Source: Escherichia phage vB_EcoM-Ro121c4YLVW
Sequence record: NC_052654.1
DNA length: 64,000 nt
Strand: one strand, 5' to 3'
Of this stretch, positions 1-64,000 are shown piece after piece (position 1 is the stretch's first letter; every line of letters starts with the position of its first letter). The notes under the pieces were generated by a model that was not told the origin of the DNA, made no database searches, and saw only the letters and a program-made list of their open reading frames with translations. Made by a program: the position numbers and the translations under genes.

Positions 1-1
1 A

Positions 2-904
2 GAAAAATATGATGGACGATTCAACCTTGGAGTAGTTTCTATCAATTTACCTCTGATTGCTGCGGAAGCGAGAAGTAAAGGAGAATCTTTCACCGACCTC
101 CTTAATAAACATATGGAGATAGCCTACGATGCTCACATGTTACGTGTAAACCGTATTAGGCATACCAAAGCATCTGAAAACCCTATTCTTTTCATGGAAG
201 GGGCTTTAGCGCGTTTAAATGCCAATGATGAAATTGGTGTTTTGTTTGAAGGTGGCTATGCTTCTATTAGTATTGGTTATGTAGGTCTTGCCGAAGCTTT
301 GGAAATCCTTTATCCAGAGGAAAAAGATAAAAAGGAACTAGGTAAAAACATTCTGCAACATATGAAAGATGTGTGTGCTGTGTTTAAAGAACGATCTAAG
401 TTGGCATTTAGTCTTTATGGAACTCCAGCAGAATCCTTGTGCTATAAATTTGCAACAGCTTTAAATGAAAAATATCCAGGTCTGGTAGAAAGAGACTATC
501 TTACTAATTCTTTTCATCAACCTGTATGGTTGGTAACAAATCCTTTTGAAAAATGGGATTATGAAGCAGGTTTTGCACAGATTAGCAATGGTGGTAACAT
601 AAGTTATGTCGAAACACCAAACTTAAAGAATAACTTAGAAGCTTTGGAGACTTTAGTAGACTACGCTTATGAACATATTCACTATTTTGGTATTAATCAG
701 CCCGTGGATCAATGCTTTAAGTGTGGTTTTCATGGAGAATTTAAGGCAACGGCTAAAGGGTTTGAGTGTCCTAATTGTGGCAACCATGAAGAAGAAACTA
801 TTTCTGTAGTTAGACGTGTATCAGGGTATCTTTCTGCCCCTAATTCACGGCCTTATAACAAAGGTAAAATGCAGGAAGTTTTGCAAAGGGAGAAACATCT
901 TTGA
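2..904 (+). CDS. nrdD: anaerobic ribonucleoside-triphosphate reductase NrdD, C-terminal part (5' end lies outside the window)
   Basis: Frame is open from the window edge (GRFNLGVVSINLP...). C-terminal Cys cluster CFKCG...CPNCG followed by glycyl-radical loop VRRVSGYL; nrdG follows immediately. Confidence 0.9.
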   Translation, partial: EKYDGRFNLGVVSINLPLIAAEARSKGESFTDLLNKHMEIAYDAHMLRVNRIRHTKASENPILFMEGALARLNANDEIGVLFEGGYASISIGYVGLAEALEILYPEEKDKKELGKNILQHMKDVCAVFKERSKLAFSLYGTPAESLCYKFATALNEKYPGLVERDYLTNSFHQPVWLVTNPFEKWDYEAGFAQISNGGNISYVETPNLKNNLEALETLVDYAYEHIHYFGINQPVDQCFKCGFHGEFKATAKGFECPNCGNHEEETISVVRRVSGYLSAPNSRPYNKGKMQEVLQREKHL

Positions 905-1371
905 ATTTTGCAGGATATGAACCTGTAGATCTTATTAATGGTGAGGGAGTTAGGTGCTCCCTCTGGGTTAGTGGTTGTAGCCACGGTTGTCGTGGCTGTT
1001 TTAACCAGAAAGCCTGGTCTTATTCTTATGGGAAACCGTTCACTAACGAAAATGTAGAGCAAGTTTTAAAAGATTTGTCAAGACCGTTTGTAAAAGGTTT
1101 AACAATTTTAGGAGGAGAACCATTAGATCCGCAGAATATTTACAATGTTAAAAACCTTATAGAAAAGGTTAGAGACGTTTATGGGTCAAGCAAAGATATA
1201 ATGGTGTATACAGGATATACTTTTGAGGAAGTGCCTTTGTATATTAAAAATCTTGTTGACATTATTGTAGACGGAAAGTATGAAATAAACAATCCAACCA
1301 CAAAACCTTTCAGAGGGTCAGATAATCAAAGATTATGGACCAAAACGGCGAGTGGTTGGCAATCAGATTAG
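901..1371 (+). CDS. nrdG: anaerobic ribonucleotide reductase activating protein (radical SAM)
   Basis: N-terminus MNFAGYEPVDLINGEGVRCSLWVSGCSHGCRGCFN matches the NrdG pattern with a CxxxCxxC radical-SAM cluster; TTG start overlaps the nrdD stop. Confidence 0.9.
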   Translation: MNFAGYEPVDLINGEGVRCSLWVSGCSHGCRGCFNQKAWSYSYGKPFTNENVEQVLKDLSRPFVKGLTILGGEPLDPQNIYNVKNLIEKVRDVYGSSKDIMVYTGYTFEEVPLYIKNLVDIIVDGKYEINNPTTKPFRGSDNQRLWTKTASGWQSD

Positions 1372-1384
1372 CGTAGGAGGTTTT

Positions 1385-1576
1385 ATGGTTACATATTTTG
1401 CTGTAGGAGATAGGGTAGGGACGGCAGGAGAACTTTTGAAGAACAGTGATCGGGACGTTAAGGACATTCTTGCAACCCTTGTGGATATTTTACAAAGAAA
1501 AGAGTTGCTTTCTGATCGAGATGTTGCTAAATTACTTGATATCGGAGGAGATGAACTTCAAAGACTTCCATTTTAA
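1385..1576 (+). CDS. hypothetical small protein (63 aa)
   Basis: ATG at 1385 preceded by TAGGAGG; the ORF track shows a longer GTG-initiated version from 1352. No recognisable motif. Confidence 0.4.
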   Translation: MVTYFAVGDRVGTAGELLKNSDRDVKDILATLVDILQRKELLSDRDVAKLLDIGGDELQRLPF

Positions 1577-1591
1577 GTGAGGAGATAAGTA

Positions 1592-2197
1592 ATGCAACAT
1601 AGTGTAGTAGTCAACATGCCGAATAGTGGGGATAAATCTTTTGGTGTCCCTGCTAAAAAAGTGTGGAAAGCCCATTTTCATCTTACTTTATCTAACGTTA
1701 GTTCTGAAGAGTTGATGAAAGCAGCTAAGATTATTGGTGCCAAATGCACAACAATTGATTTACATCGGGATACAAAGTCTCAACGTGATCGTATGTTAAC
1801 AAAGTATCAAAGCGATCTCGACACTACTTTAATGTTGCAGTGTGTAGAAAAACTTGAGAATGCAGGTTTCAATGTTGTTCGTTACAAACTGGAACGAATG
1901 TTTAAACATGTTGCCTGTGTTCTTTTCATGGATCTAAGTAAAGAAAATTACGGAGAAGTTCACATTAAGACTTCAGCAAGTGATCCCGAAGTAGAAACAA
2001 ACTTCTTCCGTATTTCTTCTAATGCTGAAGAAATTGATTACCGATTTTATAATGCTCGCTTATATTCCGCAGAAGATAAGTTGCGTTTCAATGAAGCGTA
2101 TGATATGCTCTTGAACAGTGGGATACAGATAAAAGGCTACCACATAGAACAAGTGGTAGTGGACAGTAATCTTAACTTAGACGCATGGTGGGCTTAA
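1592..2197 (+). CDS. hypothetical protein; weak hint of a 2H-phosphoesterase-like H-x-T motif
   Basis: ORF with RBS GAGGAG. Contains HFHLTL (H-x-T-x) and a degenerate second motif VHIKT; assignment is speculative. Confidence 0.5.
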   Translation: MQHSVVVNMPNSGDKSFGVPAKKVWKAHFHLTLSNVSSEELMKAAKIIGAKCTTIDLHRDTKSQRDRMLTKYQSDLDTTLMLQCVEKLENAGFNVVRYKLERMFKHVACVLFMDLSKENYGEVHIKTSASDPEVETNFFRISSNAEEIDYRFYNARLYSAEDKLRFNEAYDMLLNSGIQIKGYHIEQVVVDSNLNLDAWWA

Positions 2198-2198
2198 T

Positions 2199-2855
2199 AT
2201 GACTATTAAACATATCTCTTTTGATGTATGGAACACACTGATCACAGCAAACTCCAATTACGCAGACATGCGAGCCTGGACTATCGCAAAATATGGAGAT
2301 ATTACGGAAGTGGAAGCAAGAGCAGCTTATAAAAAGATCAAAAAGGAACTGGATAATGCAGCACTTCAAGGCAAAGCCGAGTGTGCAGCATACGCTTGGG
2401 AAAGACTTGGTTCTGAACTTGGGATAACGCCTTGGAAGTCTGCAAAGCTTCGTTTCGAGTGTGAACAGTGGTTCCTTAAGTTTCCACCACACGTAGCCGT
2501 GGATCTGCCGATGTACTTGCTGTATCTTTCGGGGCGTTATGATTTGAGTATTAAGAGCAATACCAACTTCATATCAGGGGATATCCTGCGTCGTGCTTGT
2601 AAGTTTGATAGTTGGAATTGTTTTGAGTTCACCCATTTCTCGGATGAAGCTTTACTTTGTAAACCAGATCCGCGATTCTTTGCTCGCACGCTCACGTATT
2701 CTCCGGTCCCTCTGTTAGGGCACGAAGTATTGCACGTAGGCGATAGTGAAGAATATGATGGAAAATGTGTTGACTTAGGATTTAACTTCTGTCATATTAA
2801 GAACCCTAACGACTTACTAGAGAAACTTAAAAGAGGAGAAATTGTAAATGCGTAA
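2199..2855 (+). CDS. HAD-superfamily hydrolase (family IA-like phosphatase)
   Basis: Motif I-like FDVWNTL near the N-terminus, motif III LCKPDPRFF, motif IV HVGDSEEYD. Confidence 0.65.
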   Translation: MTIKHISFDVWNTLITANSNYADMRAWTIAKYGDITEVEARAAYKKIKKELDNAALQGKAECAAYAWERLGSELGITPWKSAKLRFECEQWFLKFPPHVAVDLPMYLLYLSGRYDLSIKSNTNFISGDILRRACKFDSWNCFEFTHFSDEALLCKPDPRFFARTLTYSPVPLLGHEVLHVGDSEEYDGKCVDLGFNFCHIKNPNDLLEKLKRGEIVNA

Positions 2856-3675
2856 TCAAACTCAAATTTTTGCAAATAAATTTGATGACCTGGAAACTGC
2901 TACTTTTGATATCAAAGATTATTCAAAATTGAAATTTGGTAGTAACCAAGCTGCGCGTCGTATGGGTAAAGAATTGGCACTTCAGTTTTTTGCTCAAGTG
3001 GCAATGAAACATATTGGGGAACAATTTGTTATCATCCCTTCTCCTTATAACCATGTGCATAATGCTGCAACAATGATGACAGATCATTTTATTAATTACT
3101 TTAATATGTTGCAAGCACAATATGATCAAGGTCGTTCAGCAGAACTGGATATTATTCATCGTAAAGTTAGCTATATCAACGATTATGGTTTCTTGGATAA
3201 AGCTAGTCGTAAGAAACTTATTGATGGGGATACATTCTACTGCAACAAAGAATTCTGGGGTGATAAGAAGCTTGTGTTCATTGATGATGTAAATATCACC
3301 GGAACTCATGAAGACAAACTGATTGAGATTCTTGATGAAAATCAAGTTAAAAATGATGTTTACTTCTTGTATTTTGCAAAATATGAAGGTAATCAAGCAG
3401 ATACTGAAGCTAAACTGAATTTTAACTACATCAATACACCAGAAGCGTTTGTTAAAATGATTAATGAAGAACGTGATGCACAGTGCCTTGTTCGTCCTAT
3501 TAAGTATCTTATGGGCCAAAATCACGAAGACTTCAAAATCATTCTTAGCCAATTGCCACACTACTATGTAGAGCAACTTTTCTTTGGATGTTTGGGAGAA
3601 GGTTACAACCGAATTTCAAAGTATGCTGAAAACTTTGAATTCTTGGATCGTTACACAAAACAACATATTCTGTAA
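2848..3675 (+). CDS. phosphoribosyltransferase (PRTase) domain protein
   Basis: PRPP-binding signature KKLVFIDDVNITGTHEDK (hydrophobic-DD-x-TGxT); start overlaps the HAD gene stop, suggesting co-translation. Confidence 0.65.
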   Translation: MRNQTQIFANKFDDLETATFDIKDYSKLKFGSNQAARRMGKELALQFFAQVAMKHIGEQFVIIPSPYNHVHNAATMMTDHFINYFNMLQAQYDQGRSAELDIIHRKVSYINDYGFLDKASRKKLIDGDTFYCNKEFWGDKKLVFIDDVNITGTHEDKLIEILDENQVKNDVYFLYFAKYEGNQADTEAKLNFNYINTPEAFVKMINEERDAQCLVRPIKYLMGQNHEDFKIILSQLPHYYVEQLFFGCLGEGYNRISKYAENFEFLDRYTKQHIL

Positions 3676-3688
3676 TAAGGAGCTAAAA

Positions 3689-4162
3689 ATGCTTAAAATG
3701 AAAACAGGTAATCTTATTGATGCCGCTAAAGCAGGAGAAGTAACTGTTATTGCTCATTGTTGCAATTGTATGTGTAATATGGGAGCAGGAATTGCTCCGC
3801 AAATTAAACGAGCATTCCCTTATGCATATGCGGCAGATTTAGACACAATGGCTGGTGATCAAAGTAAGTTAGGTTCTTTTAGTTTAGGGGTGCCAGACGA
3901 ACAATCAGACCCTTTGGTATATAATCTATACGGACAATACCGTTACGGATACAATGCTAAAGGTCGTCAGTTGGACTATGATGCACTTTACGATGCACTA
4001 ATAGCTATGGCTAATGATTTGCTTCTCCGTGACCAAAAATGTAAGATCGGCTTACCTATGATTGGCGCTGGATATGCTGGAGGTAATTGGGCTATCATCC
4101 AAGTGATGATTGAAGAAACTTTAGTAAAAACAGGTCACGATGTGACTATTTATAAACTTTAA
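3689..4162 (+). CDS. macro domain protein, TARG1/OARD1-like (ADP-ribose or O-acetyl-ADP-ribose hydrolase family)
   Basis: VIAHCCNCMCNMGAGIAPQIKRAFP and C-terminal IGLPMIGAGYAGGNWAIIQVMIEETL...VTIYKL parallel the TARG1 pattern (HCISEDCRMGAGIA...PRIGCGLDRLQWENV...ITVYTL) as recalled from memory. ATG 3689 with AAGGAG RBS; the track ORF starts earlier at 3584. Confidence 0.75.
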   Translation: MLKMKTGNLIDAAKAGEVTVIAHCCNCMCNMGAGIAPQIKRAFPYAYAADLDTMAGDQSKLGSFSLGVPDEQSDPLVYNLYGQYRYGYNAKGRQLDYDALYDALIAMANDLLLRDQKCKIGLPMIGAGYAGGNWAIIQVMIEETLVKTGHDVTIYKL

Positions 4163-4174
4163 GAGGAGATTAGT

Positions 4175-4396
4175 ATGGGTGTTTTTGCAGGTATTGTTGC
4201 AGTGGTAAGCTTTTTTGTTATTGCTTTTATGCTTAGTTTGATTCCAGCTTGGTTACTGTTGCTGGCTTACAACTATGTTGCTGAAGTTATGGGTCATGCA
4301 GATATCACTGTCCCAGTAACCTTCTGGACCGTGGTTTGTGTTTCGTTTATTCTGGCGGTATTACGAGGAATCTTTTCCTCTCATTCAACAAAATAA
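4175..4396 (+). CDS. small hydrophobic membrane protein (2-3 TM segments)
   Basis: RBS AGAGGAG; sequence dominated by hydrophobic helices; sits directly upstream of the TerC gene. Confidence 0.5.
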   Translation: MGVFAGIVAVVSFFVIAFMLSLIPAWLLLLAYNYVAEVMGHADITVPVTFWTVVCVSFILAVLRGIFSSHSTK

Positions 4397-4399
4397 GTG

Positions 4400-4428
4400 T
4401 TGACATAGTTCTTAAAAAGAGTAAGATA
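4400..4428 (+). promoter_or_regulatory. sigma70-like promoter candidate (TTGACA, 16-17 nt spacer, TAAGAT/AAGATA)
   Basis: TTGACA at 4400-4405 with a -10-like hexamer at the right spacing, in the intergenic gap upstream of the TerC gene. Confidence 0.45.
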
Positions 4429-4475
4429 TATCACATGAAGCGGGGAATAGTTCCCCGCAAAGAGAGGAGAAAAGA

Positions 4476-5447
4476 ATGCAACTCGGTTTCCCAATTATTG
4501 ATGTAGTTGTTTTAGTTGGTATTTTGGCATTGTCTATTGGTATCGATTTCTTTGGTCATAAAGAGAATAAAGAAATTGGAATTAAATCTGCTTTGCTTTG
4601 GTCTGTTTTTTGGATTGCTTTAGCTTTAGGATATTACGCATTCATTTGGGTAGAGCATGGTAAAGAGTTTGCCGCACTTTTCCTAAGTGGATATGTGTTG
4701 GAAAAGAGTCTTTCTGTAGATAACCTAATGGTGTTCATGGCAATTTTTGCAAGCTTTGGAATTAAGAGCACACATCTCCAACATAAGATTTTACTTTGGG
4801 GTATTGCAGGTGCCATTGTCTTCCGAGGTGTTTTTGTTGCAGCAGGGACAGCTTTGTTTAACCTGCATTGGTCGGTCCAAGTGTTGTTCGGTCTGATTGT
4901 AGCTTGGTCTGCCGTTGCTATTATCAAAGGTGGTGACGAAGAAGATATTGATTACTCTAAACATTGGGCTGTTCGTTTAGTAGGTAAAGTTCTGCCTGTG
5001 CACAACGCACTGGATGGTGAAAAGTTCATTACCATTAAGAATGGTATTAAATATGCAACTCCTGCTCTTCTTTGTGTGTTTGTTATTGAGCTTACAGATA
5101 TTGTGTTCTCTTTTGATTCAGTTCCGGCTGTTATTGGTGTGACACAAGAACCTCTGCTAGTTTATTCTGCAATGCTGATGGCTGTTCTTGGTTTACGTGC
5201 ACTTTTCTTTGTGTTAAGTGTAGCTGTGAAATATCTGGTTCACTTAGAGAAAGCTGTTGCTGTGGTTCTGGTGTTTGTTGGTGCTAAACTTATGTATCAC
5301 CCGTTCGGTGAAACACTTCATGCCAAGTGGTCATTCCTCCCGCATGATATTTCCCCTAACGTAAGTCTGATGATTGTTCTAGGCACATTAGCTCTTGGTG
5401 TTATTGCAAGCTTTATCTTCCCTGAAAAAGAAGAAGCTGCTGTTTAA
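4476..5447 (+). CDS. terC: TerC/Alx-family integral membrane protein
   Basis: Strong resemblance to TerC/Alx signatures: LSGYVLEKSLSVDNLMVF and IKNGIKYATPALLCVFVIELTDIVFSFDSVPAVIGVTQEP; multiple TM helices; RBS GAGAGGAG. Confidence 0.9.
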   Translation: MQLGFPIIDVVVLVGILALSIGIDFFGHKENKEIGIKSALLWSVFWIALALGYYAFIWVEHGKEFAALFLSGYVLEKSLSVDNLMVFMAIFASFGIKSTHLQHKILLWGIAGAIVFRGVFVAAGTALFNLHWSVQVLFGLIVAWSAVAIIKGGDEEDIDYSKHWAVRLVGKVLPVHNALDGEKFITIKNGIKYATPALLCVFVIELTDIVFSFDSVPAVIGVTQEPLLVYSAMLMAVLGLRALFFVLSVAVKYLVHLEKAVAVVLVFVGAKLMYHPFGETLHAKWSFLPHDISPNVSLMIVLGTLALGVIASFIFPEKEEAAV

Positions 5448-5453
5448 TAGATG

Positions 5454-5478
5454 AGCCTCCTTCGGGAGGCTATTTTAT
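5454..5478 (+). terminator. rho-independent terminator after the TerC gene
   Basis: Hairpin AGCCTCC-TTCG-GGAGGCT followed by ATTTTAT. Confidence 0.7.
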
Positions 5479-5489
5479 AGGAGAGACTT

Positions 5490-5840
5490 ATGAGTAATTT
5501 TGATGAAATTCAAAAACTTGTTTGGGATTTACCTGATGATGTTGATTACGTTTCAGATTATCTTTCAAAAGTTTACCCTGGGGTAAGCGTTATGATTGTG
5601 ACCAAAGATCCAATTAATTTGCCTCCTAATGTGGTAGCTTGTTGTGGGAGTGGTTCAGGGGAAGTGGAGCCTGTATCCCGTTGGGAATTAACTAAAGCTG
5701 TTTCAAAACGAAACGGTGAAGTTTTGAATATTGATATCGAGCAAATATGGACTTCTCCAGCAGCTAAATGGAATGATCCGAATGGTTGGGACTTGTTCTT
5801 CTGGGATAATGAAACTGATGATGAGGTATTTTTAAAATGA
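5490..5840 (+). CDS. hypothetical protein
   Basis: ORF with RBS AGGAGAG; no recognisable motif. Confidence 0.5.
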   Translation: MSNFDEIQKLVWDLPDDVDYVSDYLSKVYPGVSVMIVTKDPINLPPNVVACCGSGSGEVEPVSRWELTKAVSKRNGEVLNIDIEQIWTSPAAKWNDPNGWDLFFWDNETDDEVFLK

Positions 5841-6082
5841 AATACTTGTTGGTTGTGTTTGAAAATATTTGTTTTGCAATAGGGTTGTTTGTTGTAATTT
5901 TTGTATTGACAAGCGTAATCAACGGCAGTAAAGTGAGTTTATACCGAGATGGAGAGCAACTTTATTGCTTCTCTGGAGATTTCAAACACAGATGTATTAA
6001 TAGCCAAAACGAGGAAAGCAAATATGAAAAAACTAGCCCTGATTTTAATTGGTTGTATCTTTTTAACAGCTTGCGAGGATGA
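5837..6082 (+). CDS. hypothetical small membrane protein (doubtful)
   Basis: ATG overlaps the previous stop; N-terminal TM helix. It overlaps the better-supported lipoprotein gene by about 59 nt and contains a promoter-like site, so it may be spurious. Confidence 0.3.
   Translation: MKYLLVVFENICFAIGLFVVIFVLTSVINGSKVSLYRDGEQLYCFSGDFKHRCINSQNEESKYEKTSPDFNWLYLFNSLRG
5906..5934 (+). promoter_or_regulatory. possible sigma70-like promoter upstream of the lipoprotein gene
   Basis: TTGACA, 17 nt spacer, TAAAGT; located about 90 nt upstream of the ATG at 6024. Could be a chance match. Confidence 0.3.
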
Positions 6083-6461
6083 AACAAATCCTGCACAATA
6101 CCAACAACCTCCTCAACAATACGCTCAACAAGGATCTGACGGAGATACAACTATTATCAACAATGGTGGCGGTTCTAGTAGTAGCGGTGTTGGTGAGTTT
6201 GCTACAGGTATGTTGTTAGGGCATATGATGAGTGGCGGTAGTAATCGTAGCAGTGGGGATTATAACGATAACAGAACGATTATTAATAAGCATTATAATA
6301 CACCTAAACCGAAAACTAATTTTTATAGTAAGCCTAAACAAGAGATAAAAACTTATGAAAAGCCGAGACAAACTTTTAAAACAAATAGTAGCTATACAAC
6401 TCGTAAATCTTACAATAGCCCTTTAAGTAAAAAGAGTTCATCTCGTAGCAAGCGACGTTAA
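6024..6461 (+). CDS. predicted lipoprotein with low-complexity Gly/Ser-rich and basic C-terminal region
   Basis: MKKLALILIGCIFLTAC: basic N-terminus, hydrophobic core and lipobox L-T-A-C; RBS GAGGAAAG. The track ORF starts further upstream at 5949. Confidence 0.65.
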   Translation: MKKLALILIGCIFLTACEDETNPAQYQQPPQQYAQQGSDGDTTIINNGGGSSSSGVGEFATGMLLGHMMSGGSNRSSGDYNDNRTIINKHYNTPKPKTNFYSKPKQEIKTYEKPRQTFKTNSSYTTRKSYNSPLSKKSSSRSKRR

Positions 6462-6475
6462 TAAGGAGAAAAACA

Positions 6476-7069
6476 ATGACAATTTCTATTCGTACTTCCA
6501 TCGTAGGTGTTAAAAGGTTGCCTAATGCTTTGCAAATCACACGCGCTTTGAGGGATACATTCTCTGCTGTGGACGAGCATAAGATGCTTGATAATCTTTC
6601 AAATTGGCCCTATTTCCATTATTTTAAAAATGAAGATGACGAGTTTATAGACGCTGTTTCTTATGGTTATGATTTCGGTAAGGAGGTTTCTGCTGAAGAA
6701 TTTGTAGCTATGGTGTTCCCAAACGGTTTGCCTACTCGCAGTAAACGTAAAAAAGGACCAAAAAACAAGAAACGTGCTACTAATAAAGCTACCATTTTCT
6801 TTACTGATGGCACACAATATACGATTAAAGATTTTGAAGAGGTATCTTATACAGCAGGTGGGAATCTTTCTTTCTACACCATCAAAAAACAAAACTCTAC
6901 GTTCAGCCATGTTTCTAACATGATTGAAATGTTAGTAGAAGATATTGAAAGCGTAGCTGTGTTAGGTATGCATAAAAGCTTTTTAATTACAAATATTTCA
7001 GATTTCAGTGCACGTTTATCTGGTCCTGATTTTGAAACCACGACCACGCATTTCACTTTTAAGGTGTAA
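6476..7069 (+). CDS. hypothetical protein
   Basis: ORF with strong RBS TAAGGAGA; no recognisable motif. Confidence 0.55.
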   Translation: MTISIRTSIVGVKRLPNALQITRALRDTFSAVDEHKMLDNLSNWPYFHYFKNEDDEFIDAVSYGYDFGKEVSAEEFVAMVFPNGLPTRSKRKKGPKNKKRATNKATIFFTDGTQYTIKDFEEVSYTAGGNLSFYTIKKQNSTFSHVSNMIEMLVEDIESVAVLGMHKSFLITNISDFSARLSGPDFETTTTHFTFKV

Positions 7070-7072
7070 GTT

Positions 7073-7663
7073 ATGTATACCGAGAGAGACTTGCAACTCT
7101 TGTGGTGGGAAGTGATGCAGGAAATAAAAGAAGATTTTCCTGTTTACTACAACATGTTACGTGAAGCAGGATATAAAGCTTGTGTTAGAAACAAAGTGAA
7201 TAACTCTTTCGGTTGGTGCAACTACCGAGATAAAATTGTTGTTGTAAATTGGCACTTGCATAAGAACTCTACAAGAGATATGATCGTGGATACAATGAAG
7301 CACGAAATTGCTCATGCTATTGATGGTTGTATGGGTAAGTTTAGTAGACACGGTGCTCATTGGCAAAAACTGGCAGCAGAGTTAGGGGCTAATCCTAAAG
7401 CCACTTCCAAAGAGCCGTTGAACCACGAATATAAATATGTTCTTGTTCTGGTAGATAGGTTTGCGACAAGATGTGTTAGAGGTTATAATCGTAAACCTAA
7501 TCGCATGTACCCAGGTAAGCAACCTAATATGTGGTTGAAATCAGATAAAGAAGGGACCGAAGGAAAATTATGGTTGTATAAATGGGACGATTGGGTTAAA
7601 GTAGCTAAAGAGTACGGTGTTTCACCATATATAAGAGATGCAGAAGAGGAGAATGAAGAATGA
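7073..7663 (+). CDS. SprT-like zinc metallopeptidase domain protein
   Basis: HExxH motif in MIVDTMKHEIAHAIDGCMGKFSRHGAHW, as in SprT/Spartan-type proteins. Confidence 0.55.
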   Translation: MYTERDLQLLWWEVMQEIKEDFPVYYNMLREAGYKACVRNKVNNSFGWCNYRDKIVVVNWHLHKNSTRDMIVDTMKHEIAHAIDGCMGKFSRHGAHWQKLAAELGANPKATSKEPLNHEYKYVLVLVDRFATRCVRGYNRKPNRMYPGKQPNMWLKSDKEGTEGKLWLYKWDDWVKVAKEYGVSPYIRDAEEENEE

Positions 7664-8772
7664 CAAGTCCATTTTTAAAAGCAGCTACTGGCGGTCAGAA
7701 GAAGCCTGAAATGAGCGTATTTGCTGCAACAACAGATGCAAGTAAATCTGTATTCGCTCCAAGCGTGTTAGATGCCAGTCCTGTTTATGCACCAGCGGCA
7801 CCGCAAGAAGTTCCAGTTTTGCCTTCTATGACCCGACAAGAGATCGAAGAGATTGGGGCAGAGGCAGGAACAACCTTGCGTTCCTTGAATGCCGAGGTAT
7901 TAAAACATCAACGTAGTAATCAAGGCGATCAGATGAGTGAACGACTCACAGCTTTGATTAAACAGGCAAAACAACTTGATCCAAACTCTATTAAACAAAG
8001 CAAGGGTATTACTAAACTCATTAAAAAAGTTATGGGTATGAAAGAAGATCTGTTTGGGGAGTTTGATAATGTTAATAACCGTATTGAAGAGTTGGTAAAA
8101 AACCTTCAAATGGATATTCGCAAAGAAGAAGATTCCTTGGTATATCTTGAAAAGCTACATCAAGCTATTGGACAATATGCTGCAAGTTTGAACCGAGATA
8201 TGCAGCTTCTAACAGCAACCTATGAAAAAGAAGAACAAGCTTTGGCTGCTCTTCCAGAAGATGCAGTAGAACAGCGACAAGTGATCCGAGATACTTTGGA
8301 TCTTCTGGAGATTCGTATTGCAGATTTAAAAGCATTGCGCCTACTGTGTGTCCAAATGGGACCGCGTGTACAAGGTATGCAAAAAGTTTCTGCAAGCTTA
8401 ATGCGATCTGCGCGTAACATAGTAAATAATGTTATTCCTGCTTACTCTGCTAACTTCTCAATGTATATCGAGAGCTTACGTCAAATGAAAGCAGCAGAGA
8501 CGCAGAATAACGTTCTTGATGAATTTAACCTGGCAATTAAACTGGGTAGCGATCTTGCCACACAGAATCAGATAGAAGCAGCAGCACTGGCTAACCGTCA
8601 AGTGTTGGATATTGAAACTCTGCGTCACGATCAGGAAAACTTGGTTAAGATGTTGGAAGAAACTAACCGCATCAATACGGAAGCCCGTGCTGCTCGTGTT
8701 GATTATATTAATGAAGTTCAATCTTTGGAAGACGGGATGGTAGCTGCTGTGAAACGAGGGCTTGGTAAATGA
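7660..8772 (+). CDS. alpha-helical coiled-coil protein; possibly TelA-like (unverified)
   Basis: ATG overlaps the SprT stop (ATGA). 370 aa, Ala/Gln/Leu/Glu-rich helical sequence with a disordered N-terminus. TelA-like call rests only on size, composition and Ter-gene context. Confidence 0.6.
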   Translation: MTSPFLKAATGGQKKPEMSVFAATTDASKSVFAPSVLDASPVYAPAAPQEVPVLPSMTRQEIEEIGAEAGTTLRSLNAEVLKHQRSNQGDQMSERLTALIKQAKQLDPNSIKQSKGITKLIKKVMGMKEDLFGEFDNVNNRIEELVKNLQMDIRKEEDSLVYLEKLHQAIGQYAASLNRDMQLLTATYEKEEQALAALPEDAVEQRQVIRDTLDLLEIRIADLKALRLLCVQMGPRVQGMQKVSASLMRSARNIVNNVIPAYSANFSMYIESLRQMKAAETQNNVLDEFNLAIKLGSDLATQNQIEAAALANRQVLDIETLRHDQENLVKMLEETNRINTEARAARVDYINEVQSLEDGMVAAVKRGLGK

Positions 8773-8966
8773 GAATCCGTATCTATATAATTGATGAGGA
8801 CATTGGTGTCCGTTATGATGACGAAAAACGATTCGCACCAATGGGAGGCATATATCCCCCAAGTGTTCTAGCAGTTTGTCGTGATTGTTATATTTATGAA
8901 GGTTGTCGTAACTTCCGTAAATTCCAACTCCTTGCAGATATTGACTTCAATGAGGAGGAGGAGTAA
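8769..8966 (+). CDS. hypothetical small protein
   Basis: ATG overlaps the previous stop; acidic C-terminus (NEEEE). Confidence 0.35.
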   Translation: MRIRIYIIDEDIGVRYDDEKRFAPMGGIYPPSVLAVCRDCYIYEGCRNFRKFQLLADIDFNEEEE

Positions 8967-9139
8967 TGAAAATATTACGAGTGAATATTGAAACTGCTTG
9001 GTGTGGATGCAATGAGGTTGTGGATATCGAAATTGAAGATGATATGTCTCAAGAGGATATAGAAGATCTTGCCCACGAAACCTTTCAGGACTATTGTAAT
9101 TACGGGTTTCATATTTTAGAGGAGGAAGAAGATGTTTAA
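8966..9139 (+). CDS. hypothetical small acidic protein (57 aa, not in ORF track)
   Basis: ATG preceded by GAGGAGGAGGAG; hand translation MKILRVNIETAWCGCNEVVDIEIEDD...ILEEEEDV. Confidence 0.4.
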   Translation: MKILRVNIETAWCGCNEVVDIEIEDDMSQEDIEDLAHETFQDYCNYGFHILEEEEDV

Positions 9140-9335
9140 CTACGATAACGATCCTAATATTATCCAGTTAACCCGACAAGAACTGATCACAATCATTGAA
9201 GATGCTTTTATTGATGGTTGGAATACACAAGATAATGACTGGGGTGGACCCGAAGCTTTTCTGGAACATCATAAAGCTTATGGAGAATTTTGTGAAACCA
9301 CTGTAGCTCTTGATAATCTGAAGGAGGGTTTGTAA
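9132..9335 (+). CDS. hypothetical small protein
   Basis: ATG with GAGGAGG RBS. Confidence 0.45.
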   Translation: MFNYDNDPNIIQLTRQELITIIEDAFIDGWNTQDNDWGGPEAFLEHHKAYGEFCETTVALDNLKEGL

Positions 9336-9898
9336 TGGGTTGTTTTAGTTTTTTGTGCAAAGAATCGGGCAAAGCTGCCCTTTCTACTTCTTTCGACGGA
9401 TCACCTTGCTACCTCTTTCTTTTGAAAGACGGTGTTGTTATTGAAGAGATGTATGGCAACTATGATAGTTATGGTTGTGTTTTCTCTGGAAAAGAGGATG
9501 AAAATGGCGTTCGTGAACGGTTCGAATGGGCTATGGATTGGGGTAAGGTTTGTGATTTAATGCATTCCTCAAATCCAAGGGACGGTATTGCTATGGTGCT
9601 GGAAGAGTACTTTACAGGTGAAATCCCTACAGAACAATCTGACGGAGATCCTAATCAAGGTTGGGGTGATGGTGAAGAAGATCCAGATTGTTTTTTCAGC
9701 ACAGAAAAGAATAAGTTTAAACGTGTTGACAACCCTTATCACAAAGTGCATAATACTCTCATTGAAACAGAAGATGACAAGATGGAAATTGAAGAAGATG
9801 ATCCTCTTGTAACACTTCCTATAAGTGAGTTACAAAAGATCACTAAGGAAGCTTACGATTTGGGCTTCAAAATTGGTAGAGGAGGTATGCGTGTTTAG
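9335..9898 (+). CDS. hypothetical protein
   Basis: ATG with AAGGAGGG RBS; acidic, no recognisable motif. Confidence 0.55.
   Translation: MGCFSFLCKESGKAALSTSFDGSPCYLFLLKDGVVIEEMYGNYDSYGCVFSGKEDENGVRERFEWAMDWGKVCDLMHSSNPRDGIAMVLEEYFTGEIPTEQSDGDPNQGWGDGEEDPDCFFSTEKNKFKRVDNPYHKVHNTLIETEDDKMEIEEDDPLVTLPISELQKITKEAYDLGFKIGRGGMRV
9726..9754 (+). promoter_or_regulatory. sigma70-like promoter candidate (TTGACA, 17 nt, CATAAT)
   Basis: Located inside the 3' end of the preceding ORF, about 140 nt upstream of the small-protein/vWA gene pair. Confidence 0.4.
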
Positions 9899-10169
9899 AT
9901 TCAATATTCAAGAAGAAAAAAGTCAGGATTTACCTATTGCTTTCGAAGATCTTGACGTAGGGGCCACATTCATGTATTATGATGCCTATGAAGACGCAGG
10001 GTTGGATACCTACCGTAACTTGGTGTTCATTAAAAATTCCACAAACAGTGCGATTTGTATTAATGGATCACTAGCACAACGAGGCTATACTCATTGCATC
10101 CCACCAGATACAAATATGGTGGAAGTAGATTTAGAAGTTACCAATATTACACTTAAGAAGGAGAAATAA
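9891..10169 (+). CDS. small conserved protein, paralog A (pairs with 11191..11460)
   Basis: GTG start after GGAGG. Shares the pattern ...DLDVG(A/D)TF.Y...(F/Y)(E/D)(D/E)(A/N)GLD...LEV.LTVT.ITLKK with the ORF at 11191. Confidence 0.55.
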   Translation: MFRFNIQEEKSQDLPIAFEDLDVGATFMYYDAYEDAGLDTYRNLVFIKNSTNSAICINGSLAQRGYTHCIPPDTNMVEVDLEVTNITLKKEK

Positions 10170-10170
10170 T

Positions 10171-10965
10171 ATGTCCGAGAAAATCAGCCTGAAAAAACGT
10201 CAAGAAAACCTTGCTTTCTCTCTGAAAAAGAATAAGAACCTGAATGAAGGTAAGATTGTTCTTCGTGTAGCATGTGCTCTAGATATTTCTGGTAGTATGC
10301 ATGGTCTATATTCTAGTGGGGTAGTGAGTGATTTTGTAGGTAAACTGCTTCCTTTTGGTATGCTGTTCGACGATAATCAACAAATTGATATGTGGGCCTT
10401 CAATACGAGTTCCCAAGAGCTTACTCCAGCAACAGCAGACGTTTACGATGACTATGTTGGTAAATGTATGCGTAATGTTCGTATCGGAGGTGGAACAAAT
10501 TACGCCCCTGTAATGGCAGATATCTACGATGAGTATTTTGGCACTGTTACCAAATATATTACCACTAAACAAGTGGTACAAGAGGAGGCTCCAAAGAAAG
10601 GCTTCTTTAATCGTCTGCTTGGTAAAACTGAAACAGTGTCTGTAGAGCGTGAAAAAGTTGTAGCTGTATCTGAACCAGGTGCTGACGTTACCCCTGGTGT
10701 TGTATTCTTCCAGACGGATGGTGAGAATGGTGATCCTAGTGCTGTTCGTCGTCTTATTGAAGAGAATAAGAATAAACCTATTTATTGGTTCATGGTTGGC
10801 GTTGGTAATGAGAAGTTTGGCTTCCTGAAAGAACTGGCAAATGCTTATGATAATGTTGGTTTTATTGGCATTAAAGATTTAGACTTGACAGATTCAGAGC
10901 TTTATGACAAACTCTTATCTGAAGAGTTCGGAGAGTGGGTTGTTAAAGTAGGTGCTAAAAAATGA
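10171..10965 (+). CDS. vWA domain protein, TerF/TerY-like
   Basis: MIDAS motif DISGSM, then GGTNY and TDGENGD; N-terminus MSEKISLKK resembles the TerD-family N-terminal motif. Confidence 0.8.
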   Translation: MSEKISLKKRQENLAFSLKKNKNLNEGKIVLRVACALDISGSMHGLYSSGVVSDFVGKLLPFGMLFDDNQQIDMWAFNTSSQELTPATADVYDDYVGKCMRNVRIGGGTNYAPVMADIYDEYFGTVTKYITTKQVVQEEAPKKGFFNRLLGKTETVSVEREKVVAVSEPGADVTPGVVFFQTDGENGDPSAVRRLIEENKNKPIYWFMVGVGNEKFGFLKELANAYDNVGFIGIKDLDLTDSELYDKLLSEEFGEWVVKVGAKK

Positions 10966-11210
10966 TCGACGAGCTTGCCTCTCAAGTCGTAGAAAATTAT
11001 TGGCGCGAGAGAGAAGCTTTCATTATGCGCAGTCTCAAAGAGTATTTCATTGGGACTGTGCGAATGGAAGATATTGTAAGTAGAGTAGAGATTCATGTAT
11101 GGCCCGATTATGAAGAATGGGTTGACAAAGAAAATGAAAATGCTATAATTCTTCGTATATACAAACCGGAGATAACATTAGGAGGAAGAAGTGTTAAACT
11201 TCGAAATTGA
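10962..11210 (+). CDS. hypothetical small protein
   Basis: ATG overlaps the vWA stop; contains an internal promoter-like site. Confidence 0.4.
   Translation: MIDELASQVVENYWREREAFIMRSLKEYFIGTVRMEDIVSRVEIHVWPDYEEWVDKENENAIILRIYKPEITLGGRSVKLRN
11122..11149 (+). promoter_or_regulatory. sigma70-like promoter candidate (TTGACA, 16 nt, TATAAT)
   Basis: Consensus -35 and perfect -10 hexamer, upstream of the paralog B and TerD genes. Confidence 0.5.
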
Positions 11211-11460
11211 TGAGCAAAAAGTAAATAAACGATGCCTTACCATTAAAGATTTGGATGTAGGAGATACTTTCGTCTATGAAAATGCATTTGACGAAAATGG
11301 TTTAGACCTTAGTGAAATCATTGTTTATTTAAAAGTAGATGATGGGGAAAATGATTATTCTGCTGTAGAACTAAACCATCATGCACAATTAGTATCAATC
11401 CAAAACACATCTAAGCTTTTGGAAGTAGAATTGACTGTAACTGGTATTACACTTAAATAA
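11191..11460 (+). CDS. small conserved protein, paralog B (pairs with 9891..10169)
   Basis: GTG start after GGAGGAAG; sequence parallels paralog A. Confidence 0.55.
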   Translation: MLNFEIDEQKVNKRCLTIKDLDVGDTFVYENAFDENGLDLSEIIVYLKVDDGENDYSAVELNHHAQLVSIQNTSKLLEVELTVTGITLK

Positions 11461-11475
11461 TAGAGGAGACAAAAG

Positions 11476-12078
11476 ATGACTGATAAAATTTCCCTGAAAA
11501 AAGGCTCTAGCGAAAAAATTTCCCTGAAGAAAGTTGCTCCGGCTCTGAAAGAACTGCGCCTGGAATTCTCTTGGAAATCTGATTCTAAACTGGATCTGGA
11601 TGTAAGTGCACTGGTTTGTCGTCATAATGCCGCTGGCAATCCTGAAATGCTGTCCGCACGTCATCTGGTTTGCTATGCTAACAAGTTTGATCCTGAACGT
11701 TCTACCTTCGCTGGTGACGATGTTCGTGATGGGACTGGCAGCATGGAGCAGATTGATATTACTCTGGCTAAAATCTCTCCTGATGCACAAGAGATTGCCT
11801 TTGTTCTGACCATTGATGATGATACAGGTCTGAAACGTTTTGGTCATGCTTCTGAAGGTATGCTTAAAATCTTCGACTCCGAGCGTAATGTGGAAATTCT
11901 GGATTTTGACTTCCTGGCTCCTGAAGTAGCTGGCAACACAATCTGCCACGTGGCTTCCCTGGTTCGTGAAGATGGAGAATGGAAGCTGAAAGCATATGGT
12001 GTAGGTAAAGCTGGTCTGGATATTTGCGATGTGGTGATGGCCTTCGGTGGTAAAAAAGAATGGTATGAATGTCCATAA
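11476..12078 (+). CDS. terD: TerD-domain protein
   Basis: Matches recalled TerD signatures: N-terminal ISLKK repeats, DLDVSALVC, GDDVRDGTGSMEQIDITL, IAFVLTIDDD, DGEWKLKAYGVGKAGL. Codon usage is strongly E. coli-optimal (CTG, CGT, GGT). Confidence 0.9.
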   Translation: MTDKISLKKGSSEKISLKKVAPALKELRLEFSWKSDSKLDLDVSALVCRHNAAGNPEMLSARHLVCYANKFDPERSTFAGDDVRDGTGSMEQIDITLAKISPDAQEIAFVLTIDDDTGLKRFGHASEGMLKIFDSERNVEILDFDFLAPEVAGNTICHVASLVREDGEWKLKAYGVGKAGLDICDVVMAFGGKKEWYECP

Positions 12079-12096
12079 TAATTAACAAATGATTTT

Positions 12097-12116
12097 GAGG
12101 GGGAGAAATCCCCCTC
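12097..12116 (+). other. GC-rich stem-loop (GAGGGGGAGAAATCCCCCTC) without a clear U-tract
   Basis: Perfect inverted repeat between the TerD and endolysin genes. Confidence 0.5.
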
Positions 12117-12145
12117 TTGCAATAAAGCCTCTATCGTGTTATACT
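12117..12145 (+). promoter_or_regulatory. sigma70-like promoter candidate (TTGCAA, 17 nt, TATACT)
   Basis: Immediately downstream of the stem-loop and about 30 nt upstream of the endolysin RBS. Confidence 0.5.
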
Positions 12146-12177
12146 AGAAGTTCGTTAACTTAAAAAGGAGGCAAAAT

Positions 12178-12699
12178 TTGCTGATAAAAAACTTTGTAAC
12201 AGTTGCGTTACTATCCTTAACTGCTTTTACATTTACACCTGTTGTGGCGAAAGCCGAAGCTGCAAACGTAAAAACCGCTAAAGTAGTTCACAAATGTACA
12301 AAGCAATATAATGATAAAATTCTATTAGCTTGTGCAATTTACGCAGAAGGTCGCGGTCTGGGTAAAAAAGGAATGAATGCCGTTGGGAATGTGGTAATCA
12401 ACAGAAGAAATGATGCCTACTTCCCTAACACAGTCAAGGGAGTCTTGTTCCAGAAAGGGCAATTCTCATATGCGAAAACTTTTAACGTGACAGAGAAAGA
12501 TAAGTGGCAGGAAGCAAAAGCAATAGCGGAGCGTTTACTTTATTTAGAGAAACATTTTCCTGAATTGCGGTCTGTTTTAGATGTTACTAAAGGTGCTCTA
12601 TACTTCAAGAAACGGAATATAAGGACACACTGGGAGCGTGATATGCGTCTTGTTTATCGAGATAAAGTGCATGGTTTCTATCTACCAAAGGGGAGTTAA
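12178..12699 (+). CDS. cell-wall hydrolase (SleB/Hydrolase_2-like) with N-terminal signal peptide; candidate secreted endolysin
   Basis: TTG start after AAAGGAGG; signal peptide with AKA-EA cleavage-like site; CAIYAEGRGLG...GNVVINRR...FQKGQFSYAKTF resembles SleB-type hydrolases. Confidence 0.7.
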   Translation: MLIKNFVTVALLSLTAFTFTPVVAKAEAANVKTAKVVHKCTKQYNDKILLACAIYAEGRGLGKKGMNAVGNVVINRRNDAYFPNTVKGVLFQKGQFSYAKTFNVTEKDKWQEAKAIAERLLYLEKHFPELRSVLDVTKGALYFKKRNIRTHWERDMRLVYRDKVHGFYLPKGS

Positions 12700-12700
12700 A

Positions 12701-12985
12701 ATGCAAGAAGATAATACTGTTGTTGTAGCAAGTTACCTGGTTGTCGGTCTTACCGAAGAGGACGTATACTACACCCGTAAACATTTGGAAGCATACACTA
12801 CTTTGTTTATGGAAGATGAAAAAGATGTAGATAAATATAGCATTGATATGATCAACGACAGTATTTATCCTTGTATGGTTCTTAAAGTAGATGCTGTGCT
12901 GTGGGAGCGTTTTGCAAGGACTCATGATGCTGTAGAATGCTCCGCAGTAATGTCTCAAAACAACATTTTAGGGGAGATTCACTGA
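12701..12985 (+). CDS. hypothetical protein
   Basis: ATG at 12701 just after the endolysin stop; the track version starts at 12638. Confidence 0.45.
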   Translation: MQEDNTVVVASYLVVGLTEEDVYYTRKHLEAYTTLFMEDEKDVDKYSIDMINDSIYPCMVLKVDAVLWERFARTHDAVECSAVMSQNNILGEIH

Positions 12986-13215
12986 TGGGAGAAGTCATTG
13001 AAGTAAATTTTCGCACTAAACAAAAAGTGCAAAAATATGTTGTTATTAAAAACATTTGCGTTGTCTGCTTCAATACTGTAATATACGATTCACGACGCGG
13101 AGAAAACGAAAATGAACCTTACATTGAAATTTCTAAGAACAAAGGTCAATGTATTTGTAAGAACTGTGCAGTAGCTATTAAGGAGGTTGTAAATGAAAAC
13201 GCTTGGGACCAATGA
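12985..13215 (+). CDS. small zinc-ribbon-like protein
   Basis: CxxC...CxxC spacing (CVVCF...CICKNC); ATG overlaps the previous stop. Confidence 0.45.
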   Translation: MGEVIEVNFRTKQKVQKYVVIKNICVVCFNTVIYDSRRGENENEPYIEISKNKGQCICKNCAVAIKEVVNENAWDQ

Positions 13216-13384
13216 AACTGGCGAGATCTCTCTTCAAGAAGTGACAAACGACAAGCTGATTAAACTACGGGATGTAGCTCGTGACCATCTCCAAGAATCT
13301 TTTAAAGAATATATGGAAGCACGAGATCGTGTCATCCAAATCCAACAAGAAATGATTAAACGTGGGATTGTAGCTGACAGTTAA
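13193..13384 (+). CDS. hypothetical small protein
   Basis: ATG with GGAGG RBS. Confidence 0.4.
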   Translation: MKTLGTNETGEISLQEVTNDKLIKLRDVARDHLQESFKEYMEARDRVIQIQQEMIKRGIVADS

Positions 13385-13400
13385 TATAACGGAGGGGAGA

Positions 13401-13964
13401 ATGATTTATTATATTACTCCCTATCTGACAGGAAATATCGGCAAGGCTATCAATGAAGCTATTGCCGTTCTTCCAGATGATAGTTGGGTGTGCTTAAGAG
13501 ATACCGATACAATGTTCCTCCTGCCTGATCAACCATCTATGCTTGAAGAGCTTGTTATGTCAAACCCGCCTTTTGATGTAATAGGTGCAACTTGTAACAG
13601 GTTAGGTAGTGGTTATCAGCTTTTCTCTAACCAAATTAACGATGATCCAGATATTCTAAACCATATAGAATATGCTAAGATTGCAAGAGAATATCATAAA
13701 GTGAGTGTTGAAGAAGTTCCTTTCGGAACACCTCTGGCAGGTTTCTTTTTGCTTTTTAGAAAATCATTGTGGAATGAAATTCCTTTCGAAGAAAAATCTA
13801 TCCAATTCGACCTAATTTTCTCTCGCACTTTACATGAAAAAGGAAAGAGGTTAGGATTGATGCGGGGAATGTATCTGTTTCACATTTACAGATTAGGTCA
13901 AACAAATCCTCAACGGTCTATACATCATTTATTACACTGTCACGATCACAGTAAAACTATCTAG
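13401..13964 (+). CDS. putative GT-A fold glycosyltransferase
   Basis: N-terminal beta-strand YYITPY followed by D-x-D-like LRDTDTMF; weak. Confidence 0.45.
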   Translation: MIYYITPYLTGNIGKAINEAIAVLPDDSWVCLRDTDTMFLLPDQPSMLEELVMSNPPFDVIGATCNRLGSGYQLFSNQINDDPDILNHIEYAKIAREYHKVSVEEVPFGTPLAGFFLLFRKSLWNEIPFEEKSIQFDLIFSRTLHEKGKRLGLMRGMYLFHIYRLGQTNPQRSIHHLLHCHDHSKTI

Positions 13965-13972
13965 GAGAGAAA

Positions 13973-14656
13973 ATGGAAAATATTAAAATCGGAGTGGGTG
14001 TTATCACTGTAGGTGTCCGTCCACTTAAAGACTATCTTGTAACAGATCCACATGCAGATTTTCGAGTATTCAACGATCCAGATCGTAAAGGTGTAGCTTA
14101 CGCCAGGAATGAACTTATGCACCAGTTTTATGAAGAAGGTTATGATTATTGGTTTATTTTTGACGACGATTGCTACCCAATCATGGAGGGATGGGAAACA
14201 TATTTTGTAGATCAAGCTGTCTCTGGAAGATGGGATTTCTTTGGTATGCCGGAGTATTTCAAAGATAAAGTTGTTGGGAGTAAAGGAGAAGTTATTCTCT
14301 GGGAACTTGCAATGTGTCAATTTGCAATGTATTCTCGTGCCGTTGTTGAGAAGATGGGTTATTTCCGCCCTTACACTCACGGCTATGGTTTTGAAGATGC
14401 TGAATGGGTACACCGTTTGAAAGCTGCTGGTTTGAATCAGGGTATTCAGGCAATACCTTGTCCACTTCGTATCATGGCTTATATCCACCCAGACGATGTT
14501 TTTGGAAACAATCCTATGCCTTTTGCTAATCTGACAAAAGAAGAGAAAGAAGCTGCTATTGGCATTAACTGGGAAGAATATAAAGCGTCTTTAGAAGATA
14601 TTAAAAATGGGAAAATCCGAATTTCTTATGAGGAGGCACTGGCACATGTCAAATAA
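13973..14656 (+). CDS. glycosyltransferase, GT-A fold (family 2-like)
   Basis: DxD motif FIFDDDCYP and downstream GFEDAEW; RBS AGGAGAG. Confidence 0.65.
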   Translation: MENIKIGVGVITVGVRPLKDYLVTDPHADFRVFNDPDRKGVAYARNELMHQFYEEGYDYWFIFDDDCYPIMEGWETYFVDQAVSGRWDFFGMPEYFKDKVVGSKGEVILWELAMCQFAMYSRAVVEKMGYFRPYTHGYGFEDAEWVHRLKAAGLNQGIQAIPCPLRIMAYIHPDDVFGNNPMPFANLTKEEKEAAIGINWEEYKASLEDIKNGKIRISYEEALAHVK

Positions 14657-15593
14657 AAAATGGACTAAACTGAAAATTGATGCAAAACCTCACAGTGGTT
14701 GTGATTATCATCGTATTGTTATACCATTTAACAACAATAATTTTCAGCCTAAGAAAGATGTTGTCGTGTTTAACCGTATTCATTCTAAAGGTGCAGAATA
14801 CGTTTTATCTTTGAAACGTCAAGGTGTTAAGATTGTTGTAGATTTAGATGATTTCTACCAACTTAATCCAGAACATTATTTAGCAAGTCTATACGAGTCA
14901 AACACTCATGCTATTGTAGCTATGGTTAAGCTTGCTGATGTGGTTATTGTGACTACGGAATATTTAGCATATAAGATCCGTCACTTAAATAGGAATGTTG
15001 TTGTGATCCGAAATGCACTTCCTTTTGATAGCGGACAATTCACTTTGTCAAATGATCGTTCATCCGGTACCCCTGTTGTATGGGCTGGCGGTGCTAGTCA
15101 CGAACCAGACTTACGACTAGTCTCTAATACTTTCGATGATGAACTTCTTACTATTGCGGGATATGAAGCATCACAAAGCATCACGGGACAAGAGTGGATT
15201 AAGATTCGCAGAAATTTACCAAATGCCAAATATAAAGCCGCCGTAAAAGATTTAGATAATTACATGAGTGTTTACGAAAGTCATGCTATTGCTATAGCTC
15301 CTTTGGTAGATAATGATTTTAATAATTGTAAAAGTAATCTCAAAATCCTGGAAGCTGGAGCAAAAGGTATTCCGATTGTTTGTTCTAAGGTATTACCTTA
15401 TTTTAACCCTGTAGATGCTCGCGCTGTTGCTTACGCAGAGAATAAAGCAGAATGGCATTACGAAATTGTTAAGCTTCTTCGCAATCCAAACTATCGGGAA
15501 GATCGTGGCTTGTTCTTGGCTGAACATGTTCGAACACATTATAATCTGGCAGATGCAAACGAGTTGCGACGCCAGGTTATTGAAAGTTTGTAG
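14646..15593 (+). CDS. glycosyltransferase, GT-B fold (GT4-like), paralog 1
   Basis: C-terminal KSNLKILEAGAKGIPIVCS resembles the GT-B E-x7-E region; ATG 14646 follows AGGAGG; paralogous to the next gene. Confidence 0.65.
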   Translation: MSNKKWTKLKIDAKPHSGCDYHRIVIPFNNNNFQPKKDVVVFNRIHSKGAEYVLSLKRQGVKIVVDLDDFYQLNPEHYLASLYESNTHAIVAMVKLADVVIVTTEYLAYKIRHLNRNVVVIRNALPFDSGQFTLSNDRSSGTPVVWAGGASHEPDLRLVSNTFDDELLTIAGYEASQSITGQEWIKIRRNLPNAKYKAAVKDLDNYMSVYESHAIAIAPLVDNDFNNCKSNLKILEAGAKGIPIVCSKVLPYFNPVDARAVAYAENKAEWHYEIVKLLRNPNYREDRGLFLAEHVRTHYNLADANELRRQVIESL

Positions 15594-15600
15594 GTGAAGT

Positions 15601-16545
15601 ATGGGACAAATAATTCTTGACAATCGTAACGGAATCAATTATAGTGTCTGCGATTTCCATAGGGTAGTGCTGCCTTACTCAAGGCAGTTCTCTTCACAAC
15701 CTAAACACAACGTTTTCGTTTTTAACGGAGTGCCAACAAAAGGTAAAGAGGGCTTTTTAGCCCTTAAAAACCTGGGCTTTAAAATGGTTATGGATTTGGA
15801 TGACTCTTTAGTTATTCCAAAAGGACACATGTTAGAAGGTATTTTTGAATCAGGTATTCGTGAACATTTAAAATGGTTTTTAGAGCACAGTGATCTTGTT
15901 ACAACTACGACACCTGCCTTGCAAGTTGAACTTTCACAATACAATGATAATGTGCACATAATCCCTAATGGACTTCCTTATGATGAAGGTCAATTTGTGT
16001 TGACCCGTGATCGCTACTCCAAAACTCCATTAGTCTGGGCTGGAAGTGAAACACATAAACAAGATTTGGCTATCTTGCCCGATTTTGGTAAAGATCTTAC
16101 AATATGTGGTTTTCGTAGGGATTCTGAAGTTTTAAGTAGTCGTGAATGGTCTGTAATTAGAGAAAATGTAGCACCAACTAGTGTTTATGAAGGTGTAAGA
16201 CCATATGCCAACTACATGGAATCTTACGATGGTCATCAAATCAGTCTTGCACCATTGGTCGATAACGTGTTTAATAATGCAAAAAGCAATCTTAAAATTC
16301 TTGAGGCAGGTGCTAAGGGTTTACCTTTAATCTGCTCTCCTCGTGAGAATTATCATACGCAAGAGTTTAAAGATTTGTTATTCTTTGCTGAAACACTTTC
16401 CGAGTGGAAAGATATTACGGAATACTTATTAAGTGCTCCCGATGTTTGCATGGAGAAAGGATTAGCATTAGCTAAGTATGTCAGGACTCATTATCACATT
16501 GATGTGTTGAATGAGCGTCGTAGACTTTTATTTGAGGAGCTATAA
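15601..16545 (+). CDS. glycosyltransferase, GT-B fold (GT4-like), paralog 2
   Basis: KSNLKILEAGAKGLPLICS and overall co-linear similarity to 14646..15593. Confidence 0.65.
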   Translation: MGQIILDNRNGINYSVCDFHRVVLPYSRQFSSQPKHNVFVFNGVPTKGKEGFLALKNLGFKMVMDLDDSLVIPKGHMLEGIFESGIREHLKWFLEHSDLVTTTTPALQVELSQYNDNVHIIPNGLPYDEGQFVLTRDRYSKTPLVWAGSETHKQDLAILPDFGKDLTICGFRRDSEVLSSREWSVIRENVAPTSVYEGVRPYANYMESYDGHQISLAPLVDNVFNNAKSNLKILEAGAKGLPLICSPRENYHTQEFKDLLFFAETLSEWKDITEYLLSAPDVCMEKGLALAKYVRTHYHIDVLNERRRLLFEEL

Positions 16546-16823
16546 TGATTAACACTTTTGATTTTGAATACACCACTCGTAACGGGAAAGCCTTGGTTGT
16601 GGAGGTGGATTACTATTATGAAGAACCTAATCCACTTTCTCGTGAAAGCGATTGGGATTACCACGGAGGGCTTTTAATTGACGGTATTCGTTTTTATGAA
16701 GGATCTACAGAAGTTTTTGAAAAAGATTTAAATGTAACTGTAGCAGAAATTGCTTTCCAATTTAGAAAGCACATGGAAGAACTAGAAGCAGAATATATGA
16801 TGGAGACTAACGAACCATTTTAA
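16545..16823 (+). CDS. hypothetical protein
   Basis: ATG overlaps the previous stop; RBS GAGGAG. Confidence 0.45.
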   Translation: MINTFDFEYTTRNGKALVVEVDYYYEEPNPLSRESDWDYHGGLLIDGIRFYEGSTEVFEKDLNVTVAEIAFQFRKHMEELEAEYMMETNEPF

Positions 16824-16835
16824 CAGGAGAACAAA

Positions 16836-18614
16836 GTGTCGCACATTATAACTAAATATGGATTTGATGTTGATCTTAGCAAGGAAGGGCATACAGGTTG
16901 TCCGCGCTGCATGAAAAATGGCAAGGATCGCTCTCGTAATAACCTGATGGTTTATGGATTAGATTCTAATGGAGAGCATAAAGGTGCTAAGTGCTTTGCG
17001 TGTGAATACACTATTCCTAGCGTAGAATGGTTACGAGAAAATGGTGAAGTTTTAGAAGAAGAGGAGGAGATTGTGGGTTCGGAATTTAATAAACAGATTC
17101 ATCGTAAAATTGTTCAAGAAACATCAACCAACCCACGTGGTTATCGAGGCATTAAAGAAAAAGTTTCATCTTTCTATGGTGTTCGTTATGAATACCGTCA
17201 GGAAGGGGATCAGATGGTAGTAGAAAGTTGTTTATATCCGACTACCATCGGTAAAGAATTGGTTGGTTTTAAGCGTCGTATTCATCCTAAAGATTTCAGT
17301 AAACCTATTGGTCAAGTAGGTAAAGATGTAGATCTTTTTGGACAAATTCGTTTTGCAGACCGTTCTCATACTGTGGTAATTACAGGTGGTGAACACGATG
17401 CTCTGGCAGCTTATCAAATGCTGTCTGAAAACTTGGACAACAAATATGAACTTCCAGCAGTAGTTAGTGGCACAACTGGTGAAACCAGTATGTATAAACA
17501 AGTTCAGGCACAATATCCTTTCTTTGAAAAATTTAAGAAGATTATTGTTTGCATGGATAATGACAAAGCAGGTAATGAGGCATTTGAAAATATTGTTAAG
17601 GTGCTACCTCGTAACAAAGTCTACCGTATGCAGATGGATCTTAAGGATGCCAATCAGTATCTGGAAGAAGGTCGTGCAAAGGATTTCGTAAAGGCTTTTT
17701 GGAGTGCTCGTCTATACACCCCAGCAGGTGTTTATGCTTCTAATGTCTTGTATGAAGCTGCATTAGAATGCTTGGAATCCAAGATGATTACCTTGCCTCC
17801 TTTTATGCGTGTTGCTGCAAATATGCTGGGTGGTGGTTTAGTAGAGGAAGAGATTACAGTCATCCTAGCAAAGACCAGTATCGGTAAAACTTTGATGGTG
17901 AACGAGATCACCAAACATATTATTGTTGCGCACCCAGAACATACCCTAGGTATTCTGTCATTGGAAGCAACTTATAAGAAATATTCTCGTAACCTGTTGT
18001 CCTCGTTCCTGCATATTCCTCTACATAGGAAAACACCGGAAGAGAAATTTCAAATCTTGGAAGAGAATAAAGAAAAAATCCTAGATTTTTACGAAAGAGA
18101 AGATGGATCACCACGTTTTTATGTGTGTGATGATCGTGGAGCAGATGTGGAGTCTATCAAAGAAAAAGTTTTGGAGATGATCATCTATTTTGGAGTAACA
18201 ATTCTTGTTATCGACCCTTATTCTGATTTGCTTTCTGGTATGGATGTTCAAGCCCAAGAAGAGTTAGCAACATGGTTGAAGCGTATCATGAAAGAGTATG
18301 CTATAACTATTATCGTCATCTCACACGTTAAGAAATCGGCTAATGGTGGCAATGAACACTTAACAGAGGACGATGCAATGGGTAGTAGTTTCTTGGCTAA
18401 AGGTGCTGGTATTACCTTGGCTTTGGAACGAGATAAAGCCGCTGAAGACCCTGTAGAACGCAATACGACTCATTGCTTTATCCTAAAAAACCGTGAGTTC
18501 TCGGAGACTGGTCCGGCAGGGCAGTTTTACTATGACATTAGAACTGCAACTCTGCATGACAAAGAGCAGTATTTCAACAACCCTGCTAATTTGCCTACGG
18601 ATAGCAACTATTAA
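16836..18614 (+). CDS. bifunctional DNA primase-helicase (T7 gp4-like)
   Basis: N-terminal Zn ribbon CPRC...CFAC; TOPRIM-like VVITGGEHDA...CMDNDKAGNEA; helicase Walker A AKTSIGKT and Walker B-like VLVIDPYSD. Confidence 0.9.
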   Translation: MSHIITKYGFDVDLSKEGHTGCPRCMKNGKDRSRNNLMVYGLDSNGEHKGAKCFACEYTIPSVEWLRENGEVLEEEEEIVGSEFNKQIHRKIVQETSTNPRGYRGIKEKVSSFYGVRYEYRQEGDQMVVESCLYPTTIGKELVGFKRRIHPKDFSKPIGQVGKDVDLFGQIRFADRSHTVVITGGEHDALAAYQMLSENLDNKYELPAVVSGTTGETSMYKQVQAQYPFFEKFKKIIVCMDNDKAGNEAFENIVKVLPRNKVYRMQMDLKDANQYLEEGRAKDFVKAFWSARLYTPAGVYASNVLYEAALECLESKMITLPPFMRVAANMLGGGLVEEEITVILAKTSIGKTLMVNEITKHIIVAHPEHTLGILSLEATYKKYSRNLLSSFLHIPLHRKTPEEKFQILEENKEKILDFYEREDGSPRFYVCDDRGADVESIKEKVLEMIIYFGVTILVIDPYSDLLSGMDVQAQEELATWLKRIMKEYAITIIVISHVKKSANGGNEHLTEDDAMGSSFLAKGAGITLALERDKAAEDPVERNTTHCFILKNREFSETGPAGQFYYDIRTATLHDKEQYFNNPANLPTDSNY

Positions 18615-18634
18615 GGGCTTCGGCCCTTTTATTA
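18613..18634 (+). terminator. rho-independent terminator after the primase-helicase gene
   Basis: AAGGGC-TTCG-GCCCTT followed by TTATT. Confidence 0.75.
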
Positions 18635-18644
18635 AAAATACCTG

Positions 18645-18673
18645 TTGACAACTTTGCGGAAGGGACTTATACT
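18645..18673 (+). promoter_or_regulatory. strong sigma70-like promoter candidate (TTGACA, 17 nt, TATACT)
   Basis: Near-consensus -35 and -10 hexamers in intergenic DNA just upstream of the gene at 18707. Confidence 0.6.
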
Positions 18674-18706
18674 TGTCTCATCAACCAAACAAGAGGAGAA
18701 GTAAAA

Positions 18707-19138
18707 ATGCGTATGACAATCGATTTGAATGCAAAAGTTAAAGCTGCTGGTGCTCTGGGTGCTGGTGTTATTAAACACAAACAAGCGTTGGCATTTGCCA
18801 TCCCACATATGATTGTTGAGGATCATCCTGAAGAGTTTGCTGTAAAAGTTGTTGAGAACAATGTTTCTGTTATTGAACATATCCCAACTGGACGTTCTTA
18901 CCGTGTTGTTTCTTCTAAAGGTTTCCGTTTCGATGTAAGCCCTTCTTTCACAAAAGGTGCTGGTCGTAGTAAAGTGGGTATTCTTTCTTACAAATATTAT
19001 ATCGATAAAGTTGCAGATGGTGTTGCATTCTGTCGTGTAAGTGAAGGTAAAGTAGATATCATCTTTAAAAATACTAAAAACATGGTTATTTCTGATGATG
19101 GTAAAGTTGACCTCACTATTGAGTTCGCTAACAACTAA
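18707..19138 (+). CDS. hypothetical protein, probably highly expressed
   Basis: Strong RBS AGAGGAGAAG; codon usage biased to GGT, CGT, GTT, CTG like the capsid and SSB genes; no recognisable domain. Confidence 0.6.
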   Translation: MRMTIDLNAKVKAAGALGAGVIKHKQALAFAIPHMIVEDHPEEFAVKVVENNVSVIEHIPTGRSYRVVSSKGFRFDVSPSFTKGAGRSKVGILSYKYYIDKVADGVAFCRVSEGKVDIIFKNTKNMVISDDGKVDLTIEFANN

Positions 19139-19147
19139 GGAGGACTA

Positions 19148-19942
19148 TTGAGCAAGTTGAACACACTTGATCAATATTACACTAACCCCGCTTATGCGGG
19201 GTTCTTATGTGATAAGATCAAAGAAATTTTTGGAGAGGAAGCTAACTACGTAGAACCATCTGCGGGAGAAGGAGCTTTCTCTTCTTGTTTTAAAAACATA
19301 ACTTCTTTTGATATTGACCCTAAGTTTGAAGATTGTATTGAGGCAGATTTTTTAGCTCAATCTGTTGAGTCTGTTGGTAGCGTAACTGCTTTTGTCGGTA
19401 ATCCTCCATTTGGAAAAAATGCTAGTCTTGCCATTAAATTCTTTAACCATTGTGCTGAAATGCTGGATAACGAAGGTGGTATTTGTTTTATCTTGCCTCG
19501 CACATTTCAAAAAATCTTTTTTGCACACAAACTAAATCCCCATATGCATCTTCTTTACGAAGAAGAATGTCCAAAAGGATCTTTTATTCTTCATGGAGAA
19601 CCTTGGGATGTTCCTTGTGTATTCCAGGTATGGATTAAACGCAACGAGAAGCGTTCTCCCGTTGTTTTAGGAGAGAATCGACTATTCGTATTAGGTAACA
19701 GTAAAGACTACGATATAGCTGTTAGGAGAGCGGGAGCAAGTGCAGGTAGAGTGTTATCAGAAGAAGATTCTTTATCTGAAGCATCTACCTATTTTTTAAA
19801 AGCCTTGACTTCTGATCTTAAAACGCGTATCATTGAGGCTTACCCGTTACTTAAAGCTGAAGCTAGTAAAACTGCGGGAGTAAGAAGTTTAAGTTTAAAA
19901 GAACTTCAGTGGGTTCTGGAGAACATTAGAAAGGAGGAATAG
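19148..19942 (+). CDS. N6-adenine DNA methyltransferase (orphan; gamma-class motif order)
   Basis: Motif I EPSAGEGAF precedes motif IV GNPPFG; TTG start after AAGGAGG. No restriction endonuclease gene is adjacent. Confidence 0.75.
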   Translation: MSKLNTLDQYYTNPAYAGFLCDKIKEIFGEEANYVEPSAGEGAFSSCFKNITSFDIDPKFEDCIEADFLAQSVESVGSVTAFVGNPPFGKNASLAIKFFNHCAEMLDNEGGICFILPRTFQKIFFAHKLNPHMHLLYEEECPKGSFILHGEPWDVPCVFQVWIKRNEKRSPVVLGENRLFVLGNSKDYDIAVRRAGASAGRVLSEEDSLSEASTYFLKALTSDLKTRIIEAYPLLKAEASKTAGVRSLSLKELQWVLENIRKEE

Positions 19943-22900
19943 TGAGTAAGTTTACATGGGATATTGAAGCAAACGGATTGTTGAATAATGACACTATTGA
20001 TTATTTAGCTAGTCCTTATCGTCTCAAAGACACATTTCAAATGCACTGTATTGTCTTAGAGAACCATGAAACAGGAGAAATAGTAGCTTTCCACGATGGC
20101 CCTAAATACATCTTTGATGGGCGTCCTTATGAAGAGTCAGATGGTAAATACACATATGTTCTTAAAGAGTATGTGGCGCAAGATTACACACATTTTCAAC
20201 TAAAAGATTTCCCAGACTTTATTAATCATGAAGGTTATTTTAAAGATAAGCCTGAATATCTGGTTGAAATGGCTGTGGCTCACAACGGTATCAACTACGA
20301 CTGGTTGGCTACAAAACTGTTTTATGGATTAGATTACAGTGTTAAATATAATACGTGGGGCAAAAATAAGGTAAAACTTATTGACTCCTTGATTTTGAGT
20401 AAAGTGTTAAACCCAGATCGAAAGATTGAGGGCAAATCAGGACATAGCTTGGCAGCACTTTCTCGAAAAGCAGGTGGTGATGTAAAAATAGATTTCCGTA
20501 AAGAGATTCCAGAAGAAGATCGATTTAAGACTTTTGCTGCGGATATGCTTTATTACTGTATCTATGACAACAAAGCCAATACGAGCGTATATAATTACCT
20601 TATGGAAGAATGGGGCGATTATGATAAATGGGAAGGTCCATTTGAACTTGAACAACGTGTAGCAGACATTATTACACGCCAGGAACACCGTGGGTTTGCT
20701 TTTAACATGAAGCAAGCAGAAGAGAACCTTGCTTTTTTGGATGCAGAAATGGAGCGTCTTCGTTTACTCGTTGAGCCTATTTTGCCACCTAAACCAGCAA
20801 CAAAAGGTTATCTTAAGGCTTTTATTCCACCTAAGTTGCAAATTAAAAAGAACTTAGAGCCAACTAACCATATGATCAATTTTGCTAAGAAACATGATGG
20901 TCATTTGGAAGAGAGGGATGGCGATTGGTGGTTAGTTATGTTGGGGAAAGAGTGGAAACTGCCAGTTGCAGCAGATGAGCCTCTATGTGATCCTAACATC
21001 CCTGCAACATTGAACGATACAACCCATATTAAAAACTGGCTCGTAGGATTAGGTTGGGTACCGTCTGAATATAAAGATAAAGACTTGACGCTTAAATCTG
21101 GCACCAAAATTAAAAAGAGCGAGGAAGAACTTCAGAAAGGTATTAGAGCTTACGTTGAGCAAACTCTATCTTCTAATTTTTGTCAGGATCGTTGTGATCA
21201 TCTGGAGTGCACACCGGAAACTTTGGAAAGGAAGATTCAAGAGCGTATAGCAAAAGGTAAAGGTCGCGGTCTTAAAGTATTGACTAACCCATGTTTTACC
21301 AAAGGTCAGGAAAAAGAAATTTGTCCTAACCTGCAAGCTTTGGGTGAGAAATTTCCTTATGCTACACAGATTGTAGAATACTTAACGTATAAGCATCGTA
21401 GGAACTCTATTTTAGGTGGCGGTGCTGATTGGGAAGAAGATGAAGAAGATCAAGAATACGATAAAGGTTTCTTAGCCGCAGTAAGGGCGGATGGGCGTAT
21501 TCCTACACCAGCCGCTACATGTGATGCTGCAACCTCTCGTATGAAACATAGATCTGTAGCTAATATTCCTCGTGTCACATCTTTGTTTGGATGGGAGATG
21601 CGTAACTTGTTTGGTGTAGAAGTTCCTAAATACTTCCAGATCGGTTATGACTTCGACTCTTTGGAAGCAAAGATTGAGTCGCATTACTGTGTGCCGATGG
21701 ATGCTCAAGCTTTGACTCGTAAAGGTTGGGTAGGATATCACGACCTGAAGGAAGGGGATGAGATTTTAGGGTACAATGCTGAAACAGGTATGAAAGAATG
21801 GACTAAAGTAAAAGGTAAGGTCTTCTATAAAAATAGTAAGACGTTTGAGATTAAAGGGAAATCACACACTTACCGTGCAACAGCAGATCACCGTTGGTAT
21901 GTTAATACCCGTAGTAAAGGGAATACTTATGTGCCTAAAGTCAGAACAACTGCCGAGCTTTGCACAGGAGATAATATTATTTGTAATGCTCCATTTAACA
22001 TGGAACAAGATCAGGTAAATAGTTTAACTTCTGTTCAACAAGGTAAATGGGATGTTCCGTGGGTAGAGCGTGTAGTTAATATGTCTCATGCCGAGCGTGT
22101 AGCTTTCTTGGAAGGTTTCTTGATTGCAGATGGTTACTGGCATGAACATAAACAAAAACCTGTTTGGCGTTGGGCGCAGAACCCAGGTGAACTTTTTGAA
22201 GCAGCTTTAACTGCCTCGTACCTGGTGCATGGAGGCAATATCTCTGTAGCTTTCAATACAAAAGAGCAGAAAGTAAAAGTGGCAACATTGACTAACCGCT
22301 CTCACATTCCTGTTCAAAGTTTGACTATTGAAGAGTGGGGTGTAGAGGATGTTTGGTGTCCACAAACAGAACTTGGTACGTGGGTCATGCGTCAGAAAGA
22401 CTGCATTACCATCACAGGAAACTGTTGGCGCTACGAACCGGAGCCTCATGAATACTGTAACGCTCTCTTGTTAGAGAAGCCTAACGATGTTCATACCATG
22501 ATGGCAAAACGTATTACAGATACTATTGGGCGTAAATTTGAACGTAGTCCGGCGAAATCTGTTAAATACGGGATCACTTATGGTGCACAAGCAGACAAGG
22601 TTGCTAAAACAATTGGTAGCGATAAATACACAGGGCAACTGGTGTTCGATGCTTTCTGGGAAGCTGCATTCCCACTGGCGCGTCTTAAAGAACGTTTAAA
22701 CGATTTCTGGGTTAAGACTGGTAAACAGTATGTTTTGGGTATTGACGGTCGTAAGGTTCCTACTCGTTCTGCTCACGCGATTCTTAACTCTCTGTTCCAA
22801 AGTGGTGGGGTTATCTGTGCTAAACGTGCAATGGTTATTTATGACGACATGATCGAAGAAGAAGGGCTAAGTGTTGACTTCTTTAAAGATGACTGGAAGA

Positions 22901-23274
22901 ATAAAGACTTCGTGCAACAAATGATTGCATATCACGATGAAGCCCAGCTTGAAGTTTCTCGTAACCTTGTAGAATTTAAATGGTTTTCACCTGAATCATT
23001 AGGTTGGAAGAAAGTAGACGATCCTGAAGAACAAAAGAAAATTGATAAAGAATGCCTTGCTAAAGTTGAAGAATGGAAACATAATAAGGAAAAAGAGACA
23101 GGGCAAATTTGGGCTAACATTCATGAATCTCCCAAAGGTGGATGGTTTACAGCCTATAGTCGGGCAGGTGAACTTGCTGCTTTAGCTGTTACTAAGGCTG
23201 GAGAATTTTACAATCTTAATGTTCAGCTTACTGCCGGATATGATGTGGGTAACTCCTGGGCGTCCTGTCACTAG
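19942..23274 (+). CDS. family A DNA polymerase with 3'-5' exonuclease domain, interrupted by an intein
   Basis: Exo I motif WDIEANGL; motif A region GYDFDSLEAKIESHY; motif B RSPAKSVKYGITYGA; about 245 extra residues lie between motifs A and B. Confidence 0.9.
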   Translation: MSKFTWDIEANGLLNNDTIDYLASPYRLKDTFQMHCIVLENHETGEIVAFHDGPKYIFDGRPYEESDGKYTYVLKEYVAQDYTHFQLKDFPDFINHEGYFKDKPEYLVEMAVAHNGINYDWLATKLFYGLDYSVKYNTWGKNKVKLIDSLILSKVLNPDRKIEGKSGHSLAALSRKAGGDVKIDFRKEIPEEDRFKTFAADMLYYCIYDNKANTSVYNYLMEEWGDYDKWEGPFELEQRVADIITRQEHRGFAFNMKQAEENLAFLDAEMERLRLLVEPILPPKPATKGYLKAFIPPKLQIKKNLEPTNHMINFAKKHDGHLEERDGDWWLVMLGKEWKLPVAADEPLCDPNIPATLNDTTHIKNWLVGLGWVPSEYKDKDLTLKSGTKIKKSEEELQKGIRAYVEQTLSSNFCQDRCDHLECTPETLERKIQERIAKGKGRGLKVLTNPCFTKGQEKEICPNLQALGEKFPYATQIVEYLTYKHRRNSILGGGADWEEDEEDQEYDKGFLAAVRADGRIPTPAATCDAATSRMKHRSVANIPRVTSLFGWEMRNLFGVEVPKYFQIGYDFDSLEAKIESHYCVPMDAQALTRKGWVGYHDLKEGDEILGYNAETGMKEWTKVKGKVFYKNSKTFEIKGKSHTYRATADHRWYVNTRSKGNTYVPKVRTTAELCTGDNIICNAPFNMEQDQVNSLTSVQQGKWDVPWVERVVNMSHAERVAFLEGFLIADGYWHEHKQKPVWRWAQNPGELFEAALTASYLVHGGNISVAFNTKEQKVKVATLTNRSHIPVQSLTIEEWGVEDVWCPQTELGTWVMRQKDCITITGNCWRYEPEPHEYCNALLLEKPNDVHTMMAKRITDTIGRKFERSPAKSVKYGITYGAQADKVAKTIGSDKYTGQLVFDAFWEAAFPLARLKERLNDFWVKTGKQYVLGIDGRKVPTRSAHAILNSLFQSGGVICAKRAMVIYDDMIEEEGLSVDFFKDDWKNKDFVQQMIAYHDEAQLEVSRNLVEFKWFSPESLGWKKVDDPEEQKKIDKECLAKVEEWKHNKEKETGQIWANIHESPKGGWFTAYSRAGELAALAVTKAGEFYNLNVQLTAGYDVGNSWASCH
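21688..22422 (+). mobile_element. intein (Hint domain with LAGLIDADG-like segment) inside the DNA polymerase gene
   Basis: Starts with Cys (CVPMDA, block A-like), TADH block B-like, LEGFLIADGYW endonuclease-like motif, ends ...ITITGN followed by +1 Cys. Flanking extein resumes in the T7-like GDIHT-equivalent region (NDVHT). Confidence 0.7.
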
Positions 23275-23292
23275 TTAACTCATTGTTTTATA

Positions 23293-23310
23293 AGGGGCTT
23301 CTGCCCCTTT
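23293..23310 (+). terminator. terminator-like hairpin after the DNA polymerase gene
   Basis: AGGGGC-TTCT-GCCCCT followed by a short T run, directly before the next RBS. Confidence 0.45.
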
Positions 23311-23322
23311 ATAGGAGGAGAT

Positions 23323-23514
23323 ATGCATTACGATTTAGATTGTCTTGGTATGCCTTATCTACCAGATGAATTTGAAGGTGAAGAAGAACGTGAATGGGAC
23401 GATGGGGATATCCGTTGTTGGTCTTGTGGTAAAGATATGTCCTATGAACAACATATGCACAATGATGGTTTCTGCATACATTGTTATAATGAAATTGATC
23501 TGGAGGAAGATTAA
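23323..23514 (+). CDS. small acidic Cys-rich (zinc-binding?) protein
   Basis: RBS AGGAGGAG; CWSCGK...CIHCYN; acidic termini. Confidence 0.45.
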   Translation: MHYDLDCLGMPYLPDEFEGEEEREWDDGDIRCWSCGKDMSYEQHMHNDGFCIHCYNEIDLEED

Positions 23515-23681
23515 TGGGAAATGGTATCATGATTTGCTATAAAATTGTGCGTATTGTCGGAGACGAAGTTATCACTCGGTATTTTATGATAGAGTCTCAA
23601 GCCGATGAGGTTTACAATGACTGGCTTGAAAAAGGTGGATACGATTTTGTATCTAAAGAAACTTTCCGTTTAGAAGTATAA
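23514..23681 (+). CDS. hypothetical small protein (55 aa, not in ORF track)
   Basis: ATG overlaps the previous stop (TAATG) after GGAGGAAG; hand translation MGNGIMICYKIVRIVGDEVITRYFMIESQADEVYNDWLEKGGYDFVSKETFRLEV. Confidence 0.35.
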   Translation: MGNGIMICYKIVRIVGDEVITRYFMIESQADEVYNDWLEKGGYDFVSKETFRLEV

Positions 23682-23691
23682 GGAGAAAACA

Positions 23692-23910
23692 ATGCGTAAA
23701 TTAGTGAGCTTTAATGTTTCAATTCTTGTTGATGAACAAAATGAAGATGTTATTAAAGGTCTTGCAAATAAGATTGCAGGTGGAATGACGGAAGCTGAAG
23801 TGTGGGAAGAATGTGCTCGACTTTATGAGGAAGGTGTTATTGAGGTCTTGGGGGATGAGATTAATATGGACGATGTTGTAAAAGTAACTGTGGAGCGTAT
23901 CCATGACTAA
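23692..23910 (+). CDS. hypothetical small protein
   Basis: RBS TAAGGAGAA. Confidence 0.45.
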   Translation: MRKLVSFNVSILVDEQNEDVIKGLANKIAGGMTEAEVWEECARLYEEGVIEVLGDEINMDDVVKVTVERIHD

Positions 23911-24496
23911 ATCAAAACAAATCAATATTGCCAAAGAAATTCTTACCGTATTAAAGATTGCTGATCCTAATTCTGTCTTGGCTGGCGGCGCTGTTCGTGA
24001 TTGGCGTATTCTTGATATTGCTGGACGTGATCTGGATTTTTACACGTCTCTTCCTGCACATCGATCAGAAGAGCAAATACAAGAATTGATTGCATCTGCT
24101 TTGATGGGAACTAATGTTCGTAAATTAGGAAACAAAGAGGCTTCTGACAATTATGAAGGTGTTACTGGTCTTAAACACGTTTTTGAGTTTGAACGTGATG
24201 GTCAGCTTTGCAACCTTATGATTATGGAACCAAGCGTAATGACAACCTTTCTAAATGAGTTTGATCTGTCCATCTGCCAGGCTGCATTTGATGGGAAGGA
24301 TTGTTATTACTCTAAAGATTTTGAAACAACTTTGGAAACAGGGATCTGCTTCTTGCACAAAGATGTTAGAGAAGATGCCAAACACGTTATTAAAATTGCT
24401 ACACGTTTCCCATATCTTCGTTTTGTGAAAGAGGTTAAGGTTCCACGTCCACCTCAAGTAGATACCAGATTGGAAGAAGATGATATTCCTTGGTAA
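23903..24496 (+). CDS. minimal Pol-beta-type nucleotidyltransferase (tRNA-NT/CCA-adding head-domain-like) with acidic SSB-tail-like C-terminus
   Basis: LAGGAVRDWRILDIAGRDLDFYT matches the GGxVRD...DxD NTase signature of CCA-adding enzymes; only 197 aa; C-terminus ...RLEEDDIPW resembles the SSB tail DDDIPF. Confidence 0.65.
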   Translation: MTKSKQINIAKEILTVLKIADPNSVLAGGAVRDWRILDIAGRDLDFYTSLPAHRSEEQIQELIASALMGTNVRKLGNKEASDNYEGVTGLKHVFEFERDGQLCNLMIMEPSVMTTFLNEFDLSICQAAFDGKDCYYSKDFETTLETGICFLHKDVREDAKHVIKIATRFPYLRFVKEVKVPRPPQVDTRLEEDDIPW

Positions 24497-24502
24497 TTAA
24501 AG

Positions 24503-24532
24503 CTTGACAATATTAAACATTTTATGATAGGA
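24503..24532 (+). promoter_or_regulatory. sigma70-like promoter candidate (TTGACA, 18 nt, TAGGAT)
   Basis: Intergenic TTGACA with a weak -10, upstream of the ORF at 24542. Confidence 0.35.
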
Positions 24533-24541
24533 TAGCATTCA

Positions 24542-24934
24542 ATGACTGAACGTTCTAAGATAGCTGTTGAAACTGTTTATGGAAACTACACCAGTTTGAC
24601 ACTAGTTGAGAAAAATGTTGTAGGTCTTGACAACTCTTTTTATTTTCAAATTTTGGTTATTCAAGGTGGAAACAAGAAGCTAACTGCTCGTGTCGAAACA
24701 TCTGAAATAATTGAAACCACTGTTACAAACAAAGAATTCATTTCACTGCAAGATACAATCCGAAACGTTATAGACGAAGAAGGCAAAGCTGCCACAATTA
24801 AACTCGGAGGTTTCCCAGTGCAAATAGTTCATTTTCCTAATGGTGAAATTGGAGTTGGAATAGGTAAAGGTAAATACCTGTTAGAGCAAGATGATATGGA
24901 AAGACTCCGCTCTTTCTGTGCAAAATTAATGTAA
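24542..24934 (+). CDS. hypothetical protein
   Basis: ORF between replication genes; no recognisable motif. Confidence 0.5.
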   Translation: MTERSKIAVETVYGNYTSLTLVEKNVVGLDNSFYFQILVIQGGNKKLTARVETSEIIETTVTNKEFISLQDTIRNVIDEEGKAATIKLGGFPVQIVHFPNGEIGVGIGKGKYLLEQDDMERLRSFCAKLM

Positions 24935-24950
24935 TGTAGAGGAGATAATA

Positions 24951-25838
24951 ATGTCCGTAATTAATACTGAAACTGATCGTAAAGGCAAAACCGTAACTTA
25001 TGCAACTGGTATCGTAGACTACGTTAAACTGGATAAATTCGCTGAACCTAAAACTTTTCATTGGGAAGGAAAAACGATTGTTTCAACTCACCGAGCCTCT
25101 CTTGTTCTGAAAGAGAAAGGTGCTAAACCAGATGAGAAAGGTGTTTGGATTTCTCTTGGTGACATTGAACTGAAAGAAGGTTATGAAAACCTGCAAGTCA
25201 AAGAAGGTGATAATTGGATCACTATTGAAAAAGGTGTAGAAGTAAGTATTGATATTGATCGCGTTGATAATAAAGGCGGTAAAACTTACTACAATACTAA
25301 AAAATCTCGTATTACAGTATTGTCTACCGATGGTGTTCAGAAGTCTAACAAATCTTCTGGTAATAAAGGTTCCAACGATGCTGCTCCTAAGCAGTCCTAT
25401 AAAAAACGTGATACTGTAGGTCTGGAAACTGGTCACGCAGTAAATGGTGCACTGGAACTGATTCGTAATGGTGTTAAAGGCGATGCTTTCGATATCGCTG
25501 GGGTTGTTCAATCTGCAACTGTCACGCTGAAATCTGAAATTGCTGAATCTCGTGGCGTTGATATTAATGATTATGATCTTGGGGCATCTGTTGGTCACGC
25601 TATTCTCAATGCTTGTAAAGACCATACCATTAAGACTGTCTCTGTAGAAGATCTGATTGATTCTGCTCGTAAAGTTCTGGCTCTGTCTGATAAAGTTGCT
25701 GCTGCCATTCGTGGTTCCGCAGAACAGCCTAAGAAAGAAGAGAAGAAAGAAGTTAAGAAACCTGAACCACAACCAGAACCAACTCCAAGTAATCAAGAAG
25801 AACCTCCAATGGACTTCGACGATGATATTCCATTCTGA
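24951..25838 (+). CDS. single-stranded DNA-binding protein
   Basis: Canonical acidic C-terminal tail PPMDFDDDIPF; strong RBS; highly biased (optimal) codon usage. Confidence 0.8.
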   Translation: MSVINTETDRKGKTVTYATGIVDYVKLDKFAEPKTFHWEGKTIVSTHRASLVLKEKGAKPDEKGVWISLGDIELKEGYENLQVKEGDNWITIEKGVEVSIDIDRVDNKGGKTYYNTKKSRITVLSTDGVQKSNKSSGNKGSNDAAPKQSYKKRDTVGLETGHAVNGALELIRNGVKGDAFDIAGVVQSATVTLKSEIAESRGVDINDYDLGASVGHAILNACKDHTIKTVSVEDLIDSARKVLALSDKVAAAIRGSAEQPKKEEKKEVKKPEPQPEPTPSNQEEPPMDFDDDIPF

Positions 25839-25870
25839 TCTTATTGATTTATAAAGAGTTTTTATAAAAG

Positions 25871-25900
25871 AAAAGGGAACCTTTGCGGGTTCCCTTTTTT
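25871..25900. terminator. bidirectional rho-independent terminator between convergent plus-strand and minus-strand modules
   Basis: AAAAGGGAACC-TTTGC-GGGTTCCCTTTTTT with A-tract upstream and T-tract downstream. Confidence 0.8.
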
Positions 25901-25901
25901 A

Positions 25902-28577
25902 TTAGTCGTAATATTTCAAACCTGTAATGAACTTCGATCCCCAATCCGCACTTGCGGCGGTGAACGTCAACATCCAAGTTGTAGCTGTACCAGTGAAGAC
26001 CTCTCGTTGCACAGTACCATCAGTGTGGTAAATGTCCACGCCAGTATGTCCATTCTTAGGAATAGTGAAGGTAACAGCACTGGTAGTGTCTCGTGCATAA
26101 GAACAAACAAATGGTGTCCCCGCCCAAACTGGATTTGTCATATCACCCATCTCAAGCTGTGGAACCCAAGCAATAAGACCTGCCGTACCATCTCCTGCGA
26201 AAGTGTCTGATCCACTTGCATTCAAAGCTATAATCTCATAGGTTATAGATGCTTGTTTGGCAACTGTCACTTTGTGTAGAATTACACGATACCAACCATT
26301 CCCCATATCGATTATGTTTGCATCTGCACCTGTAAATGTTCCAGCTACAAGATCATAAGTCCCTTCGTTAATCTCATCTCCTGAAGTCAATTTGAGTTTC
26401 ACTTTAGTGATCCCATCTGGCTTCAAGAATACGGATGCCGCCCAGTGCTTACCTGCTGTAATATCAGAAGCTGTATTCACTGCTGATAAAATATGTTGTC
26501 CTGAAGTTGTAGAAGGTGTTAACTTGTAAGTGTTAGCCGTAGTTCCAACCGGAGAGTTGATTGTTGATGCTGTGACTGTCAAGTTCGTCTTCAACCACGG
26601 GGAAGCTGTTGTCAAGTTATTGTTGATAAAGATATGTGTACGGTTGGCTGCTACAACACGTCTACCTTGTGGAGTTGTACCAACATATTCTAAAGGTGCT
26701 ACGGGAGCAGAACTCTCTGTAGGTACAAGGATATCTCCAGAAGCCCTGGCATAACGGTTACTCCTATTGACCTTTACATCCGTTGGAATAGTTTCTTGCG
26801 TCAAATCATAGTCCATCACAATCACCACAGCATTCACTGCGAGATAAGAACTATCTTCGGCAGTTACCACACCTTGATAAGTTGCTCTACAACCGATACG
26901 ACAATCACCATCAGCAACCGCTGTAATAACGCCTGTAACGGGGTCAACTGTTGCTACCGTAGGGTCATTAGAGAAATACTCAACAACCATACCAGGTAAG
27001 CTTGCTGCCCCTGTTGGCGTTATTTCTGCTACCATTGTTTGTGTTGTTCCTACTTCCATCGCAGATAAGCTAGGAGTGTAAACGCTCAATGTTGAAGCAT
27101 ATCCTCCAGAGGTATCTGATAAAGTTGTTCCTTCAGCGTTTAAGGCTGTCATACCTGCATCAAAACCACCTTCTGCATGGAAAGTCATTAAACCAGTAGA
27201 TGATATTGTCATGTTTGCAGGGGCAGAAGAAGTGTATTTAATATTGAAAAGTTTACCTCCTTCTGGGCTAACAGAATGTGTCAACTGTTTAGTTCCGCCT
27301 ACAATACAAATTCCTAAAGAATCTGTAGTTAAGCCAGTTGCCAGAATATCACCCGTAATCACGGAGCTTGCTATTGGTGTGAATTTATTATAGTTTAGAC
27401 CACTATTGAACAGATACGAGGCTTTCCCATCTTTCCAAATACCGGAATAATACATATCTCCATTATAAACGAAAAAGGTTCCTTGATAACCTAATTGGTT
27501 AGTAACATCCATATTCAGCGTATGAACGCTTGTGAGCTTGTTTATATCCCAAGAACCCACTCCTTCAGGTTTAACTGGTTTTCCCACCTGGAGTGGATCT
27601 CCGCTCGCAGAATCATACCCCAAACCTAAGTTTGCAGTGTAGTTCTTACCAATAGCCCACAAGGAATTATTGATCCCAACGAAAAAAGAGTGGCGGCTTG
27701 GTGGAAATTTCCATGTTGAAAAACCTGCTGCAAAGGTGTCCAGTTTAGTGTAGGTTGTTTCTGTATTAGACCTAACATACAAGTAGTTTACCGTACCCGT
27801 ACCACCGGAGGTATCTCCTACAACTATTGTCTGGGAAACTGTATTGATGTAATCTTTGACATACACTGTTTCAGTAGCGGATATCTTGGCATTGACAAAA
27901 GCTGTTGTTGTGTTATTATTACCTGCTAAACCTTTACTGGCTCCACAAACACGCAAGGTTCCCACATTGTTGACATAAGAACATTGGTTGTAACCTGCAT
28001 CAAAAGCAACTGCTGCGCTTGTTATCTGACGAGGAGTAGAAACTTCGTTAGTAGTGCTTGCACCTAAACTGCCTACTGTATTTTGACCCGATCCATAAAG
28101 AACACCACTATTCATTAACCAGAGAGTATTGTTATACCCTCCTTTAACCTCTTTAAGATTGGCTAAAGAAATAGTCCCTGTTATTACAGATGGAAAGCTG
28201 GTCCAAGTAGTTACACATGCATCCGTACCACCTGCTGCTATAGATCCTACCAACCCTGCTGTCAATCCTGAATATTGCCATCCCCCACTGTTAGTTTTAA
28301 TAACAAAACAACGATCTGCGGTAAACACATCTGCTACTACAGTAGAAGCTAAGTGGAAATTATTGAATCGTGCACTACGAGTTCCATCTGCAATCTCACC
28401 AAAAAGGTTTGCGCCTTGAGTAAACAATCTACCATCATTAAGCAAAATTGCTAAACTGCTATTAGAATTACCAGCATTATCTGGGTAATCTAAAGTGATT
28501 ACTTTTTTAACAATACCTGCTGGCAGAGGAACGACACCAGTGCTGGTCATAATAGTAAATATTGGAATTGGAAACAT
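25902..28577 (-). CDS. tail fibre / receptor-binding protein (large, Gly/Ser/Thr/Asn-rich)
   Basis: 891 aa, beta-rich low-complexity composition typical of fibres; last gene of the minus-strand tail module; RBS GGAGGG. Confidence 0.65.
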   Translation of the reverse strand: MFPIPIFTIMTSTGVVPLPAGIVKKVITLDYPDNAGNSNSSLAILLNDGRLFTQGANLFGEIADGTRSARFNNFHLASTVVADVFTADRCFVIKTNSGGWQYSGLTAGLVGSIAAGGTDACVTTWTSFPSVITGTISLANLKEVKGGYNNTLWLMNSGVLYGSGQNTVGSLGASTTNEVSTPRQITSAAVAFDAGYNQCSYVNNVGTLRVCGASKGLAGNNNTTTAFVNAKISATETVYVKDYINTVSQTIVVGDTSGGTGTVNYLYVRSNTETTYTKLDTFAAGFSTWKFPPSRHSFFVGINNSLWAIGKNYTANLGLGYDSASGDPLQVGKPVKPEGVGSWDINKLTSVHTLNMDVTNQLGYQGTFFVYNGDMYYSGIWKDGKASYLFNSGLNYNKFTPIASSVITGDILATGLTTDSLGICIVGGTKQLTHSVSPEGGKLFNIKYTSSAPANMTISSTGLMTFHAEGGFDAGMTALNAEGTTLSDTSGGYASTLSVYTPSLSAMEVGTTQTMVAEITPTGAASLPGMVVEYFSNDPTVATVDPVTGVITAVADGDCRIGCRATYQGVVTAEDSSYLAVNAVVIVMDYDLTQETIPTDVKVNRSNRYARASGDILVPTESSAPVAPLEYVGTTPQGRRVVAANRTHIFINNNLTTASPWLKTNLTVTASTINSPVGTTANTYKLTPSTTSGQHILSAVNTASDITAGKHWAASVFLKPDGITKVKLKLTSGDEINEGTYDLVAGTFTGADANIIDMGNGWYRVILHKVTVAKQASITYEIIALNASGSDTFAGDGTAGLIAWVPQLEMGDMTNPVWAGTPFVCSYARDTTSAVTFTIPKNGHTGVDIYHTDGTVQREVFTGTATTWMLTFTAASADWGSKFITGLKYYD

Positions 28578-28589
28578 TTAAACCCTCCA

Positions 28590-28616
28590 TAAAAAGAAAG
28601 CCCCTTTCGGGGCTTC
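28590..28616 (-). terminator. rho-independent terminator (minus strand) after the collagen-like fibre gene
   Basis: Hairpin AGCCCC-TTTC-GGGGCT with a U-tract on the minus strand. Confidence 0.65.
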
Positions 28617-28618
28617 TG

Positions 28619-30643
28619 TTATCGTGTTACAACAACCATGTCCACGATATCACCCACACCAGGATACGTTAATTGCAAAATTGTTACTGCGTTAGCAGTA
28701 GTTGCTATTTCTGTATCATTTAGTGCTCCATAAGACGCATCTAGTGTAACCGTGTGTCCCGTTGTATCTTGAATCAAATAAATCATTGCTGAAAACGCTT
28801 TAGGTTTTGTAGAGCCAGTGACACCAGGCCATGCTCCAACTGTCAGAGCGTCAGTTACTGTAACAACATACATATTGGAAGTTCCAGAAGGAGTCCAAGA
28901 TGCTCCAGAGTTGGCAGTAGTTGTTTCAAGTTCCATGAAACCTGCTGTAACTTTAGTTGGTGTTATAGCTTCCGTAGGATCTGATCCTGATATTTCGATC
29001 CAGTTTCCATCAGACCGACCATACGTCAAGCCGTCTTGAGGGGCTTCTGGTATACTAGGAAGAGTGCCTATAAGCGTCCACGTAGAAGAATCTGTTTTCT
29101 TAAACACTGCTCCAGTGGTAGTATTGAAGGCGTAATCATTGATAACACCGTCTCCTGTGACTGGATTAGTTGTTGCTACAAACCACTGTGCGCCATCCTT
29201 ACCGTTGGTCCCATCAGTACCGTTGGTTCCGTTTGTTCCAGGATCACCCTTATCTCCTTTATCCCCTTTTTCACCTTTGTCGCCTTTAATACTTCCCATG
29301 TCAACAAAAGATGCGGAATTGGTGTCTTGATCGTAGGTATAGATGTAAAGATTACTAGTGTCTTCAGTTAAGTAAGCATCACCATAGTTATTGTAAACAG
29401 GGAGAGCTTCACTGTTCGGAACATGACCTTTAGCTGTAATTGATGTTCCTCCAAGACTGCCAACATTCATCCATTCCGTAGCATCTTGGACCCAAACATA
29501 TAAATCATTATTAATTTTATATGCGTCACCTACTTCTCCAGTAGGAGGAAGTTCAGCTTCACTGTTCAGAACCCCGATAATCTCTAAGCCTGATCCTGTT
29601 GCACCCACTGGTCCTTGTGGACCTAGTTCACCTTGTGGACCTCGCTCTCCTTGATCACCCTTGTCTCCTTTTGGACCTTTAAGTGAGGCAATAAAATCTA
29701 CTTCTGTCCCTTCATTACCAGCATCCAGCCAACTTTGATATGCAGATTTCCCTTCATCTCCATCTGTTCCATCAAGACCGTCTTTACCTGCCTCACCTTG
29801 TGGACCTTGAGGACCAACAATATTACCCATGTTGACCCAAGCTGTCCCATTAGAGACATAAAGATTACCATTGATAGAATAAGCTTGGCTTACGTTTTCA
29901 GAGTTAGGTTGTGGTAAGTTACTTGTAGAAGGTAAATCCCCACGATAATCAAAACCGTTGGCGTTAACACCAGGTGCTCCCTGTGGCCCTGTAGGACCAA
30001 CATCACCTTTATCACCTTTTATAGAGGTAAGAAAGTCATAAACAGATCCTGTATTACCATCTGCCAACCATACCTCATAAGCTGATTTCCCTTCTGGTCC
30101 AAGAGAAGAAATAAGTTTCCAAACAGAACCATCCCAAGCGTAAATCACATCACCTACGATATAACCATCTCCTGCGATGTTACCTGTAGATGGTAGTTCA
30201 CTAGTGCTTGCTAATGATCCCTTAATATTAAGTTGAGCACCAGTATCTCCTTTCAAAGAAGCAAGCCACTGGGCTTCTGTTCCAACAAAACCATTATCAA
30301 GTGCGATCTGATAAGCCGATTTACCAGCTTCAGGTATTGCTTCTGACAAATCATTAATCTGTTGTTGCACTGCCGTAAACTTGGCATTGATAATTGCTAT
30401 ATCATCAGCGGTCCCAACATTTTGCCATGCAAGGGAAGAAATACCACCTGTGGTGGCTGGCGTAGAGTTTGCTGGAACTACTTTAGGAAAAGTTCCTTTC
30501 CATTGGTAATAATTCCCTTCTGCTGCTAACAGCAAAACTTCACGGGAATTACGTAATGTAAAACCTGCCTCAAAGCTGCGACGTTTTCGATAAGTAGCTT
30601 CTACCAGATCGGCTATCGCACTATTAGGTCTTGTTAAATTCAT
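28619..30643 (-). CDS. tail fibre protein with collagen-like G-X-Y repeats
   Basis: Several GXY runs, e.g. GDKGEKGDKGDKGDPGTNGTNGTDGTNGKDG and GPKGDKGDQGERGPQGELGPQGPVGATG. Confidence 0.75.
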   Translation of the reverse strand: MNLTRPNSAIADLVEATYRKRRSFEAGFTLRNSREVLLLAAEGNYYQWKGTFPKVVPANSTPATTGGISSLAWQNVGTADDIAIINAKFTAVQQQINDLSEAIPEAGKSAYQIALDNGFVGTEAQWLASLKGDTGAQLNIKGSLASTSELPSTGNIAGDGYIVGDVIYAWDGSVWKLISSLGPEGKSAYEVWLADGNTGSVYDFLTSIKGDKGDVGPTGPQGAPGVNANGFDYRGDLPSTSNLPQPNSENVSQAYSINGNLYVSNGTAWVNMGNIVGPQGPQGEAGKDGLDGTDGDEGKSAYQSWLDAGNEGTEVDFIASLKGPKGDKGDQGERGPQGELGPQGPVGATGSGLEIIGVLNSEAELPPTGEVGDAYKINNDLYVWVQDATEWMNVGSLGGTSITAKGHVPNSEALPVYNNYGDAYLTEDTSNLYIYTYDQDTNSASFVDMGSIKGDKGEKGDKGDKGDPGTNGTNGTDGTNGKDGAQWFVATTNPVTGDGVINDYAFNTTTGAVFKKTDSSTWTLIGTLPSIPEAPQDGLTYGRSDGNWIEISGSDPTEAITPTKVTAGFMELETTTANSGASWTPSGTSNMYVVTVTDALTVGAWPGVTGSTKPKAFSAMIYLIQDTTGHTVTLDASYGALNDTEIATTANAVTILQLTYPGVGDIVDMVVVTR
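29200..30020 (-). repeat. collagen-like triplet-repeat coding region (interrupted Gly-X-Y blocks)
   Basis: Four GXY blocks in the fibre protein; the nucleotide sequence shows short imperfect triplet periodicity. Confidence 0.6.
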
Positions 30644-30704
30644 TTATCTCTCCTATCATTAGACCATTCTATTGGAAGAAGAGGGGGAATCCCCCTCTAT
30701 TCCA

Positions 30705-33700
30705 TTAGGTTGTTGGCACATCTACTACTGGCGTTGGGCGAATAACCGCAGTATTACCTACAGAAACATTACTGGAATCATTAGGTATGGTTTTAATTCT
30801 AACTCCAGCACTTGTAGGCGTTACAATTGGATCTGCAATGTCTATTTTAACTGGGTTAGTCCACGTATCATTATCTTGATAAGGTGCACGAGTAATAACT
30901 GTGTCCAAATCTGCTCCACCTACGCCAGCACCAGGAATACGGATACGTGTCCCTGCTGACAGAGGGTAATGATACAACCAAGAAGCATTTGTTGCTGTCC
31001 CGTTAGGAGTCAAGTTCTGTGTCAGGAAGGTATCTCCTGCCTGTGTAGCTCGAATACCGAAAGCTGGGATATCTGGAATATATGCCCCACTTGTTGTTAC
31101 AAGGAAGAACGTATTATCCGCCTTGACTATCATATCACCTTTGTCAAACTCTTTCCCTGTTGGGAAATGCATTCCATCAATGTTTCGACTAGGATTAGGT
31201 TCTAAGTAATAAACTTTGCCCGTTGTCCCTACAATAGCTCCAATACCACCTGCGATATTGGTATACATATTAGCTTCAACATTACAGTTGACACGATGAA
31301 TATCCGAGTAACGGCAACGGCTCCACTGTGGACGACCAGTAACCATCGTCTTGCCATCTGGGTAACAGTTCACGTTAACCATTTCAAGAACAGATTTTTC
31401 TCTACGGAAGAATCCATCATAAAATGTCCCTGGACCAGATTCAGGTTGACCAACACAATCGAAGATATTACAGGTGATGTTAGACATTGAAAGCCAAGAA
31501 GCTATACCGAACAACTGCAATGCAGCGCAACGAATATTTTCAAAGCTAACTCTGTTTTCATAACCTGGCCCAGCGGAAACTCCTGCAAAAACACGCCCAG
31601 TTTTGGTGTGAATATTACGAACAGAATAGTTAAAGCATGGGTTTGAAGGTCTACCCTGTGCCGGAACTACCGGATTACCCTCTTCGTCCAGAACTGCGTT
31701 AGTTCCCCACTCCAAATAAATCATACGGATATTACTTGCAAGTGTGCTACCGTCTGTTTTAGGCTCTCCGTAAACACCGTCAATCGTAAAATCTTTACTT
31801 CCATACATTACAACTGCGCCAGTTGCCAAACCTGTCCCAACAGATACAGTCTGGTCTGGATCGCCATGAATGTTTTCGATAGAGATATTACGACCAACTT
31901 CTACGTGGACAATCTGACGACAACGTTTTGCAAAAACGTTACGAATTGTAATATTCTTGCAATATTGATCATCAGGGATTCCGTAACCATATGGTCCTTT
32001 ACCAGCTACACCGATACCGATACCCCAGTTGGACAGAGGAATAGGAGCGTTAGTCCCATCGATATTAGACAGGTAAATATTCTCAATCACACAACCATCG
32101 TCATAATGTTTATTGATGACGTTCAGTTCTATTGCATCACCTTGCATATCCATGAAGGTAAGGTTACGGAAGACACCACGTGTTACTGGTTCCCCTGTTC
32201 CTTGTTGAAGGATGCCATACAACCCGTTTTTAAAAGTACAATTATCAATTTCAAAAGTACCTGATATTGGGTTGCCTTGGAATACCAAGCTACCAACTTG
32301 ACCTGCGCGAGGAGCACCGTCCCACAAACAATCGAACATGCGCACAGCACCACCCCAATACATAACACGAGAGTTACGGAAAGTTGTGCCTTCTACTGTA
32401 GCATTTTGCACACGATAGTCGCGTTGACCACGGAACACACCCCCACGCAAAGTGATACCTTGAATATCAAAAGAGCTTGTCGTGAAAGTCATATCGCAAC
32501 CGTAAGCATCGAGAATCTTGCTTTTCGAAGCTTTTGCTGCTAACAGTGCCGCTTGGAAAGCTGCTTCTGGTGTGGTATATGTTGTTGTGTTGTTAGCAAA
32601 TTCTGACAAGTAGACAACATCGAATAAATCGTTGTATGTTCCACCACGAGGGGTTAACAGTCCTTCTGTATTGGTCAGAACCCATGCATTTGGACCTAAT
32701 CCACCGCTTGTCTCCAATGTATCGGAGGCCAAAATACTTTTTGGTAAACTTCCAGCCCAACGATAACGACCAGCACCACGTCCAATCGTCTGATTTTTAG
32801 CTGTCAGAGTTACGTTATTACCAAAGCTTGTAGGCAAATGAACAAACTGTCCACGTTCAACAGCTAGTGCAGAAAGATCTACAGACCCCCCAGAATAAGT
32901 CATTACTCCAGAAACAGACAAGGATGTTAAAGTTCCTGTGATGTTAGGAGGTAATGTGTAGGAAGACTGTGCTACTGGATCATACAGAGCTTTAATCCCT
33001 GTTAATGATTGACCTGCTGTTGCGTAAGCCACCTCATCATCTAACAAACCATATTTACGAGCAATAGTTTGCAGAGGGACTTTATCCATGCTTTCTGTTA
33101 GTTCTTCCGTTTTTGTTTCTAAACTAACAAGACGGTTCTCTAGATTAGGATCTGTATCTGCTGAAGCTACGATTTTACCAATATAAGCAAAAAGCTTGTT
33201 TGGTAGTCCTGTTGCAGGATCGTGTCCCAAAGGTTCAGATAAGATGATCTTACTATCTTCTATACGGAAAGCTTCCCCCAGAACCTGAATAACACCATTG
33301 ATCGTAACAATAGCACTATCAAAGATGTAAGGAGGACTAATTACTGTTTCATAACCCGTTGCACCAGAGTATACCCACGGGGTGACTTCTGTTGCTAATT
33401 GTTCTGTTTTCAGTCCCCACAATACCCAGTTGTTATCTCCTACTGGAGTCCCTTGCATAGGGATTGGGTTAACCAATGTAGCGTTAGGGGCATAGTAATA
33501 ACCGCTCAATACTCCATTCTGGAAATAACGAAGTTGGTTAAAAACTGTTTCGTTTGTGCCTTGCGCCCAATCCAATGGGCTTTTAAAGAAAAAGTTGTCA
33601 ACAAGGGCTTTTCTCAGGGTTGGTATCAACCCTGATTCTGTTTCAATACTCTCTGTAGCACTTCCATTAATAACATCATGGAGTTGGTTAGATGAGAAAA

Positions 33701-33758
33701 TAACCAGGTCTACGCCCTGTTCGAGAGACGTTGCTGGATATGTTGGGAATGTTGCCAT
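30705..33758 (-). CDS. tailspike protein with predicted right-handed beta-helix (pectate-lyase-like; candidate polysaccharide depolymerase)
   Basis: 1017 aa; repetitive N/G/T/V-rich beta-strand segments (e.g. NCTFKNGLYGILQQG...FRNLTFMDMQGDAIELNVI) typical of parallel beta-helix spikes. Confidence 0.7.
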   Translation of the reverse strand: MATFPTYPATSLEQGVDLVIFSSNQLHDVINGSATESIETESGLIPTLRKALVDNFFFKSPLDWAQGTNETVFNQLRYFQNGVLSGYYYAPNATLVNPIPMQGTPVGDNNWVLWGLKTEQLATEVTPWVYSGATGYETVISPPYIFDSAIVTINGVIQVLGEAFRIEDSKIILSEPLGHDPATGLPNKLFAYIGKIVASADTDPNLENRLVSLETKTEELTESMDKVPLQTIARKYGLLDDEVAYATAGQSLTGIKALYDPVAQSSYTLPPNITGTLTSLSVSGVMTYSGGSVDLSALAVERGQFVHLPTSFGNNVTLTAKNQTIGRGAGRYRWAGSLPKSILASDTLETSGGLGPNAWVLTNTEGLLTPRGGTYNDLFDVVYLSEFANNTTTYTTPEAAFQAALLAAKASKSKILDAYGCDMTFTTSSFDIQGITLRGGVFRGQRDYRVQNATVEGTTFRNSRVMYWGGAVRMFDCLWDGAPRAGQVGSLVFQGNPISGTFEIDNCTFKNGLYGILQQGTGEPVTRGVFRNLTFMDMQGDAIELNVINKHYDDGCVIENIYLSNIDGTNAPIPLSNWGIGIGVAGKGPYGYGIPDDQYCKNITIRNVFAKRCRQIVHVEVGRNISIENIHGDPDQTVSVGTGLATGAVVMYGSKDFTIDGVYGEPKTDGSTLASNIRMIYLEWGTNAVLDEEGNPVVPAQGRPSNPCFNYSVRNIHTKTGRVFAGVSAGPGYENRVSFENIRCAALQLFGIASWLSMSNITCNIFDCVGQPESGPGTFYDGFFRREKSVLEMVNVNCYPDGKTMVTGRPQWSRCRYSDIHRVNCNVEANMYTNIAGGIGAIVGTTGKVYYLEPNPSRNIDGMHFPTGKEFDKGDMIVKADNTFFLVTTSGAYIPDIPAFGIRATQAGDTFLTQNLTPNGTATNASWLYHYPLSAGTRIRIPGAGVGGADLDTVITRAPYQDNDTWTNPVKIDIADPIVTPTSAGVRIKTIPNDSSNVSVGNTAVIRPTPVVDVPTT

Positions 33759-33761
33759 TAA

Positions 33762-34097
33762 TTACCCCTTATTCTGTGTACGTTTAACTATGTCATCTAG
33801 CATCATTTGGATAGTCGCATTCTTGAGGTCCATAATCTTTTCAATTTTTTGCTCAAGGGTGTTATTATTTGCCATTAATGTAGAGTTAATTTGATTTAGC
33901 ATCTGGGTAAGTTCGGCTTTAGTTGCATAAGTTGATTCAACAAAGACCAACTTCTTCTCTAGCTCTCGACTTTTCTCCTCCATTTCCTCAAGATCAGAGC
34001 CGAATTTATCCATTTTTTGTTTGAAAAAGAACCAGATGACTCCGATTAAAGGGATTATTGCATCCTTTGCAAGTCCCCATGCTTCTTGAAATTCCAT
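33762..34097 (-). CDS. membrane-anchored coiled-coil protein
   Basis: N-terminal hydrophobic helix AIIPLIGVIWFFF followed by heptad-like charged sequence. Confidence 0.45.
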   Translation of the reverse strand: MEFQEAWGLAKDAIIPLIGVIWFFFKQKMDKFGSDLEEMEEKSRELEKKLVFVESTYATKAELTQMLNQINSTLMANNNTLEQKIEKIMDLKNATIQMMLDDIVKRTQNKG

Positions 34098-34106
34098 AGT
34101 GATCCC

Positions 34107-34652
34107 TTATTCTGTCGGTAATGTAGGCCAATCTATAGCGTAAGGATAGTCTTTTTGGAGCGGAACACGATTTAGTTTAACTACATAAACTTGAAGATTT
34201 TTAAGATAAGCTAATTCGTCTTCAGTAGCCATTTCTAAATCTTTAGCATACTGTAAAGGTGTTATAAGTGCTACCGCTGTTTCTTGTAAAGAGCGAATTT
34301 TTGCACTAGCTTGTGTCATCAACTCTTCACGGGAATACTCTTTATCCTTAAGAGTTAAGGTTTCTAAATCCAGAACCTTGTTCCTAATATCCTCAAAAGT
34401 ATCTATATTAAAGTCTACTTGTGCTATAGAAAGATCTTCAGGGCAAAGTAGTGTAGGATCAGTATTCCAAAACACAATACGATTTTGATCATCAAAAACG
34501 ACTTTCATTTTATCGTTATTGAATTCTGTGCTACGTAAATCATACCAATCGTAACCTTGATCGCAACGAAGAAAAAGAATGTTCTCTGCTTCTACCAATT
34601 CTTTTAGTTCAGGGTCTTCAGGAATATATTTTTTAAAGTTTGTAAATATCAT
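34107..34652 (-). CDS. tail fibre assembly chaperone (Tfa-like), putative
   Basis: 181 aa gene immediately downstream of a tail fibre gene, the typical Tfa position; call is by position and size. Confidence 0.5.
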   Translation of the reverse strand: MIFTNFKKYIPEDPELKELVEAENILFLRCDQGYDWYDLRSTEFNNDKMKVVFDDQNRIVFWNTDPTLLCPEDLSIAQVDFNIDTFEDIRNKVLDLETLTLKDKEYSREELMTQASAKIRSLQETAVALITPLQYAKDLEMATEDELAYLKNLQVYVVKLNRVPLQKDYPYAIDWPTLPTE

Positions 34653-35714
34653 TTAGCCTCCAATATCGTACCAGTTTCCGTTAACGTTGCGCTGGAGGCG
34701 TTTGAAGTAAACCCCACCGATGTTATCCGCAGAGCTACGTCCTGTTTCCTGTACGATAATACCAGAAAGAACATAACCAGAAGAACAGATATAAGTCCAA
34801 GAAACCTCGTTCCCTGGTGGATAATACACACCTTGGCTAGTATAACGAATATCTCTTACAAAGGTTCCGTTAGCATAGTTGTAGTTATTTGTAATCTGAC
34901 TTTGATGATTACTTTCTACATTGTTTATACGAGAAGAGAGGTTGTTGTTAACATTATTCAAGTTGTTTTGAACACTGTTAATATTCGTCTGCAATGTGTT
35001 CTGAAGGGAAGTCAAACGAGAGTTCAGATAATCTAAACGAACTAAAGCATTTCCGTTAGAAGTATCTTGTCCACTGTTCGATCTTGGATTATCTATTAGA
35101 ACATAACCTGCATCATATAAACGAACACCTGCCGATATACTACCTGTGCTAGGATTTCTACGATAGATGTAAAGCTGACCTCCGCTTTGATACTCGGCAG
35201 AAATCTCACCATTTGTTTGTCCTGCAAAGTTTTTGAAGAACAGTGTTGCAGGATCTGTTGTGGAAGTACCGTTAACATAAACATCGCCACCATAAATAGC
35301 ACCACCCGCATCACGTTTTACCAACACGTTTGGTGTTACTGTTGAACTAGTGGCATCTGTAATGTTTGCCGACAAGTGATTATGACTGTTATCTTGAACC
35401 TGGATAGATAAAGTAACTTCTTTGTTACCGTTCCAAGTAGCCTCACCCGTAGCATCACCTGCCATTGTAATCTTAGTTCCCACTAAAGGCAAGTAGGTAT
35501 TAGGTAAAGTTGGAAGAAAGTCATCCACCAAATAGCGAATCCATAAACCGATATTATTAAGAATCCAGTTCATTTCTTCGCAAGTCATGATTTGACCATA
35601 ATCCATACCAACTGTGCGGATGGTTTCTTTAGGTCTAATTTTGTTTGTGTTTAAAGTTCCTGGGAGCGTTACAGTTTGTGTAGCCCAGTCAGGATAATAT
35701 ATTGGCTTCGCCAT
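34653..35714 (-). CDS. tail fibre protein (gpH-like position)
   Basis: 353 aa, N/S/T/G-rich with a short heptad region (LNSRLTSLQNTLQTNINSVQNNLNNVNNNLSSRINNVE); follows baseplate-like genes. Confidence 0.6.
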   Translation of the reverse strand: MAKPIYYPDWATQTVTLPGTLNTNKIRPKETIRTVGMDYGQIMTCEEMNWILNNIGLWIRYLVDDFLPTLPNTYLPLVGTKITMAGDATGEATWNGNKEVTLSIQVQDNSHNHLSANITDATSSTVTPNVLVKRDAGGAIYGGDVYVNGTSTTDPATLFFKNFAGQTNGEISAEYQSGGQLYIYRRNPSTGSISAGVRLYDAGYVLIDNPRSNSGQDTSNGNALVRLDYLNSRLTSLQNTLQTNINSVQNNLNNVNNNLSSRINNVESNHQSQITNNYNYANGTFVRDIRYTSQGVYYPPGNEVSWTYICSSGYVLSGIIVQETGRSSADNIGGVYFKRLQRNVNGNWYDIGG

Positions 35715-35723
35715 TTAAACTCC

Positions 35724-36353
35724 TTAATCTATTTGCTTGAGAAGCGTACACATGCGTCCTGTTTCATCCCCAGTAGATTCCATGTACAGGGAACCTAAAC
35801 CACCAATACCATGAGGCGGTTTGGTAGCATAATAAGAACTAAAACCAAAAGCTGATCCTGCTTTTGCTCCAAGACGGTAGCTACTAATAATAGGGAAAAC
35901 ACTTAGCAACTGCTCTAAAGCTTGATCAGATTGAAGACACAGGTTGTAGAAAAACACATCAAAGGTTTTATTCAAACCTACGTAAGTATTAAGCGTTTCA
36001 CGCTCTGTTCCTGTGAAACGGGCGAAGATATCAATTATGTCACCACGAGTCCCCGATGAGGCTACGCGGTAAGCCCTGATTTTTAATATTGTTCTATACT
36101 CTTCATCATCAGAGCCATTACGTTCGATCCCCATTTCTTCCCCTAGAATATCTAAGTATTTGCCTGTGGCTGTAGAGATCAAGCGGTGTTTAGCAAGATA
36201 GATCATTGCCTGATCTATCTTTTGCTTTTCACTGGATACGATGTAGAGGAGCTTGACAATGTTAGGAGAAGATTTAAAATCTTCAATCAGAAGGTTTTTA
36301 ACATCTTCATTGATACTGGCCCAAGTTGTTACATGGTCAACACTCACTGCCAT
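35724..36353 (-). CDS. baseplate protein (P2 gpI-like position), putative
   Basis: Directly downstream of the baseplate J-like gene; call by position. Confidence 0.45.
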   Translation of the reverse strand: MAVSVDHVTTWASINEDVKNLLIEDFKSSPNIVKLLYIVSSEKQKIDQAMIYLAKHRLISTATGKYLDILGEEMGIERNGSDDEEYRTILKIRAYRVASSGTRGDIIDIFARFTGTERETLNTYVGLNKTFDVFFYNLCLQSDQALEQLLSVFPIISSYRLGAKAGSAFGFSSYYATKPPHGIGGLGSLYMESTGDETGRMCTLLKQID

Positions 36354-36355
36354 TT

Positions 36356-37843
36356 TTACACTCCATACTCGTAAGAAATGTTATCAAGGTCAAAAGAAGG
36401 GACAACATTATAAGCAGGAACTATATTATTCTCTGTATATTTACTGTCATCCTCAGTATTAAGTTTAACATAAACACGAAGAGAAGTCAAGCGTCCAAAA
36501 GCAAGTGCTGCATAAATAACACCTTTGATTTGATCGTTCGTTACTGAAGAACCTAATTCAAAGTAAGCTTGCAGGTTTTGTAAAGCTTCTACAATGTTTT
36601 GTTTTTCTGTTCCACTTAAAGTTGTTCCGTTGACAGTTTGATAAACAAGTTTTACGGAATACATAGCAGAAGCACCAGGAGAGAAGCGAATAATTTCTTG
36701 TCCTCCATCTTCTGTTGTAACTGTTATGTTAGTTGTTCCGTGTGTCAAAGTGTTGATTGGTTTGGTTTTATAGATAACATTTGCAATTTCTTCTGCACTG
36801 CCACCATAAACTATAGTCTGGAAAGTCATAGCTGGAGCGTGTTCTTGATCATGTAACGTAGGGTTATCATAAATCTTCACCTTAGTGACACCATCTGTAA
36901 GTAACAGAGCTTTCACAATAGCTGCTCGTGTCCCTGCGTTAGCTTCGTCAACGTTGTCATTGAAACGAGAGCGGAATTCTGCATCTGTCTCAACATCTCG
37001 ACCAGGAGAAAATGAATAGAAGTTACCACTGTCAAGATAACCTGTAAAGGTAGAAGATATCCCTGTAATAGACTCCACACCAACAGGATTGTATCCTTTC
37101 TCTGCTGCAACTACCGGAATCTCACTCCATTTGGTTCCAACCGGAACACTAGCATAAAATTTAATAGGAGTTACCAGCCCCACTGGAGTATCACTGGTTA
37201 AAGAAGTAAAACCAATTGATAAGTTACCTGAATCAGAAAATACAAGACTACGATCAGCTTCTGTTAAATTTGCCTTGATAAAAGTTTCAAGATCGGTTAT
37301 AAATGTAGAAGAACCAGGTGCAAGTGTTTTACTGTTTAGTCCTCCATCGACCGCACTTTGTGCATAAAAAGTAATATTCGGAACACCTGTAGCAGTTGCA
37401 TTAGCACGAGAGATTTGATAAGCTGCAATCTTAGCATTCAACATAGTTGGTGTGCTAACATAGTAGTTCATATCACTATCAGAGTTGAAGTAAATATCCG
37501 TGCCTAGCTCATAAGTCCAAGCTGCTTTGTTATTACTCTTAACATATGCATAACCTGTACTTGCTGCTGCACCTGCTCGATAGAAACCGCGTTTAGAAAA
37601 GATTTCATCAAGATAAATACCTTCTGCACCATCCAGTGTTTGAGTATTATAAACACCTTGCATACCTTCCCACAATGTGTAATCTGTGTATGCAATTATT
37701 CTAAACAGTTGTCCGATCACAGTATCTTCCGAAGTGGCTGCATCTGCACCAAATGTGTTTTTTACTGCTGTCATGTAGTTGTTTAAAACATCGTCAAAAG
37801 TCGGGATTACAAATCCCGCATCTGTCAAACCATATTCGTCCAT
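36356..37843 (-). CDS. baseplate wedge protein (gpJ/gp6-like), putative
   Basis: 495 aa; size and gene order (J-like, I-like, fibre, chaperone) resemble the P2-type baseplate-fibre module. Confidence 0.55.
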   Translation of the reverse strand: MDEYGLTDAGFVIPTFDDVLNNYMTAVKNTFGADAATSEDTVIGQLFRIIAYTDYTLWEGMQGVYNTQTLDGAEGIYLDEIFSKRGFYRAGAAASTGYAYVKSNNKAAWTYELGTDIYFNSDSDMNYYVSTPTMLNAKIAAYQISRANATATGVPNITFYAQSAVDGGLNSKTLAPGSSTFITDLETFIKANLTEADRSLVFSDSGNLSIGFTSLTSDTPVGLVTPIKFYASVPVGTKWSEIPVVAAEKGYNPVGVESITGISSTFTGYLDSGNFYSFSPGRDVETDAEFRSRFNDNVDEANAGTRAAIVKALLLTDGVTKVKIYDNPTLHDQEHAPAMTFQTIVYGGSAEEIANVIYKTKPINTLTHGTTNITVTTEDGGQEIIRFSPGASAMYSVKLVYQTVNGTTLSGTEKQNIVEALQNLQAYFELGSSVTNDQIKGVIYAALAFGRLTSLRVYVKLNTEDDSKYTENNIVPAYNVVPSFDLDNISYEYGV

Positions 37844-38085
37844 TAGTCATCCTCTTTGGTAGATTGTGATCTGCCCCAGCGTAAATCAATAAGATTTTTC
37901 ATGAGGCGAGAAGGAGTTATCATGAAAACAAAAGCCCAACCCATCCATTCAGGAATTTCTTTTTCTATTCCTAAAAAGATAAACATGCCTGTCATAACCG
38001 ACATGCCTACAGCGTTCCAGACTTTCGTAGAACTGACTTTATTATCAGGATATGTACAGAACATACCTATTAAAAATTTTCTCAT
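37843..38085 (-). CDS. small membrane protein (2 TM; holin-like)
   Basis: Two hydrophobic segments with a charged C-terminus (KEDD). Confidence 0.4.
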   Translation of the reverse strand: MRKFLIGMFCTYPDNKVSSTKVWNAVGMSVMTGMFIFLGIEKEIPEWMGWAFVFMITPSRLMKNLIDLRWGRSQSTKEDD

Positions 38086-38390
38086 AGTGCGTTCTCATTA
38101 CTTTTTAAATCACAAGATATAGCTAATTCCCCAAGGTCTACAGAACCCGCTGAATGCACAAGTACAGCAGCACTAAGACTAATGGCAGTAGTACCTGGGG
38201 CAATATCAGCAGGTAGGGAATACGCCCTTTGCGTCTCCTTATCATAGATAACCTTATACCCACCCAAATCCACACCAACTGAGAAGTAAACAACCTCAGA
38301 TTGTTTAACTCCAAAGTGACGGGCTACTGCTTGTTTATTGGTTAAGATTCCGGTTGAACCTTTACCACCTTGGGAGAACATTTCGTTCAT
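38082..38390 (-). CDS. hypothetical protein
   Basis: ATG with AAGAGG RBS. Confidence 0.45.
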   Translation of the reverse strand: MNEMFSQGGKGSTGILTNKQAVARHFGVKQSEVVYFSVGVDLGGYKVIYDKETQRAYSLPADIAPGTTAISLSAAVLVHSAGSVDLGELAISCDLKSNENAL

Positions 38391-38414
38391 AACAACCTCT
38401 TTGTTTTTCTAAGT

Positions 38415-38436
38415 AAGCCCCTCTTTGGAGGGGCTT
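38415..38436. other. GC-rich stem-loop in the 250-bp noncoding region
   Basis: AAGCCCCTC-TTTG-GAGGGGCTT; sits just upstream of the RBS of the gene at 38390 on the minus strand; no canonical U-tract. Confidence 0.45.
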
Positions 38437-38615
38437 GCAGTGGTAGTGACAACACTTTGAGTTAGTACGATAGTAACTAAAGACAAGATTAACCCTGCTA
38501 CGATATGTTTTCATCATTTTATCACATGGCGATGACATGCACTTGCAGGACATAGCTTGTGTGGATTGTGCTGAATGCAATTTTGGCCTATTGTCATCAG
38601 TAAGAAAGCATTCAT

Positions 38616-38640
38616 TCCCCCGCCGAAGCGGGGTTTTTGT
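38616..38640. other. GC-rich hairpin (CCCCGCCGAAGCGGGG) with plus-strand T-tract; terminator-like, orientation ambiguous
   Basis: Hairpin followed by TTTTTGTT on the plus strand, directly downstream of a minus-strand spike gene; core resembles the hairpin at 50051-50066. Confidence 0.4.
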
Positions 38641-40928
38641 TATATAACTGAAGTAACAACACCATTGATTGTTGCTTTTATCTGTGCAGTTGGATGAGGT
38701 CTAACATTAATGGTTCCTCTATTGCTTGATGCCCCAATGAATACATCATACCCTGAAGTTGCGTTGAAATCCGAGAACAGGCTAACCGGGCTTGCATTCT
38801 GAGTGGCAGGCACAGCAGATGATGTTCCATAACGCTTCAGGATACCTGGTGTTGCTAAGGATGATGCAGCATCGCGACGGCAAGTAACGTCAAGATCAAA
38901 TGTGTATCCATCAAACCCGTATTGTGTTGAATCCTGATAAAGTTTCATTACTTCTACTGTTGAACCTCCGACAGAAGAGTTATGGTTAAGTCCTGTGAAC
39001 TTCATTCTGGTAAATCGATTGTCCTGCGCAACTGTATCGAATGTCTTTTCAATTTTAAGGCTGCTTAAACCATATACACCGTTCAGAAGTATAGGGTTCT
39101 GAACACGCGTACTCATGCTTATATCAATAGTCGGCGCGTTATACAGGTCAATCCTGTCACCAATGGAACCTGAACGATCTTTGATATTTACGGCAATAGA
39201 AAATGTAGCATCATTATTATCAATTTTTATTGTCGATCTCTTATCTACCTCTATTGTCATAGATGGAGATGACTCTGCTACTGAAGTTCCTGTTATTGTC
39301 AAAGAACGTGGATATTTAGTTACATATATTTTTGCTTCTTCGCTATAGTTTCCCGCCACAAAGGTTGCCTGGCTGTCTCCTATGCGTATTTCACCAGTTT
39401 CAACAGTTGCAGCAATAACAGACGTTCCAATAATCGGAACCTCTACTTTAGTTCCGGAAGGGAAATCAGATGTCATTGCTCGATCAAGAGTAATGACGTT
39501 TCCCGATATTGCTGTAATTCTTCGAGTCTCAACACCGCCAGTCGAGTTTGTAAAAGCAATCTCAAACCAGGTATCAAAACCAGAGGCATCTGCAACAGTA
39601 ACAGTGTTGTCATTGATAGATGCTGGCGATGTTAGTGTGGTGCTCATACCCTCAATAGACAAAGTACATTGGGCTTTGTCACTACTACCAATGTAACCCA
39701 TCAACTTGATGGAGTTATTACGAACTCGAACACCGTATTTAGTAGCCGTCGAGCCGTTTTTTGTTCCCTGTGAGTGTCCATACCAATACATAACAAGATG
39801 TAAAAGATCGTAGTTGCTGATACGGTGATCAATTGATTTATTACGAACAGTAGCATAAGGCGCAGTATAGATAGCTCTGGCTGCTGCGCTGGCACCATTA
39901 TTAGAAATGTTGCCATTTACGGTGAACCCTTCGACGGTTTGGTGCCAGTGGAAACGGTCACGGTTCCTGTCACGCGGATCAATTCCGACATGGTGCAGTG
40001 AAATGTCAGATGACGTTGACATGATTATTGTTGCGTCATTTCCGGCACCGGAAAAAGTAAATCCTCGACGATCAACATCAAGGTTGATTGTATTTGATAG
40101 ATAACTTCCGGAAGGGAATGATAACTTAGATATTATACTGTTAGCCCTTGCAACCCTGTTTGCTTCATCTATAGCAACTGAGTTTTCATCTGCGTCTGCA
40201 CCGCCAAAACCGAATTCATCATACCCCATGCTCTCTCTTACAATTAAGTTGGCATTAAACCCGCCCGCTATTGGGATTGAGTATGTATCATCATTTTGTG
40301 TTGTTGATATTAACCATTCTGACTCAGATCTTATTCCATGTTTGTTTTTATATGTTTTTACAGTCATCCCTTCGCTGAATGTGGCACCATCCCCTGATGG
40401 CAGAATTCCAGATATTAACTCTGAAACGCTATTAAATATTATAGTTGTGTTTTTATTAACCCACAATCTCAAAGAAGCATCGCCAACACTAACCCACGCA
40501 CTAGGACCAACGCCACCAGTTGATGTAGGGGTTGATTTAGGTGGTACATCTTTAGGGAAACCAGACCCCCATGTGTAGCACTGAGCACCCGCTATGTACC
40601 AGACAGCATCAGTTACACTGCCCACTGTAGCCCCTTCTTCAAAACTACCATCAACAAGAGTTAACCCAGCCTCGGCAAGACTACGACGCCACTGTTCACG
40701 ATCATTAAGAAGATTGTTATTCAACTCTTCCTGAACAGTATTACCATTTGAGGATTGTATTAAATCTGCTCCATCTGTATCTTTCAACTGGGTGGCTAAA
40801 ACCACCCCAGTGTCAGTAAGAAAGTTGGAAACTGTGCTTTTAACAGTCTTATCAGGTTGGTCTAAAACCAGGTAATCAGAACCATTAACTTTTGATGTTT
40901 CGGGTAAATTAGTAATTGTAGTTGACAT
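38640..40928 (-). CDS. tailspike / receptor-binding protein
   Basis: 762 aa, beta-rich with N/G/S/T repeats. Confidence 0.6.
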   Translation of the reverse strand: MSTTITNLPETSKVNGSDYLVLDQPDKTVKSTVSNFLTDTGVVLATQLKDTDGADLIQSSNGNTVQEELNNNLLNDREQWRRSLAEAGLTLVDGSFEEGATVGSVTDAVWYIAGAQCYTWGSGFPKDVPPKSTPTSTGGVGPSAWVSVGDASLRLWVNKNTTIIFNSVSELISGILPSGDGATFSEGMTVKTYKNKHGIRSESEWLISTTQNDDTYSIPIAGGFNANLIVRESMGYDEFGFGGADADENSVAIDEANRVARANSIISKLSFPSGSYLSNTINLDVDRRGFTFSGAGNDATIIMSTSSDISLHHVGIDPRDRNRDRFHWHQTVEGFTVNGNISNNGASAAARAIYTAPYATVRNKSIDHRISNYDLLHLVMYWYGHSQGTKNGSTATKYGVRVRNNSIKLMGYIGSSDKAQCTLSIEGMSTTLTSPASINDNTVTVADASGFDTWFEIAFTNSTGGVETRRITAISGNVITLDRAMTSDFPSGTKVEVPIIGTSVIAATVETGEIRIGDSQATFVAGNYSEEAKIYVTKYPRSLTITGTSVAESSPSMTIEVDKRSTIKIDNNDATFSIAVNIKDRSGSIGDRIDLYNAPTIDISMSTRVQNPILLNGVYGLSSLKIEKTFDTVAQDNRFTRMKFTGLNHNSSVGGSTVEVMKLYQDSTQYGFDGYTFDLDVTCRRDAASSLATPGILKRYGTSSAVPATQNASPVSLFSDFNATSGYDVFIGASSNRGTINVRPHPTAQIKATINGVVTSVI

Positions 40929-40936
40929 TTTTACTC

Positions 40937-43090
40937 CTATATATAAAATTTTTGTGTTGTTACTAAATCTTCTCCAGATTTAGTAGCTAATGTAATTCCA
41001 CTTATGGTAGCAATCTCAACATTTGCTTGTTTAAGAGTGATATCTTGCAAATAACAATTCAAAGGCACATTACCCATATAGAAAACTTGGGATTGAGAAT
41101 TAACTACCGTGATGGAATCATGCATTATTTGAGGATAGGCCCATATATATTGTGTAAGCCCATTGAACTTATTGGCGTTCAACACTATATTACCTATAAT
41201 CATTTTCCAAAGATACGTGCGGTAGTTTGATTCAGGATCGAAGCCATACAAAGGTGCAAGAGTAGCATCTGGAACAAAACCCGAAAGATAGTGAATATCA
41301 GAATATTCAAAACCTAATTTTTCATGTGGTATGGTAATTGCATCGAATGCTTTCATCATTTTACCTTCCAGAAGCCAGTCGTAACACTCTGAACAGTAAA
41401 AATCAAAAGTTTCAGGAATGTAGTAATCAGACGGAAAGTTAACTTTCTCCATCAAACCGTTGCCAATAATTGACGGTAAGAACGGAAGCAATGTTACTTT
41501 AGCCCCTGGATAAGTTGCTCTGGTGTCTGTTGCAAACTTTGTAACTCTTAACCCTAGTTTACGAGACAAAAATGCATAGTATTCGTCAAATGGTGTTCCT
41601 GTTTTATAATTATCTATTGTTCCTGCATCTTGTGCAAATAAGCCTGTTTCTGTATTGAATGCCAGTTTGGTAGTGTAATCATATATACAAGGCATTTTAC
41701 TTGCTGTATTATACCACCACCAAGGTTCACCAATTTGAATGACGACTGGAATATTGTTAGCTTGAGAAATAGATGCTATTTTGTTAATAACATTTTGCAA
41801 ATATTCCATGCCTTCGTCAATAGTTGGAGACAACACGTAACTAGGAGGCTTATACCCTGTTGCTGCAAGAGCATCGTTCCAATCATGCTGGACCCATTCA
41901 ACAGGACAAACTGTGCTCATCAACTCAAAACTTAAAGAGTTCATTATTGTGTAACCCTTCTCGTTCGCTATAGAATGGAAACTATTTAGCCAAGCTTCTG
42001 TAGCTGGATTCAGGAAGACAGATCTATTTAAAGCCCAAGATGTTCCGTTCCATGAGAACTCATAATAGTGAGACATTCCGTTGTAATGGTTAATCATTCC
42101 ACGATAACCTAGTGCATATGTATTATAAATAACTCTCTCTGGAGTCAGGTTATACATATCATCATAAGATGTGCACATGCGAATATCATGTTCAGGCTGG
42201 ACAAGGTTGCTGACTTTCATCATACTGTAACCAGAAGTAGGTTCAAGAAGAGTGAAAGTAAACCAAGCCTCTTGACTGGCAATAGGTACAATCTCTTCTA
42301 TTTCTTCATACCTTGCTGTAATCAAAGAGAAGAAAATATTATCTACAGCACTCATATCCAAAGGAATATCATTATTAGGGCCAGAAAAGATATTACCAAA
42401 ATCTAACTTTATTGTGGCTGTTTTACCATCTTCTGAAATATCTGAAGCGTAGAATCCTAAACTGACATAATGAACACTTTTATCCAGGAGAGTTACAGTC
42501 AAAGTCGGCACCAAAGGTTCTTCTTTAAAACCTGGCATGTTTTGACTAATTTCCATTTTAAACCAAAGTTTCTCTGAACTTAAATCTGTGTGAGGCAAAT
42601 ACCCAACACCTTTATGGTCATATTTGTCAACTGTGCTCCAAATAACCCCTGCCAAACCTGCTGTTGTTCTGTTTACAAATCTTGCAGTAAAAGAGTCTCC
42701 ATGAGATACAATAGAACAACTTTCCGTTGCTTGAGAATCTATTGTCCAATACATAGGAGAGAACATTTTAACGTCTTTTGTAGTCCAAGTTATTGGAGTA
42801 GTATTTTCTTGGATAGTAGTTATAATACAATTGATGGTTGTTTCAACCATCATGTTATTTTGACTAATCCCTGAAACTTGGAGGGAGAAGTTAAGATCTA
42901 TTGAGTTCTTTGGTCGTTCAAATACTTCAACCACAATAGTAGCAGAATCAGCATCATCAGGGAACACAAGTGTTCCCGATTTTGCAATATAATCTCTACC
43001 AGCGACTGCTGTTCCGTCAACAGTCGTGTAGTTAAATGAACTCGCATTTACTCTCTTGTCTCGCGTGACAGTAAATATAGCTTGTTTCAT
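40937..43090 (-). CDS. tailspike / receptor-binding protein with N-terminal Calx-beta-like segment
   Basis: 717 aa; N-terminal DGTAVAGRDYIAKSGTLVF...TIVVEV resembles Calx-beta-type beta-sandwich motifs. Confidence 0.55.
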   Translation of the reverse strand: MKQAIFTVTRDKRVNASSFNYTTVDGTAVAGRDYIAKSGTLVFPDDADSATIVVEVFERPKNSIDLNFSLQVSGISQNNMMVETTINCIITTIQENTTPITWTTKDVKMFSPMYWTIDSQATESCSIVSHGDSFTARFVNRTTAGLAGVIWSTVDKYDHKGVGYLPHTDLSSEKLWFKMEISQNMPGFKEEPLVPTLTVTLLDKSVHYVSLGFYASDISEDGKTATIKLDFGNIFSGPNNDIPLDMSAVDNIFFSLITARYEEIEEIVPIASQEAWFTFTLLEPTSGYSMMKVSNLVQPEHDIRMCTSYDDMYNLTPERVIYNTYALGYRGMINHYNGMSHYYEFSWNGTSWALNRSVFLNPATEAWLNSFHSIANEKGYTIMNSLSFELMSTVCPVEWVQHDWNDALAATGYKPPSYVLSPTIDEGMEYLQNVINKIASISQANNIPVVIQIGEPWWWYNTASKMPCIYDYTTKLAFNTETGLFAQDAGTIDNYKTGTPFDEYYAFLSRKLGLRVTKFATDTRATYPGAKVTLLPFLPSIIGNGLMEKVNFPSDYYIPETFDFYCSECYDWLLEGKMMKAFDAITIPHEKLGFEYSDIHYLSGFVPDATLAPLYGFDPESNYRTYLWKMIIGNIVLNANKFNGLTQYIWAYPQIMHDSITVVNSQSQVFYMGNVPLNCYLQDITLKQANVEIATISGITLATKSGEDLVTTQKFYI

Positions 43091-43098
43091 TTTACCCC

Positions 43099-45975
43099 TT
43101 ACTCGGTAACGTCCACACTAATGTTTGCCATTGTCAAAACAGTAAGTGCAGGAATATTGCTCGAATCCAAAACAGGTAATGCATTTTGGGGATTAAGTTT
43201 TTTGTATAAAGCATACAACCCAAAACCACGTAACAACTCTCCAGCGTGGAAGCCAAAGAAGACTCCGTTATCACTGTCTGGTCTAGGAGCAGCACTCCAA
43301 CAACCATTCATAACGTGATTAGGACCAAGAACAATATAGTTTTCCTGAATAAGTTCAAAACAGCGGTCTGCTACTATTTTAATGTTAGGAATTTCTGAAT
43401 CATATCCAGCCATCCCCATTATAGCACATCCCGCCATAAAGAGCGCAGACATGTGACTTGTAAAATCATCTACAGGCGCAGCCACTTCTCCATTGGGATA
43501 AAATATTGTTGGTGTTCTTCCTTCGTTGTTATCTTGGAACCACTTCAGATAGTTGATCCAGTTTTTACAAACTGTTAAAAGTTTTTCAGGAACTTCTGCT
43601 CCTCGTTGTTTCAGTTCGTATACTGTATGACACGCACAGAAGAATGCTCGTGCTTCATAACCATCCCAAGCTTTATCGTTCCAATGATACATTGTGAACT
43701 CATTCTTGTTTCCGTATTTATGAGCATCCCAACGATCCCAAACATAAGCTTGTGCCATTGGCCCAGGCATCACAGGGGCAAACTTATTATAAAACCACAT
43801 TTGTGAATCATATAAAAAGTCTATACTGTTGTTCATACGAACCCAGTCAATATCTCTCCCTTTAAAACAATATAAGGATGGGTATTGATAACCTGGGTAA
43901 GGAATACCACGCCAACCGTCATATAATGCTGTGTTAGGATCACTAATATTGGAAAATGGAATGATTCCTGGAGTATAATTCAAACTGTCAAGTTTATAGT
44001 CCAGTATTGTACAATCTCCAAGTTTTGCTGTATAAGGATTTTCAGATGAAACTGTAACCCTGAAATACATTGTGTAATCATCGCCAGCGGCTGAAGAATA
44101 CAAAGATGGGATATCGTTAACGCAATAAAAGTCGATTGCCCCTGTCAAGCCATTTGCAGGTTCAGAATCCAATGCAATGTTGATCTGATCAACAGTAGTC
44201 AGGTTTATTGACGAAGGTTTTGTCTCTGTGTCATTGTGATTAGGTTGCCAAGTGCTTAATTTGAAATCAGCAGGACTTAAAGCTTTAGTAACCCATGCAG
44301 AATTTGTTTTTTCTAACATGGCCCACCATCTCCAACCTGCGGAATCCGTAATAGTGATGTTAAAATCATCTGCGTATGAACGATATGTAATAGATTTTAA
44401 ATTGGCTGTTTTAGTTGGTGTTAACCAAAACCCAACAGTAAAACCACCATCTGAATCCATATTAGCAGAAACTATCTGATCACTATTTGTCCCAGCAATA
44501 CCAGTTGCATATTTATATTGTATCACAGTATTGCTTCCCCAGTCAACAATAATTCTGGGTTCAGCAATAATATATACACCACCTCCAGGAGGTTCGGTGC
44601 GCATAAAACTAGATAAAGGTATATCCATCTTAGTCATATTAGCTGCACCAAGAGGTAAGCCACAACGATATGTCACTGTGTCTGTTTCACTCTTAGTTTT
44701 GCTTAATTCTAGCTCTGGACGGAAAAGAACACCTTCCCCTGCATCATCTACACCTTGAAACTCAATACGCAGTTTTGAATTCTGATCTACTCTGAACCAA
44801 ACTGCCTGTTGTTCTAGAGTTGTTTGTGCTGAAACATCTTGGCGAATTACTGTGTATCCTAATTCGTCACGAGAATATTTAGGTATTGCTGTAGATGGGT
44901 ATGAGTAATCATACGAGATACCATCTGTAAAAGGAATTATTGCTGTCGTAGATCTACGGAAGAATTTATCAAACATATCGATGTTTGAGTAGTCTTGACA
45001 CAACAATAAAGAAGATTGCCAGCAAAGCCAGTATTTTCTCTCTCCTGTGATCTGATACATCAAGTAGTTTGCATCACACCACCACGTTTCAGCATCGGAA
45101 GCATTATCTTGATAGCCTAACTCTACCGGAACGTTTACAGGACGGTTATGCCACATCTCATTACGCTTAAGCAGATATCCACCGTGTTCTACAGGATTGC
45201 ATGTAGCGTAGTTGAATTTATAGTCCCCGTTCACAGAAGCATTTTTAAGTTGCACTGTTCCATATTCTGCAAAGCTATGACCAGTAGATAAAATGTTACC
45301 ATCCCAATCAACTTTACGTCCTAGACGGTCTATAATCCATTCAACGTCCCACTGATCTCCATATTCTTTCCAGTTGGTTGAACCATCTGGGTTAGTTGCA
45401 TAAACTGTTGCGTTAACGGAGTTCCAACCAAGATTGCCATTGAAAGCAAACCAAGCTTTATCTAAGTATTCCCCCCAATGCGGTGCACCTTTAGGAATAA
45501 CAGTCCTTCCGTTAATCCAAGTCATCATGCTACCTTTGAACCCGCCGTGCGTAGGATACCCATCATCTGTGAGAGGGTAATGTGCTAAACGTGGTTCTTT
45601 ACCATTGATGATCCAGTTGGGACGATATTTAGCTGGAGGATCAGGAATAGGTTGGCCCCCGAAGAAGTGATCTATGTAGGCTTGCCAATACTTCTCGGCA
45701 GATTCAAGATATTTTTTATCCCCTGTAGCCAAATATGTATAAGCAAAACCAGTGATAAGCACAGATTGACCTTCGGTAGTAGCGTCACCGTTTGGTTGCC
45801 CTTCCTGCGCTGTCCAGTTAATAAAGTGTCTGTTGTTCGCCAATACGTTTTGTGGGTTGATAATGTAATGCTGAACCGTAGGATCTATGGTAAGCCCAGT
45901 ATTTCTTTCCAAAAACTGAACCAACCCTTCAATCAACTGAAACGTGTTGTCAATATTGTGCTTAACTTTTGACAT
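43099..45975 (-). CDS. tailspike-like protein with possible glycoside hydrolase domain
   Basis: 958 aa; aromatic-rich N-terminal half (many W/Y/H) suggesting a carbohydrate-active domain; no firm family assignment. Confidence 0.55.
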   Translation of the reverse strand: MSKVKHNIDNTFQLIEGLVQFLERNTGLTIDPTVQHYIINPQNVLANNRHFINWTAQEGQPNGDATTEGQSVLITGFAYTYLATGDKKYLESAEKYWQAYIDHFFGGQPIPDPPAKYRPNWIINGKEPRLAHYPLTDDGYPTHGGFKGSMMTWINGRTVIPKGAPHWGEYLDKAWFAFNGNLGWNSVNATVYATNPDGSTNWKEYGDQWDVEWIIDRLGRKVDWDGNILSTGHSFAEYGTVQLKNASVNGDYKFNYATCNPVEHGGYLLKRNEMWHNRPVNVPVELGYQDNASDAETWWCDANYLMYQITGERKYWLCWQSSLLLCQDYSNIDMFDKFFRRSTTAIIPFTDGISYDYSYPSTAIPKYSRDELGYTVIRQDVSAQTTLEQQAVWFRVDQNSKLRIEFQGVDDAGEGVLFRPELELSKTKSETDTVTYRCGLPLGAANMTKMDIPLSSFMRTEPPGGGVYIIAEPRIIVDWGSNTVIQYKYATGIAGTNSDQIVSANMDSDGGFTVGFWLTPTKTANLKSITYRSYADDFNITITDSAGWRWWAMLEKTNSAWVTKALSPADFKLSTWQPNHNDTETKPSSINLTTVDQINIALDSEPANGLTGAIDFYCVNDIPSLYSSAAGDDYTMYFRVTVSSENPYTAKLGDCTILDYKLDSLNYTPGIIPFSNISDPNTALYDGWRGIPYPGYQYPSLYCFKGRDIDWVRMNNSIDFLYDSQMWFYNKFAPVMPGPMAQAYVWDRWDAHKYGNKNEFTMYHWNDKAWDGYEARAFFCACHTVYELKQRGAEVPEKLLTVCKNWINYLKWFQDNNEGRTPTIFYPNGEVAAPVDDFTSHMSALFMAGCAIMGMAGYDSEIPNIKIVADRCFELIQENYIVLGPNHVMNGCWSAAPRPDSDNGVFFGFHAGELLRGFGLYALYKKLNPQNALPVLDSSNIPALTVLTMANISVDVTE

Positions 45976-46448
45976 TAAATAACTCCTGCTAAAACTAAGC
46001 TACCTGTCCAAGTTGCTCCATTATCATAACTGATAAACTCAAAAGTGTCTGTTGCACCTTGACGATAACTCAAAACTGGGGAACGACCAAAACTCCATTT
46101 TACAGAAGAAGGCCATACGACTTTATTTGCACCACTTCCTTGACGCAAAGCTAAAGTAAAGTTTAAAACTGCATTTGTTGCTACTGGAATATTAGTAAAA
46201 CTAATTGTGCACGTTGCAGAAGATAAAGTTGCTGAAAAATATTCTGCCGAACTAATATCTAATGCCAGGGTGCTAGTTACTGTTCCCCGTGCATTCAGAC
46301 GGTTTCTAGTTACCCCTGCACCACTCAACAACACTTTCAAAGAAGTTTTCTTTGTTATTCCAGCCTGATCTGTTACAAAGAAATCTGTATCAGACACAGA
46401 GGTTGTTTGTGTAAGATCAGAAATTTTGATCGTAGTTAAATCTGCCAT
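45975..46448 (-). CDS. tail/baseplate structural protein, putative
   Basis: ATG overlaps neighbouring gene; position within tail module. Confidence 0.45.
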   Translation of the reverse strand: MADLTTIKISDLTQTTSVSDTDFFVTDQAGITKKTSLKVLLSGAGVTRNRLNARGTVTSTLALDISSAEYFSATLSSATCTISFTNIPVATNAVLNFTLALRQGSGANKVVWPSSVKWSFGRSPVLSYRQGATDTFEFISYDNGATWTGSLVLAGVI

Positions 46449-47074
46449 TACTCTTCTACTCCTGTCATAGCTGTTATACCGAAATTATTGTTTGTAGCTA
46501 ATGCATCACCTTTTTCGTTAACCATGATTCTTTCCACTGCTGACTCTGTAGACCATTCATTCCACCAAGTAGAGTAGGTATCACGTGGCAAACCAACAAA
46601 GTTGATAAAGCGATAAAGTCTATTCGAATTCTCAACAATACTGTAAGCTTCACAAATGATCGCTGCATTGTCTTCACCAGCTTCAGGGTAAATAAACTCT
46701 TCAGAAGGTTGAGTATTGAATATAGATGTTACTGTATCTGCTCCTACTGTTACCATAACTGTCATTGAGTAATAACGTTGATCCATATCATAAGCAGATT
46801 TATAACTGTTTATTGTATCTATGTAAACGTTTTTGGCAATCTCTGCTAAAAATATTCTGTCTACAATATCTTTCTTTCTAGCAACACCAATAATCTCTTG
46901 TAAGTAAGGAACACCGAAGTTAGTATTTAAAAACCACTCCCCACGATACGTGTTCAGAGTTATCCCAAGAGTTTGTGCTGCAATTTCTGTTCTGGTTGTA
47001 GTGAGGACCAAATCCCCATCATCCATGATGAGGTCGTTGTTTGGCCCAAGTTTTAAGTCAAAAGGGATTCCCAT
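46448..47074 (-). CDS. baseplate protein, putative
   Basis: Translationally coupled within the baseplate block. Confidence 0.45.
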   Translation of the reverse strand: MGIPFDLKLGPNNDLIMDDGDLVLTTTRTEIAAQTLGITLNTYRGEWFLNTNFGVPYLQEIIGVARKKDIVDRIFLAEIAKNVYIDTINSYKSAYDMDQRYYSMTVMVTVGADTVTSIFNTQPSEEFIYPEAGEDNAAIICEAYSIVENSNRLYRFINFVGLPRDTYSTWWNEWSTESAVERIMVNEKGDALATNNNFGITAMTGVEE

Positions 47075-47075
47075 G

Positions 47076-47810
47076 TTAGGCTCCTGTTGGTTTTAAGGAC
47101 TCGGCACTTGAGTTACCGCTCTGAATGTTACGAACCGTGTGCGTGTGAGTATGGAATCCGATGCCATTACCATCTGTCATCAAACCGTTCTGATCTATTT
47201 TAAGACCATTGATATCTGCCACGCCGCCTTTGAAAGTTAAATTACCACCTTTTAGATCCAAAGTCCCTATGCCATCTGTAATAGTAATACCGGAGGTAGT
47301 AATATCTATTTTCATCCCTTGACTATTCCATATTGAAATATTACCTGTAGGGTCGAAAGAAGCGTACGTGTTTTTGTTATTAGAAATAACTACCTTTTCA
47401 GAATCTACAGCTTCTGTTGAATCTGTTCCTGTAGCTATTTTGGGAATAAAACAAATAGGGTATAATCCACAAGGCTGCATAAAAGTGGATGATGAAGAGG
47501 TTTCTCCACTAGTTTGCAGTGCATTAGAAGGATCTCTTTCAGAAAATATAACAGTTCCTAAATCGCCAGCTTTAATAGGGAATGAGATTCTTCCTGTCCC
47601 ACCCCCATTAACCATAAAAGGAACATCTTCAAAAGTAGGATAATCTATTTCATCTTCACTAGATCGTGTGTTTTTAACAATAGATTCTAAAGTGACAGTT
47701 TTAGCACCATAATTAACGCCAGTCACACGGACTGGCAGGGCTGTATGGACTTCTGCTAATTGTTCTGTCATTAAGCCACGCATTGCTGTGACAAAATTCA
47801 ATGCATCCAT
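47076..47810 (-). CDS. baseplate central spike protein (gpV/gp5-like) with His-rich apex motif
   Basis: C-terminal GIGFHTHTHTV resembles the HxH metal-binding apex of contractile-tail spikes; repetitive beta-strand sequence. Confidence 0.5.
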   Translation of the reverse strand: MDALNFVTAMRGLMTEQLAEVHTALPVRVTGVNYGAKTVTLESIVKNTRSSEDEIDYPTFEDVPFMVNGGGTGRISFPIKAGDLGTVIFSERDPSNALQTSGETSSSSTFMQPCGLYPICFIPKIATGTDSTEAVDSEKVVISNNKNTYASFDPTGNISIWNSQGMKIDITTSGITITDGIGTLDLKGGNLTFKGGVADINGLKIDQNGLMTDGNGIGFHTHTHTVRNIQSGNSSAESLKPTGA

Positions 47811-48820
47811 TATTTCTCCTTAGTCATTATTTCAGACACGGATACACATTCCACTTCAGTAACCCACTCTTTACCTTCTTTATCTCCGTTGTGAGAAACA
47901 GAAACTACTTTAAATGGACCATCATAATCTCGGCTTTTTAACCAGATTGTTTTTTCTGGTAATATTGCACCATTCATTTGGCATTTGAATTTAACACCAT
48001 CTGTAGGTTTCTTTGCCTTCTTAGAGGACTTGGTAACTTTTTTAGTAGGTTTTATATCGTTGTGGAATGGTTCTGGACTTCCTATCAGACCAGTTTCAGG
48101 GCTAATATAGGCGCTACGTGCACTAGACATTTGTGAACGAGGAGTGACATAAACAGATCCATCTTGTATTGACACATTGTGATCAATACTTTTACAAATA
48201 TGTTCTAGGTAATGTGAAGTGTTTCCACACATAGCTGTTGCTGAGGATAAGGTTTGATCATTATCTACGTGTATATTACCTTCTGTAGTTCCTAAATCCT
48301 TTACCAAATCTGTCACAACACGTTTGATTTTAGTTCCTTTTGGATAACTGCGGCTTGTTCTTGCTTCTGCAATGTTAATACCGCCATCCAAACAGTGTAA
48401 AGTGGTTTTCCTGTCTACCGAGTCAAAAGTGTCACTAACCCACTGGATAGTTCCTTTGAAGACCATAACCAACTCTTCACCTTCGTATCCTACCGCTAAA
48501 GCAACAGCCAAGTTATTTCGGATACCACGGTTTATATAGTTAACAGTATCATCCGAAAGGTTATAAACTACAATCTCTGCTTGGTTAGGATCTTTGTTAT
48601 TATCTTTCTTAATACTGAAGGTTATTTGATGGTCTTGCAACAAATACAAATTAGAAGAGGATTTTTCTGTTGTTCCTAACTTGGTATCCAAATCTACTGT
48701 AGATTTAAATGCCGAGTTCTTAGTTCTCTTCTGTATTGTGTTTGTGGCAGAACCAATTAATAATTTGTATGCCCTGTTTAAATTAGGGGCAGGAGCTTTT
48801 GTATACTCTCTTTCTGCCAT
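47810..48820 (-). CDS. baseplate hub / tail protein, putative
   Basis: 336 aa ORF coupled to the spike gene. Confidence 0.45.
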   Translation of the reverse strand: MAEREYTKAPAPNLNRAYKLLIGSATNTIQKRTKNSAFKSTVDLDTKLGTTEKSSSNLYLLQDHQITFSIKKDNNKDPNQAEIVVYNLSDDTVNYINRGIRNNLAVALAVGYEGEELVMVFKGTIQWVSDTFDSVDRKTTLHCLDGGINIAEARTSRSYPKGTKIKRVVTDLVKDLGTTEGNIHVDNDQTLSSATAMCGNTSHYLEHICKSIDHNVSIQDGSVYVTPRSQMSSARSAYISPETGLIGSPEPFHNDIKPTKKVTKSSKKAKKPTDGVKFKCQMNGAILPEKTIWLKSRDYDGPFKVVSVSHNGDKEGKEWVTEVECVSVSEIMTKEK

Positions 48821-48829
48821 ATTATCTCC

Positions 48830-49243
48830 TTACGCCTGATTAGGTTTGTTATCAATATAAACCAATACAAAACGTTTATCTCGACCTGTAGTTGTATACC
48901 CAGGACGACCATTAATCTTAACTGTATCTACTATATACAATTGACCATCTGGCACACTTTCAAGATATTTATAAGGTTTAAGAAGATCTAAACCATTTGT
49001 AACTTTGAAACTTATACTTGGATCATCTCCAGATAATCCTATCTGACATTGCCAAGACTCGTCCCTCGTGTTCCACCTTAAACGAATGTCATAATCAACT
49101 CCATCCAATGTAACTGTATATGTTTGATCAGGGTACTCTTCAGTTTTCAGATACCATGCAAAATAAGTAGAATGGTCCTCCAGATAAACTGCACTGTAGC
49201 CAGTATTACTTGTAGACCTTGTTGTTTTAGAATAAGTTGTCAC
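48830..49243 (-). CDS. tail structural protein, putative
   Basis: ORF in the tail module. Confidence 0.45.
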   Translation of the reverse strand: MTTYSKTTRSTSNTGYSAVYLEDHSTYFAWYLKTEEYPDQTYTVTLDGVDYDIRLRWNTRDESWQCQIGLSGDDPSISFKVTNGLDLLKPYKYLESVPDGQLYIVDTVKINGRPGYTTTGRDKRFVLVYIDNKPNQA

Positions 49244-49245
49244 TA

Positions 49246-49947
49246 TTAACCTCCGTTGTTTGTTGGGGTATTAGTAGCTTCAGCAGTTCTTACTGTAATA
49301 TCTGACTTAGGACCATTAGAAGCGACTTGACCTTTCACATCACCACCAGTTGACTTATTTGGTGCTGTTTTTACAGCAATAGCATTAGTAGTGGCCTTAG
49401 AGACTAGACGAATTTGTTCGAACTCTAAATCAAATTGCATAGCAAATTCAGATTTATAATCATAAGAGTAGCCTTTCAGAATAACATTTTCAAAAGTCCT
49501 GTGTTCTGTCAAAAGAACTATTGGTTGTCTTGACTCAAATATTTGATCTAGATATTCTATTGCTTGAGAAATCCTTGCCCCATTTACACCTGCACTGTAT
49601 AATTGATCTCGCATAAGCCGAATTGGTGTTTCGGTAATTATACCTGAAAGTTTAAATCTGTTGTTTTTTATTTGAACGTGGTCACTTACATCCGATCCTG
49701 ATTCTACTGGAAAACTTGTAACATCTGCCTCACGAGTTACACCTACTTCAGGGACCGAATCGAAAGTAATTGCTTTAAAGTTTTGAATGTATTGATCACT
49801 TGAACTATTATAAACACTTGCTAAAATGCAGAAACCATTATCACCCTTTACAGTAGATGCCGAGGTATTTTTATTCTCGGTAGAGTTGATTTCCTGTTCT
49901 GCCTTATAGACGGCTCTCACCGACTGTTGTGGAGTCATTGCTGCCAT
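49246..49947 (-). CDS. tail structural protein, putative
   Basis: ORF downstream of the tape measure gene; preceded by its own promoter-like site. Confidence 0.45.
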   Translation of the reverse strand: MAAMTPQQSVRAVYKAEQEINSTENKNTSASTVKGDNGFCILASVYNSSSDQYIQNFKAITFDSVPEVGVTREADVTSFPVESGSDVSDHVQIKNNRFKLSGIITETPIRLMRDQLYSAGVNGARISQAIEYLDQIFESRQPIVLLTEHRTFENVILKGYSYDYKSEFAMQFDLEFEQIRLVSKATTNAIAVKTAPNKSTGGDVKGQVASNGPKSDITVRTAEATNTPTNNGG

Positions 49948-49977
49948 GATAACCTCGTAGTAATGATAATGCCAAAA

Positions 49978-49996
49978 GGAAGATGCAAGATCTTCC
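49978..49996 (-). other. 5'-UTR stem-loop (GGAAGAT-loop-ATCTTCC) followed by UUUU
   Basis: Perfect 7-bp inverted repeat between the promoter-like site at 50007-50036 and the start codon at 49947. Confidence 0.4.
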
Positions 49997-50006
49997 CATA
50001 TTGATT

Positions 50007-50036
50007 ATTGTAACACATATAGAAACTTCGTGTCAA
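50007..50036 (-). promoter_or_regulatory. sigma70-like promoter candidate on minus strand (TTGACA, 18 nt, TACAAT)
   Basis: Reverse complement of 50031-50036 is TTGACA; reverse complement of 50007-50012 is TACAAT. Confidence 0.45.
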
Positions 50037-50042
50037 GGGAAA

Positions 50043-50066
50043 CGAAAAAACCCCGCCGAAGCGAGG
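50043..50066 (-). terminator. terminator hairpin after the tape measure gene
   Basis: Minus strand reads CCTCGCTTCGGCGGGG then TTTTTTCG; A/T runs on both sides, so it may act bidirectionally. Confidence 0.55.
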
Positions 50067-50073
50067 TATTTTA

Positions 50074-52062
50074 TTAACCACCAGTGTTAGATTGTCCACT
50101 TAGAGTTGAAAGAGACAAACGTTGGAAAATGCTATTTCCGCTATTTTGAATTCTTGCATCAAGAATATTTCCAAACTCTGAAGAAGGGCTGATCGTAACT
50201 TTGATAAGATCACTTGGTATTGCTACCGTATTCTCAACAACAGGTTGATTACGAGCCAAACTTACGTTAGGTGTATAGGCTGATTCACGTAAATCTTCAA
50301 GAGGATTACCAAATCCAAAAGCACGTGTCCTTGTTTGTTCTCCTCTCCACATACGACCAATGTCTTGTGTATCAATACCTGTTAAATTGTACAACCAATC
50401 TGCTACAGGATTGCTGTCTCCACTTTGCGTTGCCTCGTATGCTTTTTGTGCCATAGATTTATTAGGATCTGTGTTGTCTCCGAATGTATCTGGGAATGTT
50501 TCTTTAAGCCAATTGGTAAAAGATCCGAAACCATCTCCCAACTCTTTAGCAAAACCTCCTAATTGAACTGTTGTCTTACCGAGTTCTTCACCTAAATCTT
50601 TGGCAAACTGATCTAGCACTTTAACGTTATCCAACCAAGAATCATCTTTAGGTAAGGCTTTCACAAAACCCTCTAAGAAGTGGTTCTGCATACCTTGACC
50701 TACAAGCTGAACTGTTGCAGCAAAACGAGTAAACTCTTTAGAAGCATCTATTTGTTCTTGAGTTAATGTTGCACCTGTTCTTTGAAGCATTTTCAATACT
50801 TCATTATACCCTTCGCCGTTTTTACTAAACATACGTTGGTAGTGCATAAGGTCATCACCAAGGTTTTCAAGAAGTCGCCCGATTTGAGCAGAGTTCATAC
50901 CTCGACGCTCACCTTCATTAACAGTAGCCTGAATAAAAGCTAAAGGATCGTTCTGTAAAGGTTTAAGCTGTTCTGGATTCCATCCAAACAAGTTCATAAT
51001 GTCATTTATGCCATTATCACCGCCTTTCCACTTCCCTTCTTTTTCATTCCACTTTGCAGCTAAAACGGTATTACCAAGACGTTCACGAACGTCTTTAATA
51101 TTATCTATTGATTTAATAATATTTGCAGAGTCTACACCGTTCTGTTCACCCCAAGCCGTCATTGCCAAAATAGCGTTGGCGTTTGTCTGAACGTTTTCAG
51201 CACCACGGCTTACAAGTTTAATTCTTTCGTTAGTATTCATCAACGTGTTACCAACTACAGAACCACCTGCAAACAGACCAGCACCTATCAAAGAGGATGC
51301 AATCATACGTGGATTAAGACCTGCTGCACCTTCTTTTAATTGTCCGTATCTACGATCACGATCACGTTTCTGTTGAGCTAATTCACGCTTACGGTTGCGT
51401 TCTATATCTCTAAGTTCACGATTTCGCATACGTATACGCATTTTAGCTTCTGCTTCTAGCTCTCTACGAATACGGCGACGACCGCGAACCTCGTCTTCTA
51501 TTTCAGCATTCTTTTCACGATGAGATCTGCGTAAAGCATCCAACTGGTGAGCAAGAGCTTGGTTCATACGTTGAAGAGTTATTTCACCCTTTTTGTATTG
51601 CTCTACAGCTTTACCCATAACGTCCCTAGCTTCTTGCATAGCGCCAGGACTGGCTTTACTAAATGCTCTTGCTCTGTAGTTAAAGTTCTGCAAACGAAGA
51701 TTACCTAAATCTTCCCTACGTGCTGCTGCTTTAGCTTCGCGTTCAGCAGCTTTACGAGCTTTTTCTTCTTCTCTTCCTTGCGGGGTTTTAGGAGTTCTAG
51801 GTCTACCAGATCCTCCTACAGGAGCACCCGCTCCAGCGGGAGTAGGTGCTCGCATAGGTTTTTGACTTTGAGTTTGAGCTTTCTTAAGTTCACGCTCAAT
51901 CTCTTTCATTTGTTGTCTAAACTTGGTCATGTTCATAGTGGGTTGCATTTTATTTGCAAACTTCTGAACACTCAACACGGCATCTTTTGCTTCCTTGAGA
52001 CTGTTCTTGTCCACCTTAAACGTAACCACGTTACTAATTTTGGAGGCGTTAATTTCTAACAA
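50074..52062 (-). CDS. tail tape measure protein
   Basis: 662 aa, long Arg/Glu/Lys/Ala-rich coiled-coil region, Gly-rich hydrophobic segment (IASSLIGAGLFAGG); downstream of tube and chaperone genes. Confidence 0.8.
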   Translation of the reverse strand: MLEINASKISNVVTFKVDKNSLKEAKDAVLSVQKFANKMQPTMNMTKFRQQMKEIERELKKAQTQSQKPMRAPTPAGAGAPVGGSGRPRTPKTPQGREEEKARKAAEREAKAAARREDLGNLRLQNFNYRARAFSKASPGAMQEARDVMGKAVEQYKKGEITLQRMNQALAHQLDALRRSHREKNAEIEDEVRGRRRIRRELEAEAKMRIRMRNRELRDIERNRKRELAQQKRDRDRRYGQLKEGAAGLNPRMIASSLIGAGLFAGGSVVGNTLMNTNERIKLVSRGAENVQTNANAILAMTAWGEQNGVDSANIIKSIDNIKDVRERLGNTVLAAKWNEKEGKWKGGDNGINDIMNLFGWNPEQLKPLQNDPLAFIQATVNEGERRGMNSAQIGRLLENLGDDLMHYQRMFSKNGEGYNEVLKMLQRTGATLTQEQIDASKEFTRFAATVQLVGQGMQNHFLEGFVKALPKDDSWLDNVKVLDQFAKDLGEELGKTTVQLGGFAKELGDGFGSFTNWLKETFPDTFGDNTDPNKSMAQKAYEATQSGDSNPVADWLYNLTGIDTQDIGRMWRGEQTRTRAFGFGNPLEDLRESAYTPNVSLARNQPVVENTVAIPSDLIKVTISPSSEFGNILDARIQNSGNSIFQRLSLSTLSGQSNTGG

Positions 52063-52082
52063 AGTATGTTCCTCGTGTTGGA

Positions 52083-52442
52083 TTAAACAAGTTTCTTAAA
52101 CAAATCTGACATTTTATTTGTCTGGTTTTGATGTTTTCTCTTTATTGAAGTGTCTTTAACATACATGGCTTCAACATACTCTTCGTATGTTAAATACTCA
52201 TATAGTTTTAAAAGATAATCTACACCGTAGTTATCCAATGTTTTCAGTGTTTCCGAGGTATCTTTAACGACTTTGCAAAGAATAACCTCATACCACTTCA
52301 AAGTAAGGGTTTTCGTTGCTGTGTCGATAGCATGTTCAATCGCAGGTGTTAATTTGCTGCTAAACTCGTCATCGCCTGAAGCTGTGTGAACAGTTTTCCG
52401 AAACCTCGTTTGAAAAAAGGGCCGTAGTTTACCTCCAGAACT
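52083..52442 (-). other. -1 frame extension ORF of the tail assembly chaperone (programmed frameshift product, C-terminal part)
   Basis: The -1 frame is open from 52442 to the stop at 52083 and overlaps the 3' end of the chaperone ORF; slippery heptamer U UUU UUC at 52418..52412 on the minus strand. Confidence 0.6.
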
Positions 52443-52831
52443 TTAGCAGTAAGATCTAACACTAGTTCTGGGTGAGCCATAAATAATTCATCAAAATTTT
52501 CTGCAACGTTATAACCGTCTTGCGTATAAACCTCATCTAAAATTTTACGCAAAAAGACAGTTAAATTCTTTTCTTCCAAACCTGCAAAAAGTTGGATCAG
52601 TGCCATAGCAATACGTGACTCAAGGTCTTCGTCTGCCGACATTGTTGCTGTGCTATACATAGTCATAGGAACAACCAGAACACTACCCAATTCTGGAATC
52701 CTGTCAAACACTTTAGATGGACTCCACTTCATAATACGGAAAGTAACAGATCTGTTTCCATCTAACGGAATCTCAACTACTTCTTCTGGTCGAGCATATT
52801 TTTGAATTGTGTTATCTTGTTCTTGTGACAT
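52349..52831 (-). CDS. tail assembly chaperone (gpG-like), zero-frame product
   Basis: 160 aa acidic protein between tube and tape measure genes; contains the slippery site about 25 codons before its stop. Confidence 0.6.
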   Translation of the reverse strand: MSQEQDNTIQKYARPEEVVEIPLDGNRSVTFRIMKWSPSKVFDRIPELGSVLVVPMTMYSTATMSADEDLESRIAMALIQLFAGLEEKNLTVFLRKILDEVYTQDGYNVAENFDELFMAHPELVLDLTAKVLEVNYGPFFKRGFGKLFTQLQAMTSLAAN

Positions 52832-52845
52832 ATTTTCCTCTCTAA

Positions 52846-52870
52846 TGATAAAAAGGGCATTTCTGCCCTT
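52846..52870 (-). terminator. rho-independent terminator (minus strand) after the tail tube gene
   Basis: GGGCA-TTTC-TGCCC hairpin with a U-tract on the minus strand. Confidence 0.6.
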
Positions 52871-52876
52871 TATTTA

Positions 52877-53356
52877 TTATTGAATTGTCAGAGCAGAGAT
52901 TGAGTTAAGGGTGCTCAAACCTACACCAACTTCATTACGCAGAAGGCTTGCATCTTTAAGACCAATAACCCATTGGTTCTCTGTAATCATTTCGCCAATA
53001 GTATCTTCAGGCTGACTTTGAATCCATCCAATCGTGCTAATGTAATAGCCACGTGGGTCTTCCAAGTAAACACTGAATGCTACTTGACGAGTAGAATACA
53101 TTGTTTGTGCATATGTTGCAAGTACTTCGTTAGCTGGAGATGTGCGTTGCAAAGACATTGTGAGTGTTCCCAAACGGTTACGACTCAAAGCTAGTGAAAC
53201 GTCGCCATCAGTCCCTGAATAAGGGTTGATAATATCGTTAGATTTAGCAATAACGATTTTAGTATCAGCCGCAAAACCCCACGGTTCCCAACCACCTAAT
53301 GAAAGGATAACTTGAGATGGGTCGTAGGCCATTACGCCAGTAAGCATTTTATCCAT
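52877..53356 (-). CDS. tail tube protein, putative
   Basis: 159 aa gene immediately downstream of the sheath gene; strong RBS. Confidence 0.6.
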   Translation of the reverse strand: MDKMLTGVMAYDPSQVILSLGGWEPWGFAADTKIVIAKSNDIINPYSGTDGDVSLALSRNRLGTLTMSLQRTSPANEVLATYAQTMYSTRQVAFSVYLEDPRGYYISTIGWIQSQPEDTIGEMITENQWVIGLKDASLLRNEVGVGLSTLNSISALTIQ

Positions 53357-53381
53357 TATAGATCCTCTTTATTTTGATAAC

Positions 53382-53397
53382 GGGGGCTTAACCCCCG
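53382..53397. other. GC hairpin (GGGGGCTTAACCCCC) between sheath and tube genes
   Basis: Perfect inverted repeat; no clear U-tract in either orientation. Confidence 0.35.
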
Positions 53398-53402
53398 CCG
53401 TA

Positions 53403-54776
53403 TTAGTTTGCAGTACGGTTAGTCAGGACGTTGACCTGAACTTTAACGTAATGGAAGAAGCCAGCGTAAACATATTCAATCTTCATCCCATCAACCAGAC
53501 GAGCATTGATTTGCGCATCAGTCATATCGGCACGAGAAGGAATATAAACAATAGGTTTCAGATCGACACGCAAACCAGTCTCTTCAGAAGTAACAACTTC
53601 ATTAGCGATGGAACCGTTGAGGATACCTACTTGGATCGGGTTAGCCAGAACAGCTTGTCGAATCAAAGCCAGACCGTTTGAAGTAGCACGAACACCACCA
53701 CCCAGCATAGACTGTTGTTTAAACAGTGTAAACAGTGATTCTTCTGTGCGAGCTTTAAACCACAAAGCATGAACAACATAGTCAACAAAGAAACCGCTAA
53801 CCATCAATCCGTCACGATAGAACAGAGTTCCATGCTCTTTACGATAGATGTTACCGTTCTGTTGAACAATATTGTTTTCCGAAGTCTGATCCAGTTTCTC
53901 GATCTCTACACCTACCAGTGTTTTACCGTGAAGAGTAGTCAAACCAGGTTGACGAGAACAGATTGCACCAACAACTGCTGCTTCTGGGAATACAGAATCT
54001 GCATCGGTCATCCACAAAGCAAAGCAAGTGTTATTATAACCGAGGTCATTCAGTCGTTCCAGAACGTTGTCTTCTGCTTTCGTTTTAATTCCAGGTTCAG
54101 AGCTAGAGAAGAAGTAAACTTTATCATTCTCTTCTACCCATGCAGCCAAAGCTAGAACATCTTCTGTTTCATGGGAATCTGAAAGGGTCCAGAACCAGCT
54201 ACTATCAATATCATGCAGAGCAGCAATATCTTCCGTAATAGCATTAGCATAGACAGTTTCTTGAGTGAAACCTGTGCTGTCAATAGAACCAAACTTACCT
54301 TCTACTGGAGTGAAAGTCATTGCAGCGCCGTTGTTAGCTACTGTAAACAGTGGGCCATAAACAAGATCTGCATTGATCATTTCAGTCAGACCAACTACAA
54401 TCTCTTGTGCAGTTGCAGTGTCATCAGCAATGAATTTAAATTCTTTTTTCTTGGTACCATTTTTGATGGTAATTGTGTAAGTTGCACTATCTTCTACGAT
54501 TGGAGTTAGAGTAAAGTTTGTAACTTCACGCTTACCAACCATGACTTGATCTGGTGGGAACAAACCGTTAAACAGTTTGACTGCCATAATATACGCTGGA
54601 TCATTTAATCCATAACCTGCTTCCAAAAGTGCATCGGAAGAAGAGTAATATTGAATCGCTTCGCCAGTTACGTTCTGACCTGTAAGGATCAGAGGAATAT
54701 CGAACTGGGTTTCACGAATTGATGTAGCACCATACAGTAAAGTTACGGTTGCTACCTTTTCACGAAAAGTTGCCAT
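53403..54776 (-). CDS. tail sheath protein
   Basis: 457 aa; position upstream of tube, chaperone and tape measure; optimal-codon bias; sheath call by size and order. Confidence 0.7.
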   Translation of the reverse strand: MATFREKVATVTLLYGATSIRETQFDIPLILTGQNVTGEAIQYYSSSDALLEAGYGLNDPAYIMAVKLFNGLFPPDQVMVGKREVTNFTLTPIVEDSATYTITIKNGTKKKEFKFIADDTATAQEIVVGLTEMINADLVYGPLFTVANNGAAMTFTPVEGKFGSIDSTGFTQETVYANAITEDIAALHDIDSSWFWTLSDSHETEDVLALAAWVEENDKVYFFSSSEPGIKTKAEDNVLERLNDLGYNNTCFALWMTDADSVFPEAAVVGAICSRQPGLTTLHGKTLVGVEIEKLDQTSENNIVQQNGNIYRKEHGTLFYRDGLMVSGFFVDYVVHALWFKARTEESLFTLFKQQSMLGGGVRATSNGLALIRQAVLANPIQVGILNGSIANEVVTSEETGLRVDLKPIVYIPSRADMTDAQINARLVDGMKIEYVYAGFFHYVKVQVNVLTNRTAN

Positions 54777-54810
54777 TTATGCTCCTGTTAGAAACTTAAT
54801 TCCAATGAGT

Positions 54811-55470
54811 TTATTCGGTAGGGTTGTTAAATAATGATCCATTTTGATTAACTGACGAGTATTCGCCTGGAACCAAAGTAATTGCATAAACCCTGTTTAG
54901 AATTAAATCTAAAGGGATAGGATCATTGTAACTATCTCTGAATGAACGGATGTGCATGTTGATTGCTTCTATTGGTGTAGTAGCAATATCTTCAATACTC
55001 ATACGAGTGTTGAACGTCATAACCATACGCGCTCTTAATTCAGTCTTATCTCCGTCTACAATCGTATTGGCTTGAGCTATATTAGAGGCTCCTAAAAAAC
55101 CAAGACCTTTAGAATAGAGATGTTTGTATTTTAATTCCTCTGCACCACGGAGAGCAGCCAGAACATAGCTCATCAAAGTGGTAGGTCTTCCACGATAGGC
55201 TACAAGTTCAATCTCGTAGGTATTATCCATCTCGTAGGAATACATATCATTTTGAATAGAGCTTCGGTAAGACCAACCTCCAGAATCGCTGGAAGTGATA
55301 ATACGTAGTGCTAGGTAAGGAGTATCCGGTTTAATGAATGGCTTATCCATAACATAGACTGGCAACCCCACTAATTCTTGAAGGAAGCCACCTATATTTA
55401 AGTAGATGGCATTTTCGTATGCTTCTATTTGTTGGTAAATATTAGCCAAAGTTTCCTCCTTCTGTTCCAT
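54811..55470 (-). CDS. head-tail joining / tail completion protein, putative
   Basis: ATG with AGGAGGAA RBS; sits between capsid and sheath genes. Confidence 0.45.
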   Translation of the reverse strand: MEQKEETLANIYQQIEAYENAIYLNIGGFLQELVGLPVYVMDKPFIKPDTPYLALRIITSSDSGGWSYRSSIQNDMYSYEMDNTYEIELVAYRGRPTTLMSYVLAALRGAEELKYKHLYSKGLGFLGASNIAQANTIVDGDKTELRARMVMTFNTRMSIEDIATTPIEAINMHIRSFRDSYNDPIPLDLILNRVYAITLVPGEYSSVNQNGSLFNNPTE

Positions 55471-55891
55471 AAGACCAGGAGTTGTTTTGATCGTCTAATA
55501 TTGCAACACAGTGATGATGGACTAAGAAAGATGTTCTGGTCCAATCTTTAAGGGAATAAACAGAATACCATTTACCATCTATCAATATCTGATCTGATAA
55601 CTGTTCTGTTCCTTGTTGTAACCCCTTCATTTCTGTTTTAGTCCAGAAACTATATTGAGCCTTAGATCTGTAACCTTCAGGTAGTGCATTCAGTGTTTTA
55701 CCAGATATCGGTTGTAAGCTTGCCGCTTCAATAGTAAATGGTTCATATTCTACACTACTGTCTAAGTTAGCAATAACTGAATCAACTGCCTCTTTGTAGA
55801 TTCGTCTACGACCTTGGTATTCAGTTAGATCAAGGAGAGTAAATTGATCTAGTAACACTTGTATCTCCTTTTTAGTATACATCAAAAACAA
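55442..55891 (-). CDS. head-tail connector protein, putative
   Basis: ORF in the neck module. Confidence 0.45.
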   Translation of the reverse strand: MFLMYTKKEIQVLLDQFTLLDLTEYQGRRRIYKEAVDSVIANLDSSVEYEPFTIEAASLQPISGKTLNALPEGYRSKAQYSFWTKTEMKGLQQGTEQLSDQILIDGKWYSVYSLKDWTRTSFLVHHHCVAILDDQNNSWSYGTEGGNFG

Positions 55892-55903
55892 AGTTTATGC
55901 AAG

Positions 55904-56392
55904 TTATTTTTTAGACTTGCTTTTTGTGATTTTTGTTTCGATTGCATTTATCATGTGTGCCGTATCTATTAAGATATGATTAGAATAGTTGCCTTTATCT
56001 TGTCGTATCTTAATTGTCACAGGAGATAAAGGACGATAACGTTGCATTGCAATCGCTTGAGCTATTCCTTCTCTAGAGGCTCTCGCTATAGGCTCAAAAA
56101 CAGCTAACCCGACATTATTCATTAAGTAATTTGCAAACACCTGCTTCATCTTTTTAGCGATATTGTTCTGTGAGATAACAGCGCCATCTGTTATAAAAGG
56201 GCGAGCAGGTATGTTATTTGTTTCATTACCATATTGTTGAATAGCTGCTATTGCAGGAATAGTGAGATCTGATTCAGGATGCCTTTTGTTTGTTAAAAAA
56301 CCAGCTTCGATTTGAACTTGTTCAAGGTCCATCATCTTTTTGATAATGGTTTCCCAATCCGTATCATCACCTGGTAAGATCTCACTTTCCAT
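55904..56392 (-). CDS. head-tail connector protein, putative
   Basis: ORF in the neck module. Confidence 0.45.
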   Translation of the reverse strand: MESEILPGDDTDWETIIKKMMDLEQVQIEAGFLTNKRHPESDLTIPAIAAIQQYGNETNNIPARPFITDGAVISQNNIAKKMKQVFANYLMNNVGLAVFEPIARASREGIAQAIAMQRYRPLSPVTIKIRQDKGNYSNHILIDTAHMINAIETKITKSKSKK

Positions 56393-56940
56393 TATTTGTC
56401 CCTACGATAAAAAGAAACAGGTCCATAATTTCGCAAATAATTAACGTTGCGTGTATTACGATCAACACTTGCAACATTACCAAGACCATTTACAGAGTTA
56501 GGATCACTGTTTACTCGATCAATCTCACGAGCATCAACACCACCAATAAGAACTTTACTGGTTGCTCCTCGTCCTGCCGTGCACCCAGGAATGACCATAA
56601 GACCATTTAAATAGTTATGATAGATATCTTCCCACGGAGATTTATAAGTGACTTGACCGTTGTTAAATTTAACTTCAACTTCGACTTCACCCATCTTTTC
56701 TCTGCGGGACATAGCTCCTCCTGTTTGAGTACTGTTGTTAAGAACATCGTTGTTCCATAAATACTCTAAAACAGAAATCAAGCTGTTCCACAATACTGCA
56801 CACTTATCCTTATCTTCATTCCCTATAATATCAATCCAAGTTTGGATGATCTGAATCAGCATCGCATCTGGCAATACTTCTTGAGAAGGGTTATAAACAA
56901 GAATTCGGATCAGTGGTGCCAACTCTACCGCATTCAGCAT
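56392..56940 (-). CDS. head-tail connector / head completion protein, putative
   Basis: ORF in the neck module, coupled to the downstream gene. Confidence 0.45.
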   Translation of the reverse strand: MLNAVELAPLIRILVYNPSQEVLPDAMLIQIIQTWIDIIGNEDKDKCAVLWNSLISVLEYLWNNDVLNNSTQTGGAMSRREKMGEVEVEVKFNNGQVTYKSPWEDIYHNYLNGLMVIPGCTAGRGATSKVLIGGVDAREIDRVNSDPNSVNGLGNVASVDRNTRNVNYLRNYGPVSFYRRDK

Positions 56941-56949
56941 AAGCCCACC

Positions 56950-57294
56950 TTATTTTTTACGAAGGGAACGTTTTTTAGCTGGAGTGTCTACCGCTTCTAC
57001 TTTTAAAACTTCTTCTTTGATTTTTACAGGTGCATAGTCTTCGTAACTTACAAGATAGTAACCCATGTGTTCTTCACTTGCAAAAGGATGCACAAGAATA
57101 CCTGTTTCTTCTCTCAAACGCGTGAGGAAGTGAATGAAGTTTCCACCTAATGCAATACGACCATCTTTCAGATAGAAAGACATTGGTGGCGCAGATACTA
57201 ATGTTTTATCAGCATCAATCAGTGGTGAAAGCGATTCGAAATCACGAATCATTTCGTGATAACTAAAGTAACGTTTCAATTCTGGGTTTGACAT
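56950..57294 (-). CDS. hypothetical neck/head protein
   Basis: ATG at 57294 with GAGGAG RBS; the track ORF begins at a GTG at 57348 that would overlap the terminator hairpin. Confidence 0.45.
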   Translation of the reverse strand: MSNPELKRYFSYHEMIRDFESLSPLIDADKTLVSAPPMSFYLKDGRIALGGNFIHFLTRLREETGILVHPFASEEHMGYYLVSYEDYAPVKIKEEVLKVEAVDTPAKKRSLRKK

Positions 57295-57325
57295 ATCAAT
57301 CTCCTCGTTGTAAACTCTTATTGTA

Positions 57326-57358
57326 AACAGAAAAGGCTCGCCCATCACGGACGAGCCT
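57326..57358 (-). terminator. terminator-like hairpin (minus strand) after the major capsid gene
   Basis: Minus strand reads AGGCTCG-loop-CGAGCCT followed by TTTTCTGTTTAC. Confidence 0.5.
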
Positions 57359-57378
57359 CTAATCTTAACAGAGTTCTA

Positions 57379-58380
57379 TTAAGCCGTAGTCAGTTTAACT
57401 ACCAGTTCTGGACGGGTGTTAACTGCGAGCAGCGAGAATTCAGACTGAAGCTGAATAGTGCGGTGCTGGCTGATCATGAAGGTATACAGTTCACGAGCCT
57501 GGGTGTTAGCCAGTTCTGGAGTATCCGCAGGAGCGTAGTGCGCCTGGAACATACCTTCGATACCCATAGGCAGAACATATGCTTCACCAGCAGGGATGTT
57601 ACCGTGGATATCTTCAATGTAAGTTACACCATTCCATTCAAACACCTGAACATCCATGTTACCGCTAAGGCGGTCACGCAGAAGGTTAGGAGTTCCCTGG
57701 AAATACTGATATGCCTGGCGAACAAATGGAGAGTTAACCAGAGATGCGAAAAATTCACGAGAACACAGAGCTACGATACGAGTAGCGGTAGAGCCATCTT
57801 GTTTAGTATCGATGATGTAAGCACGAGCTTCTTGCTCGATAGTGGCTGCTGGAGAAACAGTGGTAGAAGCAAAGTCTACAGCAACAGATTTCTGGGTAGC
57901 ATTCCACTCGGTATACCAGTTGTATGCAGAGTTAGCTGCACCACCTACGCCGTTATAGGCACGACCCATAACTGCTTCTGCAAAGATTTTCTCTTTGGTT
58001 TTTGCTACGTCACGCAGAATCTGGGACATATAGCGGTTAACAACTTCAGCGTCTGTGCGCAGAGAGTCATTGATTCCTGCCATTGCAAAGCTACGGAAAG
58101 ATTGAATATCTTGAGCTTTGATGTTTTTATCCAGAGGGAAGAACGGAATGCGGAACGCTTTCAGTTCTGGATTTTTCATGGTCAGGAAGTTACGCTCACC
58201 ACCACGCTCACGAGCGGAGATCAGAGCATCTTCAGCTTTTTCTTTACCGATTTCAATAGCGGTAGTTGAATGATAGTCAACACTGAACAGATTCAGGCTG
58301 GCAATCAGTGTATCAGGGGAATCCTGAAGTTCGATCATAGGGCTGAAATCTACAACCTGATCTAAAATTACTGCTGGCAT
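57379..58380 (-). CDS. major capsid protein (lambda gpE-like family suggested)
   Basis: 333 aa; strongest optimal-codon bias in the window; ANTQARELYTF resembles a lambda E-type motif from memory; flanked by decoration and scaffold-like genes. Confidence 0.7.
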   Translation of the reverse strand: MPAVILDQVVDFSPMIELQDSPDTLIASLNLFSVDYHSTTAIEIGKEKAEDALISARERGGERNFLTMKNPELKAFRIPFFPLDKNIKAQDIQSFRSFAMAGINDSLRTDAEVVNRYMSQILRDVAKTKEKIFAEAVMGRAYNGVGGAANSAYNWYTEWNATQKSVAVDFASTTVSPAATIEQEARAYIIDTKQDGSTATRIVALCSREFFASLVNSPFVRQAYQYFQGTPNLLRDRLSGNMDVQVFEWNGVTYIEDIHGNIPAGEAYVLPMGIEGMFQAHYAPADTPELANTQARELYTFMISQHRTIQLQSEFSLLAVNTRPELVVKLTTA

Positions 58381-58401
58381 TATATTAATCTCCTATTAAA
58401 A

Positions 58402-58800
58402 TTAAGAAGTGAAAACGACTTTTTCGGTCAGTTTCAGATCATGTGTTTCCAGTGCTGCTACGCCAGCGTCATCTACCAGGGAGCCATCTTTGTAGTATAC
58501 TGCAAAGCGGTTCAGAGTAAGATCACGTACGCCAACAACTGCGGTGAAAGTGTCACCTACTGCTACATCGTCAATACCGAACAGAGCATCAGTCCAAATC
58601 AGAACTTTAGCAGCATCGGCAGCTTCAGCTTTAGCAGCTTCAGTGTTGTCAGCTTTCAGGATAGAACCAATTTTCATGGTTGCTGTTTTAACCAGGTTAA
58701 CTTCACGTACACAGTGTCCAAGGTCAGAGCTAAACACTCCACCCAGAACCAGGTGTCCGAATTCCTGGCGAGAGTTAGATAAAGTAATTCCTTTAGCCAT
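58402..58800 (-). CDS. head decoration protein (gpD-like), putative
   Basis: 132 aa gene immediately upstream of the capsid gene; high-expression codon usage; RBS AGGAGAT. Confidence 0.55.
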   Translation of the reverse strand: MAKGITLSNSRQEFGHLVLGGVFSSDLGHCVREVNLVKTATMKIGSILKADNTEAAKAEAADAAKVLIWTDALFGIDDVAVGDTFTAVVGVRDLTLNRFAVYYKDGSLVDDAGVAALETHDLKLTEKVVFTS

Positions 58801-58819
58801 TTAATTTAATCTCCTAAGA

Positions 58820-59935
58820 TTATTGTTTCTGGGCTTTTTTAAGTTCAGCAGCTTTCTGACTAATCAGTTCAGAAGAAGATTTAGCTACAGGTTGAGTATT
58901 GATCACATCAACACCACGTTCTGTTCCAAATTCTTTCTTAACTGCGTCCACTTCTGCACGTGCTTTTTCGAATGCTTTGACGATAGTTTCAGCGATATCT
59001 TTATTGTCTACCAGATATTTAACGAGAGCTTCAACTTTGTCTTCTTCTACGAAAGAATAGGATTTAACAACAGTTGTATATTCTTCTTCGATACGAGCTT
59101 GTTCAGCTTTACGAAGTTCTTCTGCTTCCTGTTCTGCCTTAGCGATTTTTTCCTGTGCTTCAAGTTCTGCGGCTGCACGTGCATCTGCGGCTGCTTTTTC
59201 TACAGCTTCAGCGATCTGTGCTTTCATCAGTTCTTGGAATTCAGCAGATTTCAGGAATTCTTCTTTGTTGATATTTTCCAAAGGGGTTTCTCCTTTATTG
59301 ATTCCAGTTGTGTTTGCAGATTTATCACCTGCGGGGTTAGCCTCTGCATCCACAGAGTTTGTATTAGCTTTAGCGTGAGCTTTCACTAAATAATCTTTAA
59401 CTTGACTTTGTTTCAAGGAACTCTTAACGAGATTACTCAAAGCATCGTCTAAAACGTCCTCAAAGAAATCAATGGAGATCATTACATCACCATCAACAAC
59501 TTGATAATCAGTAACACGAACAACAGGTTTAGCAACCTCTTCAACTTCAACATTCAGTCCGTCAACTTTAAAGCCAACAGAGAACATACCGTTATCTGAA
59601 CAGAAAATTGCAACGTTCGCATCGAAGTCAGCATCAATAACGTAAACCCAATCCCAACCAGCTTCAAATTTTTCACGCACTTTTTCAGAAATGCGATCCA
59701 TCACTTGTTGAATATAGCTTTTACGTAACTCTGTAACATCTTCTCCCATTTTAGTGAGAGCTTCTAACTTTTCAAAAGTTATGTCTGGAGATCCGTCTGA
59801 CTTAAATAAAAGGGGGGTATTGTAACCAGATGCCGCTCCACCTTGAAAATCAAAAGTGTAAGCAATATGAGCACCTAGTGACTCTTCCGTAGCTTTTCCA
59901 GAAAAGTCTACGTTAGTTAAATATGTATTTGCCAC
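58820..59935 (-). CDS. scaffolding protein, putative
   Basis: 371 aa with long Ala/Glu/Lys-rich coiled-coil C-terminal half; between portal and capsid genes. Confidence 0.55.
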   Translation of the reverse strand: MANTYLTNVDFSGKATEESLGAHIAYTFDFQGGAASGYNTPLLFKSDGSPDITFEKLEALTKMGEDVTELRKSYIQQVMDRISEKVREKFEAGWDWVYVIDADFDANVAIFCSDNGMFSVGFKVDGLNVEVEEVAKPVVRVTDYQVVDGDVMISIDFFEDVLDDALSNLVKSSLKQSQVKDYLVKAHAKANTNSVDAEANPAGDKSANTTGINKGETPLENINKEEFLKSAEFQELMKAQIAEAVEKAAADARAAAELEAQEKIAKAEQEAEELRKAEQARIEEEYTTVVKSYSFVEEDKVEALVKYLVDNKDIAETIVKAFEKARAEVDAVKKEFGTERGVDVINTQPVAKSSSELISQKAAELKKAQKQ

Positions 59936-59937
59936 GA

Positions 59938-60417
59938 TTAGTCCTTCTTGACTTTAACGCCCATTGCGCCTATACTCAAACCTTTAAGAACGCCGTCTTT
60001 ACGAGCTTGATATAATTCAGGGTCGTTGAATTGGATTTTAACGAGGGGAGTTCCTTCCACAACGAGTTCGTCACCAATGTAACAATCGACTTCATTTACC
60101 CAAGCTTTAATTGGAGAAAACTTATCGGTGTTCTTCATGTGACCAAGATTACCACTAATATTGGTAATATTCTCATTGAAGTTGTCAACCATCTTCCTGA
60201 TTTCCAAATCAGACATGCGCTCTCCGTGGAGATCGTCTTCTTCAGGTGGACAATACAAGACCTCAATAACCTGCATCTTTTCTTCATCAAATTTATTTTG
60301 TTTGACTAGAGTTTCAGGTTTTTGAGATGGTATAGAATCTTGTTGGGATTCAGAATTCTCTTTAAAACCAGCGAAGGTTTTGAAGAGTTCCCACAGTGTA
60401 TCTTTATTGAGTTCCAT
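59938..60417 (-). CDS. head morphogenesis protein (possibly prohead protease), putative
   Basis: 159 aa ORF between portal and scaffold; RBS AAGAGG. Confidence 0.4.
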   Translation of the reverse strand: MELNKDTLWELFKTFAGFKENSESQQDSIPSQKPETLVKQNKFDEEKMQVIEVLYCPPEEDDLHGERMSDLEIRKMVDNFNENITNISGNLGHMKNTDKFSPIKAWVNEVDCYIGDELVVEGTPLVKIQFNDPELYQARKDGVLKGLSIGAMGVKVKKD

Positions 60418-60453
60418 TTGAAACCTCTTAAAAACAGATATCCCATAAATCTT

Positions 60454-60482
60454 AGTCTACAGGATATTTGTTGTTTTGTCAA
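60454..60482 (-). promoter_or_regulatory. sigma70-like promoter candidate on minus strand (TTGACA, 17 nt, TAGACT) with A/T-rich upstream element
   Basis: Intergenic, between the portal stop and the downstream head gene. Confidence 0.45.
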
Positions 60483-60510
60483 TAGAAAAATTAAAAAATA
60501 TTAAATATTT

Positions 60511-62076
60511 TTAATTCGACAGGTTTTGTGCTGAAGGATCTAAAGCAGAAACAGTATCAGATGTTCCAGTTCCCGCTGTAGCTAAACCATCTCCTGATCG
60601 TGAAGTTTTATCAGGCATATAGTTATCCATGAATTCAAAGAATTTCTCTTTATTGGCAACAATATCGTCAGGGATGCGATATTCAAAACCAATTTTTTCA
60701 AGGAACTCGTTAATAACTTCTGGGGTTAAAGGTATTGCACCAGAGGCTACCAACTGCTGAATAGCTTTAGCATTTACTTCAATATCAGGATCACCCATTT
60801 CACCACTGACAAACTTAGGCATATCTTCATCAGAAAGGAAGATATTGTTTAGTCGTAGTGTTTGAGGGATCAGTTGAGAGTTTATAGCTTCTACAACAAT
60901 ATCTACATCTCGCTCAATAAAATGAGACAATAGTGTTTGTTTGTTGTCAGAAAGCGCAAAACTTCCTGCATCACCATCACCCATAATCAACACACCCGCA
61001 CCAAAGCGGTTATAAATATCTAGCTTGCGTTGTTTGATTAGTGCTTGAGTGTCAAACTGTTTACCCGTGCCATCAACACCTTGGAATACAAGATCGTATT
61101 GACGCATCACTGTGCCTTCATAAACGTCTGAAGGCAATACCATGTAGGCTTGCTCACCAGAGTGCAGGTTAGCGATGTTGGCTTGGAGAACTCGAAGAGA
61201 TTGTGCTTCATCCCCAGCAGGATCTAAAGATGCCCTGTTTAGAATGTCACTTGGAACCTTAAGAACTGGCATACCGCCTAAATCTTTAGATACCCCAATA
61301 ACCTCAAATTCCTGAATAAGAGATTTTTCACGCCAGCTACGATATACAGCTAAAAGCGGACTAACTCCTAGTGGGTTATTCTCTGTAATGTTACTACCAA
61401 CAAATAAAACTTTACTGAAAGGAATTTCTTTAATACCAGTTTCTAAAGTTGTATTACCTGGAGCTAACATCGTATTGGTGATATTCTGGTTAACAGATAG
61501 AATAGAACGTCCGTCTGCCGAATATGTAAAAGGTTGAGCCATGTGAAGAGTGTCTTGTGGTCTAAAAGCCAGTTTGGTCAATCGCCAATACCCAAAGTAA
61601 GGACTTTTAGGATCTTCATCCAACTCATAAACTTTCTCTGCGAATGCAAAACCATATTGCTTATATGTCAAAAGTGATCTAACATATTGACGTAGAGGGG
61701 CTTGCATATTGCGTAACATGTAATCAATAAACTTAGCAGCTTTTCTTGACTTTGCCGAGTTTACATTGTATTTTATCTTGAAATCAAAGAATGCTCTATC
61801 TACAAAGATATATGTAGCGTCAAGAGCAGTAGCTACATCAGGGTCTTCACCCATCTCTTTAAAAGTGCGAATACATTCTGGGAAACGAGTCTCATAAGGT
61901 TGCATGAAATTCGTAAATGCTTTGATTGAGTTTAATCCGATCGTTCCTATTTCAGGTGACAGGAGTAACGTTTTCTCTTTCTCTGCCTCTTTTGTTGGAG
62001 AGAGAGCAGCTTTATTTGCAGCACCTTTGTCCCAGTATTCTGACTTTTTAGTGTACGTTCTTTTTCCTGTTGACAC
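60511..62076 (-). CDS. portal protein
   Basis: 521 aa gene immediately downstream of the terminase large subunit; GTG start with GGAGG RBS. Confidence 0.7.
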   Translation of the reverse strand: MSTGKRTYTKKSEYWDKGAANKAALSPTKEAEKEKTLLLSPEIGTIGLNSIKAFTNFMQPYETRFPECIRTFKEMGEDPDVATALDATYIFVDRAFFDFKIKYNVNSAKSRKAAKFIDYMLRNMQAPLRQYVRSLLTYKQYGFAFAEKVYELDEDPKSPYFGYWRLTKLAFRPQDTLHMAQPFTYSADGRSILSVNQNITNTMLAPGNTTLETGIKEIPFSKVLFVGSNITENNPLGVSPLLAVYRSWREKSLIQEFEVIGVSKDLGGMPVLKVPSDILNRASLDPAGDEAQSLRVLQANIANLHSGEQAYMVLPSDVYEGTVMRQYDLVFQGVDGTGKQFDTQALIKQRKLDIYNRFGAGVLIMGDGDAGSFALSDNKQTLLSHFIERDVDIVVEAINSQLIPQTLRLNNIFLSDEDMPKFVSGEMGDPDIEVNAKAIQQLVASGAIPLTPEVINEFLEKIGFEYRIPDDIVANKEKFFEFMDNYMPDKTSRSGDGLATAGTGTSDTVSALDPSAQNLSN

Positions 62077-62145
62077 TTGTTCCTCCAGTCAGGTATAAAA
62101 TCGTTAAGGCAAGGCTGTATTATATACAACCTCACCTATCTAGTT

Positions 62146-62174
62146 ATAATACACTTTAAAGTGACTTTTGTCAA
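62146..62174 (-). promoter_or_regulatory. sigma70-like promoter candidate on minus strand (TTGACA, 17 nt, TATTAT)
   Basis: In the terminase-portal intergenic region. Confidence 0.45.
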
Positions 62175-62177
62175 CAA

Positions 62178-63947
62178 TTATCTTTTACGGACACTATACG
62201 GTTGGTGAAATCCGCTGTTCATTCTACTGTATCCTGTAGGAGCATTTGTTGTTGCAGGGATAGCTACTGCTTTGAAAGTATTCTCTTTTGACAGAGTATT
62301 GAAACAAGAAGCAGCAGCATCGGGAATGTCATCTTTAATAGTGGCTGTAGATCTTTCACCATTGAAAGATTCCAATTCTTTATAAAAGTGGGTTAAAGTT
62401 TCCACATTAGGGAAAGAATCTTCAACAATATAAACAAAACCGTTTTGACACGCACTACTAAAAGGCATAAAACGCTGAAGCTTTTTCTTGTTGCCTGGCA
62501 TAGCATCTGGTTTAACAACAAAACCCTCTAGAATAAGTTTCTTTGCAGACTCTGTATATTCTATTGTCCCAGCACCAGATGGGTCTTTAGGAAGAACTAC
62601 TGTAACTTCTGGTCCATCAATCTTACATTGATTTAGAATCAGGTTATCCCTTTCCCCAGGTAATCTTCGAAACCTTCCGAAAATTTTACTTTTCTCATCC
62701 ACAGCATCATAATCATAGTCACCAAAGATGTAGATATTACCATCTTGGTCTTTACCCATTTTGACAGATGTTGTATAGTCTGGATAACGATAAGTTTCTG
62801 TAGGAACTGAAACAGCTTTATCCCATGCTCGCATTAGTTTAAGATTATTAGGAACATCTTTATAAGATATCTTATGCAACCATTCACGTTGGAAGAAAGA
62901 CTCTTTCTGTATACGTGCAAACCAACAGCCGTCCAAGAGTTGTGCTCTTTTGATTGCTGTTTGTGATTTAAGCTGTGCTAAATAATTAGGGTTAAGCCTA
63001 ATCAATTCTGGGTTATCAAATATTGTCCCACCGATAAATACGAAAGTTTGTGGTTCAATAACAACTGTCTCCCCTGTATTAGGGTTTTCCATGAAACAGT
63101 TTTCTGGATATTTTTCTTTCAGTTCTTCAGGTGTGTCAGCAAAAACAGGTTCATCGTTAACAATGATGAAATATTTTTGTTTACCACACATATCTTCTCT
63201 AGGATAACCGCCCTCATCGAGATAAGGTAGTACCCAATTCAAAACCCAACTATCTGCATCGGGGTTACATGTGCACAACATGAAGCTTGTTTCTGATTCT
63301 GAACGCATACGTCCCAGAAGATAGAGCATTTCATACTGTGTGAAGTGGGTTAACTCGTCAAAACCTACCATTGAATACTGTGTACCCTGATGGTTTGTTT
63401 CTGCGGTTACGTTATCGTTTTCCAAATGGTCAAATTTGAGGGTTCCGCCGCCAGTGGCTTCAAAAATGATATCCATTGTACTTTCTTTTACGTGTGGTTG
63501 TAAAGGAAGATACAAACGTTTTGCTTCTGTAAACAGACCACCTGGTTTACGGTGAGCAGTGGTGTTCTTACGGAAAAGTATTCCACCAAACAAAGGGTCT
63601 TTGTAGGCGTATTTTAAAGCTTTCAGCAATAGCAGACGAGACTTGCCGCTATTCCCAGTAACGAAGCAGTGATCGCCACGTCTAAAGACAATATAGCTGC
63701 TTGGAGTCTCAAAACAATATTTCTTATCATCTGTTGAAATAACCTCGTGTATTTTTAAGTAAGTGCTCTTTTTACCAGGTATGTTAAAAGGAACACGTTT
63801 ACCGAATGGATTTTCTACATAACCTTGCAGGGGTTTTCCTATTTGCTGTAATGCAATAAGATCTCCTACAAGAATCTCGAAATGTTTCTTTGATTTCTTT
63901 TTCTTATAGAATACAAAACGGTGTTCCATACTAAGTTCTTGGAACAA
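62178..63947 (-). CDS. terminase large subunit
   Basis: Walker A-like VTGNSGKSR, Walker B MVGFDELTH, CTCNP motif, C-terminal nuclease motif LPKDPSGAG. Start uncertain (TTG 63947 or ATG 63929); upstream in-frame stop at 63963-63965. Confidence 0.85.
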   Translation of the reverse strand: MFQELSMEHRFVFYKKKKSKKHFEILVGDLIALQQIGKPLQGYVENPFGKRVPFNIPGKKSTYLKIHEVISTDDKKYCFETPSSYIVFRRGDHCFVTGNSGKSRLLLLKALKYAYKDPLFGGILFRKNTTAHRKPGGLFTEAKRLYLPLQPHVKESTMDIIFEATGGGTLKFDHLENDNVTAETNHQGTQYSMVGFDELTHFTQYEMLYLLGRMRSESETSFMLCTCNPDADSWVLNWVLPYLDEGGYPREDMCGKQKYFIIVNDEPVFADTPEELKEKYPENCFMENPNTGETVVIEPQTFVFIGGTIFDNPELIRLNPNYLAQLKSQTAIKRAQLLDGCWFARIQKESFFQREWLHKISYKDVPNNLKLMRAWDKAVSVPTETYRYPDYTTSVKMGKDQDGNIYIFGDYDYDAVDEKSKIFGRFRRLPGERDNLILNQCKIDGPEVTVVLPKDPSGAGTIEYTESAKKLILEGFVVKPDAMPGNKKKLQRFMPFSSACQNGFVYIVEDSFPNVETLTHFYKELESFNGERSTATIKDDIPDAAASCFNTLSKENTFKAVAIPATTNAPTGYSRMNSGFHQPYSVRKR

Positions 63948-64000
63948 TCCTACACCATTTGTTATTCTGTATAGATTATCTCCATTTAAATCGTATTCTA

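What the first reader, a model, noticed from the sequence alone, without database searches (positions are those of the whole stretch)
52083..52831. Programmed -1 ribosomal frameshift in the tail assembly chaperone gene
A U UUU UUC slippery heptamer (minus strand, 52418..52412) lies about 25 codons before the chaperone stop. The -1 frame is open from 52442 to 52083, which would give a longer fusion product. This is the conserved chaperone arrangement between tube and tape measure genes.
Basis: partly seen in the sequence, partly recalled or inferred. Interest (0 to 1): 0.45.

Follow-up and report, generated by a model that had tools for sequence, protein, structure and literature searches.

The report
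Tail chaperone -1 ribosomal frameshift site
This E. coli phage most likely makes a short and a long version of its tail-assembly chaperone by letting some ribosomes slip back one base at a T TTT TTC site; this trick is well known in tailed phages, but none of the 21 public records inspected for this phage group annotates it.

Summary
The window is a Phapecoctavirus (phAPEC8/ESCO5-like) myophage. On the minus strand the gene order is sheath, tube, a 160-aa tail assembly chaperone (52831..52349, Pfam Phage_TAC_15), a -1 frame open from 52442 to 52083, then the tape measure gene. T TTT TTC (52418..52412) is in the X XXY YYZ phase, 20 codons (not about 25) before the stop. Slipping gives a 249-aa fusion (...GPFF|QTRFRK...).

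Evidence from 21 relatives (chaperone identity down to about 22%):
- Twenty keep T TTT TTC in phase, with the -1 frame open 240-300 nt past the stop.
- One, Rheinheimera phage Barba28S, has the lambda-type heptamer G GGA AAG two codons downstream instead.
- The heptamer is the longest invariant nucleotide run in the gene.
- The stretch between the chaperone stop and the only candidate start codon evolves as -1-frame coding sequence.
- Six of 18 sequences compared (window plus 17 relatives) have no start codon before the conserved part of the extension.

No downstream RNA structure is conserved. A Shine-Dalgarno-like GGAGG lies 13 nt upstream. None of the 21 records inspected annotates the shift. 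It is an ordinary G/GT-type frameshift, a new member of a known kind, and no experiment has yet shown it.

The parts
52349..52831 (-). Zero-frame tail assembly chaperone gene (the 'G'-like product): 160 aa, 18.2 kDa, ATG at 52831, TAA at 52351..52349.
52412..52418 (-). Slippery heptamer T TTT TTC, in the X XXY YYZ phase (cct ttt ttc = Pro138 Phe139 Phe140), 20 codons before the stop.
   Evidence: Sequence. In phase. Invariant across the 18 sequences aligned, where it is the longest invariant nucleotide run, and it holds 3 of the only 5 invariant third-codon positions. Also kept in KP13-16 and Aeromonas 2L372D. H_HH.U_UU.Y motifs are among the most efficient -1 motifs in E. coli (PMC4066793).
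52415..52421 (-). Overlapping second in-phase heptamer C CCT TTT. A slip here gives the same fusion protein. It is present only in the Stephanstirmvirinae branch.
   Evidence: C_CC.U_UU.U is listed among the under-represented, shift-prone motifs in E. coli (PMC4066793).
52083..52412 (-). The -1 frame segment of the fusion (the 'T'-like extension): 109 codons from caa at 52412..52410 (re-reading C52412) to the TAA at 52085..52083. Fusion = 52831..52412 plus 52412..52083, 249 aa, 28.8 kDa.
   Evidence: Translation. Matches phrog_16039 (E 5e-44) and phrog_10409, both 'unknown function'. Protein-level conservation from the first residues after the site, with an invariant RFR in the 13 sequences aligned; Aeromonas 2L372D and Barba28S lack it. 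Third-position-biased substitutions in the -1 frame.
52432..52436 (-). Shine-Dalgarno-like GGAGG, 13 nt upstream of the heptamer (it encodes part of Leu-Glu-Val). A candidate upstream stimulator of the kind known from dnaX.
   Evidence: Sequence. A (G)GAG(G) core lies 13-14 nt upstream in 13 of 18 sequences. The Glu codon there is GAG in 14 of 16, against 21% GAG (39 of 187) elsewhere in the same genes. Inferred, not tested; absent in several relatives.
52852..52871 (-). Terminator-like hairpin (AAAGGGCAGAAATGCCCTTT followed by a T-run) between the tube gene stop and the chaperone start. It may lower transcription of the chaperone and tape measure genes relative to sheath and tube.
   Evidence: A terminator is annotated at the equivalent place in the phAPEC8, FBKp34 and other records. 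Its role is inferred.
52877..53356 (-). Tail tube gene (159 aa), immediately upstream.
   Evidence: phrog_280, E 3e-35; PF11681, 24.4 bits, just below the cut-off of 25. Annotated as putative tail tube protein in phage SKA64.
53403..54776 (-). Tail sheath gene (457 aa).
   Evidence: phrog_205 tail sheath, E 3e-100; PF11863, E 7e-20. Annotated as tail sheath in RefSeq.
50074..52062 (-). Tape measure protein gene (662 aa). TTG start 20 nt after the end of the -1 ORF, with GAGGA 7 nt upstream.
   Evidence: phrog_16051 tail length tape measure protein, 1248 bits. Same coordinates in RefSeq ESCO5. Sequence.

Best explanation
This is a programmed -1 ribosomal frameshift of the lambda G/GT type in the tail assembly chaperone gene of a Phapecoctavirus myophage.

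- Most ribosomes read 52831..52349 and release the 160-aa chaperone.
- A minority slip back one base when tRNA-Phe occupies both the P site (UUU) and the A site (UUC) on U UUU UUC (52418..52412). The overlapping C CCU UUU could serve equally.
- Those ribosomes then continue in the -1 frame to 52083 and make a 249-aa fusion. It shares the first 140 residues with the short form and carries a 109-residue C-terminal extension.
- By analogy with lambda gpG and gpGT, both products would act only during tail assembly. The shared domain would coat the tape measure protein and the extension would recruit the tube protein. The fixed slip frequency would set the ratio of the two products.
- In this phage, slippage probably relies on the intrinsically shift-prone heptamer, perhaps helped by the GGAGG 13 nt upstream. 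There is no downstream RNA structure.

Shown here: the anatomy, the family assignment of the upstream ORF, conservation of the site and the frame, and the coding signature of the -1 frame. Inferred: that the slip happens, how often, the role of the SD-like element, and the binding partners.
For: 1. Position and family. The order is sheath, tube, chaperone, -1 ORF, tape measure. PF21822 matches at E 1.3e-23.
2. Site conservation.
- T TTT TTC is in phase in 20 of 21 relatives, with the -1 frame open 240-300 nt past the stop and the +1 frame closed.
- The relatives come from Phapecoctavirus, Justusliebigvirus, other Stephanstirmvirinae, six genera of Vequintavirinae, Plateaulakevirus and five metagenomic contigs.
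3. Nucleotide-level constraint.
- In a codon alignment of 18 chaperone genes (minimum 22%, median 35% aa identity) the heptamer is the longest invariant nucleotide run.
- It holds 3 of the only 5 invariant third-codon positions out of 184.
- Phe codon use in these genes is unbiased (TTC 102, TTT 81).
- The preceding codon changes amino acid (Pro CCT, Cys TGT, Ser AGT) but always ends in T.
4. Heptamer replacement. Rheinheimera phage Barba28S lost the Phe-Phe/TTTTTTC. It has G GGA AAG in phase two codons downstream, with the -1 frame still open for 126 codons.
5. The -1 frame is coding upstream of any start.
- The extension aligns across the two subfamilies from the first residues after the site, with RFR invariant in the 13 sequences aligned.
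- In the 16 codons between the zero-frame stop and the only candidate start (TTG 52301), differences fall on the -1-frame third position. Counts at positions 1/2/3 are 3/3/11 and 4/3/10.
- Across Vequintavirinae pairs, beyond the stops, the counts are 1123/953/1946.
- Six of 18 sequences have no ATG, GTG or TTG before the conserved LxW motif. In the others the start position varies, and all but three of the candidates (GTG in L006, GTG and TTG in L014) lack an SD-like 4-mer.
6. Specificity. This is the only such site among 88 in-phase heptamers in the window.
7. Motif efficiency. H_HH.U_UU.Y heptamers are in the most efficient class in E. coli. U_UU.U_UU.C shifts at more than 0.1% even without stimulators (PMC4066793).
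8. Domain boundary. In the AlphaFold2 model, confident structure ends at residue 139; residues 140-160 have pLDDT below 50. The switch therefore sits at the edge of the domain.
9. Virion content. In the Pectobacterium phage CB7 record, sheath, tube and tape measure are marked 'MS/MS confirmed', while the chaperone and the downstream piece are not. That fits chaperones that are absent from virions.
Against: - There is no experimental evidence for the 28.8-kDa product, and its efficiency is unknown.
- No downstream stimulatory structure was found. Folding z-scores run from -1.5 to +1.7, and the 18-sequence alignment gives zero consensus pairs.
- The SD-like element lies in a conserved Leu-Glu-Val coding stretch. 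It is missing in 5 of 18 sequences and in the Aeromonas and Rheinheimera phages, so it is not required.
- The extension has no annotated family or function. It matches only PHROGs of 'unknown function', and its single-sequence model is uninterpretable (pLDDT 48).
- The relatives share ancestry, so counts such as 20 of 21 are not independent trials.
Confidence: 0.9

Rival explanations
1. There are two separate genes. The downstream ORF (72 aa from TTG 52301, or another start) is translated on its own, by independent initiation or by re-initiation after the chaperone stop, as most GenBank records imply.
For: Many records annotate a separate 'hypothetical protein' there. phrog_16039 is a 72-residue family that matches this ORF end to end.
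Against: - Annotated starts differ from record to record, and several RefSeq records drop the ORF altogether.
- No SD-like sequence precedes TTG 52301.
- Six of 18 sequences have no start codon at all before the conserved core.
- The region upstream of the TTG is conserved as -1-frame protein and shows third-position-biased change.
- This reading gives no reason for the invariant in-phase heptamer, or for its replacement by G GGA AAG in Barba28S.
Confidence: 0.04
2. The same fusion is made by transcriptional slippage. RNA polymerase adds one extra U on the T6 run, so a fraction of the mRNAs carry the two parts in one frame.
For: - A homopolymeric T6 run is invariant in 20 of 21 relatives.
- The resulting protein would be identical (...PFFQ...), so the sequence alone cannot separate the two routes.
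- An alternative to ribosomal frameshifting has been proposed for T4-like chaperone genes (Vladimirov et al. 2022, cited in PMC12846349).
Against: - From my own knowledge, not tested here: six T is short for efficient polymerase slippage in E. coli, where known cases use runs of about 9 or more.
- The run is always held in the exact X XXY YYZ phase, which matters for ribosomes but not for polymerase.
- The Barba28S substitute, G GGA AAG, is a classic ribosomal heptamer with no long homopolymer run.
Confidence: 0.05
3. It is a chance heptamer plus a chance open frame, or a sequencing or assembly error, with no biological meaning.
For: In-phase X XXY YYZ heptamers are common: 88 in this window.
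Against: - The same arrangement appears in more than 60 near-identical isolates, and in 21 diverged relatives down to about 22% identity.
- It is the only heptamer in the window followed by a long -1 extension.
- The -1 frame carries a coding signature.
Confidence: 0.01

Closest known systems
Phage lambda gpG/gpGT tail assembly chaperone frameshift (Levin et al. 1993; Xu et al. 2004, 2013, 2014; reviewed in PMC5009743)
   Same: - Two overlapping ORFs lie between the tail tube (major tail) gene and the tape measure gene.
[quoted passage not shown]
- No strong downstream structure is needed.
   Different: - The heptamer is T TTT TTC (tRNA-Phe/Phe), not G GGA AAG (tRNA-Gly/Lys).
- The host phage is a 150-kb contractile-tail myophage, not a siphophage.
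- The chaperone belongs to a different Pfam family (Phage_TAC_15). There is no detectable sequence similarity to gpG, and fold similarity to solved chaperones is only moderate.
- The ratio of products and the binding partners are untested here.
Proposed -1 frameshift in the chaperone locus of Vandenendeviridae (Pakpunavirus, phage Adele) and Andersonviridae (PMC12846349, Dec 2025)
   Same: - These are sister lineages with a related virion module.
- The downstream ORF is routinely mis-annotated as a separate hypothetical gene.
[quoted passage not shown]
- The -1 frame is uninterrupted in all genomes, and the evidence is purely comparative.
   Different: - That paper did not analyse Stephanstirmvirinae or Vequintavirinae chaperone loci.
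- In the Stephanstirmvirinae the motif is CCC TTT TTT C, without the G, although Vequintavirinae have TG TTT TTT C.
- I did not examine their loci directly.
Phage P2 E/E+E' and other myophage chaperone frameshifts
   Same: - A contractile-tail phage with a -1 frameshift in the chaperone gene ahead of the tape measure gene.
- From my own memory, not checked here: P2 uses a T-rich heptamer, T TTT TTG.
- Frameshift efficiency in P2-like phages is 2-3 fold higher than in lambda (PMC5009743).
   Different: The protein family and gene neighbourhood differ: here the sheath is DUF3383-type and the tube is PhiTE-type. No sequence similarity to the P2 proteins was tested or seen.
E. coli dnaX tau/gamma frameshift
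   Same: It is a -1 slip on a homopolymeric heptamer with a Shine-Dalgarno-like sequence about 10 nt upstream acting as stimulator. Here GGAGG lies 13 nt upstream, within the 6-17 nt range used by Sharma et al. (PMC4066793).
   Different: dnaX also has a strong downstream hairpin and yields a shorter product at about 50% efficiency. Here there is no hairpin, the product is longer, and the SD-like element is not conserved in all relatives.

Membership tests
G/GT-type programmed -1 frameshift of phage tail assembly chaperones | Located between the major tail/tube gene and the tape measure gene. | tested here: met
   The order is sheath 54776..53403, tube 53356..52877, chaperone 52831..52349, -1 ORF to 52083, tape measure 52062..50074.
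G/GT-type programmed -1 frameshift of phage tail assembly chaperones | A second ORF overlaps the 3' end of the first in the -1 frame and extends well beyond its stop. | tested here: met
   The -1 frame is open from 52442 to 52083: a 94-nt overlap and 266 nt beyond the stop. The +1 frame is closed (7 codons).
G/GT-type programmed -1 frameshift of phage tail assembly chaperones | A canonical X XXY YYZ slippery heptamer, in phase, inside the overlap. | tested here: met
   T TTT TTC at 52418..52412, plus the overlapping C CCT TTT at 52421..52415.
G/GT-type programmed -1 frameshift of phage tail assembly chaperones | The site and the frame relationship are conserved among diverged relatives. | tested here: met
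   Twenty of 21 relatives keep the same heptamer and one has G GGA AAG; the -1 frame is open in all of them. The heptamer is the longest invariant nucleotide run.
G/GT-type programmed -1 frameshift of phage tail assembly chaperones | The downstream segment lacks its own conserved translation start and is under protein-coding selection from the shift site onward. | tested here: met
G/GT-type programmed -1 frameshift of phage tail assembly chaperones | Both the short and the fused protein are made, at a fixed low ratio, and both are needed for tail assembly. | not testable with these tools
   This needs western blot or mass spectrometry, plus genetics. No published data for this phage group were found.
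G/GT-type programmed -1 frameshift of phage tail assembly chaperones | The products are absent from mature virions. | tested here: inconclusive
   The only indirect evidence is the CB7 record. It marks sheath, tube and tape measure as MS/MS confirmed, but not the chaperone or the downstream piece.
Pfam PF21822 Phage_TAC_15 (tail assembly chaperone) | Score above the curated gathering threshold over most of the profile. | tested here: met
   84.3 bits against a cut-off of 22; profile positions 3-125 of 127; residues 29-143. All 41 database homologues carry the same domain.
Tail assembly chaperone fold (e.g. HK97 TAC, PDB 2ob9) | Significant structural similarity of a confident model to solved chaperones. 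| tested here: inconclusive
   - Model pLDDT 72, pTM 0.65.
- Foldseek's best hit is 2ob9, but at E 0.8.
-1 frameshift signals with a downstream RNA stimulator (hairpin or pseudoknot) | A stable, conserved structure 5-9 nt downstream of the heptamer. | tested here: not met
   Folding z-scores are +0.13 to +0.76 in the window and -1.5 to +1.7 in relatives. RNAalifold gives 0 consensus pairs over 18 sequences.

The most novel reading that the evidence does not exclude
This would be a stimulator-light frameshift signal shared by a very large clade of roughly 80-150-kb myophages: Stephanstirmvirinae, Vequintavirinae, Plateaulakevirus, Barbavirus and, per PMC12846349, Vandenendeviridae and Andersonviridae.
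- Its efficiency would be set by the tandem heptamer C CCU UUU UUC plus an upstream anti-SD pairing (GGAGG at -13) rather than by any downstream structure.
- The invariant GGTTT / Arg-Phe-Arg just after the site in the two enterobacterial subfamilies might be a further, undescribed part of the signal, acting through the mRNA or the nascent peptide, rather than a mere dual-coding constraint.
Probability: 0.12. Interest if true: 0.45.

Novelty: new member of a known kind. Interest (0 to 1): 0.3.

Why it matters
The main value is for annotation.
- More than 350 public genomes of therapeutically used E. coli, Klebsiella, Salmonella, Cronobacter and Erwinia phages (phAPEC8-like and rV5-like) match the chaperone or the fusion.
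- None of the 21 records inspected carries a joined CDS. They either call the extension a separate hypothetical gene, with arbitrary starts, or leave a gap of about 290 nt that looks intergenic.
- Recognising the fusion gives the correct proteome: one 249-aa protein instead of an orphan ORF. It also removes a false 'unknown function' family (phrog_16039 and phrog_10409 are the C-terminal part of the chaperone fusion).
- It extends the G/GT rule to another large myophage clade.
- The replacement of T TTT TTC by G GGA AAG in one lineage is a neat natural experiment. It shows that the frameshift itself, not the Phe-Phe dipeptide, is what selection keeps.

It does not change how we understand frameshifting or tail assembly.

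Tried and rejected
- Downstream stimulatory RNA: folding 47-100 nt after the site in the window and four relatives gave energies no better than shuffles. An RNAalifold run on 18 sequences gave no consensus pairs. Rejected.
- Rfam scan of the whole window: nothing.
- A phage tRNA-Phe that might modulate slippage: the window contains no tRNA genes.
- Search for an annotated or naturally in-frame fusion:
  - A search of 5.8 billion proteins with the 249-aa fusion returned 41 hits, all about 160 aa and covering only the first part.
  - Every tblastn match that covers the extension is in two pieces, in two frames.
  - None of the 21 public records opened has a joined CDS.
- Structure of the extension alone, without an alignment: pLDDT 48, uninterpretable.
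- PDB sequence search with the fusion: no hit.
- GGTTT / RFR as a universal part of the signal: rejected, because Aeromonas 2L372D and Rheinheimera Barba28S lack it. Dual coding (Gly-Phe in frame 0, Arg-Phe-Arg in frame -1) explains it well enough.
- The other long -1 extension in the window (5831..5837, T TTA AAA) is an ordinary ATGA stop/start overlap with its own SD.
- Literature searches for a prior report in Phapecoctavirus, Stephanstirmvirinae, Vequintavirinae or rV5 found none.
Full report
**What the window is.** A 1.1-kb stretch around the finding is 99.5-99.9% identical to more than 60 Escherichia phages of the genus Phapecoctavirus (phAPEC8, ESCO5, ESCO13 and others; Stephanstirmvirinae). 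These are contractile-tail phages of about 150 kb.

On the minus strand the genes run in this order:
- tail sheath, 54776..53403 (phrog_205, E 3e-100)
- tail tube, 53356..52877 (phrog_280)
- a 160-aa ORF, 52831..52349
- a -1 frame open to 52083
- tape measure protein, 52062..50074 (phrog_16051; TTG start with GAGGA 7 nt upstream)

The 160-aa ORF is a tail assembly chaperone by sequence. It matches Pfam PF21822 Phage_TAC_15 at E 1.3e-23 (84 bits, cut-off 22) and phrog_3840 at E 2.8e-55.

**Check of the observation.**
- The minus strand reads ...aac tac ggc cct ttt ttc aaa cga ggt ttc gga aaa....
- T TTT TTC occupies 52418..52412 in the X XXY YYZ phase (Pro138-Phe139-Phe140).
- Twenty sense codons, not 'about 25', follow before the TAA at 52351..52349.
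- The -1 frame has a stop at 52445..52443 and is then open from 52442 to the TAA at 52085..52083.
- A -1 slip gives MSQ...VLEVNYGPFF|QTRFRKTVHTASG...KKLV: 140 + 109 = 249 aa, 28.8 kDa, against 18.2 kDa for the short product.
It is also in phase, and a slip there gives the same protein.

**Is it more than chance?** The heptamer alone is not.
- In 62 gene-like ORFs of the window there are 88 in-phase X XXY YYZ heptamers.
- Only this site is followed by a -1 frame that runs far beyond the zero-frame stop: 109 codons, 266 nt past it.
- The single other case (5831..5837) is an ordinary ATGA stop/start overlap of two genes with its own Shine-Dalgarno sequence.
- TTTTTTC is under-represented in the window: 16 found against 31 +/- 6 in shuffles. 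Sharma et al. report the same for E. coli genes (PMC4066793).

**Comparative evidence: frame and site.**
- A tblastn search with the 249-aa fusion found 357 phage records. Wherever the extension was covered, the match came as two pieces in two frames.
- I fetched the locus from 21 relatives:
  - other Stephanstirmvirinae: phiWec181, alia (Justusliebigvirus), FBKp34, KP13-16
  - Vequintavirinae: FV3, FENT2, Hena1, KB57, Av-05, SSE121, CB7, ChuuTotoro, A73
  - Aeromonas phage 2L372D (Plateaulakevirus)
  - Rheinheimera phage Barba28S (Barbavirus)
  - five metagenomic contigs
- In 20 of the 21, T TTT TTC is present in phase at the homologous position. The -1 frame is open 240-300 nt beyond the stop and the +1 frame is closed.

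**Comparative evidence: nucleotide-level constraint.**
- I made a codon alignment of 18 chaperone genes: minimum 22% and median 35% aa identity, 552 columns.
- The longest invariant nucleotide run is exactly TTTTTTC.
- Three of the only five invariant third-codon positions out of 184 lie in it.
- Phe codon use in these genes is unbiased (TTC 102, TTT 81).
- The codon before the Phe-Phe changes its amino acid (Pro CCT, Cys TGT, Ser AGT) but always ends in T.

**The exception that confirms the rule.** In Barba28S the Phe-Phe is replaced by Leu-Thr and the T-run is gone. A different canonical heptamer, G GGA AAG (the lambda one), sits in phase two codons downstream, and the -1 frame is still open for 126 codons. 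Selection therefore keeps the frameshift, not the dipeptide.

**The -1 frame is translated from the shift site, not from its own start.**
- The -1 translations align across both subfamilies from the first residues after the site. Arg-Phe-Arg is invariant in the 13 sequences aligned.
- After that motif comes a variable Ser/Gly/Asp-rich linker, then a conserved core (...A..A....SL.W[YF][DE]...L.L.EY...).
- In the window the only candidate start is TTG 52301, which has no Shine-Dalgarno sequence.
- Six of 18 sequences have no ATG, GTG or TTG before the conserved LxW motif. Elsewhere the starts fall at different places, and only three candidates (in L006 and L014) have any SD-like 4-mer.
- Between the zero-frame stop and TTG 52301 there are 16 codons. 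Differences from phiWec181 and alia at -1-frame codon positions 1/2/3 are 3/3/11 and 4/3/10.
- Beyond the stops, over all Vequintavirinae pairs, the counts are 1123/953/1946. This is a coding signature.
- In the overlap itself, changes avoid zero-frame position 2. There the short product's tail is the more constrained reading.

**Mechanism: the heptamer.**
- Sharma et al. (PMC4066793) measured all 64 heptamers in E. coli. H_HH.U_UU.Y motifs, which include both U_UU.U_UU.C and C_CC.U_UU.U, are in the most efficient class.
- Both motifs are listed as under-represented and as shifting at more than 0.1% even without stimulators.

**Mechanism: no downstream structure.**
- The 47-100 nt after the site fold no better than shuffles. 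The z-scores are +0.13 to +0.76 in the window and -1.5 to +1.7 in four relatives.
- RNAalifold finds no consensus pair across 18 sequences.

**Mechanism: the upstream SD-like element.**
- GGAGG (52436..52432) lies 13 nt before the heptamer, inside the 6-17 nt range in which SD-like stimulators act (PMC4066793).
- A (G)GAG(G) core is present at this spot in 13 of 18 sequences.
- The Glu codon there is GAG in 14 of 16, against 21% GAG (39 of 187) elsewhere in the same genes.
- This suggests selection on the nucleotide sequence. However, the relatives are not independent, the stretch also encodes a conserved Leu-Glu-Val, and five enterobacterial relatives plus the Aeromonas and Rheinheimera phages lack it.
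- I rate it a plausible, non-essential enhancer.

**Mechanism: the GGTTT motif.** The invariant GGTTT 6-9 nt downstream is explained by dual coding (Gly-Phe in frame 0, Arg-Phe-Arg in frame -1). It is absent in the two distant phages.

**Structure.**
- An AlphaFold2 model of the 160-aa product, made with 22 sequences, has pLDDT 72 and pTM 0.65. It shows a beta-hairpin followed by helices.
- Confidence drops below 50 exactly from residue 140, the shift site, to the end. The frame switch therefore sits at the edge of the folded domain.
- Foldseek's best PDB hit is the HK97 tail assembly chaperone 2ob9, but it is not significant (E 0.8).
- This is moderate support for a chaperone fold.
- The extension alone, folded without an alignment, gave pLDDT 48 and cannot be interpreted.

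**How it most likely works.** By analogy with lambda (PMC5009743):
- The short form and the shared domain of the fusion would bind the tape measure protein.
- The -1 extension would bind the tube protein and seed its polymerisation.
- Neither would end up in the virion.
- The slip frequency would fix the ratio of the two products (about 30:1 in lambda, 2-3 fold more fusion in P2-like phages).

These functional steps are inferred. The only hint here is the Pectobacterium phage CB7 record. It marks sheath, tube and tape measure as MS/MS confirmed, but not the chaperone or the downstream piece.

A terminator-like hairpin between the tube stop and the chaperone start (52871..52852) would further lower expression of the chaperone and tape measure genes relative to sheath and tube.

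**Rival explanations.**
- Independent translation of the downstream ORF is contradicted by the start-codon and coding-signature data. It also does not explain the heptamer.
- Transcriptional slippage on the T6 run would give the same protein and cannot be excluded from sequence alone. Three things argue against it:
  - Six T is short for RNA polymerase slippage (my own knowledge).
  - The strict codon phase matters only to ribosomes.
  - The Barba28S replacement is a ribosomal-type heptamer with no long run.
- Chance or a sequencing error is excluded by the conservation.

**Novelty.**
- G/GT-type frameshifting is textbook knowledge.
- A December 2025 paper (PMC12846349) proposed the same thing, from the same kind of evidence, for the sister families Vandenendeviridae and Andersonviridae, with an invariant GTTTTT motif. 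It did not analyse the Stephanstirmvirinae or Vequintavirinae chaperone loci.
- I found no report for phAPEC8-like or rV5-like phages.
- None of the 21 public records I opened annotates a joined CDS.
- No protein of about 250 aa covering both parts was found in a word-indexed search of the 5.8-billion-protein collection.
- PHROGs files the extension as families of unknown function: phrog_16039 and phrog_10409.

**Verdict.**
- It is a new, currently unannotated member of a well-known kind.
- My confidence that the fusion is really made by a -1 shift at this site is about 0.9.
- Interest is modest (0.3). It is useful for annotation and as a clean comparative example, but not surprising.

Noticed in passing
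L020 (Rheinheimera phage Barba28S, MK719746.1) 1396-2090, heptamer at 1803-1809: The homologous chaperone has lost the Phe-Phe/TTTTTTC site. It carries the lambda-type heptamer G GGA AAG in phase two codons downstream, with the -1 frame open for 126 codons. An opposite-strand 'DNA binding protein' gene is inserted between the end of the extension and the tape measure gene.
   Followed up: partly
window 52852-52871 (minus strand): A terminator-like hairpin (AAAGGGCAGAAATGCCCTTT plus a T-run) sits between the tube gene stop and the chaperone start. It may attenuate transcription into the chaperone and tape measure genes. A second terminator-like hairpin at 50067-50050 follows the tape measure gene, with a near-consensus promoter-like site at 50036-50007 (TTGACA, 18-nt spacer, TACAAT, with an extended -10 TG).
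   Followed up: no
L001 (RefSeq NC_047776.2 ESCO5) 3653-3938; also L004 (alia) and L008 (Hena1): Curated RefSeq records removed the downstream ORF altogether. This leaves an apparent intergenic gap of about 290 nt that is in fact the coding extension of the chaperone fusion. Other records call it a hypothetical protein with start sites that differ from phage to phage.
   Followed up: yes
Public records MG065650.1, MG065655.1, MG065661.1 and others ('Campylobacter phage B15, C2, C9...'): Records labelled as Campylobacter jejuni phages are 99.6% identical to E. coli Phapecoctavirus over this locus, or fall with the E. coli rV5-like phages in the tblastn search. The host labels look doubtful.
   Followed up: no
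window 52395-52399 (GGTTT, minus strand) and the homologous position in the other 17 sequences of the alignment: GGTTT, 6-9 nt after the heptamer, is the second-longest invariant nucleotide run in the chaperone gene. It encodes Gly-Phe in frame 0 and Arg-Phe-Arg in frame -1. Dual coding probably explains it, since it is absent in the Aeromonas and Rheinheimera relatives. A role in the signal was not excluded experimentally.
   Followed up: partly
window 5831-5840 (plus strand): T TTA AAA lies directly before the stop of a 116-aa ORF, with an 81-codon -1 frame after it. This is an ordinary ATGA stop/start overlap with GAGG upstream, i.e. translational coupling of two adjacent genes and not a frameshift candidate.
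   Followed up: yes
window 1-64000: The 64-kb window contains no tRNA genes and no Rfam family above its gathering score.
   Followed up: yes
[not shown]
   Followed up: no
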